A DNA stretch of 55,427 nt, from the NCBI GenBank assembly GCA_017609175.1, contig JAFCEJ010000001.1, positions 1-55,427 of the forward strand, written 5' to 3'. Source of the DNA: Candidatus Pacearchaeota archaeon. GTDB taxonomy: Archaea; Nanobdellota; Nanobdellia; Pacearchaeales; GW2011-AR1. The position numbers and the translations under genes are program-made. Of the stretch, positions 1 through 55,427 are shown piece by piece (positions within the stretch are counted from its first letter, which is position 1; each line of letters begins with the position of its first letter). The notes beneath the pieces were generated by a model that worked only from the letters and a program-made list of their open reading frames with translations, had not been told where the DNA came from and made no database searches.

Positions 1-597
1 GGAATTTGTGGAGCAGATGAAAACTGTTCAACTTGTGAAACTGATTGCGGTGTTTGTTTGAAAACTCTTGGAGAAGTTTGTAGTTCAGGCAGTGAATGTG
101 AGAGCGGGTATTGTGTCGATGGGGTTTGTTGTGATACTTCTTGTGATGGAGTTTGCAAGGCATGTAATATTGCTGGAAGTGTAGGAAGTTGTTCAAATAT
201 TGTTGCTGGAACAGATCCTGATGATGATTGTGGAGCATGTGCTGTTTGTGATGGTTTTGGGAACTGCCAAAATTTAGCACAAGATACAGAAGATGTTGAT
301 AACCTTTATAATTGCGGTTTTGGAAGTTATGGTTGGTGTGATGGTTCTGGTAATTGCCAGCAATTTTATTGGGAGGTTATAGGAGAAGAAACCTCAACAA
401 CAGATTATTGCCCTTTTGAAGATGCCATTAGATGTAATTTTGAAAATTATTATCATTATGGCTGGGATGATCAACCTGCTTGGTGGTCTAAACGTTGGAA
501 AAGTCCTATATCTTGTAGACCTTGGGGAGGTACTTTAAATCCGATTGGAAGTGTAGTGTATAAACATCGTTGTGTTATGGGCACTCCGCCTACCTAA
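1..597 (+). CDS. Cys-rich secreted/surface protein, C-terminal part (5'-truncated by window edge)
   Basis: Frame open from base 1 (GICGADENCSTCETDCGVC...). Continues with CSSGSECESGYCVDGVCCDTSCDGVCKAC, a disulfide-rich repeat. Confidence 0.75.
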   Translation, partial: GICGADENCSTCETDCGVCLKTLGEVCSSGSECESGYCVDGVCCDTSCDGVCKACNIAGSVGSCSNIVAGTDPDDDCGACAVCDGFGNCQNLAQDTEDVDNLYNCGFGSYGWCDGSGNCQQFYWEVIGEETSTTDYCPFEDAIRCNFENYYHYGWDDQPAWWSKRWKSPISCRPWGGTLNPIGSVVYKHRCVMGTPPT

Positions 598-3141
598 TTA
601 AAAAATATCTAATGTTTCTTCTTTTTCTGAAACTTCATTCTCTTTTTGATATTTAATTTCTTCTTGTGGGGGTTCTTCTATTTGTTCAGGATGTTGTTCT
701 GGTTCTTTAATTGCCTCGCTTTCACCAGAGACTGTTTCTTTAATCAATTCATCATCTTTTTTGTTTTCTTTTTCGTTATTAATTATTTCTTCTTTATCTG
801 GTTTATTTTCACTTTGTTCTATTTCCTTTTTAATTTCTTCTTGTTTTTCTTCTGTATCTTGTTTAACATCTTCCTTGTTTTCTTCATTAGTTTGGCTTTC
901 GAGTTCAGCGACATATTTTGAAATTTCGTGTGCAGCATCTGCATTCACACTTATGCTATCGATTCCTTGTTGTACTAAGAATTTTACCATTTCTTTTCTA
1001 CTTCCAGCCTGACCACAAATACTTGTTTCAACTTTAAATTCTTTGCATGTTTTTATGACATGTTTTAATTGATTTAAAATTGCCGGATGCATTTCGTTAT
1101 AAATATACTGGACTTCTTCATTTCCTCTATCAACTGCTAAAGTATATTGTGTTAAATCGTTTGTTCCAAATGAGATGAAATCAATTCCTTCTTCGCATAA
1201 TTCTTTTATTATTTGAACCGAAGCAGGTGTTTCAATCATTACACCCAGTTTTGCATTTGTGAAATTTATTTCTTGTAAAATTTTTTTTACTTGTTTTATT
1301 TCATCAACAGAAATTATTTGTGGCATTAAAATTCCTATTTTCTTTTCTTGCTCTGAAATTCTTTTTAATGCGTTTAATTCTGCCTTTAAAATTTCACGGT
1401 TTTTTAATCCATATCTTATTCCATGCATACCCAACATTGGATTGGCTTCTTTTTCTTGTGGTGCTCCTTCTAAATTTACATATTCATCGCTTCTTATGTC
1501 TGATGTTCTAACCCATATTTCTTCAAAATATTTTGCAATTCCTTCAACGCCTTTGAAGATTATTTCTTCGTAATCTTGTATCTGGTTATTTTTTAAAAAG
1601 TAATTTGGATGTTTTCCTGATTCTGCGATTATTCCTTCAATTCTTGTTAGGCCTACTGAATTAACTTTTGATTTTGATGCACGTTCTGCGTAAGTTGGTA
1701 AATCAACAATCACTTTTATTTTTGTTTTTGTCTCGACGACAGGTAATACTTCTTTTTGAACAGTTTCTGCAACTTTTCCCTTGTAGATTTTTCCATTGAA
1801 TCCATCGACGGTTATTATTTCTCCTTCTTTTAGTTTTGTTGTTGCTTCTTGTGTTCCGACAACACAGGGAATTCCCATCTCCCGAGATACAATTGCTGCA
1901 TGTGCGGTCATTCCTCCCTCATTTGTTACAATTGCTGCTGATTTCTGCATTGTGACGACCATATCAGGGTTTGTCATAGTCGTGACAAGAATATCTCCTG
2001 ACTTTATTTTTTCTAAGTCTTCCATTTTGTGTATAATTTTTATCTTTCCAGACGCTATTCCAGGAGATGCAGCAATTCCTGAAAGTATTACTTCTCCTTT
2101 AATTTCTTTTGCTGTTTCAAATCTTTTTTCAATTGTTGTGACTGGACGTGTTTGGAGAATATAAATTTCTTCACCTTCAATTGCGAATTCAATATCTTGC
2201 GGTTTTTTATAATGCGATTCTAATTTTAATCCATATTCTGTTAATTTTATTATTTCATAGTCTTTTAAAACAGGTGATTTTGATTTTTCATCTTTTAATT
2301 TTATGATTTCTTTTTTTCCTGCAGAATCTCGGGTTATCGCAATTTTTTTTATCGCAATTTTTTTGTCTAATATTTTCAATTCCTTTGAAATAATGTATTT
2401 ATCTGGGCTTATTTTTCCAGAAACAATCCCTTCTCCTAATCCAAAAACTGCTTCGATAATAGTGTTTTCATTTTTGTGTGAAGGATCTTTTGTGAACATA
2501 ACTCCGGATTTGTCAGCATCAATCATTTTTTGGACAATTACTGCTAAACTTACTTCTTCATGTTTGAATTTCTTTTTATGTCTATAATACGTCGCTCTTG
2601 CAGTGAATAAAGATGCAAAACATTTTTTTACACTTTCCAATAACTCTGAATTTCCTTTTATATTAAGATAAGTGTCTTGTTGTCCTGCAAAACTTGCTGT
2701 TGCTAAATCTTCTGCTGTTGCAGAGCTTCTTACAGCGACGAAAATTGGTTCTGAAGATGCATTAAGGATATTGAGGGGAGTTCCGTTTATTTTTGATTTA
2801 TCAACATTTAAATTTTCATAAGATTCTATAATCTCTTCTTCCATTTCTTTTGGCAGGTTTGATTTTATGATTAATTCTCTTATTTCTTTTGTTTTCTCTT
2901 CTAATTGTTTTGTATTTTCATAATCTATCTCATTTAGAATTCTCTTTATTTCGTCTTTTATTCCTGCTTTTTCAATAAAATAATCATATGCTTGAGCAGT
3001 TATAACAAAACCAGGGGGGACTGGTAATTTTAAATTATAAATTTCTCCAAGATTTGCTCCTTTGCCTCCAGCAACATTTCCAGAATCTTTATTTAATTCA
3101 GAGAACCATTTCACAAAATCAACTCTTTTTTCTTCAGGCAT
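598..3141 (-). CDS. ppsA: Phosphoenolpyruvate synthase (pyruvate,water dikinase) with acidic C-terminal tail
   Basis: GGKGANLGE, VAVRSSATAED, SFAGQQDTYLN, phospho-His motif GGMTAHAAIVSRE, SFGTNDLTQY, SICGQ. Confidence 0.95.
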   Translation of the reverse strand: MPEEKRVDFVKWFSELNKDSGNVAGGKGANLGEIYNLKLPVPPGFVITAQAYDYFIEKAGIKDEIKRILNEIDYENTKQLEEKTKEIRELIIKSNLPKEMEEEIIESYENLNVDKSKINGTPLNILNASSEPIFVAVRSSATAEDLATASFAGQQDTYLNIKGNSELLESVKKCFASLFTARATYYRHKKKFKHEEVSLAVIVQKMIDADKSGVMFTKDPSHKNENTIIEAVFGLGEGIVSGKISPDKYIISKELKILDKKIAIKKIAITRDSAGKKEIIKLKDEKSKSPVLKDYEIIKLTEYGLKLESHYKKPQDIEFAIEGEEIYILQTRPVTTIEKRFETAKEIKGEVILSGIAASPGIASGKIKIIHKMEDLEKIKSGDILVTTMTNPDMVVTMQKSAAIVTNEGGMTAHAAIVSREMGIPCVVGTQEATTKLKEGEIITVDGFNGKIYKGKVAETVQKEVLPVVETKTKIKVIVDLPTYAERASKSKVNSVGLTRIEGIIAESGKHPNYFLKNNQIQDYEEIIFKGVEGIAKYFEEIWVRTSDIRSDEYVNLEGAPQEKEANPMLGMHGIRYGLKNREILKAELNALKRISEQEKKIGILMPQIISVDEIKQVKKILQEINFTNAKLGVMIETPASVQIIKELCEEGIDFISFGTNDLTQYTLAVDRGNEEVQYIYNEMHPAILNQLKHVIKTCKEFKVETSICGQAGSRKEMVKFLVQQGIDSISVNADAAHEISKYVAELESQTNEENKEDVKQDTEEKQEEIKKEIEQSENKPDKEEIINNEKENKKDDELIKETVSGESEAIKEPEQHPEQIEEPPQEEIKYQKENEVSEKEETLDIF

Positions 3142-3162
3142 AATTCAAAAAATAAAGCTGGG

Positions 3163-3419
3163 TTAATAAATATTTTTATTGCTTAATTCCTTAATTTTAT
3201 TGGATATTTCTTTTAATTTTTCATCTATTTTAAAATATGCTGTATATATCAATCCCCCAATTACTAATGATGTTATAGAATATCTAAATTAATTTTCTGG
3301 ATTAAATATTATGCCGATTAAAAGTGGAATTATTGAGCCAATACCTATTGTTAATATAAAATTAAAAAACATAATTGTCTTTGATATGCTAAATCCAATC
3401 TATTTTTTTCAATATTCAT
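3163..3419 (-). pseudogene. Probable disrupted small membrane protein
   Basis: MNIEKNRLDLAYQRQL continues after a frameshift (~3373) as MFFNFILTIGIGSIIPLLIGIIFNPEN*FRYSITSLVIGGLIYTAYFKIDEKLKEISNKIKEL. In-frame TAA at 3291-3289. Confidence 0.45.
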
Positions 3420-3428
3420 TTTAGAGAA

Positions 3429-3575
3429 TTATTTTGATGCTATTATTCCGATTCCTATTGAGATACAAAATATTCCTCCAATAACAGATACATTATCATT
3501 AGGGAATTTGTTTATTAAATAAAGCCCTAAACCTATAAAAAATATTCCAATACCTATTTTAATTTCTTTTCCCAT
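3429..3575 (-). CDS. 48-aa two-TM membrane micropeptide (not in ORF track)
   Basis: Manual translation MGKEIKIGIGIFFIGLGLYLINKFPNDNVSVIGGIFCISIGIGIIASK*. Confidence 0.6.
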   Translation of the reverse strand: MGKEIKIGIGIFFIGLGLYLINKFPNDNVSVIGGIFCISIGIGIIASK

Positions 3576-3604
3576 ATTATTTTTAGTTGCTATTTTCTTT
3601 AAAT

Positions 3605-3775
3605 TTATTCACTTATTGCTTGAACAGGGCAGTTTTCAACAGCTTCTTTAACACAAGGTATTTTCTTCTGTGCTTTGACTTGCGCTTTCATGTCATCACC
3701 CATTTCAAAAACCTCTTCACATATGCTTGTGCACAATCCACAACCAATACATTTTGTTTTATCTACACTTACCAT
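3605..3775 (-). CDS. fdx: Ferredoxin, single [4Fe-4S] cluster type, 56 aa (not in ORF track)
   Basis: Manual translation MVSVDKTKCIGCGLCTSICEEVFEMGDDMKAQVKAQKKIPCVKEAVENCPVQAISE; CxxCxxC plus distal CP motif. Confidence 0.93.
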   Translation of the reverse strand: MVSVDKTKCIGCGLCTSICEEVFEMGDDMKAQVKAQKKIPCVKEAVENCPVQAISE

Positions 3776-3825
3776 TCTGTTAATTAGTTCGTTAAGTTTA
3801 TAAATTTAATCTGTCTTTGTCTATT

Positions 3826-4602
3826 ATGGGATTTATAAGAGGTGGTTTGTTATTTATTGTTTGTATCTTATTGCTTTTATCACTTTTAATTGGAAATGCC
3901 TTCTTGGTTTTATCTTCGTCTTTGGAATATGAAAATGTTCAGGAAAAACTTAACCCTGTTATAAAAGAGATAATTTATGGAGAGGTTGATGTTTCAAAAA
4001 TGCAAGATAGTTTTGATGTTATGAAGAAATATTGCGCTGAGGGAAATACACAGGTTATTATAAAAGAAGAAGATTATGATTTGACAATTCCTTGCGAGGA
4101 TATTTTAACTGGGACGCCTGAAAGTGTTTTGGATTCTCAGGTAGATAAATTTATACAAGAAAATTATTATAAAAATTATAATTGTACTTTTATTCAATGT
4201 TTTAAGGAGAATTCTGTCCCATTTTTTTTGATTTCTGAAATGACTAAAAATTATATTAAATCCAAATTCTATTATATTATGGTTGTTTCGTTTGTTTTAT
4301 TGTTTTTAATGTTTTTTTTAATTGAAGATAAAAGGAATGTTTTGATTATTCTTGGGATTTTATTAGTTTTATCTTCATTACCTCTTATGAAACTTAGCGC
4401 TTTTTCTTCTATTGGCCCTAATGAATTTTCCTCGCAAATTTTTTCTTTGTTTTTTGAACAAGCCCACAAAATATTTTTATGGGTATTTGTAATCGGGCTT
4501 TTAATTTTTGGGCTTGGTATTGGTTTGAGGTTTTGGAATCCTGAAAAAGCAAGAAAGATTTTTGAAAGAAAAACATTTAATAAAAAAAAGAAAACCTCTT
4601 AA
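3826..4602 (+). CDS. Hypothetical multi-pass membrane protein with Cys-containing extracellular loop
   Basis: N-terminal TM, soluble loop with 4 Cys, three C-terminal hydrophobic helices; ATG at 3826. Confidence 0.75.
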   Translation: MGFIRGGLLFIVCILLLLSLLIGNAFLVLSSSLEYENVQEKLNPVIKEIIYGEVDVSKMQDSFDVMKKYCAEGNTQVIIKEEDYDLTIPCEDILTGTPESVLDSQVDKFIQENYYKNYNCTFIQCFKENSVPFFLISEMTKNYIKSKFYYIMVVSFVLLFLMFFLIEDKRNVLIILGILLVLSSLPLMKLSAFSSIGPNEFSSQIFSLFFEQAHKIFLWVFVIGLLIFGLGIGLRFWNPEKARKIFERKTFNKKKKTS

Positions 4603-4794
4603 ATTTTCTAATAAATTTTTGAAGAAATTGTTTATGATTTAATTCAAATTTTTGGGAGACTGCATTCAAATATTTTTCAATTTTTCTTTTAGAAGCAAAG
4701 CAGTTCTAGGGAGTTCCTGTAACAAGCTCAAAATAATATTAGAAAATTTTTATATTACCATATTTTTATATATCTTTGATATTTGTAAATATTC

Positions 4795-5631
4795 ATGAAA
4801 CAAAAAGCAATTGTTATGTTGTCAGGAGGTTTGGATAGTCGGCTTGCTGTTAAATTGATGCAAGAAAGAGGGTTTGAAGTTATAGCTCTGCATTTTAAAC
4901 TGCCTTTTGGAACAGGATGCTGTGATGAGAATTATTCATTTAATTTTTCGCAGTTGGTTGGGATTAAATTAAAAATATTTGACTGTACAAAAGGGGATTT
5001 ATTGAAAGAATATTTGGATATTATTAGAAAACCAAAGTATGGAAGGGGGGCCTGTATGAATCCATGTATTGATTGCAGAATTTTTATGCTGAAAAAAGCA
5101 AGAGAATTTGCTGACAGGCACAATATCAAATATATTGCTACAGGGGAGGTTTTGGATGAGAGGCCTATGTCGCAAAATGCAAAAGCGATGAAAATTGTTG
5201 AGAAAGAATCCGGATTAAATGAGCGATTAATGAGACCCTTATGTGATATTGGAATTAGAGGTAGGAGTAGAAAAAAACAAATTGCTCTTGCCAAAAAATT
5301 TAAGATTTCTTACCCTAATCCTGGTGGGGGCTGTTTGCTTTGTGAGAAAGAATTAAAAGAGAGAATTAAATCTTTGCTAGAAAAAAAGAATGTTGATGAA
5401 CAAGATGTTAGATTGATTAATATAGGAAGGCATTTTGAAAAAAGTAAGATTATTCTCGGTAAAAATAAAAAAGAAAATGAAATTCTTGAAAAAATGAAAG
5501 GTATTAAGATTATTCCTAAACAACCAGGACCTACCGCGCTTATCGAAGATAAAAAATTTATAGAAAAAGCTAAAAAATTAATTCAAAAATATTCAAAACA
5601 TAAAATTACTGAGTTTGAAATTAAAGATTAA
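4795..5631 (+). CDS. PP-loop tRNA sulfurtransferase, ThiI/MnmA-like, lacking THUMP
   Basis: SGGLDS PP-loop, NPCIDCR, ATGEVLDERPMSQ, YPNPGGGCLLC. Confidence 0.8.
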   Translation: MKQKAIVMLSGGLDSRLAVKLMQERGFEVIALHFKLPFGTGCCDENYSFNFSQLVGIKLKIFDCTKGDLLKEYLDIIRKPKYGRGACMNPCIDCRIFMLKKAREFADRHNIKYIATGEVLDERPMSQNAKAMKIVEKESGLNERLMRPLCDIGIRGRSRKKQIALAKKFKISYPNPGGGCLLCEKELKERIKSLLEKKNVDEQDVRLINIGRHFEKSKIILGKNKKENEILEKMKGIKIIPKQPGPTALIEDKKFIEKAKKLIQKYSKHKITEFEIKD

Positions 5632-5632
5632 A

Positions 5633-6217
5633 ATGTGCCGTTTATGTGAAACAAAACCCGTGTATGAATTTACTAATAAAAGAAAATTATGTAAGAATTG
5701 TTTTATAAAATATTTTCAGAAAAAAGTTTTTTTTATTGTGAGAAAATTTGGAATGATTAAACATGGGGATGTTGTTGCCTGTGAGAATAAAATGATTTTA
5801 AAAGATAAACAAGAAGTTTTAGATTTTAGAATAGCTGTTTTAAAATATGTTTTGAAAATGTTTGAGGAAAAAGGAATTATTGAATTGACAAAAGAGAAGG
5901 CAAATAAAATTGCAATACCTTCAACAATTGATTTGGAAGCGAGTGAAATCGTTAAGATTTTAATTAAAAGAAAAGAAGCAGATTTGAAAAAATTAAAACC
6001 TGTTGAAAAAATTAAAGGAAAAACAATAATAAAGCCTCTTTATTTGTTTCTTGATGAAGAAGTTTTACTTTATGCAAAATTGAAGGGGTTGAAATGGCAG
6101 AAACAAAAAGACGAGACAAACAAAATTAAAGGTTTTCTCGACGAACTTGAGAAAAGACATCCTGAAGTAAAAAGGGCAGTTGTTAATAGTTATCTTAATT
6201 TGTATGGAGAAAAATAA
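5633..6217 (+). CDS. Degenerate TtuA/Ncs6/TtcA-family protein (Zn finger kept, PP-loop lost)
   Basis: CxxC...LCxxCF.KYFQKKV...IVRKFGMI..GD.V N-terminus; IIKPL..F..EEV..YA.LKG and FLDELEKRHPEVK C-terminus; no SGGKDS. Confidence 0.7.
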   Translation: MCRLCETKPVYEFTNKRKLCKNCFIKYFQKKVFFIVRKFGMIKHGDVVACENKMILKDKQEVLDFRIAVLKYVLKMFEEKGIIELTKEKANKIAIPSTIDLEASEIVKILIKRKEADLKKLKPVEKIKGKTIIKPLYLFLDEEVLLYAKLKGLKWQKQKDETNKIKGFLDELEKRHPEVKRAVVNSYLNLYGEK

Positions 6218-6218
6218 A

Positions 6219-6398
6219 ATGCTTGAAAAGATTTTTGAATATGGGGCTGATTGGATTCCAGGATATGGAATTTACCATCTCTTTTTTAATGATGAAAGGT
6301 TAAATGGAGATACAAATGACTTATATTTACTTGCTAATGGGTTATATCATTCGCTTTATGTTATTGTTCCTATGACATATATTCTGATTAAGAAATAA
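6219..6398 (+). CDS. Small hypothetical membrane protein
   Basis: ATG two bases after the upstream stop; hydrophobic C-terminus. Confidence 0.5.
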   Translation: MLEKIFEYGADWIPGYGIYHLFFNDERLNGDTNDLYLLANGLYHSLYVIVPMTYILIKK

Positions 6399-6454
6399 TA
6401 AATCATATTTTAAACTATAAAAATCTTTATTAAGGGAATTTAATTTTTTAAATA

Positions 6455-6703
6455 TTGAAAAGGGGTATAGAGATTAAGAATCTCTGGTGTTTGATTATGG
6501 ATTCAAATCATATGGAAGAAGAAATTTGTTTTTATCGAATTTATGCCGAAGAGAATAATGAAGATTCTTTTAATTTTCTTAAGGAGTATGGGGATTGTTT
6601 AAAATGTTCTGGCAATGACTCTTCTTGTTCTTGGTATCTTCCCTTCAAATTAGAAAGGGCTAAAAAACTGGAGGAGGTTTCTGATGACTCACAGAAAATT
6701 TAA
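6455..6703 (+). CDS. Hypothetical Cys-containing protein
   Basis: ORF with C..CxxC..C pattern; true start may be an internal ATG. Confidence 0.5.
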   Translation: MKRGIEIKNLWCLIMDSNHMEEEICFYRIYAEENNEDSFNFLKEYGDCLKCSGNDSSCSWYLPFKLERAKKLEEVSDDSQKI

Positions 6704-6950
6704 GAAGGATATTATTAATAATCTCTTATCCCCTTATTATGATGATGATCTTATTGGATATTATGATGACTCTATTCCTATTTTAACTACTTCGCAAGTT
6801 GAAAACCTTTTATCTAGAGCTTTAAAAGAATATAGAAAACATTTTATTTCAGAAATGGGGCAACTTTTTGAAAAATATTCTAAAAACGGATTTTCAAAAG
6901 AATCTATTGATACCTTGAGGGATTTTTGTTCTAAATTAGAAAAAATTTAA
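6684..6950 (+). CDS. Hypothetical protein
   Basis: ORF preceded by GGAGG; overlaps the upstream gene. Confidence 0.6.
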   Translation: MTHRKFKKDIINNLLSPYYDDDLIGYYDDSIPILTTSQVENLLSRALKEYRKHFISEMGQLFEKYSKNGFSKESIDTLRDFCSKLEKI

Positions 6951-8974
6951 TCTTTTTTGTTTTCTTTTTCTAATCTTTTTATAAAATTTCCAATAAATTT
7001 TGAATCTTTATCAGGGTCTCTTATTTGCTTTATAACATATGCTGTTGTGCCGTGTTTATTTGTTTTTTCTGTTTTTATTCCTCCAAGAGTTCTTAATCTT
7101 TCGCTTATATCATCTGTTAATAAGATTTCTTGGTCTGAAACTGTTGCAATTTTTTTTGATTTTGGTATAAAAGTTTTTAAGCTCATAAATTTTAAAATTT
7201 CTCCTTCTTTTTTTGCGACTATTGTCCCATAATTTATTGAAATTCCAAACTCTATTTTTTGTTGGGCTAGTCTATTATATTTAATTAATTCGTTTTTTAT
7301 TTCTTTTGCAAGAATTATTGCTATTTTCTCATTTTTGAAAGTTTTTGTGACTGCAGGTGCTAAAATAAAGAACAAATATTCTCCATTTTCATAAGTTCTG
7401 GCTTTTTTATCTTCTGCCAAATCAATTATTTCATTTATTTTTTCTTGTGCAGTTCCTTTTTGTGATTTGATTTCATCAAAGTTTTTTATTTTTAGACAAA
7501 CGACACTTGCGTCCTGTTTGTCTCCTTTAATCGATAAAGAAAGAGTTGCTGTACTTTTTGGATTAGATGATTCTTTCCTTAATTCATTGGTTTTGTCTTT
7601 TTTTTTACTTTTCCAAGAACTTTTTTTGGATTTGATATATCCAATAAAACTTTTTTTATACCCTTTTTTGAAAAATATAAATGCGACAAATCCACAAATT
7701 GCTACAATAAAAATCCAGACAAAGGGGTTGAATACTTTTGATATTATTTCTCTTGCTTCTTTTATCTCAATAGCTTTTCCAGTTAACATCGTTTTTCCGA
7801 TTACTTCACTTCCTTCTTCATTTACGACTTCTATCTCATATACACCGTCTGGTGCACTTAATGTATATTTTTTACTCTCGTCGATTCCCAAAAATGTTGG
7901 GATGTTTAGCATTTCTTCTCCGATTTTTATAAATACTGTATCGTTATAAGGGACATTTCCAACATTTGAAATTACTAATGTTTTATTTATCAATTCATAT
8001 TTTACTTCTTTCTTTTCTTTAATTATGACTTTTGCTTCGCCTGTTAATTGATTTGAAACAGCAAAGATAGTCCAGTTTGCAGGTGGCTCATTATATGCTA
8101 TTGGAAATTCTAAGAATTCATTTGTAGTTTTTTGTTCTTGTTTTAGAATTTTGTCTGCTGAATCTTTTATTGTTATTACTGCTGTTGTTCCCTCGATATT
8201 TTCTCCTGTTTGGTCATGTAAAACTGCTTTTACTTTTAGATTTGTTCCTGGTTCTATTTCTGGATTTTCAAGAACAACCTCTAAGCTTGTTGGAACTTGC
8301 TTTACTTTAATAGTATAATCAAAGAAACCTTTATTTGTTACTTCCCCACTTAAATCTTTTTCATATGCATTTAAGCTTATCAAATATGGTCCTGCTGCTG
8401 TTTCTGCTGGCAATGTGAATTTTATTGAGAAGAACCCATTATTTACTGTTTCTATATAGGTATTTTGAGATTTATTCCCAGATAAGATTTCTAAATCTAT
8501 AAATCCATTTACTAATTCTCCATTTTCTTTTGTTACTTCTCCTTCTACGATTATTTCATCTCCTGGTTCAAATTCCCCTTCGCCTGATTTTAGATTGATT
8601 GTTAAAACATCTGAAATTTTGAAATCATTTGTTAAGACATATTGCTCTCCAAATGTTGTTTTTATTTTACATGTTCCTTTTGTAAATCCAATATTTTCTT
8701 TTGTTAGAACAAGAACAGGATTCATTCGTTGCTCTTCGCCAGCAGAGAGTTTAACACCGTTTTTATAAAATGTTGTTGATTTGCCCCCACAGATTAAAGA
8801 CATTTCTAAATTTCCTGTGATTTCACTCAGGCTTTTTAGGGTTAGGGGAATTGAAAATGAGTCTCCGAGATTATAAACAGCATCTGGTTGCTTATTTATG
8901 ATTATATCCACTTCTGCTGATACTAATGAACTTAACAGAATTACAAAACATAATACTAAAATTATTCTCCTCAT
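6947..8974 (-). CDS. Single-pass surface protein: signal peptide, Ig-like ectodomain, TM, cytoplasmic degenerate class III nucleotidyl cyclase-like domain
   Basis: Signal peptide, beta-rich ectodomain, TM FVWIFIVAICGFVAFIFF. C-terminus has ASVVCLKIKNF, IEFGISINYGTIVA and QEILLTDDI. Confidence 0.75.
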   Translation of the reverse strand: MRRIILVLCFVILLSSLVSAEVDIIINKQPDAVYNLGDSFSIPLTLKSLSEITGNLEMSLICGGKSTTFYKNGVKLSAGEEQRMNPVLVLTKENIGFTKGTCKIKTTFGEQYVLTNDFKISDVLTINLKSGEGEFEPGDEIIVEGEVTKENGELVNGFIDLEILSGNKSQNTYIETVNNGFFSIKFTLPAETAAGPYLISLNAYEKDLSGEVTNKGFFDYTIKVKQVPTSLEVVLENPEIEPGTNLKVKAVLHDQTGENIEGTTAVITIKDSADKILKQEQKTTNEFLEFPIAYNEPPANWTIFAVSNQLTGEAKVIIKEKKEVKYELINKTLVISNVGNVPYNDTVFIKIGEEMLNIPTFLGIDESKKYTLSAPDGVYEIEVVNEEGSEVIGKTMLTGKAIEIKEAREIISKVFNPFVWIFIVAICGFVAFIFFKKGYKKSFIGYIKSKKSSWKSKKKDKTNELRKESSNPKSTATLSLSIKGDKQDASVVCLKIKNFDEIKSQKGTAQEKINEIIDLAEDKKARTYENGEYLFFILAPAVTKTFKNEKIAIILAKEIKNELIKYNRLAQQKIEFGISINYGTIVAKKEGEILKFMSLKTFIPKSKKIATVSDQEILLTDDISERLRTLGGIKTEKTNKHGTTAYVIKQIRDPDKDSKFIGNFIKRLEKENKKD

Positions 8975-9112
8975 TTTTATTAATACTATCTTTAATTAAA
9001 TCTTATTTATAAATATTTTGACGGGGGAAAGGATAGGTGGAAAGGTAAAAATTTAATCTGGGGAAATTTATTCTAACACTAACTTTATAAAATCCCTTAA
9101 CTTCTTTCAATT

Positions 9113-10231
9113 ATGAAAAAAGGAGTGAAAGTTACGCCATGGGAGGTTTCTGGAGAAGTTAATTATGAAAAACTGATAAAGGAATTTGGGATTTCTAAAT
9201 TAAATGATAAGATTCTTGAAAGGATAAGGAAGCATACAGGAGAATTACATTTTATGTTAAGGAGAAGAGTTTTTTTTGCCCACAGAGATTTAAATTGGTT
9301 GCTTGATGAATATGAAAGAGGAAATAAATTTTTTCTTTACACTGGATGCGGACCATCAGGACCCTTGCATTTGGGGCATTTACAGACATGGATTTTTACA
9401 AAGTGGTTGCAAGATAAATTTAATACTGAATTATGGTTCCAGTTTACAGATGATGAGAAATTTTTGTTTAAAAATAAATCTTATGATGAGATACAAAAGT
9501 GGACTTATGAGAATATGCTAGATGTGATTGCTATTGGATTAAGTCCTAAAAAAACCCATTTTTTAATTGACACAAAAAATATTGATGTGATGTACCCAGA
9601 AGCAATTAAAATTGCTAAGAAAATCACTTTTTCAACTGTTAAGGCATCTTTTGGGCTTACAAATGAGAGTAATATCGGACAGATTTTTTATACTTCAATG
9701 CAGGCAGTTCCAGCAATATTGCCAAGTGTTTTGAAAAAGAAAAATATTCCGTGCTTAATACCTCTTGGCGTGGACCAAGATCCTCATTTTAGAGTTGCGA
9801 GAGATGTTTATCCTAAATTGGGATTTTATAAGCCAGCAATTCTTCATGGTATGTTCTTGCCCCCATTGCAGGGGATTGAAGGGAAGATGAGTAGTAGTCT
9901 TACAACTTCTGCAATTCTTACCACTGATTCCCCAAAAGAAGTTGAGAAAAAAATAAAAAAATATGCTTTTTCAGGGGGACAGCCAACAGTTGCTGAACAT
10001 AGAAAAAAAGGAGGGAATCCAGATATAGATGTTTCATTTCAATACTTTAGAATGTTTTTTGAGCCTGACGACGAGAAATTACAACAAATTTATGACGATT
10101 ACAAATCTGGAAAATTATTAACAAGCGAGTTAAAAGAAATTTTAATTGATAAGATAAATTCTTTTTTAAGAGAGCATCAGAAAAAGAGAGAGCAAGCAAA
10201 AAAAAGGATTGATGAATTTTTGTTGAAGTAA
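9113..10231 (+). CDS. trpS: Tryptophanyl-tRNA synthetase (archaeal type)
   Basis: VTPWEV, GPLHLGH (HIGH), GVDQDPHFR, KMSSS. Confidence 0.97.
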   Translation: MKKGVKVTPWEVSGEVNYEKLIKEFGISKLNDKILERIRKHTGELHFMLRRRVFFAHRDLNWLLDEYERGNKFFLYTGCGPSGPLHLGHLQTWIFTKWLQDKFNTELWFQFTDDEKFLFKNKSYDEIQKWTYENMLDVIAIGLSPKKTHFLIDTKNIDVMYPEAIKIAKKITFSTVKASFGLTNESNIGQIFYTSMQAVPAILPSVLKKKNIPCLIPLGVDQDPHFRVARDVYPKLGFYKPAILHGMFLPPLQGIEGKMSSSLTTSAILTTDSPKEVEKKIKKYAFSGGQPTVAEHRKKGGNPDIDVSFQYFRMFFEPDDEKLQQIYDDYKSGKLLTSELKEILIDKINSFLREHQKKREQAKKRIDEFLLK

Positions 10232-10265
10232 ATAAATTTATAAAATCCTTTTGGTTTTTTGTTTT

Positions 10266-11951
10266 ATGAAAATATTAGCTTTACATTGTGATTATATCAG
10301 TTTTAAACCATTGAAAAAAGCGTTGAAGAATACTGGTAGTTTATCTGAAAAAGAAAAAAAGGGGAAGAAAGTTGAAGAGCCTTTGGTTGTTTTGACGGCT
10401 GTTGAAAAAGGTGATGATGTTGAATATTCTGTGCAAGAGCTTGTTAGAAATATTAAAGATATTGCGAAACAGGTTAATGCAAAAAATATTGTTCTTTATC
10501 CTTATGCTCATTTGTCATCGAATTTAGCAAAACCAGATGTTGCTGTTGATGTTTTGGAAACTGCTGAAAAAGAATTAAAGAAAAATTTTAAGGTTACAAA
10601 AGCACCTTTTGGTTATTATAAAGAATTTGAATTAAAGGTGAAAGGGCATCCTTTAAGCGAGTTAAGTAGAGAAATAAATGTGAATAAGAAAGAAGCAGAA
10701 GAGGAGATTGATTATAAGAATTTATTAAGAGGGATTTCAAAATCAAAACTCGATACTAGGAAATTAAAATCTAATGACCATAGAATTCTTGGGCAACAGA
10801 TGGATTTGTTTAGTTTTAATGAAGTGGCTCCAGGAATGGTTTTTTGGCATAATAATGGTTTGATTATTTATAATGAACTTATAAAATTTTGGAGAGAAGA
10901 GCATAGAAAGGCGGGTTATTTAGAAGTAAAAACACCAGAAATTCTTGATGAGAAATTATGGAAAATCTCTGGGCATTGGCAAAAATATAAGGACAATATT
11001 TTTTTAACCGAATATGAGAAAAGGAATTTTGCAGTTAAACCAATGAATTGCCCCGGAGTAATGTTAATTTATCGAACCAAAACAAAATCTTATAAAGACC
11101 TGCCTTTGAGGATAGGAGAGCTTGGAACTGTTCATCGGCAAGAACTTTCAGGGGTTTTGGGAGGACTTTTTAGAGTAATTCAATTTACACAAGATGATGC
11201 TCATATTTTTTGTACTGAAAAACAATTAGAGGATGAAATTATTGGGGTGATAAATTTAATTGACAAATTTTATAAGAAATTTGGGTTCAAATATCATGTT
11301 GAACTTTCTACTCGTCCTGATTTGAGAATTGGAGATGAGCGGATTTGGGATAAAGCGGAAAAAGCTTTAGAAAATGTTTTGAAAAAGAATAAAATAAAAT
11401 ATAAAATTAATAAAGGGGATGGGGCATTTTATGGACCAAAAATTGATTTTCATATTAAAGATTCTTTGGGAAGGACTTGGCAATGTGCAACAATTCAGCT
11501 GGATTTTTCAATGCCAGAAAGATTTGATTTAACCTATACTGATAAGGATGATAAGAAAAAAAGGCCTATTATGTTGCATAGAGTTATTTATGGAAGTTTA
11601 GAAAGATTTATTGGAGTTTTGCTTGAGCATACAGGGGGCAGACTTCCAATATGGCTTGCACCGATACAGGTAAAAGTTATTGATTTTACAGATAGAAACT
11701 TAAAATCTTGTAAAAAATTTGTTGAGAAATTGAAAGAACAAAATATCCGGGTGGAGACTGATTTTCGTTCAATTCCTCTTGCTGGAAAGATTAAGGAAGC
11801 AGAAATTCAAAAAATTCCTTATATCGTTGTAATAGGCGATAAAGAAGAAAAATCAGATAGTGTTGCGGTGAGAAAGGATAGTAAGATGAAAGTGATTAAA
11901 CAAGATGTTTTTATTAAGAATTTAAAAAAAGAAATTGAAGAAAGAAAATGA
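10266..11951 (+). CDS. thrS: Threonyl-tRNA synthetase with archaeal N-terminal editing domain
   Basis: YPYAHLS and APFGYYKEF editing domain; KPMNCPG, FTQDDAH, GAFYGPKIDF, HRVIYGSLERF core. Confidence 0.97.
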   Translation: MKILALHCDYISFKPLKKALKNTGSLSEKEKKGKKVEEPLVVLTAVEKGDDVEYSVQELVRNIKDIAKQVNAKNIVLYPYAHLSSNLAKPDVAVDVLETAEKELKKNFKVTKAPFGYYKEFELKVKGHPLSELSREINVNKKEAEEEIDYKNLLRGISKSKLDTRKLKSNDHRILGQQMDLFSFNEVAPGMVFWHNNGLIIYNELIKFWREEHRKAGYLEVKTPEILDEKLWKISGHWQKYKDNIFLTEYEKRNFAVKPMNCPGVMLIYRTKTKSYKDLPLRIGELGTVHRQELSGVLGGLFRVIQFTQDDAHIFCTEKQLEDEIIGVINLIDKFYKKFGFKYHVELSTRPDLRIGDERIWDKAEKALENVLKKNKIKYKINKGDGAFYGPKIDFHIKDSLGRTWQCATIQLDFSMPERFDLTYTDKDDKKKRPIMLHRVIYGSLERFIGVLLEHTGGRLPIWLAPIQVKVIDFTDRNLKSCKKFVEKLKEQNIRVETDFRSIPLAGKIKEAEIQKIPYIVVIGDKEEKSDSVAVRKDSKMKVIKQDVFIKNLKKEIEERK

Positions 11952-12020
11952 TTTTTTTGAATAAAAAAATTTATAAAGATAATTTTTTAATTACCCTCAT
12001 TAAATTTTTATAGATTTCAA

Positions 12021-12569
12021 ATGGGAATGATTTATGAATATCCTCTTTCAAGAGAATTAAGAAAAAAATGTGGGAATAGGGGTTTTGGTGTAGATGGTCC
12101 TAACACTAATGTAGCTCCCCCTCTTTGTAGATTAATGGGCGGAAATAGTTGTACTGACCCAAAAAATACTATTACAAGATATAGTTTTTTTATGGATAAA
12201 GAGCCTTTTTTTATAAACTTGGAAGGTCTTTTAAAGAAAGGAGAATTAATTGTAAAAACAGAGAGAAAAGGAAAGATTAAAAGAAAATATGTTGCTTTAG
12301 ATGGGAGATTAGAACCTCGACTTGTATGGGGTGGACATCCTCTGGCAATGATTCTTGATGATTATATTTCTCATCAAATTGAATCATGTATTGAGAGGGG
12401 TTTTGGATTTTTTTATACTCTTAATTTTACACCTGTTGATTACAGAGATATTTTAGGAGTAGCTGAAGAAGATAAGGAGTTCGCATTGGCTTTGGGTGGT
12501 TTATATAACAAAAGTTTAGATGAAAATATGAGATTTCTTTTAAAAAAAACCAGAGAATTTTCTAATTAA
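12021..12569 (+). CDS. Hypothetical protein
   Basis: 182-aa ORF, no recognised motif. Confidence 0.65.
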   Translation: MGMIYEYPLSRELRKKCGNRGFGVDGPNTNVAPPLCRLMGGNSCTDPKNTITRYSFFMDKEPFFINLEGLLKKGELIVKTERKGKIKRKYVALDGRLEPRLVWGGHPLAMILDDYISHQIESCIERGFGFFYTLNFTPVDYRDILGVAEEDKEFALALGGLYNKSLDENMRFLLKKTREFSN

Positions 12570-12599
12570 TTGTTATCTTATTTATCTGCTAGGAGAGAT

Positions 12600-13193
12600 T
12601 TATTTTTCAACAATAAAAGTAATGTTAACTTCTGATTCTAATTTCTTTTTTATTTTAAATCCATATTTTTTAAATAAATCATGAATTTCCTTCTCCTCAA
12701 AAAGATAATAATATCTTTTCCCTTTATCTCTCCATGCAATATATTTTTCTTTTGGTGCATTTTTGAATCGTTTTGAATTTTTATTCCAAACAGCGATAAG
12801 TGCTTGTGCCTTTGGTTTTAAGACTCTAAATAATTCTTTAATTGCTTTTTCTCTTTTTGTTTTTGTGGTTATGCAATGAAAAGTTGCGATTGAGATTGCA
12901 GAATCAAAATAATTGTCTTTAAACGGGAGTTTTGTTGCATCAGCCACAAAAAATTCTGCATTAATTTTTTCTTTTTTTGCTTTCTTTTTTGCGAATTTAA
13001 TCATTTCTTCTGAAAAGTCTACAAGGTATAGTTTTGCCTTTACTTTTAACAAATGTCTTCCTGCTCCACTTCCAAGGTCTAGCACTTTTCCTTTTTGTTT
13101 TTTGAGAAAATCTTCAACACCTCTGCCAGGATTTTTTTTGAATCTATACCATTCTGGAGCAATATTGTTCCAAACTTGTTTTTGAGAGTTCAT
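12600..13193 (-). CDS. Class I SAM-dependent methyltransferase
   Basis: VLDLGSGAGRH, VADATKLPF, ELFRVLKP. Confidence 0.9.
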   Translation of the reverse strand: MNSQKQVWNNIAPEWYRFKKNPGRGVEDFLKKQKGKVLDLGSGAGRHLLKVKAKLYLVDFSEEMIKFAKKKAKKEKINAEFFVADATKLPFKDNYFDSAISIATFHCITTKTKREKAIKELFRVLKPKAQALIAVWNKNSKRFKNAPKEKYIAWRDKGKRYYYLFEEKEIHDLFKKYGFKIKKKLESEVNITFIVEK

Positions 13194-13220
13194 ATATTTT
13201 AGAATTAGAATGGGTTTTTA

Positions 13221-13460
13221 TTATTTTTTGAAATCTTCTCTTAATTTTTGTTCTTGTTCTTTTAAATAGTCTCTTAATCTTTTACCAGGCCCTTTTTCTA
13301 ATTCTTCATTTAGAATATATTCTGCGACCGCTTTTGTCCCTCTTTTGAATGATTGAACAACAAGTTCTTCAGTAATTTTTAATAGTTTTGATTTATCTTC
13401 CTCTGTTGAGATTTTTTCATATAGTTTTTTTAATTCTCTTTTGAGTTCTTTATATTCCAT
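13221..13460 (-). CDS. Hypothetical helical protein
   Basis: 79-aa charged ORF. Confidence 0.6.
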   Translation of the reverse strand: MEYKELKRELKKLYEKISTEEDKSKLLKITEELVVQSFKRGTKAVAEYILNEELEKGPGKRLRDYLKEQEQKLREDFKK

Positions 13461-13509
13461 TTTAATATTTTTTATTTGGACTATTTAAATTTATCTTTAA
13501 TTATAATTT

Positions 13510-14787
13510 TTATTCTCCTTCAAATTCAACAATACTGAAGACCGGCCATTTTGTTAATTTTTCTCTGCCTTTTAATTCAGGTAATTCTATAATAAAAGCA
13601 CACTCAATGATTTGTCCTCCGAGTTTTTCAATTAATTTACAAGATGCTTGTGCTGTTCCGCCTGTTGCGATTAGATCATCAATTAAAAGAACCCTATGTC
13701 CTGGTTGAATTGCATCTTTGTGAATTTCGATTATGTCTGTTCCATATTCAAGAGAATATTCTTGTTGTTCTTTTTCTCCGGGAAGTTTCCCTTTTTTTCT
13801 TATTGGAACAAAACCAACATTTAATTTTTCAGCGAGAGAGCCACCAATGATAAAACCTCTTGATTCAATTCCTGCAACAATATCTATCTGCTTATCTTTA
13901 TATCGGTTATGCAAAATCTCTATAACTTTTTTTATTCCTTGGGGGTCTTTTAATAAGGTTGTTATGTCTCTGAACATAATCCCGGGTTTTGGAAAGTTTG
14001 GGATTGTTCTTATTTTATTTTTTATCTCTTCATATTCTGCTTCTTTGGAAAATGATTCAATTGTTTTGATTAAAACTTGTTTTACTCTTTCTGCATTTTT
14101 GTTGAATATTTCTAGAATCTGCTCCCAGCTTACTGGTTCTTCATCCTGTTTCCAGCAGTCATAATCAGTGGACATTGCTATTGTTGCGTATTCAATTTCT
14201 GCCTCATTTGCTAAAATACATTCTGGTGCAATAGACATATTTATTACATCTGCTCCAAATAAACGAAACATTTTGCTTTCTGCAATCGTGGAAAATCTTG
14301 GGCCCTCGATTGTTATGACGGTTCCTTTTTCGTGATAAGAGAAATTTAATTCTCTGCAAGATTGGATTAATTTTTTTCTCAAATTTTCTGAAAAAGGATG
14401 TGCCATTTGTGTATGAACCGGACCTGATTCAAATCTTTCATAGAATGATAAGCGTCTGTGTTTTGTAAAATCTATGAACTGGTCAAGTATGACAAAATCT
14501 CCCCTTTTTATTTCTTCTCTTAGACTTCCTACTGCGGTTGTTGAAATTATTTTTTTGCAATCCTGTTTTTTTAGAGCATAAATATTTGCTCTGTTGTTTA
14601 TTTGTGTTGGGGGGATTTCATGTTTTCTTCCGTGTCTTGATAAAATAACTACCTCGATTCCTTTTATTTTTCCGAGAATTAATGGGCTTGAAGGTTTTCC
14701 AAAGGGAGTCTCTATTTCAATTTCTTTGTAATCTTTAAGGAATTGTGGATTATCTAGTCCTGAACCTCCAATGATTCCTATTTTCAT
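13510..14787 (-). CDS. mtnP-apt: Fusion of 5'-methylthioadenosine phosphorylase (N-terminal) and adenine phosphoribosyltransferase (C-terminal)
   Basis: [31 protein letters not shown]; then [34 protein letters not shown]. Confidence 0.93.
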
Positions 14788-15028
14788 CTTGAAAATTTTC
14801 TAGTTTTTTTACTAAAGACTTGTCTGCATCTTTTCCTATGAGTAGTTTTCCGTTTTGTCTTATTACAGATTTGCGATAAAAAGCTTTTACAAAACTATTT
14901 CTATCAACATATAAAGCATAATCTTCTTTTATTTGGTTTATTGGACGAATAAATACTGTATTGCAGATTATTGTTGCGAAGAAATCTCCTTTTTTTACAT
15001 TGTTTTTGTTTGGTTCTTCATATATCAT
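14750..15028 (-). CDS. Hypothetical protein
   Basis: 92-aa ORF overlapping the start of the downstream gene. Confidence 0.5.
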
Positions 15029-15150
15029 ACTTTTTGATAAAAAATTAAATTTATAAAAATATGTTGGACTGAAAATATATTTTATTGTCTGTGGGGGCTG
15101 GGTGTTAGTAAGATGATAAATATAAAAAGTCTTATTCTAAATCTATTTTT

Positions 15151-16527
15151 ATGTTAATGCCTTCGTCTGATGAAGTCCGAAAACCTGTGAAAACAATTTC
15201 AGGAATTGCTCCTGTAGCTGTAATGTTGCCGCCACGAAAGTGTGAGCATGGAACCTGTATTTATTGTCCATCATTGAATGTGCCTCAGAGTTATACGCCT
15301 AAGAGTCCTGCTGTTATGAGGGCTATGATGTTTGAGTATGATGCTTATGAACAAGTAAAGGCGAGGATTAAATCTTATAATGCAATGAATCATCCGACAG
15401 ACAAAATTGAGTTGATTATTATGGGAGGGACTTTTTTAGAATATCCTAAAACATTTCAATATCAGTTTGTGAAAGCATGTTATGATGCGTTAAATGGGCA
15501 TAAGAGCAAGAGTTTGTCAGAAGCGCAAAAGAGAAATGAGACAGCGAAACATAGGTGTATTGCACTTTGTATTGAAACGCGTCCAGATGTTTGTTCTGAT
15601 TTGCACATTAAAAGAATGAGGGAATTCGGAGCGACACGAGTAGAGTTGGGGGTTCAGATTATTGATGATAAAATTTACAAAAAAGTTTGTAGAGGGCACA
15701 AAGTTAAAGATGTTATTGACGCGACTAAAAGATTGAGAAATGCTGGATTTAAAATTGGTTATCATATTATGCCTGGTTTGCCTGGAAGTAATCTTGAAAA
15801 AGATTTGAAATTATTTAAGAAGATTTTTTCTGATGAGAAATTTAAACCAGACCAATTAAAAATTTATCCGTGTCAGGTTATGCCTGGTTCTGAATTGGAA
15901 AATTGGTATTGGAAAAAGAAATATAAACCTTACACCAAAGATGAGATTAAAAAACTTTTAATTAAAATGTTGAAAACTGTTCCGCGTTATTGTAGAGTTA
16001 TGAGAGTAATGAGAGAAATTCCGCCAGATTATATAGTGGCCGGCACAATTAGAATTGATTTAAGAAAAGATATTGAAGAAGAGCTTAGGCAGAAAAATAT
16101 AAAATTAAAGGAAATTAGATATAGGGAGATTGGATTTGCTATGGGAAGAGGAGAGAAGATTAATCAAAATTTGGGATTGAAAATTACAAAATATAGGGCA
16201 TCACAAGGAGATGAATATTTTTTAGAAATTATAAATGAAGATGATATATTATTTGGGCTTTTGAGATTGAGAATTGTTGATAATAAGGCGATTATTAGGG
16301 AACTTCATATTTATGGACAGGCTCTAAAGATTGGGGAAAAGAATAACCAAGTTGCACAGCATAAGGGGTTTGGGAAATGGTTAATGAATAAAGCAGAGGA
16401 AATTGCAAGAAAAAATAAATGCAATAAAATTTCTATAATCTCTGGTGTGGGTGTTAGGAATTATTATAAGAAATTAGGTTATGAATTAGAAAAAACTTAT
16501 ATGGTGAAATATTTAAATAATTCATAA
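15151..16527 (+). CDS. elp3: Elp3 tRNA U34 carboxymethyltransferase (radical SAM + GNAT)
   Basis: CEHGTCIYC, IMGGTF, ETRPD, LKIYP, IRELHIYG, QHKGFG, ISGVGVRNYY. Confidence 0.95.
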   Translation: MLMPSSDEVRKPVKTISGIAPVAVMLPPRKCEHGTCIYCPSLNVPQSYTPKSPAVMRAMMFEYDAYEQVKARIKSYNAMNHPTDKIELIIMGGTFLEYPKTFQYQFVKACYDALNGHKSKSLSEAQKRNETAKHRCIALCIETRPDVCSDLHIKRMREFGATRVELGVQIIDDKIYKKVCRGHKVKDVIDATKRLRNAGFKIGYHIMPGLPGSNLEKDLKLFKKIFSDEKFKPDQLKIYPCQVMPGSELENWYWKKKYKPYTKDEIKKLLIKMLKTVPRYCRVMRVMREIPPDYIVAGTIRIDLRKDIEEELRQKNIKLKEIRYREIGFAMGRGEKINQNLGLKITKYRASQGDEYFLEIINEDDILFGLLRLRIVDNKAIIRELHIYGQALKIGEKNNQVAQHKGFGKWLMNKAEEIARKNKCNKISIISGVGVRNYYKKLGYELEKTYMVKYLNNS

Positions 16528-16609
16528 TTCTTATTTTATTATGGATAAATTGTCTCAACAATTTTGGTTTTATTTTTTTAGTTGAGACTCTAATATTTCT
16601 ATTGGAGTT

Positions 16610-16807
16610 ATGATGGCTTTTGATTTATATTCATTTGTTGATGGAATGGATTATAATATTTGTGAGTATTATGATAATGGGAAATGTTATGCTAATTCTG
16701 AAAAACCATGTTTCTGTGAAAAAAATAAAATTAGTTATGAACGATGTTCTTTGAGGAGAACTAATCTTAATATGATAAAAATTTTAGCTGAGAGGTTTTG
16801 CAATTAA
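16610..16807 (+). CDS. Small Cys-rich hypothetical protein
   Basis: 65 aa with six Cys. Confidence 0.5.
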   Translation: MMAFDLYSFVDGMDYNICEYYDNGKCYANSEKPCFCEKNKISYERCSLRRTNLNMIKILAERFCN

Positions 16808-16842
16808 TTTATAAAGTTTGATTGGTTTTTTTTAGAATTGAG

Positions 16843-17442
16843 ATGGTATTTAGATATTTTTTAGCAGGATTTTTAGTGAAGTTAATTACTGGTTTTGATG
16901 ATACTTTGACTCATGTTCCATTGATTTCTTATTTGACTCGGACAAAAAAAGGCAAAATAGCTTTTGGTATTGGGATTTTTCTCGCGATTTGTTTTGCGAT
17001 TATTATTGCAGTATTTTTTTCGTCATTGATTAAGAATATTCCTTATTATAGATATATTGTTAGCGGGTTGATTTTTACTCTTGCAATTGTGATTTATTTT
17101 GATATTTTTAGAAAAGATAAAGTGAGGAAAACAGAAATTAAAATGCGGAAAGTTCAGAGAGTTAAACCAATTTCTCAAAAGAGGTTTTTGAGATTAATTG
17201 TTGTTGGATTTGTTGCTGCATTTGCTACTGTGCTTGACGATATGATTGCTTATTCTTCCCTGCTTTTAGGGCAGGGTGGAGAAAAGATTAGTGGTATTGG
17301 GGGAATTTTATCTGCAAGTTTGCTTGAAATTTTTATAATTGTTTATTTTTCAAGGAAATTGGTGGGATTTAAGTTTAGGAAAGAAATTGCTTCAATAGGG
17401 CTTTTGATTCTTGGGATTTTAGTTATGAAGGGAATTATATAA
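16843..17442 (+). CDS. Membrane protein, CadD/LysE-superfamily-like transporter
   Basis: Two repeats with TGFDD and TVLDD motifs, about six TM helices. Confidence 0.65.
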   Translation: MVFRYFLAGFLVKLITGFDDTLTHVPLISYLTRTKKGKIAFGIGIFLAICFAIIIAVFFSSLIKNIPYYRYIVSGLIFTLAIVIYFDIFRKDKVRKTEIKMRKVQRVKPISQKRFLRLIVVGFVAAFATVLDDMIAYSSLLLGQGGEKISGIGGILSASLLEIFIIVYFSRKLVGFKFRKEIASIGLLILGILVMKGII

Positions 17443-17482
17443 TTGAAAAAATTTAAAAGAGAGACAGTAGTTAGAAATATAT

Positions 17483-17603
17483 GAGCCTGTAGCTCAGTCA
17501 GGTTAGAGCACTGGTCTTATATGACGATGATTCACTGGAATCATTGCACTCTAGATTCGTCTAAGAGAGCCAGGGGTCCTCAGTTCAAATCTGAGCAGGC
17601 TCA
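17483..17603 (+). tRNA. tRNA-Ile(UAU) with 46-nt intron (17522-17567) at 37/38
   Basis: Acceptor GAGCCTG/CAGGCTC, anticodon stem CTGGT/GCCAG, loop CT-TAT-A, T arm CTCAG-TTCAAAT-CTGAG. Perfect BHB: CTTA/TAAG core, GACGA/TCGTC outer helix. Confidence 0.95.
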
Positions 17604-17723
17604 TTTTTATTTATCGCTCAGATTTTTCAAATCCACAGAAAATAAATTTTCTGTGCCACGAAATCAGGCCACGCCTACGCGTGGCTAAGTAACAGGATTT
17701 CGTTGGTGAGCAGGCTCATTTTT
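17592..17723 (+). repeat. 17-bp direct repeat of tRNA-Ile 3' end (TGAGCAGGCTCATTTTT at 17592-17608 and 17707-17723) flanking a palindrome-rich insert
   Basis: Exact repeat read from sequence; nested inverted repeats between the copies. Confidence 0.9.
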
Positions 17724-17767
17724 TTGATTAGTTACTTTTAAAAATGAATTTTTTCTCTAATGATTAT

Positions 17768-17910
17768 GCCCCGATAGTTCAGAGGCCAAGAATGCAGCCC
17801 TTTCAAGATGCAGAACCTACTGATGGTTCTTTACTCTTTGACTCTCTTGAGGTTGTCTCAGGGATGATTGAAGAAAGGCTGTGACCCGAGTTCGAATCTC
17901 GGTCGGGGCA
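17768..17910 (+). tRNA. tRNA-Glu(UUC) with 70-nt intron (17806-17875) at 37/38
   Basis: GCCCCGA/TCGGGGC acceptor, CAGCC/GGCTG anticodon stem, CT-TTC-A, CCGAG-TTCGAAT-CTCGG. BHB with CTTT/GAAG core. Confidence 0.95.
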
Positions 17911-17950
17911 TATTCTAAATATTTATAATGTGTTTTTTCTTTTTTTATTT

Positions 17951-18781
17951 ATGGAAGTTATAAAATATTCTGGAGGGATAGAACCATTTAATCCTGAAAA
18001 AATTAAATATACTATTCTTGATGCAGGAGGCTCAAAAAAACTAGCTGAAGAAGCTGTACAAAAAGTAACAAAAGAATACCATAAAGGAATGACCACGAAG
18101 GAAATTTTGAATATTCTTTTAAAATTTTTAAAAAAAGAACCCGGAGTTTCAGAAAGGTATGATTTAAAAAGAGCAATAATGTCCTTAGGTCCAAGCGGAT
18201 TTCCTTTTGAAACTTTTTTTGCTAATCTATTGAATTATTATGATTACACTACAAAGGTTGGAGAAAAATTAATTGGAAATGGTAGGGTATACGAGATAGA
18301 TATAATTGCAGAAAAAAATATTAATTCTCAAAGAAAAAAATTTATGATTGAATGCAAATATCATAACAAATTAGGTATTAGGACTAAAATACATCACGCG
18401 AAACATACCTATCAAAAATTTCTCAAATTGCAAAAATATAATTTTAACCAACCATGGCTTACAACAAATACAAAATGTTCTTTGGATACTTTAAATTATG
18501 CAAAGAAAGTAAATTTGAAAATAACAAGTTGGAAATATCCTAAAAATGAATCTTTAAAAGATTTAATTAAAAATAAAAAACTTTATCCAATAACTATTTT
18601 AAAATTTCTTCCTAAGGAGATAAAAGAAAAATTATATAATTCTAAAATTTTAATCTTAAAAGATTTGTTTAAATATAATAAAACAGATTTAATTAGAATT
18701 ACAGGCCTTACAAAAAAAGAAATTGAAATGGTTACTAGAGAAGCGAGAGATATTCTTGGAAATACTTCACAATCTTTATAA
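17951..18781 (+). CDS. ATP-cone domain + Mrr-like PD-(D/E)xK endonuclease
   Basis: VIKYSGGIEPFNPEKI (ATP cone); LGPSGFPFE, YEIDIIAEK, MIECKYH, LTTNTK. Confidence 0.85.
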   Translation: MEVIKYSGGIEPFNPEKIKYTILDAGGSKKLAEEAVQKVTKEYHKGMTTKEILNILLKFLKKEPGVSERYDLKRAIMSLGPSGFPFETFFANLLNYYDYTTKVGEKLIGNGRVYEIDIIAEKNINSQRKKFMIECKYHNKLGIRTKIHHAKHTYQKFLKLQKYNFNQPWLTTNTKCSLDTLNYAKKVNLKITSWKYPKNESLKDLIKNKKLYPITILKFLPKEIKEKLYNSKILILKDLFKYNKTDLIRITGLTKKEIEMVTREARDILGNTSQSL

Positions 18782-18803
18782 AATACATCCTTTTTGATTG
18801 GTT

Positions 18804-19988
18804 ATGTTAATTGGGTTGGTTGGAAAGCCGTCGTGTGGGAAAAGTACATTTTTTAAAGCAGCGACCTTGGCAGAAGTTGAAATTGCTTCATATCCTTTTA
18901 CTACAATTAAACCTAATCATGGAGTTGGGTATGTTAAAGTTGATTGCATTGATAAAGAATTCAATGTGCAATGTCAGCCTAAACATGGTTTTTGTGTTGA
19001 TGGTTGGAGATTTGTTCCAGTTGAGTTAATGGATGTAGCAGGATTAGTTCCTGGTGCTTCAGAAGGAAAAGGACTTGGGAATCAATTTTTAGATGATTTG
19101 AGACAGGCAGATGTTTTTATTCATATTGTTGATGTGTCTGGGACAACTGATGCAGAAGGAAAACCTACGAAAGATTATGACCCTTGTAGTGATATTCAGT
19201 TTTTAGAAGATGAATTAAATAACTGGTATTATAATATTTTGAAAAAAGTTTGGAGAACATTTTCTAGAAAAGCAGAGATAGAAGATATAAATTTCTCAGA
19301 GGCGGTTGCAAAACAATTTTCTGGTTTGAAAGTTGTTGAGGATGATGTTAAAGATGTTTTGAGGAAATTAGATTTTTCTGAGAAGCCAAGTCAATGGAAA
19401 GACGAACAGATTAAAAAATTTGCATCAGAATTGAGGAAGTTAAGTAAACCAATGATAATTGCAGCAAATAAAGTTGATACTGAAAAAGGAAAAGAAAATT
19501 ATCAGAAGCTTAAAACCAAATTTCCAAATTTAATTGTTATGCCATGTTCTGCAGATTCTGAACTTGCTTTGAGAGAAGCTGCTAAGGCTAATTTAATCAA
19601 ATATATTCCAGGAGAAAGAAATTTTGAAATAAAAGGTGAATTGAACGAAAAACAACGAGAAGCATTAGAAAAAATAAAGAAAGATGTTCTTGATAAATTT
19701 CCTGAAGGAACTGGTGTTCAGGCTATTTTAAATTCTGCTGTTTTTGATTTGTTAAAGTATATTGCAATTTTTCCGGCTGGCGCGACAAAATTGGCAGATA
19801 GCAAAGGAAATATTTTGCCCGATTGTTTTTTGTTGCCAGAAGGAAGCACAGCTCTAGATTTTGCTTATTTTTTGCATACAGATTTTGGAAAAAATTTTAT
19901 TAAAGCTATTGACGCAAGAACGAAAAAAGCTCTTGGCAAGGATTATAAATTAAAACATCGTGATGCATTGGAGATTGTTACGAGATGA
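18804..19988 (+). CDS. ychF: YchF/Ola1-family Obg-like NTPase with TGS domain (archaeal type)
   Basis: GKPSCGKST, YPFTTI, DVAGLVPGA, NKVD, C-terminal TGS. Confidence 0.93.
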   Translation: MLIGLVGKPSCGKSTFFKAATLAEVEIASYPFTTIKPNHGVGYVKVDCIDKEFNVQCQPKHGFCVDGWRFVPVELMDVAGLVPGASEGKGLGNQFLDDLRQADVFIHIVDVSGTTDAEGKPTKDYDPCSDIQFLEDELNNWYYNILKKVWRTFSRKAEIEDINFSEAVAKQFSGLKVVEDDVKDVLRKLDFSEKPSQWKDEQIKKFASELRKLSKPMIIAANKVDTEKGKENYQKLKTKFPNLIVMPCSADSELALREAAKANLIKYIPGERNFEIKGELNEKQREALEKIKKDVLDKFPEGTGVQAILNSAVFDLLKYIAIFPAGATKLADSKGNILPDCFLLPEGSTALDFAYFLHTDFGKNFIKAIDARTKKALGKDYKLKHRDALEIVTR

Positions 19989-20194
19989 TAATAAAAATAA
20001 AGGTAAAACCAAATTCTGGTGAGCAGGATATTGAAAAGAAAGAAGATTTTTATCTTGTGAAGTTAAAGTCGGTTCCTGAAAATAATAAAGCGAATTTAGA
20101 GTTGTTGAAAATTTTAAAAAGATATTTTGGGAAAGAAGTTAAAATTAAATCTGGTTTTACTTCAAGAAATAAGATTATTGAAGTTAATGATTAA
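19985..20194 (+). CDS. DUF167 (YggU/UPF0235) protein
   Basis: VKPNS...PENNKAN.EL...SGFTSRNK. Confidence 0.9.
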   Translation: MIIKIKVKPNSGEQDIEKKEDFYLVKLKSVPENNKANLELLKILKRYFGKEVKIKSGFTSRNKIIEVND

Positions 20195-20227
20195 TGAGAA
20201 AAACAAGTTTTTAAGGAATTATTATTT

Positions 20228-20638
20228 TTATTGAGATATCTGGTTTATTTCATTTAAAACATCCTTTATACAGCCAATATAACCTTCTCTTTTTTGCATA
20301 GTATTCATAGAATTCTCCCCACTTAATAGATGTTGTTGGGTGTTTAATTTTCTTTCTAAATAATTTGTTATATCTTTTCTTTTTTCTATTTCTAATTGAT
20401 ACAAATCAGCATATTTATTTACTAATGCCAAAAGATTATTAGTTAAATATATTAATTGATCTTTGTTTAATCTTCTGATTTCTTTTTTTACTTCTAATTC
20501 ATGTTCTATGTTGCTCCTATCTTCATGACTTTTTCTATTTCTTATTATTTCTTCTAGGTTATTTCTTATTTTTTCAATTGGGGTTATATCAATTTCTTTC
20601 ACTAATTTGCCCTTTTTATATTCTTTAATCTTTGTCAT
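20228..20638 (-). CDS. Hypothetical coiled-coil protein
   Basis: 136-aa ORF. Confidence 0.65.
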   Translation of the reverse strand: MTKIKEYKKGKLVKEIDITPIEKIRNNLEEIIRNRKSHEDRSNIEHELEVKKEIRRLNKDQLIYLTNNLLALVNKYADLYQLEIEKRKDITNYLERKLNTQQHLLSGENSMNTMQKREGYIGCIKDVLNEINQISQ

Positions 20639-20687
20639 AATTATTCTGCAGGTTTAATCTTTAAATAAATTTATATTATTTGAAATA

Positions 20688-21177
20688 TTAATCAATGTGT
20701 CCTGGGCATAAAATTTTATATTTGATTTTTGAAATTTTTTTGAGGGATTCTCGCATTTTTTCATGGTCGCTTTCAGGAAAGTCTGTTCTTCCAATATACC
20801 CATGATGGAAAATTACATCACCTGAAAATAGAATATCTTTGTAAATTATGCAAATGTCTTCTTGTGTATGGCCAGGTGTTTTTATTATTTTTAATTCAGG
20901 GATTTTTAGTTTGTTTATATTTTTTGACGAATAGATTTTTGCATTCTTAAAAACCTCTAAATTTCCTATGGTCAAAATGTTTGTGTGTTAAGATTATTAT
21001 ATTTACCTTCTCTTTTTGGATTCCTATTTCTTTTAAATCTCTTATTAGAGCATTTCTATTTTGCAAAGAGCTTGTGTCAATTAAAATATTGTTTTTGTTC
21101 AATTTAATTAGATAAACACAGGAGCCAAATGATTCAAATGATAATTGCCAAACATTCTTTTTTATTCTATTTATCAT
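20688..21177 (-). pseudogene. MBL-fold metallo-hydrolase (glyoxalase II-like) split by a frameshift near 20968
   Basis: MINRIKK...LIDT...THKHFDH in one frame; IGNLEVF...TPGHT...FSGD...GRTD...PGH in another. Confidence 0.85.
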
Positions 21178-21225
21178 ATTTTTCTCTTGCAAAATTAATA
21201 TAAAGGTTTTTTGTTTTTGAAGAAT

Positions 21226-21600
21226 ATGAGATATGAGTTTGCTCCAGATATACAGAAAAAAGCGGAAGAGATTTGTAGAGTTTTGTTTCCTCATGTGAAA
21301 ATATGGCGTATGAAATGCTTTCGGAGTTTTGGAACATCTTCTCGCCGAACAATTGCAAGATGTCATACAATTGGGAAGCTTATGCAAAAGGCAATTGGAG
21401 TAAAAGCACATTATGCTTTGGAATTTTTGTCTGAGAGATTTGATAAATTGAGTGAAGAAGAAAAAACAAAAGTGATTATTCACGAATTAATGCATATTCC
21501 AAAAACTTTTGGTGGTGGGTTTAAACATCATAACTGGGTTACTGAAAAGAATGTGAACCAATTATATAAGAGGCTGAAAGAAAATGAAAATAAAGATTAA
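21226..21600 (+). CDS. Putative zinc metallopeptidase (HExxH, phage-metallopeptidase-like)
   Basis: KVIIHELMHIP...GGF..H. Confidence 0.8.
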   Translation: MRYEFAPDIQKKAEEICRVLFPHVKIWRMKCFRSFGTSSRRTIARCHTIGKLMQKAIGVKAHYALEFLSERFDKLSEEEKTKVIIHELMHIPKTFGGGFKHHNWVTEKNVNQLYKRLKENENKD

Positions 21601-21928
21601 CACCCATATTATTGATGTTAAGAAAGTTTCTGGATTTGGGAAATTTTTGGGTTTGATGTTTAAGCAAAAAAATAATGCTGATGCTCTCCTGTTTGAATTT
21701 AACAAACCAACACATTTAAAGATTCATTCTTTTTTTGTATTTTTTCCTTTTATAGCTGTTTGGCTGGATGAGGATAATAAACTTATTGAAATAAAAAAAA
21801 TTGAACCTTTTAGATTATCTATTGGACCAAACAGAAAATTTTCAAAGTTGATTGAGATTCCTATTAATAAAAAATATAAAAACTTATGTAAGTTCGTCGC
21901 TGATGCGAAACATTTAAATAGTTTTTAA
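21584..21928 (+). CDS. DUF192 family protein
   Basis: GLMF...LLFEF...IHSFFVFFPF..VWLD. Confidence 0.85.
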   Translation: MKIKINTHIIDVKKVSGFGKFLGLMFKQKNNADALLFEFNKPTHLKIHSFFVFFPFIAVWLDEDNKLIEIKKIEPFRLSIGPNRKFSKLIEIPINKKYKNLCKFVADAKHLNSF

Positions 21929-21966
21929 TGTTGATTTACTTATATTCAATAAAAAAGGAGGTAAAA

Positions 21967-22140
21967 ATGGGAAAAATAATTGCTAAGAATGTTGTTAAGA
22001 GGAAACAAGGATATCTTTACTATGTCGATGGTAAGGGAAATGTCTGCGAAGCTAAAATGGCTCGTGGTGGAAAAAAGAAGAAAAAGAAAGTAACTAAGAA
22101 AAAAACAAAAAAGAAAACAACAAAGAAAAAGAGGAGATAA
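21967..22140 (+). CDS. Small basic DNA-binding protein, CC1-like chromatin protein with Lys-rich tail
   Basis: GGAGGT SD. KRKQGYLYYVDGKGNVCEAKMARGG followed by poly-Lys/Thr; T-rich terminator downstream. Confidence 0.6.
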   Translation: MGKIIAKNVVKRKQGYLYYVDGKGNVCEAKMARGGKKKKKKVTKKKTKKKTTKKKRR

Positions 22141-22178
22141 GTTAAATTTCTTTTTTATTTTATTTTTTAATTATCTTT

Positions 22179-22586
22179 TTATCTTGCATTTAAATAGCCT
22201 TGTTTTATTAGGATTTTTCCAAGTTCTTGTATATCAAGATGTTCTATTCCAGACCAAGTGAATAATTCAAGTGCTTTTTCTAAATCTCCATCAATTTTTT
22301 TAAATCTGTCTTGGACAGAACTGGTTAATTTTATGTTTAATGAATTATCTTTTATAGTCATTTCTTTTTTCATTGATAAAATGTTTGGCATAATTATATT
22401 TATATCATAAGAAGAACCTATTCTATTTGTTTCAATTTGTATTTTGGTTAATGGTTCTGATTTAAATTTTCCATGAGCTTCGTGATATACTCTTAATGCA
22501 ACACAGAATTCTTTCATATTTTCTTTGGTTATTATTATATCGCAAAAATTTTCATCACCTTTTCTTGCTAAAATGTAATATTTCAT
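22179..22586 (-). CDS. Hypothetical protein
   Basis: 135-aa ORF. Confidence 0.65.
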   Translation of the reverse strand: MKYYILARKGDENFCDIIITKENMKEFCVALRVYHEAHGKFKSEPLTKIQIETNRIGSSYDINIIMPNILSMKKEMTIKDNSLNIKLTSSVQDRFKKIDGDLEKALELFTWSGIEHLDIQELGKILIKQGYLNAR

Positions 22587-22641
22587 TTTAGATATTTTAC
22601 TTTATCAAAAGTTATTTATAATAATTATTGTAGTTTAAGAT

Positions 22642-23631
22642 ATGGTAATTGTTTTGGGAATTGAATCAACAGCACATACTTTTGGCGTTGCGGTTGTGAG
22701 TGGTGGGAGGATTTTAAGCAATGTTAAAAGAGTTTTTACAACCGAACAAGGAGGGATGATTCCGATTGAAGTTGCGGGATTTCATGCGAATAATAAAAAT
22801 GAAATTTATTTTGAAGCACTAAACGAAGCTGAAATTGATGAAAATAAAATTGATGTAATTGCTTTTTCCCAAGGACCAGGATTAGCACCCTGTTTGATTG
22901 AGGGAATGAAATTTACAAAAGAGCTTGCCGAAAGATTGAAAATTCCGATTGTTCCTGTGAATCATTGTATTGCTCATTTAGAAATTGGCCAATTAACTGG
23001 TGCAAAAGACCCTGTAATGCTTTATTGTTCTGGGGCAAATACTCAGATAATTGCTTATGCGTCTGGTAAATATAGAATTTTTGGAGAGACTTTGGATATT
23101 GGTGTTGGGAATTTTATTGATACTTTTGCACGTTATGCAGGTATTGGTTTTCCTGGAGGACCTGCAATTCAGAAATTAGCAGAGAGTGGGAAGAGATATA
23201 TTGAACTCCCTTATAAAGTTAAGGGAATGGATATTGCACTTTCTGGGATTTTAACAAATTTGAAACAGAAGCTTGAATCGGGGAAATGTAAATTAGAGGA
23301 TTTGGCCTATTCTCTTCAGGAAACTGTTTTTGCAATGTTGGTTGAAACTGCTGAAAGGGCGTTGGCCCATACAGGCAAGAAAGAACTTTTGCTTGGAGGG
23401 GGTGTTGCGTGTAATAAAAGATTGCAAGAAATGTGTAAGATAATGTGCAGAGAAAGGAAAGCAAAATTTTTCTGTCCTGAACCGTCGCTGTTAGTGGATA
23501 ATGCTGCTATGATTGCTTATCTTGGAGAGATAATGTTCAAGAACGGAATAAAATTTAAAGGAAAACAAATCGAAAAAGTTGATATAAAACCAAAACAAAG
23601 GACTGATGAAGTTGAAGTAAAGTGGAAATAA
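22642..23631 (+). CDS. kae1: Kae1 tRNA t6A37 threonylcarbamoyltransferase
   Basis: LGIESTAHT, SQGPGL, VNHCIAHLE, GETLD, GGVACN, DNAAMIA. Confidence 0.96.
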   Translation: MVIVLGIESTAHTFGVAVVSGGRILSNVKRVFTTEQGGMIPIEVAGFHANNKNEIYFEALNEAEIDENKIDVIAFSQGPGLAPCLIEGMKFTKELAERLKIPIVPVNHCIAHLEIGQLTGAKDPVMLYCSGANTQIIAYASGKYRIFGETLDIGVGNFIDTFARYAGIGFPGGPAIQKLAESGKRYIELPYKVKGMDIALSGILTNLKQKLESGKCKLEDLAYSLQETVFAMLVETAERALAHTGKKELLLGGGVACNKRLQEMCKIMCRERKAKFFCPEPSLLVDNAAMIAYLGEIMFKNGIKFKGKQIEKVDIKPKQRTDEVEVKWK

Positions 23632-23667
23632 AATTTCAAAACTTATATGGTTGTTGTGTTAGAAACT

Positions 23668-23728
23668 TTTATAAACTCATTTTTCAAATTATCTTTATCC
23701 GATGAACGAATCTCGTGAGGATTTGTTC
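23668..23728 (+). promoter_or_regulatory. TATA box (23668-23675) and K-turn (23697-23722) in the 5' UTR of the L7Ae operon
   Basis: ATCC-GAT-GA-ACG-aatct-CGT-GA-GGAT: C-stem, 3-nt bulge, tandem G-A pairs, NC-stem. Begins 29 nt after the TATA start. Confidence 0.8.
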
Positions 23729-23741
23729 TGGGGTATATAAA

Positions 23742-24044
23742 ATGGCAGACATATATGATATAATTGAAAAAGCTCGTAAAACAGGAAAGATTGAAAAAGG
23801 TACTAACGAAGTTACTAAAGCGATTGAGCGAGAAACTGCGAAATTGGTAGTTTATGCTTCTGATGTGGAGCCAAAGGAGATTGTTCAGCATATTCCTCTT
23901 TTGTGCAAGGAGAAAAAAATTAAATGTGTAGAAGCTGATAATAAAAAGAAACTTGGGATTGCTGCCGGAATTCCTGTTGCATGTTCTTCTGTTGCTGTGA
24001 TTGAACCTGGCGATGCTGACAAAGATATTGCTTCTTTGAAGTAA
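23742..24044 (+). CDS. rpl7ae: 50S ribosomal protein L7Ae (eL8)
   Basis: [29 protein letters not shown]. Confidence 0.96.
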
Positions 24045-24045
24045 A

Positions 24046-24336
24046 ATGGCAAAGACACAAAAAGTTCAGGAAAAAAAGCAGGGGGGCTCTAAAGGAAGCG
24101 ATAAAATTTTAGGTGAAGCTGTTCCTGCACGGGTTGAGGAAATTATTGGTAGAACTGGTTTTCGTGGAGAAATTACTCAAGTTAAATGTCATGTTCTTGA
24201 AGGACGAGATAAAGGGCGTAGGATGAGAAGAAATGTTAAGGGCCCTGTTAGTATTGGTGATATTTTGATTTTAAGAGAAACTGAAATTGAAGCACGAAGA
24301 ATTAAATCAAAAGTTACAAAAGGAGCTTATACTTAA
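24046..24336 (+). CDS. rps28e: 30S ribosomal protein S28e
   Basis: [35 protein letters not shown]. Confidence 0.96.
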
Positions 24337-24337
24337 A

Positions 24338-24520
24338 ATGCCTAAATGTACTTATTGCGGGAAAGAGTATGATATTCATAAGGGTATGACTATTGTAATG
24401 AATGATGGGCGAATTCTTCATTTTTGTTCTGCAAAATGCCGAAAAAATAAGAGTATGAAAAGACGAAAAGTGAGATGGGTTTCTAAGAAGAAATCTAAAA
24501 AAGAAGACGAGAAGAAATAA
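24338..24520 (+). CDS. rpl24e: 50S ribosomal protein L24e
   Basis: CTYCG...G...V.NDG....FCSAKC...VRW; conserved L7Ae-S28e-L24e order. Confidence 0.95.
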   Translation: MPKCTYCGKEYDIHKGMTIVMNDGRILHFCSAKCRKNKSMKRRKVRWVSKKKSKKEDEKK

Positions 24521-24611
24521 TTAAATCTTTTGATATTTTTACATATTAATATATTGAAGAAATTTAGAAAATTTTATATACTTTCACTTTTTGTAGATAT
24601 TAATAAAAGGG

Positions 24612-25622
24612 ATGATGGTAAATCTTTTTAAAAATAAAAGTTTGTCAAGAAATGCAATAAGATATCCAATTATTTTTATTTATTTTGTTATTTTTGGTAT
24701 TCTTTTAGTTAGAGGAGCAAATCTTCCAACAGTGGGAGGGGATTCAGACGTATGGGGGACTATTTTGAATAATTATCTTTTGACAGAGCATGATGTTAAT
24801 GGAAGTCATACAAATATTACTGCTACTGGTATTAATGTAACTGGAACTTTTTTGATAAATAATGCTTCTGGTTATGAGGCAATGAGTATGGATGATGAGG
24901 GAAATCTTAATCTTAATCGTGGCATTATACTGGGGAATTTTTCTGCAAAGCCTTCTTGCACTTCAGATCGTTTAGGGATGATGGTATTTGATACTGTTAA
25001 TAATAAGCCCTATGTTTGTGCGAATTCAAATACTTGGAAACCATTAGATTCTGATTATGATTCTGATGGGCTTATTGATTGGTTTGATAGTAATGATACC
25101 TCTCCTGCTGTTCTTAATGCTACTTCTGCAGATGTTAGAAAGGGATATGTTTTTGTTAATAATAGTGGAGAAATAAATGGGACAATGGATGATTGTGCAT
25201 CAGAGGGATCACAAAATTGTTATGTGACTGGCAGTTATTTTGCAGGCACATCTCAAACAGTGAGTAATACGACAACTACACAATCTGCAGGATATTATGC
25301 TGCCTTTGATTTAGCTACTATTGATGGAAATTTAGTTAATGGAAATATTGTTTCTGGAAAGACAATTTTTGGGGTTTCTGGAAATGTAACTCCTGCAGGA
25401 CCAAGTGTATGTGACAGATTTACAAATTATAAGGTGTGTACAGGTACAAAACACGACGGTTTTGATGCAGATAGTTATGAAAAATGCCATAAATGGTGTG
25501 AGCAAAAATCAACTATTGGTTGTTGTAGATATAACAATATTGGTGGTTGGTGTTATTGGTATACTGGTACTGAGTGGGGAGATAGTAGCGATACACGAGC
25601 AGCAATATGTTCCCAATGGTAA
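24612..25622 (+). CDS. Secreted adhesin/fibre-like protein with Cys-rich C-terminal module
   Basis: Signal peptide, LPTVGGDSDVWGTILNNYL, DYDSDG Ca-binding-like motif, NIVSGKTIFGVSG repeat, many NxS/T sequons. Confidence 0.75.
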   Translation: MMVNLFKNKSLSRNAIRYPIIFIYFVIFGILLVRGANLPTVGGDSDVWGTILNNYLLTEHDVNGSHTNITATGINVTGTFLINNASGYEAMSMDDEGNLNLNRGIILGNFSAKPSCTSDRLGMMVFDTVNNKPYVCANSNTWKPLDSDYDSDGLIDWFDSNDTSPAVLNATSADVRKGYVFVNNSGEINGTMDDCASEGSQNCYVTGSYFAGTSQTVSNTTTTQSAGYYAAFDLATIDGNLVNGNIVSGKTIFGVSGNVTPAGPSVCDRFTNYKVCTGTKHDGFDADSYEKCHKWCEQKSTIGCCRYNNIGGWCYWYTGTEWGDSSDTRAAICSQW

Positions 25623-25630
25623 TAATTAAA

Positions 25631-26542
25631 ATGTTAAAATTCATTATATCTCTCTTTATTGTCTTTCTTTTTTTAATAGAGTTTTCTGTGGCGATTTCTT
25701 ATGGGGGGAATATTTATGGGAAAGGTCCTTATGGTATTGGTTATAGTGAGCCTGCAGTTTCTGGAGGGAGCGGAGGAGGCTCTTCTGGTGGGGGAGGAGG
25801 GATAATTTCTCAATTTAGTTTAGATAAAGATTTAATTCATGTTGTTGTAAAACAAAAAGAAACAGAAAGAGAAGTACTTACAATTAAGAATACTGGTAGC
25901 GATAATCTAAGTATTGAGATTAATTATTCAGAACTATCAGATTTTATGATTGTTAGTGAAGATTCTTTTACGCTAGCTCCTGGAGAATCAAAAATTGTTA
26001 ATATTGATTTTTTTGCTAGGGAAAAAGAAAAACCTGAAATTTATACTGGAAGGATTATTGTTAAAGGAGGATTTACAAAAAAAATTATAAATACAATTAT
26101 AGAAATAAAAGAAAGAGTGCCTTTGTTTGATTTGAGAGTTGATATTTTGAATAAAAAAGTAATTCCTGGAAGTGATTTAAAGTTTGATATCTTGGCTTTG
26201 AATCAGGGTGATTTAAGAGGTTTTGATATTTTATTGCATTATTCTATCAGGGATTTTAATGGCACTATATATGAGGTTAAAGAAGAATCTATAAAAATTG
26301 ATGGAGAATTAAAATTAAAGAGGGATTTGAAGGTTCCAAGTGATCTTTCTTTTGGAGAATATATTTTATATTCTAAAATAAGTTATGGTAATATAACTGC
26401 AAGCGGTATTGATATGTTTGAAGTTATGAGCAAGAAAGGTTTGATGATGTATAAGTTGTTTTTGTTAATTATCGCGCTTATAATAATTGTAATTGCTGCG
26501 ATTTTATCTTGGATTATAATTAAAACTAAGAAAGATTTTTAG
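25631..26542 (+). CDS. Surface protein with Gly/Ser linker, Ig-like domains and C-terminal TM anchor
   Basis: Signal peptide, SGGSGGGSSGGGGG, IKNTGSDNL, FTLAPGES, C-terminal hydrophobic helix. Confidence 0.8.
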   Translation: MLKFIISLFIVFLFLIEFSVAISYGGNIYGKGPYGIGYSEPAVSGGSGGGSSGGGGGIISQFSLDKDLIHVVVKQKETEREVLTIKNTGSDNLSIEINYSELSDFMIVSEDSFTLAPGESKIVNIDFFAREKEKPEIYTGRIIVKGGFTKKIINTIIEIKERVPLFDLRVDILNKKVIPGSDLKFDILALNQGDLRGFDILLHYSIRDFNGTIYEVKEESIKIDGELKLKRDLKVPSDLSFGEYILYSKISYGNITASGIDMFEVMSKKGLMMYKLFLLIIALIIIVIAAILSWIIIKTKKDF

Positions 26543-26834
26543 CGCTTTGGTTGCATAAATTGTTCATATTTCTTTCTGATTCTGGTCGTGGGTCTTTCCA
26601 GTTCTCAGGGTTTTGTACTGATGCTCCTGTGATTGGATTCATTTGTTCAAGCTCCCCATTTTTACAGACGATTTCATAATCTTGGCAATAATTACTTTCA
26701 TTACAGATTGCTTTTGTATATGTATAATAATCTTCTACTACTTTTCCTGTGATTGTTTGTTTATATATTGAAAATGATAAAATTCCAATTAAAGCAAATG
26801 AAATTATCATTAATATCTTTATTATTTTTCTCAT
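26526..26834 (-). CDS. Membrane-anchored hypothetical protein
   Basis: N-terminal TM, ITGKVV motif, four Cys. Confidence 0.7.
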   Translation of the reverse strand: MRKIIKILMIISFALIGILSFSIYKQTITGKVVEDYYTYTKAICNESNYCQDYEIVCKNGELEQMNPITGASVQNPENWKDPRPESERNMNNLCNQSAKNLS

Positions 26835-27042
26835 TTGTTTAATATTTGATATCATGTTTTTAAAAATAAAAAAAGTCTTAAAAATCTTTGGGAGGTTCAA
26901 AATTCCCGACAGATTCTCAAATTAAAATCTAAATTTATAGAGATTAGCCCCTAATTCCTTTAAATTTTATAGGCAAGGTTTTTAAACTAGATTGAATTTA
27001 TATGATTAGAAATTAAAAATTTCTACGGAATTTTATGATAAA

Positions 27043-28929
27043 ATGGCGCCGAGTAAGGACTATACTGCAGAGTCAATCAAAGTTTTAGAAGGGCTTGAGG
27101 GAGTTCGGAAAAGACCGGCGATGTATATTGGTTCTACAGGTAAGGATGGACTACACCATTTAATTTATGAAGCTGTTGATAATTCTGTTGATGAAGCACT
27201 TGCTGGTTATTGTAATGAGATTAGAATTATAATTCATAAAGCTGGTTCTGTTACAATTGAAGATAATGGACGGGGAATTCCTGTTGATATTCATCCTCAG
27301 TTGAAAATTCCTGCTGTTCAGGTTGCTTTGACAAAGTTACATGCTGGTGGGAAATTTGATAAAAAATCTTATATGATTTCTGGAGGTCTACATGGTGTTG
27401 GTATTTCATGTGTAAACGCTTTGTCTAAAAAATTAATTGTTGAGATAAAACGGGACGGAAATGTTTATCAGCAAGAATATTCTCGTGGAAAGGCTAAAAC
27501 TAAATTAAAAGTTATTGGTAAATGTTCTCCTAATATATCAGGAACAAAAATAACTTTTTTTCCAGATGAAGAAATTTTTTCGACAATAAAATTTGATGAG
27601 AAAGTTTTAGAAACTAGGTTTAGAGAGATAGCCTTTTTGAATGCAGGGTTAAAAATAATTTTAATTAATGAAAATAAGGGCAGGAAAGAGGAATTTTTTT
27701 ATTCTGGCGGATTAGTTGAATTTGTAAAATGGATAAATAAATCAAAAGAAGTTATGCATAAACCAATTTATTTTAAGAGGGAACAGAATAATGTGATTGT
27801 TGAGATTGCTATACAATATAATACGGGTTATAAGGAAAATATATTTGGTTTTGTAAATACAATTAATACTGTTGAAGGAGGGACACATGTTTCTGGTTTT
27901 AAAACAGCTTTGACAAGAGTTATTAATGATTATGCAAAGAAAAAAGGGATGCTAAAAAATGGTAGTCTTTCAGGAGATGATGTTCGAGAAGGTTTGACTG
28001 TTGTTATTAATATAAAAATCCCAAATCCCCAATTTGAAGGACAGACAAAAACAAAGTTGGGTAATTCAGAGATTAAGGGTTTTGTTGATTCTATTGTGAG
28101 TTCTGCGTTGTCAGAATTTTTTGAAGAGAATCCAGCAATTGCAAAAAAAATTGCGAGTAAAGCATTAGAATCTGCAAGAGCGAGATTAGCAGCTAAGAAA
28201 GCAAAGGACCTTGTTAGACGGAAAAATGCATTTTCATTGTCTGGTTTGCCTGGTAAATTGGCGGATTGTTCTAGAAAGAAATCTAATGATACTGAATTAT
28301 ATATCGTTGAAGGTGAATCTGCTGGAGGGTCTGCAAAACAGGCACGGAATAAAGAAATTCAGGCGATACTTCCATTAAAAGGAAAAATTTTAAATGTTGA
28401 AAAAGCTAATCCTGCCCGTGCTTTATCAAGCGAAGAGATTGGAAATTTAGTTACTGTTATTGGAACGGGGGTTGGAGAGCAGTTTAATTTGGATAAATTG
28501 AGATATAACAAAATTATAATTATGACTGATGCAGATGTTGATGGAGAACATATTAAGACGCTTCTCTTAACTTTCTTTTTTAGGTTTATGCCCCAATTAA
28601 TTGAAAATGGGAATGTTTATGTTGCTGTTCCCCCATTGTATAAAATTCGGAAAAAGAAAGATTATTATGTTTATTCAGATGCCGAATTAAAGAAAGCTGT
28701 TGAAAAAATTGGGCCTGCAAATATTACTCGTTTTAAAGGGTTGGGAGAAATGAATGTTTCACAATTATGGGAAACTACTATGAATCCCAAAACAAGAAAA
28801 TTAAAAAAAGTTTATATTGAGGACGCTGTTGAAGCGGATAGGGTTTTTTCAATGTTAATGGGTGATGATGTTCAGGCAAGGAAAGAATTTATTTCAGAAA
28901 ACGCAAAGGAGGCTGTTGTTGATATTTAA
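27043..28929 (+). CDS. gyrB: DNA gyrase subunit B
   Basis: VRKRPAMYIG, EAVDNSVDE, LHAGGKF, VEGESAGGSAK, LPLKGKILNV, MTDADVDG, RFKGLGEMN. Confidence 0.97.
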   Translation: MAPSKDYTAESIKVLEGLEGVRKRPAMYIGSTGKDGLHHLIYEAVDNSVDEALAGYCNEIRIIIHKAGSVTIEDNGRGIPVDIHPQLKIPAVQVALTKLHAGGKFDKKSYMISGGLHGVGISCVNALSKKLIVEIKRDGNVYQQEYSRGKAKTKLKVIGKCSPNISGTKITFFPDEEIFSTIKFDEKVLETRFREIAFLNAGLKIILINENKGRKEEFFYSGGLVEFVKWINKSKEVMHKPIYFKREQNNVIVEIAIQYNTGYKENIFGFVNTINTVEGGTHVSGFKTALTRVINDYAKKKGMLKNGSLSGDDVREGLTVVINIKIPNPQFEGQTKTKLGNSEIKGFVDSIVSSALSEFFEENPAIAKKIASKALESARARLAAKKAKDLVRRKNAFSLSGLPGKLADCSRKKSNDTELYIVEGESAGGSAKQARNKEIQAILPLKGKILNVEKANPARALSSEEIGNLVTVIGTGVGEQFNLDKLRYNKIIIMTDADVDGEHIKTLLLTFFFRFMPQLIENGNVYVAVPPLYKIRKKKDYYVYSDAELKKAVEKIGPANITRFKGLGEMNVSQLWETTMNPKTRKLKKVYIEDAVEADRVFSMLMGDDVQARKEFISENAKEAVVDI

Positions 28930-28930
28930 A

Positions 28931-29314
28931 ATGGAAATAAAAAAAGGATGGGGCAAAGAAATTCTAATGACAAATACTGAAAAGTATTGTGGAAAACTTT
29001 TGTATGTTGAAAAAGGAAAAAGGAGTGATATGCATTTTCATAGGAAGAAGGATAAAACTTTTTATGTTTTGTCAGGTAAGATATTAATGGAAATTTGGAA
29101 AGAAAATGAAGATATTGAAAAAATGATGGGGGAGGGGGATTCAGTAAGAATAAAACCTAAACAAACTCATAGGTTTAATGGGTTAGAGGATTCAGTAATG
29201 ATTGAAATTTCTACACCTGATGGATGCAATGATTATTATAAAATAGATGGGATGTTTGAAGGTAATATTCCAAAATTTTTAATTGAAGAATATTTGGAGG
29301 GTTGTAAAAATTAA
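28931..29314 (+). CDS. Cupin-fold protein (sugar isomerase-like)
   Basis: KGWGKE, HFHRKK..TFYVLSG, THRF.GLEDSVMIEISTP. Confidence 0.8.
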   Translation: MEIKKGWGKEILMTNTEKYCGKLLYVEKGKRSDMHFHRKKDKTFYVLSGKILMEIWKENEDIEKMMGEGDSVRIKPKQTHRFNGLEDSVMIEISTPDGCNDYYKIDGMFEGNIPKFLIEEYLEGCKN

Positions 29315-29315
29315 A

Positions 29316-29591
29316 ATGGGTAAAGTTAAAACACCTGATTGGATTTTAGAAGGCTTTGATTCGTTAGAGGCTTATAATAAGGCTAAAGGCAAAAAGGCAG
29401 AAAAGAAATCAAGCAAGACTTTTAAGATTAAAAAATGTCCTGCATGTGCAAGTACAAATGTTGGTGTGGTTCTTGGAGAGGTTGGAATGTGGAGATGCAA
29501 TGATTGTGGTTTTAAAGGAACAGAAATTATAGAAGAAGAAGTTAGCGAGGAAGAATTTTTGAATTATTTAGATAAACAAGAGAAAAAATGA
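29316..29591 (+). CDS. Zn-ribbon protein
   Basis: CPACAS...WRCNDCG. Confidence 0.75.
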
Positions 29592-32014
29592 AAATGGATG
29601 AAAAAAATTTGAAATTAGGAGAGAAGGGAATTATTAATTCAGAAATATCTGGAGAAATGCAAAAGGCTTACATAGATTATGCTATGTCTGTTATTGTTGC
29701 TCGGGCTTTGCCTGCTGTTGAAGATGGTTTGAAACCAGTTCATAGAAGAATTCTTTATGCAATGAATTCGCTTGGTTTGCAACATAATAAACAAACAAAA
29801 AAATCAGCAAGAATTGTTGGGGATGTTTTAGGTAAATTGCACCCTCATGGTGATACTTCTGTTTATGATGCTTTAGTAAGGATGGCCCAGGATTTTTCAT
29901 TGAGATATCCTTTAGTTTATGGCCAGGGGAATTTTGGAAGTATTGATGGCGACCCTCCTGCTGCGATGAGATATACTGAAGCAAAACTTTCTGCTATTTC
30001 ATCAGAACTTTTAGAAGATATTGATAAAGAGACTGTAGAATTTATTCCTAATTTTGATAACTCCTTGAAAGAACCGGAGTTACTCCCAGGAAAACTTCCT
30101 GCTTTGATTTTAAATGGTGCTTCTGGAATTGCTGTGGGTATGGCTACAAATATTCCCCCTCATAATCTCAATGAGATTTGTGATGCAATTATTGCTTATA
30201 TCAAAAATCCGGATATAACAATTGATGAATTATGTAAAATTGTTACAGGTCCTGATTTCCCAACAGGAGGGTATGTTACCGGAGATATGAAAGAATTATA
30301 TTCTACTGGTAAAGGCCGGTTGATTATGCGCGGGAAAGTAACAACAGAACAAATTAAAAATAAGGAATTGGTTGTGATTACAGAAATTCCTTATATGTTA
30401 AATAAGTCTGATTTAATCACCCAAATCGCGAAACTGATTCAGGAAAAGAAACTTCAAAATATTTCTGATTTAAGAGATGAGTCTGCAAAAGGAAAAATAA
30501 GAATTGTTATTGAGTTAAGAAAAGGAGTTAATCCTAAGTTTGTGATAAATAAGTTATACAAATATACTCGGTTGCAGGATTCTTTTAATGCGAATATTCT
30601 TGCACTTGTTGATGGACAACCAAGAGTCCTGAATTTAAAAGATATTCTTGCGGAGTATGTTAAACACAGAAAAATAATTATTACAAATCGCTCTAAGTAT
30701 TTATTAAGGAAAGCAAAAGAACGACAGGAAATTGTTGAGGGTTTATTAGTTGCTTTAAAAAATATTGATGGGGTTATTAAAATAATTCGGCATAGTAAAA
30801 CTCCTGCAGAAGAACTTAAGAAAAAATTTAATTTTTCTAAACGGCAAGTTGAAGCAATTTTAGAAACAAAGTTGAAACAATTAACTTCTATGGAAGTTGA
30901 TAAATTAAAAAAAGAAGCAGAAGAACTTAAAAAAACAATTGCAGAACTTGAAAAGATTTTAGGAGATATTAAAGAAGTTTTGAAAATAATTGTTAAGGAA
31001 GTTAATGAATTGAAAAAGAAATATGGGGATAATAGAAGAACTTATGTATTGCAGAAAATTTCTGAGATTTCTGAAAAAGATATGGTGCAGAAGAAGGAGG
31101 TTGTTATTACAATAACTGAGAAAGGTTACTGTAAGAGAATGGATGTTAAATTATATAAGGAGCAGAGAAGGGGGGGTAGAGGGGTTATTGGGAGTAATTT
31201 GGCAACAGGGGATTTTGTTAAACAATTAATTACTTGCTCGACACACGATTATCTGATGTTCTTTACGACAAAAGGAAAAGTTTATTGGTTAAAGGCTTAT
31301 GAAGTTCCAGAATCAGAAAGATATAGCAAAGGTAAGGCGATAATTAATTTATTAAACTTGAAAGATGAGGAAATTACAAATGTTATTTCTGTGAATAAGT
31401 TTGAGGGAGATTTATTTATGGCGACTAAAAAGGGAATTGTAAAAAAGATTTCTCTAAAGCATTTTTCAAAGCCACGGGCTTCTGGAATAAGAGCACTTAA
31501 TTTGCCTGCAGATAATTCTGATGTTCTGATTGGTGTTGAGATTGTGTCTCCTGGCCAGGAAGTTTTTTTGGCTACTCTAAAAGGATTGGCTATTAGATTT
31601 AATTCAGAGGATGTTCGTGAAATGGGGCGGGCATCTTATGGTGTGACAGGGATAAAATTGAATAAAGGGGACGAAGTCGTGAGTTTAGAAATCTTAAATA
31701 CTGACTGTATTATTACTATAACAAAAAAAGGTTATGGAAAAAGGACTGCTGTTAAGGATTATAGAAAAACAGCACGAGCAGGAAAAGGCGTGATTAACGT
31801 AAAAGTTTCTGAAAAAACTGGCGATGTTGTTACAACTGTTTCTGTAAATGATAAAGATAGTATTATAATTACAACTGCGAAGGGGATGGTTATTAGAACC
31901 TCTTTGGATAATATTAGAGTAATGGGAAGGGCCGCACAGGGTGTTAAAATCGTTAAACTTCAGCAAGGGGATTTTGTAACAGATTTAATTAAAGTTGTTG
32001 ATAATGGTGATTAA
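29588..32014 (+). CDS. gyrA: DNA gyrase subunit A
   Basis: [14 protein letters not shown], catalytic AAMRYTE, GyrA-box QRRGGRG, C-terminal pinwheel repeats. Confidence 0.97.
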
Positions 32015-32253
32015 AATTTCATAAAATTAAGTTTTAATTTTAATTCACTTTCTTTAAGATAAGGAGAATTGCCTGGCTCTATTGTAAATAAAGAATCGCA
32101 TTTTTCAAAATAATTTTTTAATCTTTGTTTAGCATTTATTTTTTCTTCTGGAAAAACCGTTCTAAATGTTGTAGATTTGTATCCAACATAAGAGCACGAA
32201 GGAATTGTCATTAAAACTGTTGTAAGCAGAATTGTTTTTAGTGATTTATTCAT
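32011..32253 (-). CDS. Small putative lipoprotein
   Basis: Hydrophobic N-terminus ending IPSC. Confidence 0.55.
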
Positions 32254-32277
32254 ATTTTAATTACTGGTTTAATATAT

Positions 32278-33045
32278 TTAAGGTTTATTGTTAAAGACAG
32301 GACAATTTTCTTTAAACTCGCACCAGTTACACAGAATTGTTTTGTTATAAGGAAAGAATTTTGTATTTTCTATTTTTTTGATTAATTCGAGTGTTTCTTT
32401 TTTTAATTGTTGGAGTTGTTCGTTTGTTCGTTTTGAGTAAATTTTTTTATTGTATGCGAGATAATGCCAAATTAGACGTATTTTTTCTGTATTAAAATCA
32501 TTTTTTATTGCAATCGAATAAAGGGGTAATTGTTTGTCTGTTTCTATTTTTTCTAAACTTGGAAGATTATTTGCTGTTTTATAATCATGAATCTCATAAT
32601 GGTCTATCTCTTCATTGTAGACTAATCTGTCAATAATGCCGACCATTTTGTAATTTTCTGATTCATCTAATGATATTGAAACTTTTTTTTCTATGGCAAT
32701 AGTATTTTCATTAAACGGATAATTTGTTTGGTAATAATCCAATAAGAATTTTATTCCTTTTTCAAAATAATCTTTTGTTGTTAATTTTTGTCCTACAATA
32801 TAATATATTGAGGGGTCAAATTCATTTTCCCATGATTTTATGTATTTGATTATTACTTCGTCAATCGAAGGTATTTTTTCTTTTTTTATTTGTTTATAGA
32901 GCCACTCTAATGTTTCGTGAACTTTTGAACCCAGAAAGCTTTCAATTGATTTTTTTTCAATTTTTATTTTATCAATATATTTGAATTTGTATCTAAGAGG
33001 ACATTGCTTAAATGTTTCTAATCTTGAATGAGAGTAAATTGTCAT
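32278..33045 (-). CDS. RecB/Cas4-like PD-(D/E)xK exonuclease with Fe-S Cys pattern
   Basis: YSHSRL...QCP, GIIDRL, IHDYKT, QLPLY, CNWCEFKENC. Confidence 0.9.
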   Translation of the reverse strand: MTIYSHSRLETFKQCPLRYKFKYIDKIKIEKKSIESFLGSKVHETLEWLYKQIKKEKIPSIDEVIIKYIKSWENEFDPSIYYIVGQKLTTKDYFEKGIKFLLDYYQTNYPFNENTIAIEKKVSISLDESENYKMVGIIDRLVYNEEIDHYEIHDYKTANNLPSLEKIETDKQLPLYSIAIKNDFNTEKIRLIWHYLAYNKKIYSKRTNEQLQQLKKETLELIKKIENTKFFPYNKTILCNWCEFKENCPVFNNKP

Positions 33046-33143
33046 GAGTTATTAAAAAGAAAAATGGTTATAAATTTAATTGTATTGTTTATTCTAATAA
33101 AACTTATAAGGAAGTTATTTTTATAAAATAAAGGTTATTTGAA

Positions 33144-33887
33144 ATGCAAGAGCCGAATCGCTTATCTAAGGCACGAGAAGAATATAATTCTAAAAAAGAT
33201 TATTTGGATAAGAAAATTCTTCAGACAAAAGATAGTTTAAGCATCTTTAATCACCTAATCAAAACTTATAAATTGGAAATTTATGGGATTAAACCTGTTT
33301 ATGATAGTTTTTCTGTGATAAATGTTTATTTTTTGGATAATTTTAGAAGAACCGATAAGTTTTTATCTTATTGTCCAGGTTCTTCTTATGGTGTTTTTTT
33401 GGAGGTTGATTCTGAAGGATATCTTGGAGAGAGTTGGGATGATGGAGGGGGTTTGAGCGGATTTAATTCTTTTAAACCAAAAACACAAATTATTCATAGA
33501 AAATCTTTAGATGAAAAAATAAACCAGACTAGAAATAAGTTAGATTGGGAAATTAAGATTAGTAAAGAAAATCCTGAATGGGATAATAAACTTATCATAG
33601 AATCTTTAAGGAATGAACTTCGTTATTTAAAGGATAAATTTGATTTTCTTTTTGATGGGTCTAACAGGAATTATATTTTTAATATGCTTCTTGAAGTTAA
33701 TATTTCTCAAGATGAGCTTATTAATAATTTAAAGAAATTTCATAGTTATGTTATTGGCCATGCCAAACGCCATATTAAATATTTAGAAGAAAATCTTTCT
33801 AAACTAACTGAAAAAAGAAATAGTTTAGAAAAAACTCTTATAGATATAAATGATTTGGATAGTTTTAAGGGAAAAATAATTTCTTAA
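33144..33887 (+). CDS. Hypothetical coiled-coil protein
   Basis: 247-aa ORF. Confidence 0.65.
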   Translation: MQEPNRLSKAREEYNSKKDYLDKKILQTKDSLSIFNHLIKTYKLEIYGIKPVYDSFSVINVYFLDNFRRTDKFLSYCPGSSYGVFLEVDSEGYLGESWDDGGGLSGFNSFKPKTQIIHRKSLDEKINQTRNKLDWEIKISKENPEWDNKLIIESLRNELRYLKDKFDFLFDGSNRNYIFNMLLEVNISQDELINNLKKFHSYVIGHAKRHIKYLEENLSKLTEKRNSLEKTLIDINDLDSFKGKIIS

Positions 33888-33899
33888 TATTCTTTTTAA

Positions 33900-34766
33900 T
33901 TATTCAACAAAAATACATTCTCCTTTTTCTGAATCAAATGCATCGTATCCTTTATTCTGGCAACATTCATCTCTGCTATCTGGTGAAACTGTTCCACAAT
34001 TTCCGCCCACTAAAATTTCTTCATCAATTTCGTCTTTTGCCAGAAACCCCCACCAAGAAGCCTTTGTTTTGATTACTTCTCCTGTTTCAGCATCAACTTC
34101 TATTTTTACTCTTTCTCTTACTGGAAATAATCCAAATAATCTTGCTCTTTTTTTTGCTTGAATCCTATAAACTCCATCTTCATTTAATTCAATTTTTTCA
34201 CAATCACATTCTTTTTGTCTTAATCTTTGTTGTATTTTTTCTTTAATCTGGTCTGGCATTATTCTAATTCTTTTTGTTTTATTATTCTTAAAAACCCCAT
34301 AGATTTTTCCGTCTGATTGATACAATTCAACTTTTGTTTCTGTGCTTACCCCTTTTACTTGGAAAATTACATTTCCTGATTTTCCTGCTCTTATTGTCAT
34401 TTCTCTTTGACCATTTTGTAATCTGCATTTTATTACAGAGCCAGTACAAGTGCAATTTTCAGGACATTCTCCTGATTGGTTTCTTATTCTTAATCTTTTT
34501 CTTTCTTGGATTATGTTTTTTATTTCTTCTTTGTCTAATTCTCTTATTCTTTTTTGTTCTTGTTTTTGAATTTGTTTTGCATTATCTGGGATGTTTTTTT
34601 CTTTAATTTGATTTTTAGATTCTTGGTTGTTGGTATTTGTTTGAATATTTTCTTCTATATTGTTTTTTACAGAATTATCTTTAGTTATATGGCTTGTTAT
34701 TGGTACTGCGAAAATAGAATTAATTAAAATAACTGTAAGGAAGATGAATATTATGCCCTTTTTCAT
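33900..34766 (-). CDS. Secreted hypothetical protein with Cys-rich modules
   Basis: Signal peptide; RLFGLFPV...VDAETGEV..ASWWGFLA; CGTVSPDSRDECC. Confidence 0.75.
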   Translation of the reverse strand: MKKGIIFIFLTVILINSIFAVPITSHITKDNSVKNNIEENIQTNTNNQESKNQIKEKNIPDNAKQIQKQEQKRIRELDKEEIKNIIQERKRLRIRNQSGECPENCTCTGSVIKCRLQNGQREMTIRAGKSGNVIFQVKGVSTETKVELYQSDGKIYGVFKNNKTKRIRIMPDQIKEKIQQRLRQKECDCEKIELNEDGVYRIQAKKRARLFGLFPVRERVKIEVDAETGEVIKTKASWWGFLAKDEIDEEILVGGNCGTVSPDSRDECCQNKGYDAFDSEKGECIFVE

Positions 34767-34788
34767 AATGATAACAGAAAGAAATGGT

Positions 34789-35976
34789 TTATAAAATTTT
34801 TCCCCAACCGATTAACCGCCAATGGTTATTAATATTACGAGCGATTCCAACATTGTCCCCCTCTAATGCAACTATTGGGATATTTAATGACAATTCAATT
34901 TCATTATCTTTTATTTTTTCAACGATTCCAACAGTGATTGTTGTATTTGCATTGAGCATTAACATTTCTTTTGTTTTGATTGGCTCGACTGATTTGTGTC
35001 CTTCAATTCCTAAGACTTCTTTGAAGAGTTCTATTCTAATTTTTATGTTGTTTGTTATTTCTGGAAGATTGCCTTTTGTTGAAACTATGCAACCAGTTAG
35101 TGAATCTGTTTTTGTTAAAAATGGGTCGAGTTCTGTTTCAATTGAAATACTTGCGCCAGGAACGATTTCTTTGACTGAATTTTTTCCTTTATGTAACGAA
35201 AGAATTTTTGTTGTTAAAGTTTGATATTCTTTTTGGTGTGCTTTTTCGATATTTAGTCCTGGTTTGATTTCAATTTCATCACCCACTTTTAATTTTCCTT
35301 TTTTGAGAATTCCTCCTAGAACACCCCCTTTAAGATTTTTTATTTCTGTTCCAGGTTTGTTAATATCAAAGCTTCTTGCAATTAAGAAAATTGGTTTTGA
35401 TGTTGTATCCCTTTCTGGAATTTCAAGTTTGCAAAGTTCTTCTAGGATTTTTTCTATGTTGATTCCTTGTTGAGCTGAAACAGGGATTATTGGAGCGTTT
35501 TCTGCAATTGTTCCTTTGACAAATTCTTTTATTTCTTTATAATTCTTTAATGCTTGTTCTTTTGTAACAAGGTCAATTTTATTTTGAACTATGATTATGT
35601 TTTTGATTTTTTTTGCCTGAAGTGCTATGAAATGTTCTCGTGTTTGTGGTTTGATTCCTTCGTTTGCAGCAATTACAATTATTGCAGCATCTACAATTGA
35701 TGTTCCAGAAAGCATCGTTGCCATAAGCATTTCATGTCCTGGAGCGTCAATAAAACTAACATATCTTATAGGTTTTCCTTTTCCTTCTGTGTTGAAGTTC
35801 TCTTTGTCCTTAAAAATTGTTATATCTGCATATCCTAGTTTAATTGTAATCCCTCGTTTAAGTTCTTCAGAATGAGTGTCTGTAAATTTTCCAGTTAATC
35901 TGCTAAGTAAAGTTGTTTTGCCATGGTCAATATGTCCGACAACTTCAACATTCAATTCTGGGAGATTTTTATCCAT
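34789..35976 (-). CDS. eif2g: Translation initiation factor aIF2 gamma subunit
   Basis: GHIDHGKTT, DTHSEELKRGITIKLGYA, DAPGHE, NKID, ARSFDINKPG, WRLIGWG. Confidence 0.96.
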   Translation of the reverse strand: MDKNLPELNVEVVGHIDHGKTTLLSRLTGKFTDTHSEELKRGITIKLGYADITIFKDKENFNTEGKGKPIRYVSFIDAPGHEMLMATMLSGTSIVDAAIIVIAANEGIKPQTREHFIALQAKKIKNIIIVQNKIDLVTKEQALKNYKEIKEFVKGTIAENAPIIPVSAQQGINIEKILEELCKLEIPERDTTSKPIFLIARSFDINKPGTEIKNLKGGVLGGILKKGKLKVGDEIEIKPGLNIEKAHQKEYQTLTTKILSLHKGKNSVKEIVPGASISIETELDPFLTKTDSLTGCIVSTKGNLPEITNNIKIRIELFKEVLGIEGHKSVEPIKTKEMLMLNANTTITVGIVEKIKDNEIELSLNIPIVALEGDNVGIARNINNHWRLIGWGKIL

Positions 35977-36018
35977 AAAATTAAATTGAGAATGAGGTTT
36001 TTAAGGTTTGTTAAAATT

Positions 36019-36204
36019 TTAGTAATTGTAATTTGTTTTTGTTGAGTCTTCTAAACTTCTTATGCTATTATAGGTCTTTCCTTGGGTTATTGATGTGTGT
36101 TTTAACATATATTCTTGTTTTGGAAATTGAGATTGTAATATGTCCAAACCTTTGATGAGCATTCCTGTGAAAATGACTATTTTTATTTTATTTGAAAGAT
36201 TCAT
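36019..36204 (-). CDS. Small hypothetical protein
   Basis: Overlaps upstream stop (ATGA). Confidence 0.45.
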   Translation of the reverse strand: MNLSNKIKIVIFTGMLIKGLDILQSQFPKQEYMLKHTSITQGKTYNSIRSLEDSTKTNYNY

Positions 36205-36503
36205 TTTCCTATTTTTCCGTTATTATCTAAATCTGGTAAAAAAATATCTCCTTCTAGTTTTCCATTATTTCTCTTTTTTACTTCAGTTTCATAAGCATAC
36301 CAATTTATTTGGGTATGGGGGATATCTTCTTTCATATAATAGCTCCATATTCTTCCATTGGGATTGTAGGCCCTGAACCATTTCGCTTTTTGAAAATTTT
36401 CTGGTTTTAATGTAGATTTTATTAGTTGGGTAGTTCCTAATGAGATAGTCCCTATGGTTATCCCTGCTAACAAAGAATTTTTTAGGAAGCTTTTTGTTTT
36501 CAT
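36201..36503 (-). CDS. Hypothetical secreted protein
   Basis: Signal-like N-terminus MKTKSFLKNSLLAGITIG; C-terminal LPDLDNNGK. Confidence 0.6.
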   Translation of the reverse strand: MKTKSFLKNSLLAGITIGTISLGTTQLIKSTLKPENFQKAKWFRAYNPNGRIWSYYMKEDIPHTQINWYAYETEVKKRNNGKLEGDIFLPDLDNNGKIGK

Positions 36504-36504
36504 T

Positions 36505-36714
36505 TTATTCATATCTTCGTTTAATTCCAAATGCTCCTAGGTTTGCCCAATATTCTGCAGCAGAGATTTCTTCTTGATTTTCTCTTCTTTTATTTATTTC
36601 ACGCAAACTGTATGTCCAGCTAACATCGTCTAATCCATTTCCTATGTCAGTTCTCGCTACTGTTTTGGGTATATGTTTTATTCCTGTTTGTATTTTTTTA
36701 CCTTTAATTTTCAT
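36505..36714 (-). CDS. Small hypothetical protein
   Basis: TATA upstream; abuts the next gene. Confidence 0.55.
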   Translation of the reverse strand: MKIKGKKIQTGIKHIPKTVARTDIGNGLDDVSWTYSLREINKRRENQEEISAAEYWANLGAFGIKRRYE

Positions 36715-36778
36715 AACATATTAAGAATTCTATAATTTATAAATCTTTCTATTTGTTACTTTTCTATAGTAAGAACAA

Positions 36779-37339
36779 TTATTTTTTATTTTCTTCTGGA
36801 GGGGTTTGTGAGGGTGTTTCTGTTGGTTGTTCTTCTACGGGTTTTTGTTCTGTTTCTTTTGTTTTTTCGGCTTCAGTTCTTGCTTTTGCTCTTTTTGTTT
36901 TCCTGTTTTCTTTTTCTTTTGGTTTGCATTGATCTGGAAAGATTTCTGAAAGTTTTTTTGGACCTTCTTTAATTGTTTTTAAATTAATTTGAATAATATC
37001 TTGAGAGATTACTCTTCCTCGAACTGTTTTTCTTAATCTTAATCCTTTTGGCCTATTTTTTGGACGTTTCTTTTTTCCTTCGTATTTTGGTCTTTTTTTC
37101 ATCCCTGTTTCATAAGACAATAATACTCTTTTTAATCCAGTTCCTTCTATTTTTTCTAGTGCTGGAAATCCTGCTTTATCACTTGCTCCGGTTATTTCAA
37201 ATTCATATCCTTCAAGGTCTGCGAGTAAATCCTTTCCAGGAATTTTATCATGAAGCTGTTTTCCAATTAAATCTTCACTTTCTAACTCTAACTTGTATGT
37301 CTTTCCTGAGCTTTCTGATATGTTTATTTTAAACGGCAT
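36779..37339 (-). CDS. rps6e: 30S ribosomal protein S6e with C-terminal extension
   Basis: FKINIS, ITGASDKAGFP, GLRLRKTVRG, QINLK. Confidence 0.95.
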   Translation of the reverse strand: MPFKINISESSGKTYKLELESEDLIGKQLHDKIPGKDLLADLEGYEFEITGASDKAGFPALEKIEGTGLKRVLLSYETGMKKRPKYEGKKKRPKNRPKGLRLRKTVRGRVISQDIIQINLKTIKEGPKKLSEIFPDQCKPKEKENRKTKRAKARTEAEKTKETEQKPVEEQPTETPSQTPPEENKK

Positions 37340-37384
37340 TTTAGAATAATAATTTATTGAGAAATTGGTTTATAAGCGTTTTGA

Positions 37385-39121
37385 TTATTGTCCCCAATCT
37401 TCTTTTTGTTTTTTCTTGATTTCTGCTATTTCACTTAATGTTTTTATTTCATCTGGACTTAAGAGGTCTTTATTTTTCTTGAATGTTTTGAATTGGGATT
37501 CGCTAATGTCTGAATAAAGGAAAGTTTTGTCTTTGAGTTTTCTTTCAAAATTTATTCCTGGAATTGAAATGGCGACCTCCATCCCATGTGTTGCTTGTTC
37601 AACCGGTTTGTTTTCAGATTGGATATTCTTTGTTCTCCCTACTTTTTCGTTTGTGTCATCTATTAAATTTAGGTTTGTAATTAATTTTCCTGTTTCTACT
37701 TTTACTCCAAAGATTGCAGGATTTGAATTTCTGAAAACATATTGGTGAAGGATTTTTAATTTGCAAATTGTTGCGAGTTGCATTAATCTTGCCTTTTCAA
37801 TTTCTTGTGCTTTTTCTTTTCTAAATTCTACTAAATCTTCTATTAGTTTATAAACAACATCATTTGTTAGAACTTTTATTTTTCCTTGCATTTCTTTTGC
37901 GTCTTCATCAATAGAAGTATTGAATCCTATAACGATTGCATCGAGTTCATTTATATCAAGATTTGCTTTTGCAGAGATTATATCTGATTTATTTATTGTT
38001 CCGATTCCAGCTTTTACTACAGGTATATTTTGTTGTTTTAGGAGAGTTAGTAAAGCTTCCAGACTTCCTAAGGAATCTGCTTTTACAATTATCCCTTGTT
38101 TATTTGTTTTGATGTTTTCAGAAATTTCTTTTTTGAAATCTTTTTCAATTTCTTTTTTATTATTTTTATAAATTAAGAATGGCATGCCCGGAAGAATTTC
38201 TTCTTTTGTTACTAGTTGTAATCTTAATCCTGTTGATGCCTGAACTTTGTCTTTTGGTTTGAATCTTGCACAGAGTGGTTGAATTTCCTCAAGTATTCTT
38301 ATCTTTGTAATAATGGGTTCACCAAAACTTGCGATTGCAATTTCATCGTTCTTTGAGAGTTCTCCATCATGCAGAATTGCTTCAGCATAATTGATTGCTT
38401 TTTCCTTTTTTATTTCTAAGATTATCCCTCTTGCTTCTTTGCCTAATTTTAATCTGTTTGTTAAATATTTTTGACTTAAACCACATAACATCATGATTAA
38501 TTCTTGTAAGCCTTCTTTTGTTTTTGCTGAACAAGGAATTAGGGCAATTTTTTTTGTGAAATCTGAGATATTGTAGAATAAATCTGCTTCAAATCCATGA
38601 GCATTTAATGCGCCGATTATTGTGAAAAGTTTTTCTTGGAAGTTTTGTTTTACATTTGTTGCTTGCGATTCTATGTTTTCTTTTAAGTTTTCGTTTAGTT
38701 TTCTCCATCCTGAAATATTGTCAATTTTGTTTAGTGCAATTATAAAAGGTGTTTTATTATGTTTTAGAATCTGGATAACTTCTGCTGTTTGTGGCTTGAT
38801 TCCTTCGTTGATATCTATGACAAGGATAGCTAAATCTGCGAGCGAACCCCCTCTTTTTCTTAAATTTGTAAATGCAGCATGACCTGGCGTATCTATAAAT
38901 AGAAATCCTGGGATATTTAGCTTAATTCCTGATTTTTCGATTAATGGGCAGGTTTTTTTTATTTGTTCTATTGGATACAACGTGAATGAGATTTTTTGAG
39001 TGATTCCCCCTGCTTCGCTTTCTTGAACACAGCTTTGTCTGAGACTATCCAGTATAGATGTTTTTCCGTGGTCCACATGCCCGCAGACTGTAACAATTGG
39101 CTGACGTATTTTCGTTTCCAT
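37385..39121 (-). CDS. infB: Translation initiation factor aIF5B (IF-2)
   Basis: IRQPIVTVCGHVDHGKT, EAGGITQ, IDTPGHAAFTNLRKRGG, VKADSLGSLEAL. Confidence 0.97.
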   Translation of the reverse strand: METKIRQPIVTVCGHVDHGKTSILDSLRQSCVQESEAGGITQKISFTLYPIEQIKKTCPLIEKSGIKLNIPGFLFIDTPGHAAFTNLRKRGGSLADLAILVIDINEGIKPQTAEVIQILKHNKTPFIIALNKIDNISGWRKLNENLKENIESQATNVKQNFQEKLFTIIGALNAHGFEADLFYNISDFTKKIALIPCSAKTKEGLQELIMMLCGLSQKYLTNRLKLGKEARGIILEIKKEKAINYAEAILHDGELSKNDEIAIASFGEPIITKIRILEEIQPLCARFKPKDKVQASTGLRLQLVTKEEILPGMPFLIYKNNKKEIEKDFKKEISENIKTNKQGIIVKADSLGSLEALLTLLKQQNIPVVKAGIGTINKSDIISAKANLDINELDAIVIGFNTSIDEDAKEMQGKIKVLTNDVVYKLIEDLVEFRKEKAQEIEKARLMQLATICKLKILHQYVFRNSNPAIFGVKVETGKLITNLNLIDDTNEKVGRTKNIQSENKPVEQATHGMEVAISIPGINFERKLKDKTFLYSDISESQFKTFKKNKDLLSPDEIKTLSEIAEIKKKQKEDWGQ

Positions 39122-39174
39122 AATATATTTTTTAGAATAGATTTGTTTTTAAAGATTGGTGTTTGAGGAGGTTT

Positions 39175-39516
39175 ATGAAAGAACAATTTAGAATTGAATA
39201 TTCTGATGATTTCCATTTTGTAGAAAGACATACCAGATTTATCTATGATGAATCAGTTGGAAGAGTAAATGAACAAATTCATGATAGTAAAGAATGGATT
39301 TATGGTGATTTTTCATATGATGGTTGCAGGACAGATTATTATTGTAATACTGTTGGGGTTTTTGCAAAAACAATTTGTGAAACAGCTGGCAGAAAAACTC
39401 CTGCAAATAGATTAACATTAGTGGCTCTTGAAGAATCTCGGCTTGAAAGAACAGCAGAATCACTTGGACTCCAATTTGATAAAAATAAGATTATTAAAGA
39501 AACCATTAAAGAATAA
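39175..39516 (+). CDS. Hypothetical protein
   Basis: GAGGAGG SD before ATG 39175. Confidence 0.65.
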   Translation: MKEQFRIEYSDDFHFVERHTRFIYDESVGRVNEQIHDSKEWIYGDFSYDGCRTDYYCNTVGVFAKTICETAGRKTPANRLTLVALEESRLERTAESLGLQFDKNKIIKETIKE

Positions 39517-39547
39517 TTTTTTCTGTATTATTATATATGAAGATTTT

Positions 39548-39602
39548 AAAAAATATAGCAGGTCAAGACCGAAGTCTTAACCCAGCCCAACCGAAGTTAG
39601 GC
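39548..39602 (-). ncRNA. Predicted small RNA of two tandem cUUCGg hairpins
   Basis: Minus strand GCCUAAC-UUCG-GUUGGGC-U-GGGUUAAGAC-UUCG-GUCUUGACCU. G-U pairs work only on this strand. TATA CTTAAATA starts at 39631, 29 nt upstream; U-run follows. Confidence 0.7.
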
Positions 39603-39651
39603 AATATTATAATGGAAATTCATTATTTAAGTCTTTTGTGTCATTGGGGGA

Positions 39652-39975
39652 TTAATAATTTTCTTTTTTATTTTTAATAATTTTATTAAACATTTCTTCT
39701 GTATAAATCGTGACTAATGCCAGTTGCTCTAAATCTTTTTTGTCTTCTTGAATTAAAAAATAAAAATATCTTTCTTTTCCTCTATCTAATTTTGTTTTAA
39801 GAAACCATGTTTTATTATAACACTCTAAACTGCTTAAATCATTAACTCTTCTTAGAATACTCTTTGCTTTTTCTTTGATATTTCTATGGGTGTTTTTTGT
39901 TGGACTATATCCTTTGGCTCTTTGTTGATATTTTCGAATAAAATGATGAGTTATTTTTACCTTCTTTTCTAACAT
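39652..39975 (-). CDS. Basic hypothetical protein, possible RelE/BECR-fold (DUF4258-like) ribonuclease
   Basis: VKITHHFIRKYQQR N-terminal helix and YFYFLI...LVTIY C-terminal strands. Confidence 0.55.
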   Translation of the reverse strand: MLEKKVKITHHFIRKYQQRAKGYSPTKNTHRNIKEKAKSILRRVNDLSSLECYNKTWFLKTKLDRGKERYFYFLIQEDKKDLEQLALVTIYTEEMFNKIIKNKKENY

Positions 39976-40053
39976 TTTTTTATGTTGAAAAATTCTTTTA
40001 AAAGGATTATAGTTTTTCAAAACATATAAAAAAGTAAAACGTCTGCTTTTTTT

Positions 40054-40350
40054 ATGGAAAAAACAATTGAGGAGTTAGAGAAAGATTATGATTTAGAATT
40101 AGAAAAAATTGTGAGAAAAATAAAAGAGCATAAGGCGAAATTGGTTTTATTGCAGTTTCCCGATGGTTTGAAGCCTTATGCAACAGTTATTGTTGATTAT
40201 CTTGAAGAAAAAACTAAAGATGTGGAATTCTTAATTTGGCTTGATAGCTGTTTTGGAGCTTGTGATATTCCTGTTGGGTTAGATGGGCTAAAACCAAAAA
40301 TTGATTTGATTGTGCAATTTGGGCACAATGAATTAATGCCGAGTTATTAA
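40054..40350 (+). CDS. dph2: Diphthamide synthesis Dph2, N-terminal domain only
   Basis: LLQFPDGLK, SCFGACD, IVQFGH; stops at 98 aa. Confidence 0.85.
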   Translation: MEKTIEELEKDYDLELEKIVRKIKEHKAKLVLLQFPDGLKPYATVIVDYLEEKTKDVEFLIWLDSCFGACDIPVGLDGLKPKIDLIVQFGHNELMPSY

Positions 40351-40477
40351 TACAAAATTTAGAATTTTAGTATAATCTTCAGCGAAGAAAATTTTTAGAG
40401 CAAGAGTTAATTAAATTACCATTGAAGCGTTACAATAAATAAAAAGGTTTATAAATTGTTAAATTTCTCTATTTTTT

Positions 40478-41581
40478 ATGACAAATGAAATCCATTATGG
40501 TGTAATATCTGATGTTCATCAAGATCCAAGGGTAGTTCCGGCAACTATCGAAGTTTTGAAAAAACTAGGTGCAGAAAAACTTCTAATAAATGGAGATATC
40601 GGTAATCAACAAAGAACTCTTGAAGATAGTCAGAATTATGTTGCGTTTATTCTTGATTCTATTGGTAAAAGTGGTTTAGAGTCTTATGTTCAACCAGGAA
40701 GTCATGAAACTTTACTTGCTTTTGGTCCAGTAATTGATTATTTCGCTGATAAATATGATAATTTATTTACTATAAGCAAACCATTAAAAGTATCTGGAAA
40801 AAATCATGATTTGATTTTTTTGCCAGGGTCAGATTGGAATGCAGGTGGAGAATATCATATTGGAAATGATGAAAGAATCCCAAGCGGAAGATACATTCAA
40901 ACAGAAAAAGGTTTGATACCTTTTGATGATTTTGACCAATATATTAGTGCTATTCAGCAAGGAATTGCACAGGGTGCAATGCAATATGCTAACATGAATG
41001 ATTTAAGAAAATTAGTAAATGATCCTGATAAGAGCATCGTAATTTGTCATGTTCCAAGAAAATTTGATAGTCTTGATACTGCCGTTGATGTTGCTCACTT
41101 TTGGCAAGGAAGAGTTTACCACAGAGATTTTACAAAAGATCCTGTCAAAGATTGGACTTATACAGAACTTGATGTTATGCCAGGGAGCATACCTAAGGAA
41201 AGAATTGAATTACAAAGATCATGCAGAGCTTATTCTTTTGGAGAGAAATCTGAAGAAGAGATATTGGCAGAAGCAATTGAATTTACCAAGAAAGAAAACC
41301 TAGAAAGATGTTTATTTGTTGTTGAAATGAAAGAAAATAGAGGAAATAAAGATTTAAAATCGCTTTATCAAGAGGTAGGAATTACTAAAGCAGTAAGTGG
41401 TCATTTCCATGAAAGCGGGCATAAGGCAAATGATAATTATGGAAATCATGTTCCTGAAGGAAAATTTGTGACTGATTTATTTTGGAATTCTGGATGGTTA
41501 GATACTGGACAAACAGGAATTTTGACAGTTAGAGATGGAAAAGTTAGTTATAAAAATATTTGCCTTGAAGAATATTTATAA
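40478..41581 (+). CDS. Calcineurin-like metallophosphoesterase with large insertions
   Basis: ISDVH, INGDI, PGSHE, ICHVP, SGHFHE. Confidence 0.88.
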   Translation: MTNEIHYGVISDVHQDPRVVPATIEVLKKLGAEKLLINGDIGNQQRTLEDSQNYVAFILDSIGKSGLESYVQPGSHETLLAFGPVIDYFADKYDNLFTISKPLKVSGKNHDLIFLPGSDWNAGGEYHIGNDERIPSGRYIQTEKGLIPFDDFDQYISAIQQGIAQGAMQYANMNDLRKLVNDPDKSIVICHVPRKFDSLDTAVDVAHFWQGRVYHRDFTKDPVKDWTYTELDVMPGSIPKERIELQRSCRAYSFGEKSEEEILAEAIEFTKKENLERCLFVVEMKENRGNKDLKSLYQEVGITKAVSGHFHESGHKANDNYGNHVPEGKFVTDLFWNSGWLDTGQTGILTVRDGKVSYKNICLEEYL

Positions 41582-41624
41582 TCAAAATCTTCTCATTTAT
41601 TTAATGAACTTATTAGATTTATGA

Positions 41625-42335
41625 TTACAGCCAACCCATTAACAGACTTAATCCTACTAAGAATAATAACAATCCTGCAATGAGGTGAAGATATCTAATG
41701 TTTCGTTCTTTCCACCCCGAAACTTCTTCAACTTTTGCAAATCCTCTGTAAACTAAAAATACAATAATTAACATAGGAATAATGAATAAAATATTATAAT
41801 AAAGCAACCAAGGTAATGCACCGACTAAACCTTTTTGAAATAATAATCCTGATGCTACTATATATGGTCCTATTGTACAGGGTAATAAGAAAAGAGTAAC
41901 GAAGATTCCTATCACAAATGCACCTTTTGGCGAGGTAATTTTTTTTATAAGCTGTTTCATTCGTGGTCTTAAGGGCATCGGCATTTCTGTAAAAATACCC
42001 CCTGGTTTATATATGAAATAATCTTTAATATTTAATGCTCCAATAATCATGGCAAAAATCGCTAATCCATTATATAAATAATATGCAAAAGAACTCTCCC
42101 TTATTGCGTCGTCGAGTGTTTTGAAAAATTGCATTATTATAACCCCATAAAAAAGATATCCAACATAAACCGCTGCTATAAAAGATAGGCCCCCATAAAG
42201 AACTCTTTTTTTCTTTTCAGGATTTTGAATTAAGATGGTTATTAAAACGATTGACAAAACAGCGATTGCACAGGGGTTTACTGAATCTGCCAAAGCAAGT
42301 GCAGTTATTCTTGTAAAACTTAATGCATCATTCAT
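41625..42335 (-). CDS. CcdA/DsbD-type transmembrane thiol-disulfide electron carrier
   Basis: DSVNPC and LLPCTIGPY in a six-TM protein. Confidence 0.85.
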   Translation of the reverse strand: MNDALSFTRITALALADSVNPCAIAVLSIVLITILIQNPEKKKRVLYGGLSFIAAVYVGYLFYGVIIMQFFKTLDDAIRESSFAYYLYNGLAIFAMIIGALNIKDYFIYKPGGIFTEMPMPLRPRMKQLIKKITSPKGAFVIGIFVTLFLLPCTIGPYIVASGLLFQKGLVGALPWLLYYNILFIIPMLIIVFLVYRGFAKVEEVSGWKERNIRYLHLIAGLLLFLVGLSLLMGWL

Positions 42336-42336
42336 T

Positions 42337-42708
42337 TTATTTTTTTGTTTCCTCCTTCAACGGACAACCTGTTAATTCGCTTAATTCTTTTAAAGTTTTA
42401 TATCCGATATATTTGTTATAATCAATAATCCATGTTGGCGTTGCTCTTATTTTGTTTTTTACAAAACATTCATTATAATTTTCTTCTTCTGCGCAATTAA
42501 CAATTTTTAAATATTTATAGCTTTCTCCAAATAAGTCTTCTTGTTTTTTGCATGCAAAACATCCTGTTTGCATATATAATATTGCTTTTTCTGAAACGCA
42601 TTTTGCAAACTCATCGTTTGGATTTGTTTCATTTTTGCTTAAAGCATAATAAGATATTGCAATTACTCCTAAAACTATTATTATTGTTATCCGAAATCCT
42701 TTATTCAT
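42337..42708 (-). CDS. Membrane-anchored thioredoxin-fold protein
   Basis: N-terminal TM, GCFACKKQ, ATPTW. Confidence 0.85.
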   Translation of the reverse strand: MNKGFRITIIIVLGVIAISYYALSKNETNPNDEFAKCVSEKAILYMQTGCFACKKQEDLFGESYKYLKIVNCAEEENYNECFVKNKIRATPTWIIDYNKYIGYKTLKELSELTGCPLKEETKK

Positions 42709-42780
42709 TTTAAGAGCCTCTCGTTTTTAGAATAAATATAAATAGAAAATGTTTTTTTAAATCTTTTGGGGAAACTGATT

Positions 42781-43068
42781 TCAGTAATCGTCAAGCCCTT
42801 GTTGGTCGACAGATTCTTCTTTTGGTTCTTGTGAGGCTTGTTCTTCTTCAATTTCTTTCATGTCTTCTTCGGTGATTGAATTTATCATTTCCTTGAATTT
42901 AGGAAAATCTTGAGCAAGAATTCTCACACCTTGTTTTGTGAATCCAGTGTATCTATCAGTTGTTATAAATTCTCTTATTGTCAATCCTTTTCGTCCACCA
43001 AAGTCATCTACCCTGATTATGATATCACTTGTATCATTTTTCTTTATTTTCCCAATGTCTTTTTCCAT
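42781..43068 (-). CDS. PC4/YdbC-like ssDNA-binding protein with acidic tail
   Basis: IRVDDFGGRKGLTIREF...FTKQGVRI. Confidence 0.7.
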   Translation of the reverse strand: MEKDIGKIKKNDTSDIIIRVDDFGGRKGLTIREFITTDRYTGFTKQGVRILAQDFPKFKEMINSITEEDMKEIEEEQASQEPKEESVDQQGLDDY

Positions 43069-43151
43069 TATCAAAATTAATAAAATGGTTATTTAAATGT
43101 TTGTATGGTTGATACAGATATATTTATAAGATATATTTAATCTTGCAATTT

Positions 43152-43700
43152 ATGAATTTGATTGATATTATTGAAACTAGTTTTGAGAATGTGATGCAAC
43201 AATATATAGAAGACAATGGTTCAAAAAATGATTGTTGGGAAGTAAGAAACTTGGAAAGAGCAAATGATAAATTTGGGAAATGGATTATGGCAAAGATAAA
43301 ATCTTCTGAGATTGGAGAAATTGTTTTGCCATATTATTCTTATGGGGGCATACCAATAACCCCCAAAGAAGGAGCATTTCTTTCAGATGCTTATGATAAT
43401 TTTAAAAAAAATAAAGAAAGATTTAGATTAGGAAATAAACAGTTTTGTGATAGAATTGATGCTCAAAAGAGATTGATTTCCTTAAGTGGTATTCGAAGTA
43501 TTTTTCTTAGTCAAGAACCTCTTTTTATTGGAGATTCTTATTCTGGGCTTGAAAAATATAAAAATAAAATTACCCACCTAGATGGTTTTCATAGACTTAT
43601 GGCTTTAATGGATATGGAACAAAAACCAGAGTTTATCCAGAGCTATATAGCAGTTTATTCAACATTTCTAGATTCCCTCAATTATGGAAATCCATTCTGA
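43152..43700 (+). CDS. ParB/sulfiredoxin-like domain protein
   Basis: ITHLDGFHRLMAL matches the DGxHR motif. Confidence 0.6.
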   Translation: MNLIDIIETSFENVMQQYIEDNGSKNDCWEVRNLERANDKFGKWIMAKIKSSEIGEIVLPYYSYGGIPITPKEGAFLSDAYDNFKKNKERFRLGNKQFCDRIDAQKRLISLSGIRSIFLSQEPLFIGDSYSGLEKYKNKITHLDGFHRLMALMDMEQKPEFIQSYIAVYSTFLDSLNYGNPF

Positions 43701-44639
43701 TTTGAATTTTTCTGGATTGTGAAATTCTCTAAAATAATCTAACGCTTCTTTTGAATATTTTGTTCTATCATTTGTTATTAGCATATATTTTGCTAACCAT
43801 TCATTTATATTATTAATATCTGCTACAAAATTTGGTATAATTTCTTTAATATCATATCCATATCCGACAGCAGTTGTAAGGATAGGACACCCACAAGCCA
43901 TTGCTTCAAGTGTTATTAGGCTTCCTCCTTCAAACCGGGTAGGTTGTAATAAAAGTTGTGATTGATTATATTCTTTATTGAGCTTTTTATTATCTTTTAG
44001 TCCCATATACTGTATGTTTGGAGATTCTATTTTTTTATCACTAAATAATTTTATTTTTATCCCTGCTTCTGCTAATTTTTCTAAAATATCAAAACCCTTT
44101 TCATAGTATCTTCCTCTTATTGGCGCAATAGCTAAATCCGATACATTGGAATTTTTGGGATAAAAGATTTTAGTATCTACCGAATTATTAATTATTTTAT
44201 CAACATGGATTCCGATATCTTTTAATCCTTGTGTCGCAAATCTAGAAACCGTAACGACATATTTTCCTTTTGCAGAAATTTTTTGCATTTTGGCTTTTTC
44301 TAATCTATTTTTAGTAACTTCTTCTGGGACTAAATTTTCAACTGCTTTAGCATAACCATAATAATTTCCATGAAAAACATTTATAGCTTTTGGATGGTCT
44401 ACGGCATATCCCATTTCTCCATTACATAAGACTACATCATAATTATTCTTTTTGTGGAGATAGTTGAAATATTCTCCAATAGCTTCTTCTAAATTCTTTT
44501 GGGGTTTTTTGGGCAAAGACTCTTCCCCGATTATTGTAACTCTATGTTTTCTTTCGCGCAAAATTTTAGAGATGTCTCTAGTAAAAATTTGAACCCCCCC
44601 TACCGAGTTAATCTTATTTGTAACAATTGCTATTTTCAT
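43668..44639 (-). CDS. Glycosyltransferase family 4 (GT-B)
   Basis: GGVQIF, NSVDTKIFYP, KGFD, FEGGSLITLEAMACG. Confidence 0.92.
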   Translation of the reverse strand: MKIAIVTNKINSVGGVQIFTRDISKILRERKHRVTIIGEESLPKKPQKNLEEAIGEYFNYLHKKNNYDVVLCNGEMGYAVDHPKAINVFHGNYYGYAKAVENLVPEEVTKNRLEKAKMQKISAKGKYVVTVSRFATQGLKDIGIHVDKIINNSVDTKIFYPKNSNVSDLAIAPIRGRYYEKGFDILEKLAEAGIKIKLFSDKKIESPNIQYMGLKDNKKLNKEYNQSQLLLQPTRFEGGSLITLEAMACGCPILTTAVGYGYDIKEIIPNFVADINNINEWLAKYMLITNDRTKYSKEALDYFREFHNPEKFKSEWISIIEGI

Positions 44640-45808
44640 TTTAATTCAGAGATTAATTTATTTCCCTCATTTATTGCTTCTCTAAAGATTTCTTTTCTTT
44701 TTCTAGGATCTTTTATTTTAGCGTCAATGCCCGATACACTTAATTCATTCTTTAAGACAAAATTGAGATATATTTTTTTAATATATCTTTTAATAGCAGT
44801 TCTATCCCCCCCCATAAGTGTAACATAATCGCTTATTATCCTATCAAAAAACCATTCCTCAATACCAACCCTATTCCCGGTATTAACTCTTGGTATATTG
44901 CTTTGTTCTATTAAAAATTCTAGTCCCATAGATTTTTCTTTTTTGGCTATATTTCCTTGTGCCCCATACTTCAAATGGACACAATGAAATTTGGGGTCTG
45001 GTGTGAAAAACATCTTATATCCCTTGTTTGTTAATTTTAAAGCAACATTTGTTTCTTCTCGATATCCATTCCTCCAAGTGAAGAATTCTGGAAAGCCCCC
45101 AATTTCTTTAAACATCTCTTTTTTGATTAAGAAAACTCCTGCTAAGTTTTTTATTTGAATTGGTTTTAAGATTTTTAATTCTTGATTTAGGAAATTATCC
45201 TTAAGGCTTTCTATATATTCTATTGGAAACCCGTCATAATTTCCTGTCATAATCCCTTTTTTTAAATCCAATATACCAATATCATTTAGATTGACCAGAT
45301 TAGGTATTGTTTTTCTATGATATACTGGCAAATGTAATGCTGCAACATTTTCGTCTAACTGATTTAAGGTATAGTTTGCTCCAAAAAGCATATATCTACT
45401 AAAAACACAATCGTCATCTAAAAACATAATCAAGTTATTTTTACTCTCTCGGACTCCAATGTTTCTGCTTATTGATGAACCGAGATTTTGCGAATTTCTT
45501 AAATAAACTATTGGAATGTCTGATTTATCTGAAAAATCACTAACTATTTCTTCTGTATAATCTGTTGAAGCATCATCCACTATTATGATTTCATCTAATC
45601 CGCTATGTTTTTGTGTTAATAATGATTCAAGGCACCACCCTAATGGATTAGAATCTTGTTCTGCTGGGTGAGGAGCTCGGTTATAGGTAGGTATGACAAC
45701 ACTAATTTTTGATAAATTAAATTGCCCATTAATAGAAAAATTATCTAGATATGATGGATTAAAATAGTTCCTTTTTAAGATTTCCCTATATTTCTCATTA
45801 TCTATCAT
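44636..45808 (-). CDS. Glycosyltransferase family 2 (GT-A)
   Basis: SVVIPTYNR, IIVDDASTD, SRNIG, FLDDD. Confidence 0.92.
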   Translation of the reverse strand: MIDNEKYREILKRNYFNPSYLDNFSINGQFNLSKISVVIPTYNRAPHPAEQDSNPLGWCLESLLTQKHSGLDEIIIVDDASTDYTEEIVSDFSDKSDIPIVYLRNSQNLGSSISRNIGVRESKNNLIMFLDDDCVFSRYMLFGANYTLNQLDENVAALHLPVYHRKTIPNLVNLNDIGILDLKKGIMTGNYDGFPIEYIESLKDNFLNQELKILKPIQIKNLAGVFLIKKEMFKEIGGFPEFFTWRNGYREETNVALKLTNKGYKMFFTPDPKFHCVHLKYGAQGNIAKKEKSMGLEFLIEQSNIPRVNTGNRVGIEEWFFDRIISDYVTLMGGDRTAIKRYIKKIYLNFVLKNELSVSGIDAKIKDPRKRKEIFREAINEGNKLISELK

Positions 45809-45965
45809 TTTTTATATGCGAATTTTTAATTTATTTATAAATATTGTGTATTTATTATTGAATTACAAAAATTAGAACTAAAAATAGGCATTTCTTTATA
45901 TATTTTTCTCTAATTTAGTGGATATTTTAAGGAAATCTGAGAAATTTTAATATTGAAAGAATTGT

Positions 45966-46274
45966 TTAATCTTTCATTTCGATTTTAATATTTACACTTT
46001 TTGGAATTTTAAGACGCATAATGTGGTGAAGAACTTTTTCATTTGCAGGTAAATCTATTAATCTTTTATGGATTCGCATTTCATATCTGTCGAACGTGGC
46101 AGTACCATCACCACAAGGAGATTTTCTTGTTGTAATCTTGAGTTTTTTAGTGGGGAGGGGGACTGGACCGCTGATTGCTATTCCTGCTTTTTTGGCAATT
46201 TCTTTGATAGAATCACAGATATTATTGAGCATTTCTATATCAACACTGTTTAATTTTACTCTAACTTTTGGCAT
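45966..46274 (-). CDS. rps10: 30S ribosomal protein S10 (uS10)
   Basis: SGPVPLPTK, TRKSPCGDG.ATFDRYEMRIHKRLID. Confidence 0.97.
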   Translation of the reverse strand: MPKVRVKLNSVDIEMLNNICDSIKEIAKKAGIAISGPVPLPTKKLKITTRKSPCGDGTATFDRYEMRIHKRLIDLPANEKVLHHIMRLKIPKSVNIKIEMKD

Positions 46275-46370
46275 TGTAATATCAATAGAAAAAATCGGTT
46301 TAAAAAGTTTTTTAATGAAAGATTTTTATACTATATCTCATTAATATTTTTATTAAAAAGAGGATTGAAC

Positions 46371-48080
46371 ATGGAAGAGATATTTATTCATTTAGCAATA
46401 ATTCTTTTGGCGGCATTTTTGGTTTCGTATGTAATTAGATTATTTAAGCAACCTATTATTATCGGATATATTATTGCAGGAATGATTATAAGTCCTTTTA
46501 TTATAAGGTTTGGAGCATCAACAGAGATGATTGAAACATTTTCTCATTTGGGGATTGCATTTTTGTTGTTTATTGTTGGTCTTCATTTGAACCCGAATAT
46601 TGTGAAAAGAATTGGAGCGACTTCTTTGATTGTTGGATTAGGGCAAATGGCTCTGACTTTTGCTGTGGGTTTTGTAATATCTTATTATTTGCTAAGTTTT
46701 AGTTATGTTGCTTCTTTGTATATTGCTGCTGCATTGATGTTTAGCAGTACAATTATTGTTACGAAATTACTTTCAGATAAAAGAGAGTTAGATTCTCTTT
46801 ATGGCAAGATTTCTTTGGGGGTTTTAATTATACAAGATTTAGTTGCTGTAGGTGTTTTGATGTTTATTTCTTCTTTGAATGGAGAGGTTACATTGGGTTC
46901 TTTTATGGCAAGAAGCCTGATTGGTGGAGGGGGACTTTTGATTGGATTATTTGTCGTTGGTTATTTTGTTTTGCCAAAAGTTATTTATAATATTGCAAAA
47001 TCACAGGAGTTATTATTTTTATTTTCAATCTGTTGGTGTTTTTTGATAGCATCACTTTTTTCTTATTTTGGGTTTTCAATTGAAATTGGGGCTTTGGTTG
47101 CAGGAGTTGTTTTATCAATTTCTCCTTATAGTACTGAGATTAGTTCAAAAGTTCGTCCATTAAGGGACTTCTTTCTAATAATTTTCTTTATTATCTTGGG
47201 ATTGAATATTCAAATTTCAAATATTGGTTCAATTATTTTAAGTGCTGTTGTTTTTGCTTTGATTGCTTTGTTGTTTAAACCGATTATTCTAATGACTTTA
47301 ATGGCAATTTCAGGGCATACTAAGAGAAATAATTTTTTAGTTGGGACAATTCTTGCACAAATATCTGAATTTTCTCTGATTATTTTAGCTTTGGGTGTTT
47401 CTATGGGACATATTTCTGACAAAATTTTATCAACTTTGACCTTGACAGGAATTATCACGATTGCTGTTTCAACATATTTTATAATTTACTCTAATCGGTT
47501 TTATGAAAAAGTTTCAGGGATGATTTCTATTTTTGAGAGAAAAGGTGTTAAAGATGAAAAAGAGTATTTCAGAAAATATGATGCGATTTTGTTTGGTTAT
47601 AATCGGATTGGTTATGGTATTTTGAGGAGCCTGAAAAGAATAAAAAAAGATTATCTTGTTGTGGATTTTAATCCTGACACTGTTGCTGATTTGAAAAAAT
47701 TAAGAATTCCCACATTGTATGGAGATGTTTCTGACGCAGAATTTTTAAGAGAACTCCCTCTTGAGAAATTGCAACTGGCTGTTTCAACAATTCCTGATTT
47801 TGAAACTAATTTAATTTTAATAGAAACAATAAAACTTGCTAACCCAGATGCAATTATTATAGTGAGAGCTCATCAGGTAAAAGATGCACTTACATTATAT
47901 AAAAAAGGAGCGGATTATGTCTTAACACCTCATTTTTTAGGAGGAGAGTATGTTTCAAAGATGATTTCAAAATTAAAGACAAAATCAAGCGGTTATGAAT
48001 CTGAAAAAGAGAAACATATGAAGATGCTTAAGGATATTATGAGAAAAGGATATAAACACCCAGATATAGAAAAAAATTAA
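46371..48080 (+). CDS. CPA2/Kef-type cation:proton antiporter with TrkA-N (RCK) domain
   Basis: GIAFLLFIVGL, FSSTIIVTKLL, IIQDL, QISEFS, GYNRIG, YGDVSD. Confidence 0.92.
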   Translation: MEEIFIHLAIILLAAFLVSYVIRLFKQPIIIGYIIAGMIISPFIIRFGASTEMIETFSHLGIAFLLFIVGLHLNPNIVKRIGATSLIVGLGQMALTFAVGFVISYYLLSFSYVASLYIAAALMFSSTIIVTKLLSDKRELDSLYGKISLGVLIIQDLVAVGVLMFISSLNGEVTLGSFMARSLIGGGGLLIGLFVVGYFVLPKVIYNIAKSQELLFLFSICWCFLIASLFSYFGFSIEIGALVAGVVLSISPYSTEISSKVRPLRDFFLIIFFIILGLNIQISNIGSIILSAVVFALIALLFKPIILMTLMAISGHTKRNNFLVGTILAQISEFSLIILALGVSMGHISDKILSTLTLTGIITIAVSTYFIIYSNRFYEKVSGMISIFERKGVKDEKEYFRKYDAILFGYNRIGYGILRSLKRIKKDYLVVDFNPDTVADLKKLRIPTLYGDVSDAEFLRELPLEKLQLAVSTIPDFETNLILIETIKLANPDAIIIVRAHQVKDALTLYKKGADYVLTPHFLGGEYVSKMISKLKTKSSGYESEKEKHMKMLKDIMRKGYKHPDIEKN

Positions 48081-48706
48081 TTTCCAACATCTTCTTCTAA
48101 ATCGAATAAGGTAAAAATAAATCCAAAAAATCTTAAAATCGCTTCCAAAATGATTATAAATAACAGATAAAAGAACATCTCATTGAAAATTAATGGGAGG
48201 AGGTCAAGCCGTCTTAATACCCTTTCAATATTGAAGAATGTTGGATTAATTATTGAAATTGCTAACATTGTAAATGGCAATATTTTTGCAATTTCTCTGG
48301 CTAACTCTTCGTTGTAATAGGAACTCATCCTTGTTGTTGCTATAACGATTGTTGATATTATTAGAATGACTTTTATTTCCTGGATTTCAGTTAATAAAAT
48401 TAGGAAACTGCTGAATATTAAAAACCAAAAGAAAATTAGAAAAGGTGAGATTATTAGGTATTCTATAAGATAGATTAATTTAGTTGTGAATTCATTGCTT
48501 GATTGAGTAATTTTTTCAAAATATTTCCCAAGGAAATTTTTTGTTGCTACAAATCTGTGGAGCTTCCAGATAAATAAGGCATACAGAAAACCAAGTAAAA
48601 TTAATAACATTAAATCAATGAAGATACCTACTTCTTGGAATTGTGATAGGAAATTCTCATGCATTTCTATAAAACCCGAGATTAGGCTACTCACCTCTTC
48701 TACCAT
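48077..48706 (-). CDS. Hypothetical multi-pass membrane protein
   Basis: About five hydrophobic helices. Confidence 0.75.
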   Translation of the reverse strand: MVEEVSSLISGFIEMHENFLSQFQEVGIFIDLMLLILLGFLYALFIWKLHRFVATKNFLGKYFEKITQSSNEFTTKLIYLIEYLIISPFLIFFWFLIFSSFLILLTEIQEIKVILIISTIVIATTRMSSYYNEELAREIAKILPFTMLAISIINPTFFNIERVLRRLDLLPLIFNEMFFYLLFIIILEAILRFFGFIFTLFDLEEDVGN

Positions 48707-48758
48707 ACTTAATTATAGACATCGTTACTTTTAAATATATTCCTTATTTGTTTTTTTT

Positions 48759-50036
48759 ATGATTGATATAAGATTAATAAGAGAAAATCCTGAATTGGTT
48801 AAAGAGAATATTAAGAAGAAATTTCAAGAAGAGAAACTTCCATTAGTTGATAAAGTTAGAAAGTTGGACGAAGAATGGAGGAAACTGAAGTATGAAGAAG
48901 ATAAGTTGAGGCATGATAGGAACAGGATTTCTAAAAAAATTAATGAATTTAAAAAAGCGAAAAAAGATGTTTCTACTTTGATTAAAAAAGCCAAAGGAAT
49001 TCCGAAGAAAATTGCTAAGCTTGAAGAGAAAGAAAAGAAACTTCAAGGAGAGATTAAAGAAATTATGTATAAAATTCCAAATATAATTCATCATACTGTT
49101 CCAATCGGGAAATCTGATAAAGAAAATGTTGAAATAAAGAAATTTGGGAAACCGAGAAAGTTCAATTTTCCTGTAAAAAGCCATGTTGAGTTGGGGGAAG
49201 AATTGGGAATGTTGGATTTTGATACTTCTGCAAAAACTTCTGGAAAAGGATTTTATTATATGAAGGGCGATTTAGCTTTGTTAAATATGGCATTAATAAA
49301 TTTTGCAAGAGATTATATGGTCAAGCAAGGATTTGAATACATTGAACCTCCTTTGATGATACGGAAAAAAATTTTGACAGGAGTTTATTCTAATGAGGAA
49401 ATTGAACAAATGGCTTATAAAATTGATGGTGAGGATTTATATCTAATTGCGACTTCAGAACATCCTTTAATTGGCCAGTTTATTAATCAGACTATTAACA
49501 AGAAGGATTTGCCTATTAAACAAACTGGTTATTCAATGTGTTTTCGAAAAGAGATTGGAAGCCATGGAATTGATGAGAAAGGAATTTATAGGACACATCA
49601 ATTTAATAAACAAGAAATGATTGTGATTTGTGAACCAGCAGAATCTTATAAATGGTATGATAAAATGTTAAATTATTCTATTGAAATTTTTAAGGCATTG
49701 GAAATTCCGTTTCGGGTTTTGGAATGTTGTTCGGGTGATTTGGCTGATTTAAAAGCAAAATCATGCGATTTAGAAGCATGGAGTCCACGTCAGAAAAAAT
49801 ATTTTGAAGTAACTTCTCTAACAAATATGGAAGAAGCACAGGCGAGGAGATTGAATATCCGAATTGAAGATAAAGGGAAGAGATATTTTGCTCATACCTT
49901 GAATAATACGGTTATTGCAACTTCTAGGGCTTTGGTTGCAATTATGGAAAATCACCAACAAAGAGACGGTTCAATAAAAATTCCAAAGGCATTATGGAAA
50001 TATATGGGCAGGAAGAAAATTATAAAAAGAAAATGA
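48759..50036 (+). CDS. serS: Seryl-tRNA synthetase (standard type)
   Basis: MIDIRLIREN coiled coil, LIATSEHP, CFRKEIG, RTHQFNKQE, HTLNNT. Confidence 0.97.
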   Translation: MIDIRLIRENPELVKENIKKKFQEEKLPLVDKVRKLDEEWRKLKYEEDKLRHDRNRISKKINEFKKAKKDVSTLIKKAKGIPKKIAKLEEKEKKLQGEIKEIMYKIPNIIHHTVPIGKSDKENVEIKKFGKPRKFNFPVKSHVELGEELGMLDFDTSAKTSGKGFYYMKGDLALLNMALINFARDYMVKQGFEYIEPPLMIRKKILTGVYSNEEIEQMAYKIDGEDLYLIATSEHPLIGQFINQTINKKDLPIKQTGYSMCFRKEIGSHGIDEKGIYRTHQFNKQEMIVICEPAESYKWYDKMLNYSIEIFKALEIPFRVLECCSGDLADLKAKSCDLEAWSPRQKKYFEVTSLTNMEEAQARRLNIRIEDKGKRYFAHTLNNTVIATSRALVAIMENHQQRDGSIKIPKALWKYMGRKKIIKRK

Positions 50037-50272
50037 GGCGAAAAGCAAAATCAAAATTTGATAAATATTTTTTATTGGATTTTAAAAAGTTCTTGATAAT
50101 AATTGTGATAGGATTTGTTTCAGTTATTTTGCATAATGCAGTTTATGCTTTATTTGGGATTGAAGAAGCCATATTTTTTATTACTGCTGTTATTTTAATT
50201 CCCTTATATCTGATAATTTCTGTTATTTATACTTTGATTAAAAAGTTTTTAGTAGATGCTAAGAAAACCTAG
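50033..50272 (+). CDS. Small two-TM membrane protein
   Basis: ATGA overlap with serS; ILHNAVYALFGIEEAIFF. Confidence 0.7.
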   Translation: MRRKAKSKFDKYFLLDFKKFLIIIVIGFVSVILHNAVYALFGIEEAIFFITAVILIPLYLIISVIYTLIKKFLVDAKKT

Positions 50273-50354
50273 TCGATATTTTTCGCAGAAAGCTTTAAAA
50301 ATTAATTCTAACATGAATAATTAACCTAACTTATTGTTTGAGTAGGTGAATAAT

Positions 50355-50426
50355 GCCTCGGTAGTTTAGTGGCTAGAACACAAGCCTGTCGCGCTTGAGA
50401 TCCGGGTTCGATTCCCGGTCGGGGCG
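50355..50426 (+). tRNA. tRNA-Asp(GUC), intronless
   Basis: GCCTCGG/TCGGGGC, CAAGC-CTGTCGC-GCTTG, CCGGG-TTCGATT-CCCGG, discriminator G. Confidence 0.96.
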
Positions 50427-50478
50427 TTCTCTAAAAATTGCTTATTCGTATTAAATATCAATTTCTGCTTGAAATAGG

Positions 50479-50688
50479 TTAAAAGAACTTTAATACATCT
50501 TTTATCTGTTCTTCAAGCCTATTTGCTAAGTTTGGAAATAATCTTCTAAATACAAAATAAAGAGGAATAAGTATAAAAATAATTTGAAAGAATAGTGTCC
50601 AAAAAATCCCTGTTTCTTTAAAAAGAATGTGAATGAATTCTTTCCCGAGAATACTCTTAACTTTATTTAAGAGGATTTCTCTAACCAT
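50479..50688 (-). CDS. Small membrane protein
   Basis: One TM; overlaps the upstream ORF. Confidence 0.5.
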   Translation of the reverse strand: MVREILLNKVKSILGKEFIHILFKETGIFWTLFFQIIFILIPLYFVFRRLFPNLANRLEEQIKDVLKFF

Positions 50689-51026
50689 TTTTTAAAAGGT
50701 AAATGAGGCAATACAAATAAAGGAAAAACCATAATAGCTAATAATACTCCTAAATAAACAAATAAGGTATTTCCTTGATATTTATTTATATTTATGAAAG
50801 CATAAAAAGCAACACTCCCCATATAAATACAATAAATTATAAAAGGTAACATTTCGGGAGCGGTCCTTTCAAATAAAATTCTCATTTTTAATTGAGATTC
50901 TTTTGAGGCTTCTGCCTGTTCCATTTTTGTAATTGCTTCATTTACTCTTTCTATTTTCTGTATATCTTGTTCGTTAAGGCAAAGTATTTCTTCTTCTGAG
51001 AGTTTTTTCCTATAATGTCCTTCCAT
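50667..51026 (-). CDS. Hypothetical membrane protein
   Basis: Two C-terminal TM helices. Confidence 0.6.
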   Translation of the reverse strand: MEGHYRKKLSEEEILCLNEQDIQKIERVNEAITKMEQAEASKESQLKMRILFERTAPEMLPFIIYCIYMGSVAFYAFININKYQGNTLFVYLGVLLAIMVFPLFVLPHLPFKKWLEKSS

Positions 51027-51190
51027 TTTTATTTAAATAAAGATGGTTTACTTGCTTTAAAAAATCTCTTTTTTAAATTCACAAAAGAAAATAGAGCCTC
51101 TATAGCGTTTTTTCATAACTTTTGAGTGGAATTATTAATCCAAAAGCTTTAAAAGACATCTTTGAGTTTTAATTAAACGAGGTTATTAAA

Positions 51191-51385
51191 ATGGATGAGG
51201 AAATGAATCAACAAGCTCCTGAGGAGGTTGCTGGAGAAACTCAAGAAGAAACATCTGAGACTCCAGAAGAATCAGCAGAAGAAGCTGGAGAGGCTACTGC
51301 TGAGCAACCTGAGGAGACTACAGAACCTTCTGAAGCAACTGAAGCTCCAGGAGAAGAATCTGTTGCTGAAGAAGCAGCTGAATAA
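51191..51385 (+). CDS. Acidic low-complexity 64-aa protein
   Basis: GAGGT SD; E/A/T/P-rich with no K/R; T-rich terminator. Confidence 0.7.
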   Translation: MDEEMNQQAPEEVAGETQEETSETPEESAEEAGEATAEQPEETTEPSEATEAPGEESVAEEAAE

Positions 51386-51456
51386 TTCTAAATTTATTTT
51401 TTTATTTTTTTATTTTTTTTCAATATCTTTATATATTATAATAAATAATATTTTTT

Positions 51457-52368
51457 ATGGGGTGGAGAATATTTTTTAGTCTGCTTTTTATAATTGTTGT
51501 AATTGGCTTACTTGTTTTTTATTGGTTTATTCCTACAAGAACAACTGAATTTATTCCAAGAGGTCCAATAAACTCTAATTTTAGTTTGAGCAACTCTGTA
51601 GCCATAGATATGCAATTTTATCCAAATATGAGATACCCAAGCAGAATTATAACATATAAGATTTATAATTGCTCCTTGCAAAAGAAAAATGATATGGAAA
51701 GAGCATTTGAAATACTTTCTAATAAAACGATATTAAAATTTAATCCTGCTGAGAATGAAGAGATTTCTGTAACTTGTGATAACAAAGTCAAAATGGAAGA
51801 GGGATTGTTTATTGCTGGTGAAGGCGGCCCGACAAAAATTGTCCAAACAGATTTATTTAATGTTATTCTAAAAGGAAAAGTATTGTTAATAAGAGATTCT
51901 TCATGCCCTAATCCGAATATTGCAATACATGAACTTTTACATGCATTAGGTTTTGACCATTCAGAAAACAAAAATAATATAATGTATCCTGTGAGCAAAT
52001 GTGAGCAAACAATTGGCGATGATACTATTGCTTTGATAAATGAGTTATATAAAACTCCGACTTACCCAGACCTGTCTTTTGAGAATGTTTCTGCAGTCCT
52101 TAATGGTAGATATTTAAAAGCTGAAATTAGTGTGAAAAATGACGGGCTTATTGTTTCTAAAGAAGGAAAGATATTTATTTATGCTGACGATGATTTGGAA
52201 AATACTTTTGACCTGAAACCGTTAGATATTGGAGCAGGATTAAAAATGACTTTGGAAAATGTTTGGATATCAAGGAGAAATCCAGAAAAATTAAAATTTG
52301 TTATTGATTATGATTTTGAGGAGTTGGATAAGAACAATAATGAAATTATCTTAGAAGTAAGTCATTAA
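51457..52368 (+). CDS. Membrane-anchored matrixin-like (M10/metzincin) metalloprotease with C-terminal CARDB-like domain
   Basis: HELLHALGFDH, Met-turn IMYP, YPDL...ELDKNNN. Confidence 0.88.
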   Translation: MGWRIFFSLLFIIVVIGLLVFYWFIPTRTTEFIPRGPINSNFSLSNSVAIDMQFYPNMRYPSRIITYKIYNCSLQKKNDMERAFEILSNKTILKFNPAENEEISVTCDNKVKMEEGLFIAGEGGPTKIVQTDLFNVILKGKVLLIRDSSCPNPNIAIHELLHALGFDHSENKNNIMYPVSKCEQTIGDDTIALINELYKTPTYPDLSFENVSAVLNGRYLKAEISVKNDGLIVSKEGKIFIYADDDLENTFDLKPLDIGAGLKMTLENVWISRRNPEKLKFVIDYDFEELDKNNNEIILEVSH

Positions 52369-52404
52369 AAAATAAAAAAGAAAGAAGAAAAGTGTTATGA
52401 AAAA

Positions 52405-52479
52405 TTAAAAATCATCATCAAGATTTAGATCATCTTCGAAGTTATCTTCTTCGAAATCTTCATCAGGGTATTCGTCCAT
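52405..52479 (-). CDS. 24-aa acidic micropeptide (not in ORF track)
   Basis: MDEYPDEDFEEDNFEDDLNLDDDF*; upstream TATA, GAGGT SD, downstream T-rich tract. Confidence 0.65.
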   Translation of the reverse strand: MDEYPDEDFEEDNFEDDLNLDDDF

Positions 52480-52594
52480 TTTAAACCTCGTTTTTTTGTA
52501 ATTCTGATAAAATATTTTTATTTATAAAGGTTATGGTAATGAAAAATAAAATCTAAGAATCAAAAAATAGGATATAAAATATTTTAATAAAAAA

Positions 52595-52733
52595 TCCCTC
52601 CACCAGGATTCGAACCTGGGATCTCTCGGGTGCTGCTTCTTGACTTTTGGGGTTTCATAGAATTTCATGAAAATGAATCTCCACCTTAAGTAAAACCTAC
52701 AGCCAAGCGCTCTAACCACTGAGCTATGGAGGG
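52595..52733 (-). tRNA. tRNA-Tyr(GUA) with 66-nt intron (52696-52631) at 37/38
   Basis: CCCTCCA/TGGAGGG with archaeal C1-G72 and A73; CTTGG/CCGAG stem; CT-GTA-G. BHB core CTGT/GCAG. Confidence 0.95.
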
Positions 52734-52772
52734 ATAAAATAAAAAGATTTGAATTGTTTTTAAAGATTATGA

Positions 52773-54164
52773 TTAATAGTCTTCTTCAATTTCTCCTTTG
52801 TGTTGTTCTGAAACAAAAAAGGCTCTGTTTGAAGTTGTTTCTTTAATTTTTCCATTAACTTCATAGAAAATTCTTGCTGCAGGCAACGCAAACTTTCCAA
52901 GAACACCGAGTTTAGAATAAATAATATAAGACATGATTCTTATTTCCCCTTTTTCTAATTTTTCAATATCCCATTCTATTCTTTTATTTTTCTCGTCGAT
53001 TCTTGAGGGCTTTTCTGCACCGAATTTATCATAAACTTTTACTAATGGGGGTAATTTGTCGATGATGTTAATTCTTTCTACATATTTTTTTGCATTTGCT
53101 ATTAAGGAAACCTTGAGTGCAAATTCTCCTCCTTTTGTTTTAACAAACGAAACTTTTTTTCTTACAATCAAATCCTCCTCTGAAGTTTTTTTTGCAAAAA
53201 TTACAATTACTATTACAAAAAAGATTATTAAAAATGGGAATAACCAATTTGTTTTTACAATGATATTCAATGTTTCCCCTGGTTTTACTATTCTATTCCA
53301 AGTGTAATAAACAGTCATACCATGCCTTTCAATAACATCTGGTTCTGGTTCAAAGGTTGTAAATAATCTTGAAACAATATTTTTTTTAATTGCAGTATCT
53401 GAATTTACTTCAACATTACCTTCATTCTTTTTTGAAATTATTTTTGTTGTGATTAAAAATCCATATTCTTTTTTTTCTGAAACTACTAATTTTTTTTCAG
53501 CGAATTTAATAGTTCCTTCTAAAGTTGTATTTGTTCTACCAGCTTCTATTTCTGCTTTTAGTGTATAAAACCCTGCAGTTAGTTCTTTAAAGTCCTCTTT
53601 ATTAAGATTTATTGTGAATTCTTTTTTCTCATATGGTTTTAGAGAAAATTCCTTTTCTAATTCAAAGAAAGGTGAAGAAAATTTTGCTTTTATCTTTTCA
53701 AAGTTAAAGTTTTCCTTATTTTTCAGATAAATTGTGATGGAATCGGATTCAGGATTTATTTCTGATGCTTCAATCTTAAGAGCATTTTTTAAATCGATTA
53801 TTTTTACTGTTAATTCTTCTTTTTGAGGAATATTATCTTTTCCTTTGATTTCGTATTGCAATGTATAAAAAAATTTAGGATATTCAAAATCTTCTCTGGC
53901 ATGAACTTTTAATTGTATTGTTTTTAATTCATTTTGTTCTAATTTTATTTCTTTTGATTCCATGATAAAATATCCTGGTATGCTGTCAAATCTAAAAGTA
54001 TCATCTTCCCCCAAGTTTGTTACATTTAATTCAAAAATTGCTGGTTGATTTATTCCTTTTATGAGAACTTCATTTGAACTTTGTTTTTCAATTTTGAGAT
54101 TTGCGGCTAAAATACATGGCAGAATTAATAATATTAATAAGAGGGAAAGGATCTTTTTTTTCAT
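52773..54164 (-). CDS. Single-pass membrane protein with beta-rich ectodomain and DUF11-like second domain
   Basis: Signal peptide, internal TM WLFPFLIIFFVIVIVIFA, then IIDKLP...IEWDIEKLEKGE. Confidence 0.8.
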   Translation of the reverse strand: MKKKILSLLLILLILPCILAANLKIEKQSSNEVLIKGINQPAIFELNVTNLGEDDTFRFDSIPGYFIMESKEIKLEQNELKTIQLKVHAREDFEYPKFFYTLQYEIKGKDNIPQKEELTVKIIDLKNALKIEASEINPESDSITIYLKNKENFNFEKIKAKFSSPFFELEKEFSLKPYEKKEFTINLNKEDFKELTAGFYTLKAEIEAGRTNTTLEGTIKFAEKKLVVSEKKEYGFLITTKIISKKNEGNVEVNSDTAIKKNIVSRLFTTFEPEPDVIERHGMTVYYTWNRIVKPGETLNIIVKTNWLFPFLIIFFVIVIVIFAKKTSEEDLIVRKKVSFVKTKGGEFALKVSLIANAKKYVERINIIDKLPPLVKVYDKFGAEKPSRIDEKNKRIEWDIEKLEKGEIRIMSYIIYSKLGVLGKFALPAARIFYEVNGKIKETTSNRAFFVSEQHKGEIEEDY

Positions 54165-54208
54165 TAGAGAATTAAATCTGGGCTATATTTAAATATTTTT
54201 GTGGTGAA

Positions 54209-54715
54209 TTATTTCTTTCCTTCAAGGTCGAGCCATGCTTTGGCTTGATTTAAGAATTCGTCGCAGTCACTCGCAAGTTTGTTTTCAAATTGTTCGACTC
54301 TGGAAGCAATTACCCATTTTTCATAAATTCCTCTTAAAAATTTGTGAAATGCGTTTTTTTCAAATTTGCCGTCATAATCTCTTACTAAAATTCCTTTTAC
54401 ACTTATTTCAACGGCTCCTTTGTTAGTTTTTATTTTCGCACCATTTGGCTGTTGTACTTCAACATCTACTAACTTTTCAATTTTAAATGTAACTTTAACT
54501 TGAAACTGAAAATAATCTGTTACTTTATTTTCTCCAGTCCATTCAATTTCTAAGTCTTTTGAGTTTCCACTTAATTTTTCTTTATATTTATCTTCTATTA
54601 CTTTAAGCCCTGTTTCATCTGTAAGCCAATCATAACAGAATTTATAGAAATCTTTAAATGAAAAAATTCCGGTATATTTTATTTTGCTACTGAAAATTGT
54701 TTCTTTTTCTGACAT
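54209..54715 (-). CDS. Hypothetical protein
   Basis: 168-aa globular-looking ORF with upstream TATA. Confidence 0.75.
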   Translation of the reverse strand: MSEKETIFSSKIKYTGIFSFKDFYKFCYDWLTDETGLKVIEDKYKEKLSGNSKDLEIEWTGENKVTDYFQFQVKVTFKIEKLVDVEVQQPNGAKIKTNKGAVEISVKGILVRDYDGKFEKNAFHKFLRGIYEKWVIASRVEQFENKLASDCDEFLNQAKAWLDLEGKK

Positions 54716-54786
54716 AGAGTAATAAAATTAATTTGATTTAAATATTTAACTAATAAGGAAATGTTTTTCTTTTTTGAGATTATTGA

Positions 54787-55350
54787 TTACATTGATGCTG
54801 CACAGGTATTACAGAGAAGTCTTCCATCAATTTTTTGGAGAATGTCTGTAGCACCACATTCTTCACAAACCCCCTCATGCATATATTCTCTGTTTTTTGC
54901 TTTTCTAACTCTTTTTAATTTTTCAGCCTCTTCTCTTATTTGTTTAAGTTCTTCTAATTCAGGATAAATTTCTGGATGGAATGTTAATATATCTCTTATT
55001 GTTAATATTCCTACAATTTCTTTTCCTTGGACAACAGGAAGTCGCCGGAATTTTAATTTTTTCATTTTTCTTAAAGCTTCTTCTAATGTTGCAGTGGGTT
55101 TTATCGTCGCGATTTTTTTTCTAGAAATATCAATTACTCTAATTTTTGCTAAATCTTTTCTTGATTTTTTTATTAGCGCCCATAAAATATCTCGTTGAGA
55201 AATAAAACCGACTAGTCTTTTTTTATCAAGAACAACAAGACTGCCAACCCTCTTTTTTACAAATATTTTGGCACAATCCAATAAACTTGTATCTGGTTTG
55301 ACAAAGATTATGTCCCTTGTCATTACATCTGCAACAATAATATCTCTCAT
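54787..55350 (-). CDS. CBS-pair protein with C-terminal Zn ribbon
   Basis: VADVMTRD, RRLPVV...GILTIRDIL, GVCEECG...LLCNTC. Confidence 0.92.
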   Translation of the reverse strand: MRDIIVADVMTRDIIFVKPDTSLLDCAKIFVKKRVGSLVVLDKKRLVGFISQRDILWALIKKSRKDLAKIRVIDISRKKIATIKPTATLEEALRKMKKLKFRRLPVVQGKEIVGILTIRDILTFHPEIYPELEELKQIREEAEKLKRVRKAKNREYMHEGVCEECGATDILQKIDGRLLCNTCAASM

Positions 55351-55427
55351 ATATTTACCAAAATGTTTTCGCTTTTAAAAGTTGTTTACCACTATAAAAT
55401 ATGTTCTCTAATGAGATAAAATTTATA

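Follow-up and report, generated by a model that had tools for sequence, protein, structure and literature searches.

Between two convergent open reading frames (ORFs) of a Candidatus Pacearchaeota archaeon contig (JAFCEJ010000001.1, positions 1-55,427 of which were analysed and are referred to as the window), the minus strand at positions 39548-39640 contains a promoter-like sequence followed by two adjacent hairpins with UUCG loops. The locus raises the question whether these hairpins constitute a small RNA gene of their own, as proposed in an initial annotation, or whether they belong to a neighbouring gene, to a DNA-level element or to an RNA that is already catalogued. DPANN archaea are symbionts of very small size with tiny genomes and have not yet been grown alone, and to our knowledge almost no non-coding RNAs besides rRNA, tRNA, SRP RNA and RNase P RNA have been described from them. 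We found no description of such an RNA in the open-access literature. As judged from sequence analysis, the element is very probably an independently transcribed, structure-selected small RNA gene belonging to an uncatalogued, lineage-restricted family. The explanation as a whole, in which the gene, its family and a protein-binding mechanism are taken together, we consider likely, with somewhat less confidence than for the gene and its family.

Anatomy and predicted fold of the element

The features of the element, all on the minus strand, are as follows.

39632..39640, minus strand: purine-rich, BRE-like stretch CACAAAAGA, read from the sequence and abutting the TATA box on its 5' side
39624..39631, minus strand: TATA box, the 8-mer CTTAAATA, with its 3' end 21 nt ahead of G39602
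between TATA box and H1, minus strand: AT-rich spacer of 21 nt
39585..39602, minus strand: hairpin H1, 7 bp with a cUUCGg cap and one U-G pair (5' arm GCCUAAC, 39602-39596; loop UUCG, 39595-39592; 3' arm GUUGGGC, 39591-39585)
39584..39584, minus strand: linker, the single nucleotide U39584
39560..39583, minus strand: hairpin H2, 10 bp with a cUUCGg cap and two G-U pairs (5' arm GGGUUAAGAC, 39583-39574; loop UUCG, 39573-39570; 3' arm GUCUUGACCU, 39569-39560)
39548..39559, minus strand: 3' tail, GC followed by UAUAUUUUUU, U-rich and terminator-like

The initial annotation had described a 7-bp and a 10-bp stem with cUUCGg caps joined by one U, and both the coordinates and the structure computed with RNAfold agree exactly with that description. 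For the minus strand, the minimum free energy structure as well as the centroid consisted of precisely H1 and H2, with an energy of -27.6 kcal/mol, compared to -13.9 ± 2.7 kcal/mol for shuffled sequences, none of which (0 of 200) folded as well (z = -5.0). The plus strand gave a weaker fold (-18.2 kcal/mol, z = -2.4), and the G-U pairs become C-A mismatches if the element is read from that strand. It had been argued that the three G-U pairs fix the strand and point to selection at the RNA level; the covariation seen in 30 sequences (see below) speaks for the same view.

Moreover, pairs of the word CTTCGG spaced 8-30 nt apart occur once in the window, where 0.01 would be expected, and H1/H2 is the only place in the whole 497-kb genome at which two TTCG-capped hairpins of at least 5 bp each lie next to one another. 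The 49-nt core has a GC content of 51% in a 0.5-Mb (497-kb) genome of 30-31% GC, so that the claim of a GC-rich island also holds.

Homologues and their distribution

BLAST searches with the 96-nt region against 40 relatives returned nothing but chance matches, all short and AT-rich, in the promoter part, and homologues were detected only once covariance models were used. A model made from the single sequence (R1) gave four clear matches in other genera of the same family, scoring 32-42 bits. The model was then rebuilt from five sequences (R2) and later built from 30 sequences (R3). Given as lower bounds, with about 39 candidates scored per genome and many assemblies incomplete, R2, with an E-value cut-off of 0.1, detected the RNA in 41 of 151 family genomes (one genome per genus), and R3 matched 30 of 105 other family genomes in a sample of the order and one of 45 genomes from eight other families of that order (G038, 32.9 bits).

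Two sequence patterns were used to look further afield. The pattern CTTCGGTN{10,32}YTTCGGWT, applied to 400 genomes of the phylum, is unselective, in that the window's own element fails it while a control read backwards matches many genomes; when 30 of its loci were rescored, only two (family f1) passed R3, a third match being the G038 locus already present in the order sample. The second pattern, AACTTCGGTTN{8,30}ACTTCGGT, produced at least 120 matches in a collection of species genomes, mostly chance occurrences or bacterial terminators. Rescoring of the listed matches with R3 brought up at least 13 further archaeal loci, all with a promoter and with at least 49 bits; the titles among them include Pacearchaeota, Woesearchaeota, Nanoarchaeota and simply 'archaeon'. 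No convincing viral member was found when the same pattern and R3 were applied to viral contigs.

Among the genomes searched, the RNA family thus appears to occur almost only in one DPANN family of the Pacearchaeota type. Within that family the presence is patchy even inside genera (5 of 11 genomes in g102, 2 of 8 in g24 and 5 of 5 in g103). Absences are soft because of the roughly 39 candidates scored per genome. Three near-complete family genomes (G083, 98%; G103, 100%; G169, 98%) had no match, and inspection of the syntenic site in these three revealed no divergent copy either. Since the RNA is missing from most genomes of the family, including near-complete ones, it is not expected to serve a core function.

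Conservation of the fold and variation in hairpin number

In an alignment of 30 sequences fitted to the model, 95.2% of the cells corresponded to standard pairs and 14 of the 17 pairs had changed on both sides, values that none of 500 shuffles reached but that have to be read with the alignment leaning towards the model and with related genomes as non-independent observations. When the partner columns were slid by 1-3 positions, pairing fell to 26-57%. All seven pairs of H1 were kept in the 30 homologues, with compensatory changes in five of them, and in the lower stem of H2 double changes were seen in nine of the ten model pairs. Because this first alignment had been fitted to the model, the analysis was repeated with MAFFT and RNAalifold on 30 sequences including their 3' tails; the same two hairpins were recovered, with 13 of 16 pairs compensatory. 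A covariance-model search for covariation had been suggested in the initial annotation, and the 41 family genomes and 14 compensatory pairs given above are its outcome.

Conservation is unevenly distributed over the hairpins. The tip of H1, AAC-UUCG-GUU, is nearly invariant, and the common form of the H2 tip is (G)AAC-UUCG-GUUU, whereas the lower stems are free to vary in sequence as long as pairing is kept. The linker measures 0-6 nt in the homologues and is unconserved. H2 comprises 10-14 bp in these sequences, often with small internal mismatches (one or two U-U).

The number of hairpins varies as well. At no fewer than 9 of 50 loci, three UUCG-type hairpins follow one another, with one or two additional hairpins of the H1 type ahead of H2. 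Depending on the relative, H2 is preceded by between one and three H1-type hairpins, or the whole unit is repeated two or three times downstream of one promoter, the latter in only a few genomes. In G090, three complete units, each made up of H1, H2 and the word ACUUAUAUUC or a close variant, abut one another behind one promoter, and L231 has two tandem units behind one promoter; the junction word CUUAUAUUC is conserved between the tandem units of both. Judging by its sequence, the RNA resembles a chain in which one hairpin module is repeated a variable number of times and a longer hairpin forms the end.

Promoter, start site and 3' end

When 50 loci were aligned on their first hairpin, TATA-like 8-mers (agreeing with YTTWAWWA at seven or more of the eight positions, overlapping 8-mers being tallied separately) ended 20, 21 and 22 nt before the first base of this hairpin in 9, 35 and 19 loci, respectively, and none was found at 14-18 or 24-32 nt. 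Essentially all 50 loci have a TATA box at 20-22 nt ahead of the first hairpin, and in loci with extra hairpins before H1 the box is displaced upstream in step. An A/G-rich, BRE-like stretch of the cgaaag, ccaaaa or agaaag type precedes the TATA box across the aligned loci, and the 5S rRNA gene of the host genome has the same type of stretch ahead of its own box. The 5S and SRP RNA genes of the host share the box itself, at 20-21 nt from their 5' ends. The proposal that the element possesses its own promoter is well supported by this fixed spacing and by its resemblance to the spacing of these stable RNA genes.

The centre of an archaeal TATA box usually lies near -26/-27. With this geometry, we infer from promoter spacing alone that transcription starts at G39602 or an adjacent nucleotide, so that the first base of the RNA would be a paired one.

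With regard to the other end, positions 2-11 after H2 consist of 58-80% T in the 50 loci. TTTT was present in 34 of the 50 tails as against 22% of control 18-mers drawn from the same loci, and TAT[AT]TT in 19 of the 50 as against 4.4% of such controls. Comparable T-rich stretches are found downstream of the tRNA genes of the host genome. The enrichment in U-rich tails agrees with the terminator that had been proposed, and the 3' end of the RNA is predicted to fall in the U-rich stretch after H2.

Gene neighbourhood

In the window the element is situated between convergent ORFs, 49 nt past the stop of an upstream 122-aa ORF with the same orientation, and is separated from aIF5B by a 117-aa ORF with the opposite one. 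No matches to the flanking small ORFs were found in Pfam, PHROGs or NCBIfam. An AT-rich inverted repeat of 15 nt surrounds the 117-aa ORF and is near chance level by a rough estimate.

A search for conserved neighbours had been suggested in the initial annotation. Among 50 loci no constant neighbour emerged, and no gene was common to more than nine of them. The commonest neighbours were the following.

aIF5B, downstream on the same strand: 9 of 50 loci, in some of them 55-140 nt away
thioredoxin/DsbD-like pair: 9 of 50 loci
seryl-tRNA synthetase: 7 of 50 loci
unnamed protein of 117-129 aa: 7 of 50 loci
N-terminal piece of a split Dph2, upstream and divergent: 6 of 50 loci

Orientation was random. 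Of the nearest downstream ORFs, 25 shared the strand of the element and 24 did not, and the corresponding numbers for the nearest upstream ORF were 23 and 25. A tRNA was called within 1.5 kb at 10 of the 50 loci (one of these, in L059, being a wrap-around call), which is about what chance would give (20% by a rough estimate). The ancestral order was likely Dph2-N, RNA, aIF5B, broken on both sides in the window by the unannotated 122-aa and 117-aa ORFs. Since the promoter is fixed, a U-rich tail follows, and both neighbours and their orientation vary, the element is, as far as its sequence tells, a free-standing gene and neither a leader nor a terminator.

Relation to catalogued RNAs and repeats

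A scan of the window with Rfam 15 (4227 models, among them those for tRNA, 5S, SRP and RNase P RNA, C/D and H/ACA sRNAs and archaeal sRNAs; gathering thresholds) gave no match at the element and only four tRNA matches, all of them elsewhere. At E up to 10, nothing credible was found between 39350 and 39850; the only permissive matches, csRNA (21.7 bits, with a gathering score of 57) and MEG8_3 (10.4 bits), are noise. The absence of a known family, for which such a scan had been proposed as a check, is thereby upheld at both levels of stringency.

The host copies of SRP RNA (C3:3350-3612), RNase P RNA (C6:47932-48286) and 5S rRNA (C6:147726-147840) are all located away from the element, by which an identity with any of the three is excluded; 16S and 23S rRNA are also encoded elsewhere, and the genome has about 32 tRNAs. 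Neither ARAGORN nor the Rfam tRNA model called a tRNA, the loops are tetraloops, and the base of H2 and the next nucleotide are unconserved, so that a tRNA or tRNA half was also rejected. Guide RNAs are recognised by box C (RUGAUGA) and box D (CUGA), or by a pseudouridylation pocket with an ACA box in the H/ACA class. No such boxes are present in the 57-nt sequence, and the internal loops of H2 in homologues do not exceed about 2x2 nt; C/D and H/ACA guide RNAs were consequently dismissed. A dispersed repeat of the REP or MITE kind was discarded as well: the annotation had named many REP-like copies as an observation that would speak against a small RNA, and the element has a single copy in the host genome, while the genomes of relatives contain between one and three matches each.

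Two ideas on molecular mimicry were also abandoned. H2 contains GGAAGG/CCUUCC in many relatives, which recalls Shine-Dalgarno/anti-Shine-Dalgarno pairing with the 16S end CCUCCU, yet the H2 of the host and several others are not of this kind. No hairpin of rRNA, SRP RNA or RNase P RNA that the element could imitate was found among the stable RNAs of the host.

Alternative explanations

Seen in the window alone, the hairpins could be a transcription terminator or a 3'-UTR stabiliser of the convergent 122-aa and 117-aa genes, with no dedicated RNA. They lie between these ORFs, shortly after the stop of the former and with a U-run behind, and similar UUCG hairpin pairs followed by a T-run are found at bacterial and phage gene ends, e.g. 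after tuf in L155 and after an open frame in L241. However, archaeal transcription termination is not known to need a hairpin, a terminator gives no reason for the homologues to keep BRE/TATA at a constant spacing, and the similar hairpin pairs of bacteria and phages are without promoter and reach only 25-41 bits despite having been preselected by pattern. The upstream neighbour moreover points the other way in 25 of 48 loci, and therefore there is often no transcript to terminate; we regard the explanation as very improbable. Co-transcription with aIF5B, which the element would then control as a 5' leader or attenuator, would account for the nine loci in which this gene lies downstream on the same strand, at times at a short distance. 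It would leave aside the 41 of 50 loci with a different downstream gene and the 24 of 49 in which the first ORF downstream runs the other way, as does the intervening 117-aa ORF of the window. In L033, where aIF5B is adjacent, a separate TATA-like box even stands between the RNA and the start codon, and a terminator-like U-rich tail follows H2, so we give a leader hardly any weight. A further possibility is that folded DNA is the active form, as in a recombination or attachment site of the integron attC/attI kind or a small mobile repeat. Integron core words are RYYYAAC and GTTRRRY, and attC sites are longer than H1, with unpaired spacers as well as L boxes. Both core words agree with the strands of H1, variable unannotated ORFs are inserted on either side relative to other genomes, and the inverted repeat around the 117-aa ORF might be taken as a trace of mobility; integrons and attC arrays in Nanoarchaeota are mentioned in one report (PMC9668308). 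Against this stand the single copy per genome, with no array alternating with ORFs, and the failure to find a tyrosine recombinase (PF00589) in the host genome (87.7% complete). H1 is an 18-nt perfect tetraloop hairpin, far shorter than attC and without L boxes or spacers, its strand is fixed by G-U pairs, and the promoter is conserved at a fixed distance. The purine-pyrimidine pattern is to be expected anyway from RNA helices evolving via wobble (G-U) intermediates, and the repeat is close to chance level, which makes a DNA-level site scarcely credible.

Two other explanations accept an RNA and assign it to a known type. According to one, it would be a fragment or a shortened version of some known stable RNA, i.e. 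either an rRNA fragment that replaces lost helices or a tRNA-like, CCA-receiving minihelix handled by RNase P and tRNase Z. The host 16S rRNA covers 1276 nt where the model has 1478 positions, the corresponding figures for the 23S rRNA are 2813 nt and 2987, the promoter is like those of stable RNA genes, and H2 with its 10-14 bp comes close to the 12-bp acceptor/T minihelix of tRNA, followed in one subgroup by A and then C-rich letters. Nevertheless, an RNA that is absent from most family genomes, including those 98-100% complete, is unlike an essential part of the ribosome; it has no free strand to pair with rRNA; and the Rfam rRNA and tRNA models remained unmatched even at E up to 10. As for the minihelix, the first pairs of H2 and the following base are unconserved, no CCA is encoded in register, and the loop is a tetraloop rather than a 7-nt T-loop; we hold a derivation from stable RNA to be most unlikely. 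According to the other, the transcript would be an RNA antitoxin or another defence or conflict RNA (type III ToxI, or an anti-CRISPR RNA mimicking a repeat) that is processed into protein-neutralising units. Patchiness within genera, variable copy number, the variable unannotated small ORFs alongside, and the tandem units behind one promoter with their conserved junction word in G090 and L231 would all suit such a role. On the other hand, no protein gene recurs consistently downstream in the same orientation (the downstream gene is on the other strand in 24 of 49 loci), the unit is single in most genomes, and the small ORFs beside it vary from genome to genome and have no match in Pfam, PHROGs or NCBIfam. 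The chance that the RNA is an antitoxin is accordingly rated as very small, and a free-standing gene for a structured small RNA is the reading followed below.

Proposed function

For such a small RNA gene, the BRE/TATA promoter (39640-39624) would direct initiation to G39602, with which the pairing of H1 begins, or to a neighbouring nucleotide. The transcript, of about 50-57 nt, would fold co-transcriptionally into two very stable cUUCGg-capped hairpins with a one-U joint, and transcription would stop in the U-rich stretch past H2. Single-stranded sequence would be nearly absent from this RNA, apart from the U-rich tail, and the closed 5' end together with the GC-rich stems could shield it from exonucleases and thus give it a long life.

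The conserved nucleotides lie almost all in a helix or a tetraloop, and we found no conserved single strand, no pocket or junction like those of riboswitches or ribozymes, and no guide-RNA boxes in the RNA. It may therefore act by its shape rather than by base-pairing, as a stable multivalent platform for a hairpin-recognising protein; such an RNA would either serve a small RNP as its scaffold or act as a decoy, with one binding site on every UUCG-capped tip. Protein binding is suggested because unpaired nucleotides are unconserved, the tips are conserved and the number of modules varies. A modular protein-binding RNA, scaffold or decoy, is our best guess as to function, and a tentative one. 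No candidate for the partner protein came up among the neighbours in the 50 loci. The more specific idea that the RNA is the core of an undescribed RNP or protein-titration system of Pacearchaeota-type DPANN archaea, in which each AAC/GUU cUUCGg tip binds one subunit, is more doubtful still.

The patchy presence and the differing numbers of modules point away from housekeeping and suggest that the role is accessory or regulatory. An RNA gene of about 50 nt that is kept across dozens of genera with reduced genomes, with promoter and fold intact, would have a function worth its cost. What appears to be new here is a covarying RNA family outside Rfam in poorly known organisms. The family is small, clean and strongly covarying, and so should make an easy catalogue entry and an easy object for metatranscriptome searches, and the hairpin tip provides a defined bait in the search for a partner protein.

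Comparison with known systems

Several known systems share part of this organisation. The GC-rich Hgc RNAs of the AT-rich Methanocaldococcus were reportedly found by composition screens (Klein, Misulovin and Eddy in 2002), and they too are GC-rich structured islands in an AT-rich archaeon, with a BRE/TATA promoter, an oligo-U end and an open function. The Hgc RNAs are contained in Rfam, whereas the DPANN RNA matches no Rfam family, is much smaller and simpler, and is found in one DPANN family among the genomes searched. Tandem UUCG terminators of bacteria and phages likewise consist of two adjacent cUUCGg hairpins and a U-run; they share the DNA pattern and score 25-41 bits, but they are located directly behind coding regions and without a promoter of their own, in contrast to the archaeal elements with their fixed BRE/TATA and random orientation of neighbours. 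ToxI RNAs of type III systems resemble those members that have tandem RNA units behind one promoter and a conserved junction word. They differ in having a toxin gene downstream on the same strand, while the DPANN RNA is without such a gene and mostly has one unit.

The closest parallel in design is offered by CsrB, RsmZ and RsmY, i.e. small RNAs with variable copies of one short hairpin with a conserved tip, an own promoter and terminator, and little single strand. These RNAs are bacterial, display GGA in the loop instead of AAC-UUCG-GUU, and have no relation in sequence or in Rfam to the RNA described here, which moreover has only two to four modules and for which no CsrA-like partner is known. 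With regard to what is expected of a sponge, several copies of one hairpin motif are indeed present, AAC-UUCG-GUU occurring on H1 and H2 with one to three H1-type hairpins per RNA. A sponge motif should also recur in the targets, and neither the 497-kb genome as a whole nor its stable RNAs yielded a further AAC-UUCG-GUU hairpin, which counts against a strict CsrB-type sponge. The DPANN RNA would work at most like a CsrB-type multi-hairpin RNA, as a member of no catalogued family. If the titration idea is true, the system would represent a convergent archaeal counterpart of CsrB-type sponges, with the dose set by the number of hairpins and by tandem copies.

Genes flanking the RNA gene

In the genome carrying the window (G000), Dph2, a gene for diphthamide synthesis, is broken into two pieces located on two different contigs. 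The N-terminal piece (Dph2-N), a neighbour of the predicted two-hairpin RNA gene, matches positions 1-62 of the Pfam profile, and the remainder matches positions 56-275. Within the window the RNA gene also has an unannotated ORF on each side:

Window 40054-40350, plus strand: Dph2 N-terminal piece, 98-aa ORF
G000 contig C6:84780-85385, minus strand: Dph2 remainder
Window 39163-39516, plus strand: unannotated 117-aa ORF, on one side of the RNA gene
Window 39652-40020, minus strand: unannotated 122-aa ORF, on the other side

In five relatives the RNA gene is flanked by an ORF of 94-110 aa that is homologous to the Dph2 N-terminal piece. With regard to the nearly complete relatives' genomes without an RNA match, G103 has a short form of Dph2 too (91 aa), and the gene is full-length in G169 (344 aa) and G083 (332 aa).

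The 117-aa and 122-aa ORFs, neither of which matched Pfam, PHROGs or NCBIfam, are insertions relative to genomes in which Dph2-N, the RNA and the translation factor gene aIF5B adjoin. The ORF that separates the RNA from aIF5B is a different one in each of G000 and four loci from elsewhere (L029, L030, L047 and L050), and in none of the five does it share a strand with the RNA. A 15-nt inverted repeat (arms 39124-39138 and 39543-39557, 93% complementary) is found on either side of the 117-aa ORF, and given the AT-rich DNA it could be due to chance. No inverted repeat of at least 12 nt was found within 40300-41800 around the metallophosphoesterase gene (40478-41581, plus strand), and a search of the whole of G000 (87.7% complete) found no tyrosine recombinase (PF00589), XerA-type included.

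tRNA and rRNA genes

Three tRNA genes in the window carry long introns (46-70 nt by ARAGORN); further long-intron tRNA genes are found elsewhere in the genome, the introns reaching 90 nt in tRNA-Trp. The 16S and 23S rRNA genes lie outside the window:

Window 17483-17603, 17768-17910 and 52595-52733: tRNA genes with long introns
G000 C6:42518-43793: 16S rRNA, only 1276 nt versus 1478 model positions
G000 C6:44492-47304: 23S rRNA, 2813 nt versus 2987 model positions

Tandem RNA units and comparison with bacterial and phage hairpins

In two loci from other genomes, L071 and L231, two or three complete RNA units follow one another in tandem behind one shared promoter. Each unit closes with (A)CUUAUAUUC or CCUAUAUUC, with the next hairpin following immediately; this word may represent a site of processing or a weak terminator.

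L071 1501-1690 (relative's genome G090:C1:26521-26710): tandem RNA-unit array
L155 118-170: look-alike hairpin pair after the end of tuf, Microbacteriaceae genome
L241, L253, L295 and L245, about 139-200: look-alike hairpin pairs after an open frame, several related viral contigs

As the last two entries illustrate, paired cUUCGg hairpins followed by a T-run, resembling the RNA gene, also occur in bacteria and phages, directly 3' of coding regions. These are double-hairpin terminators.
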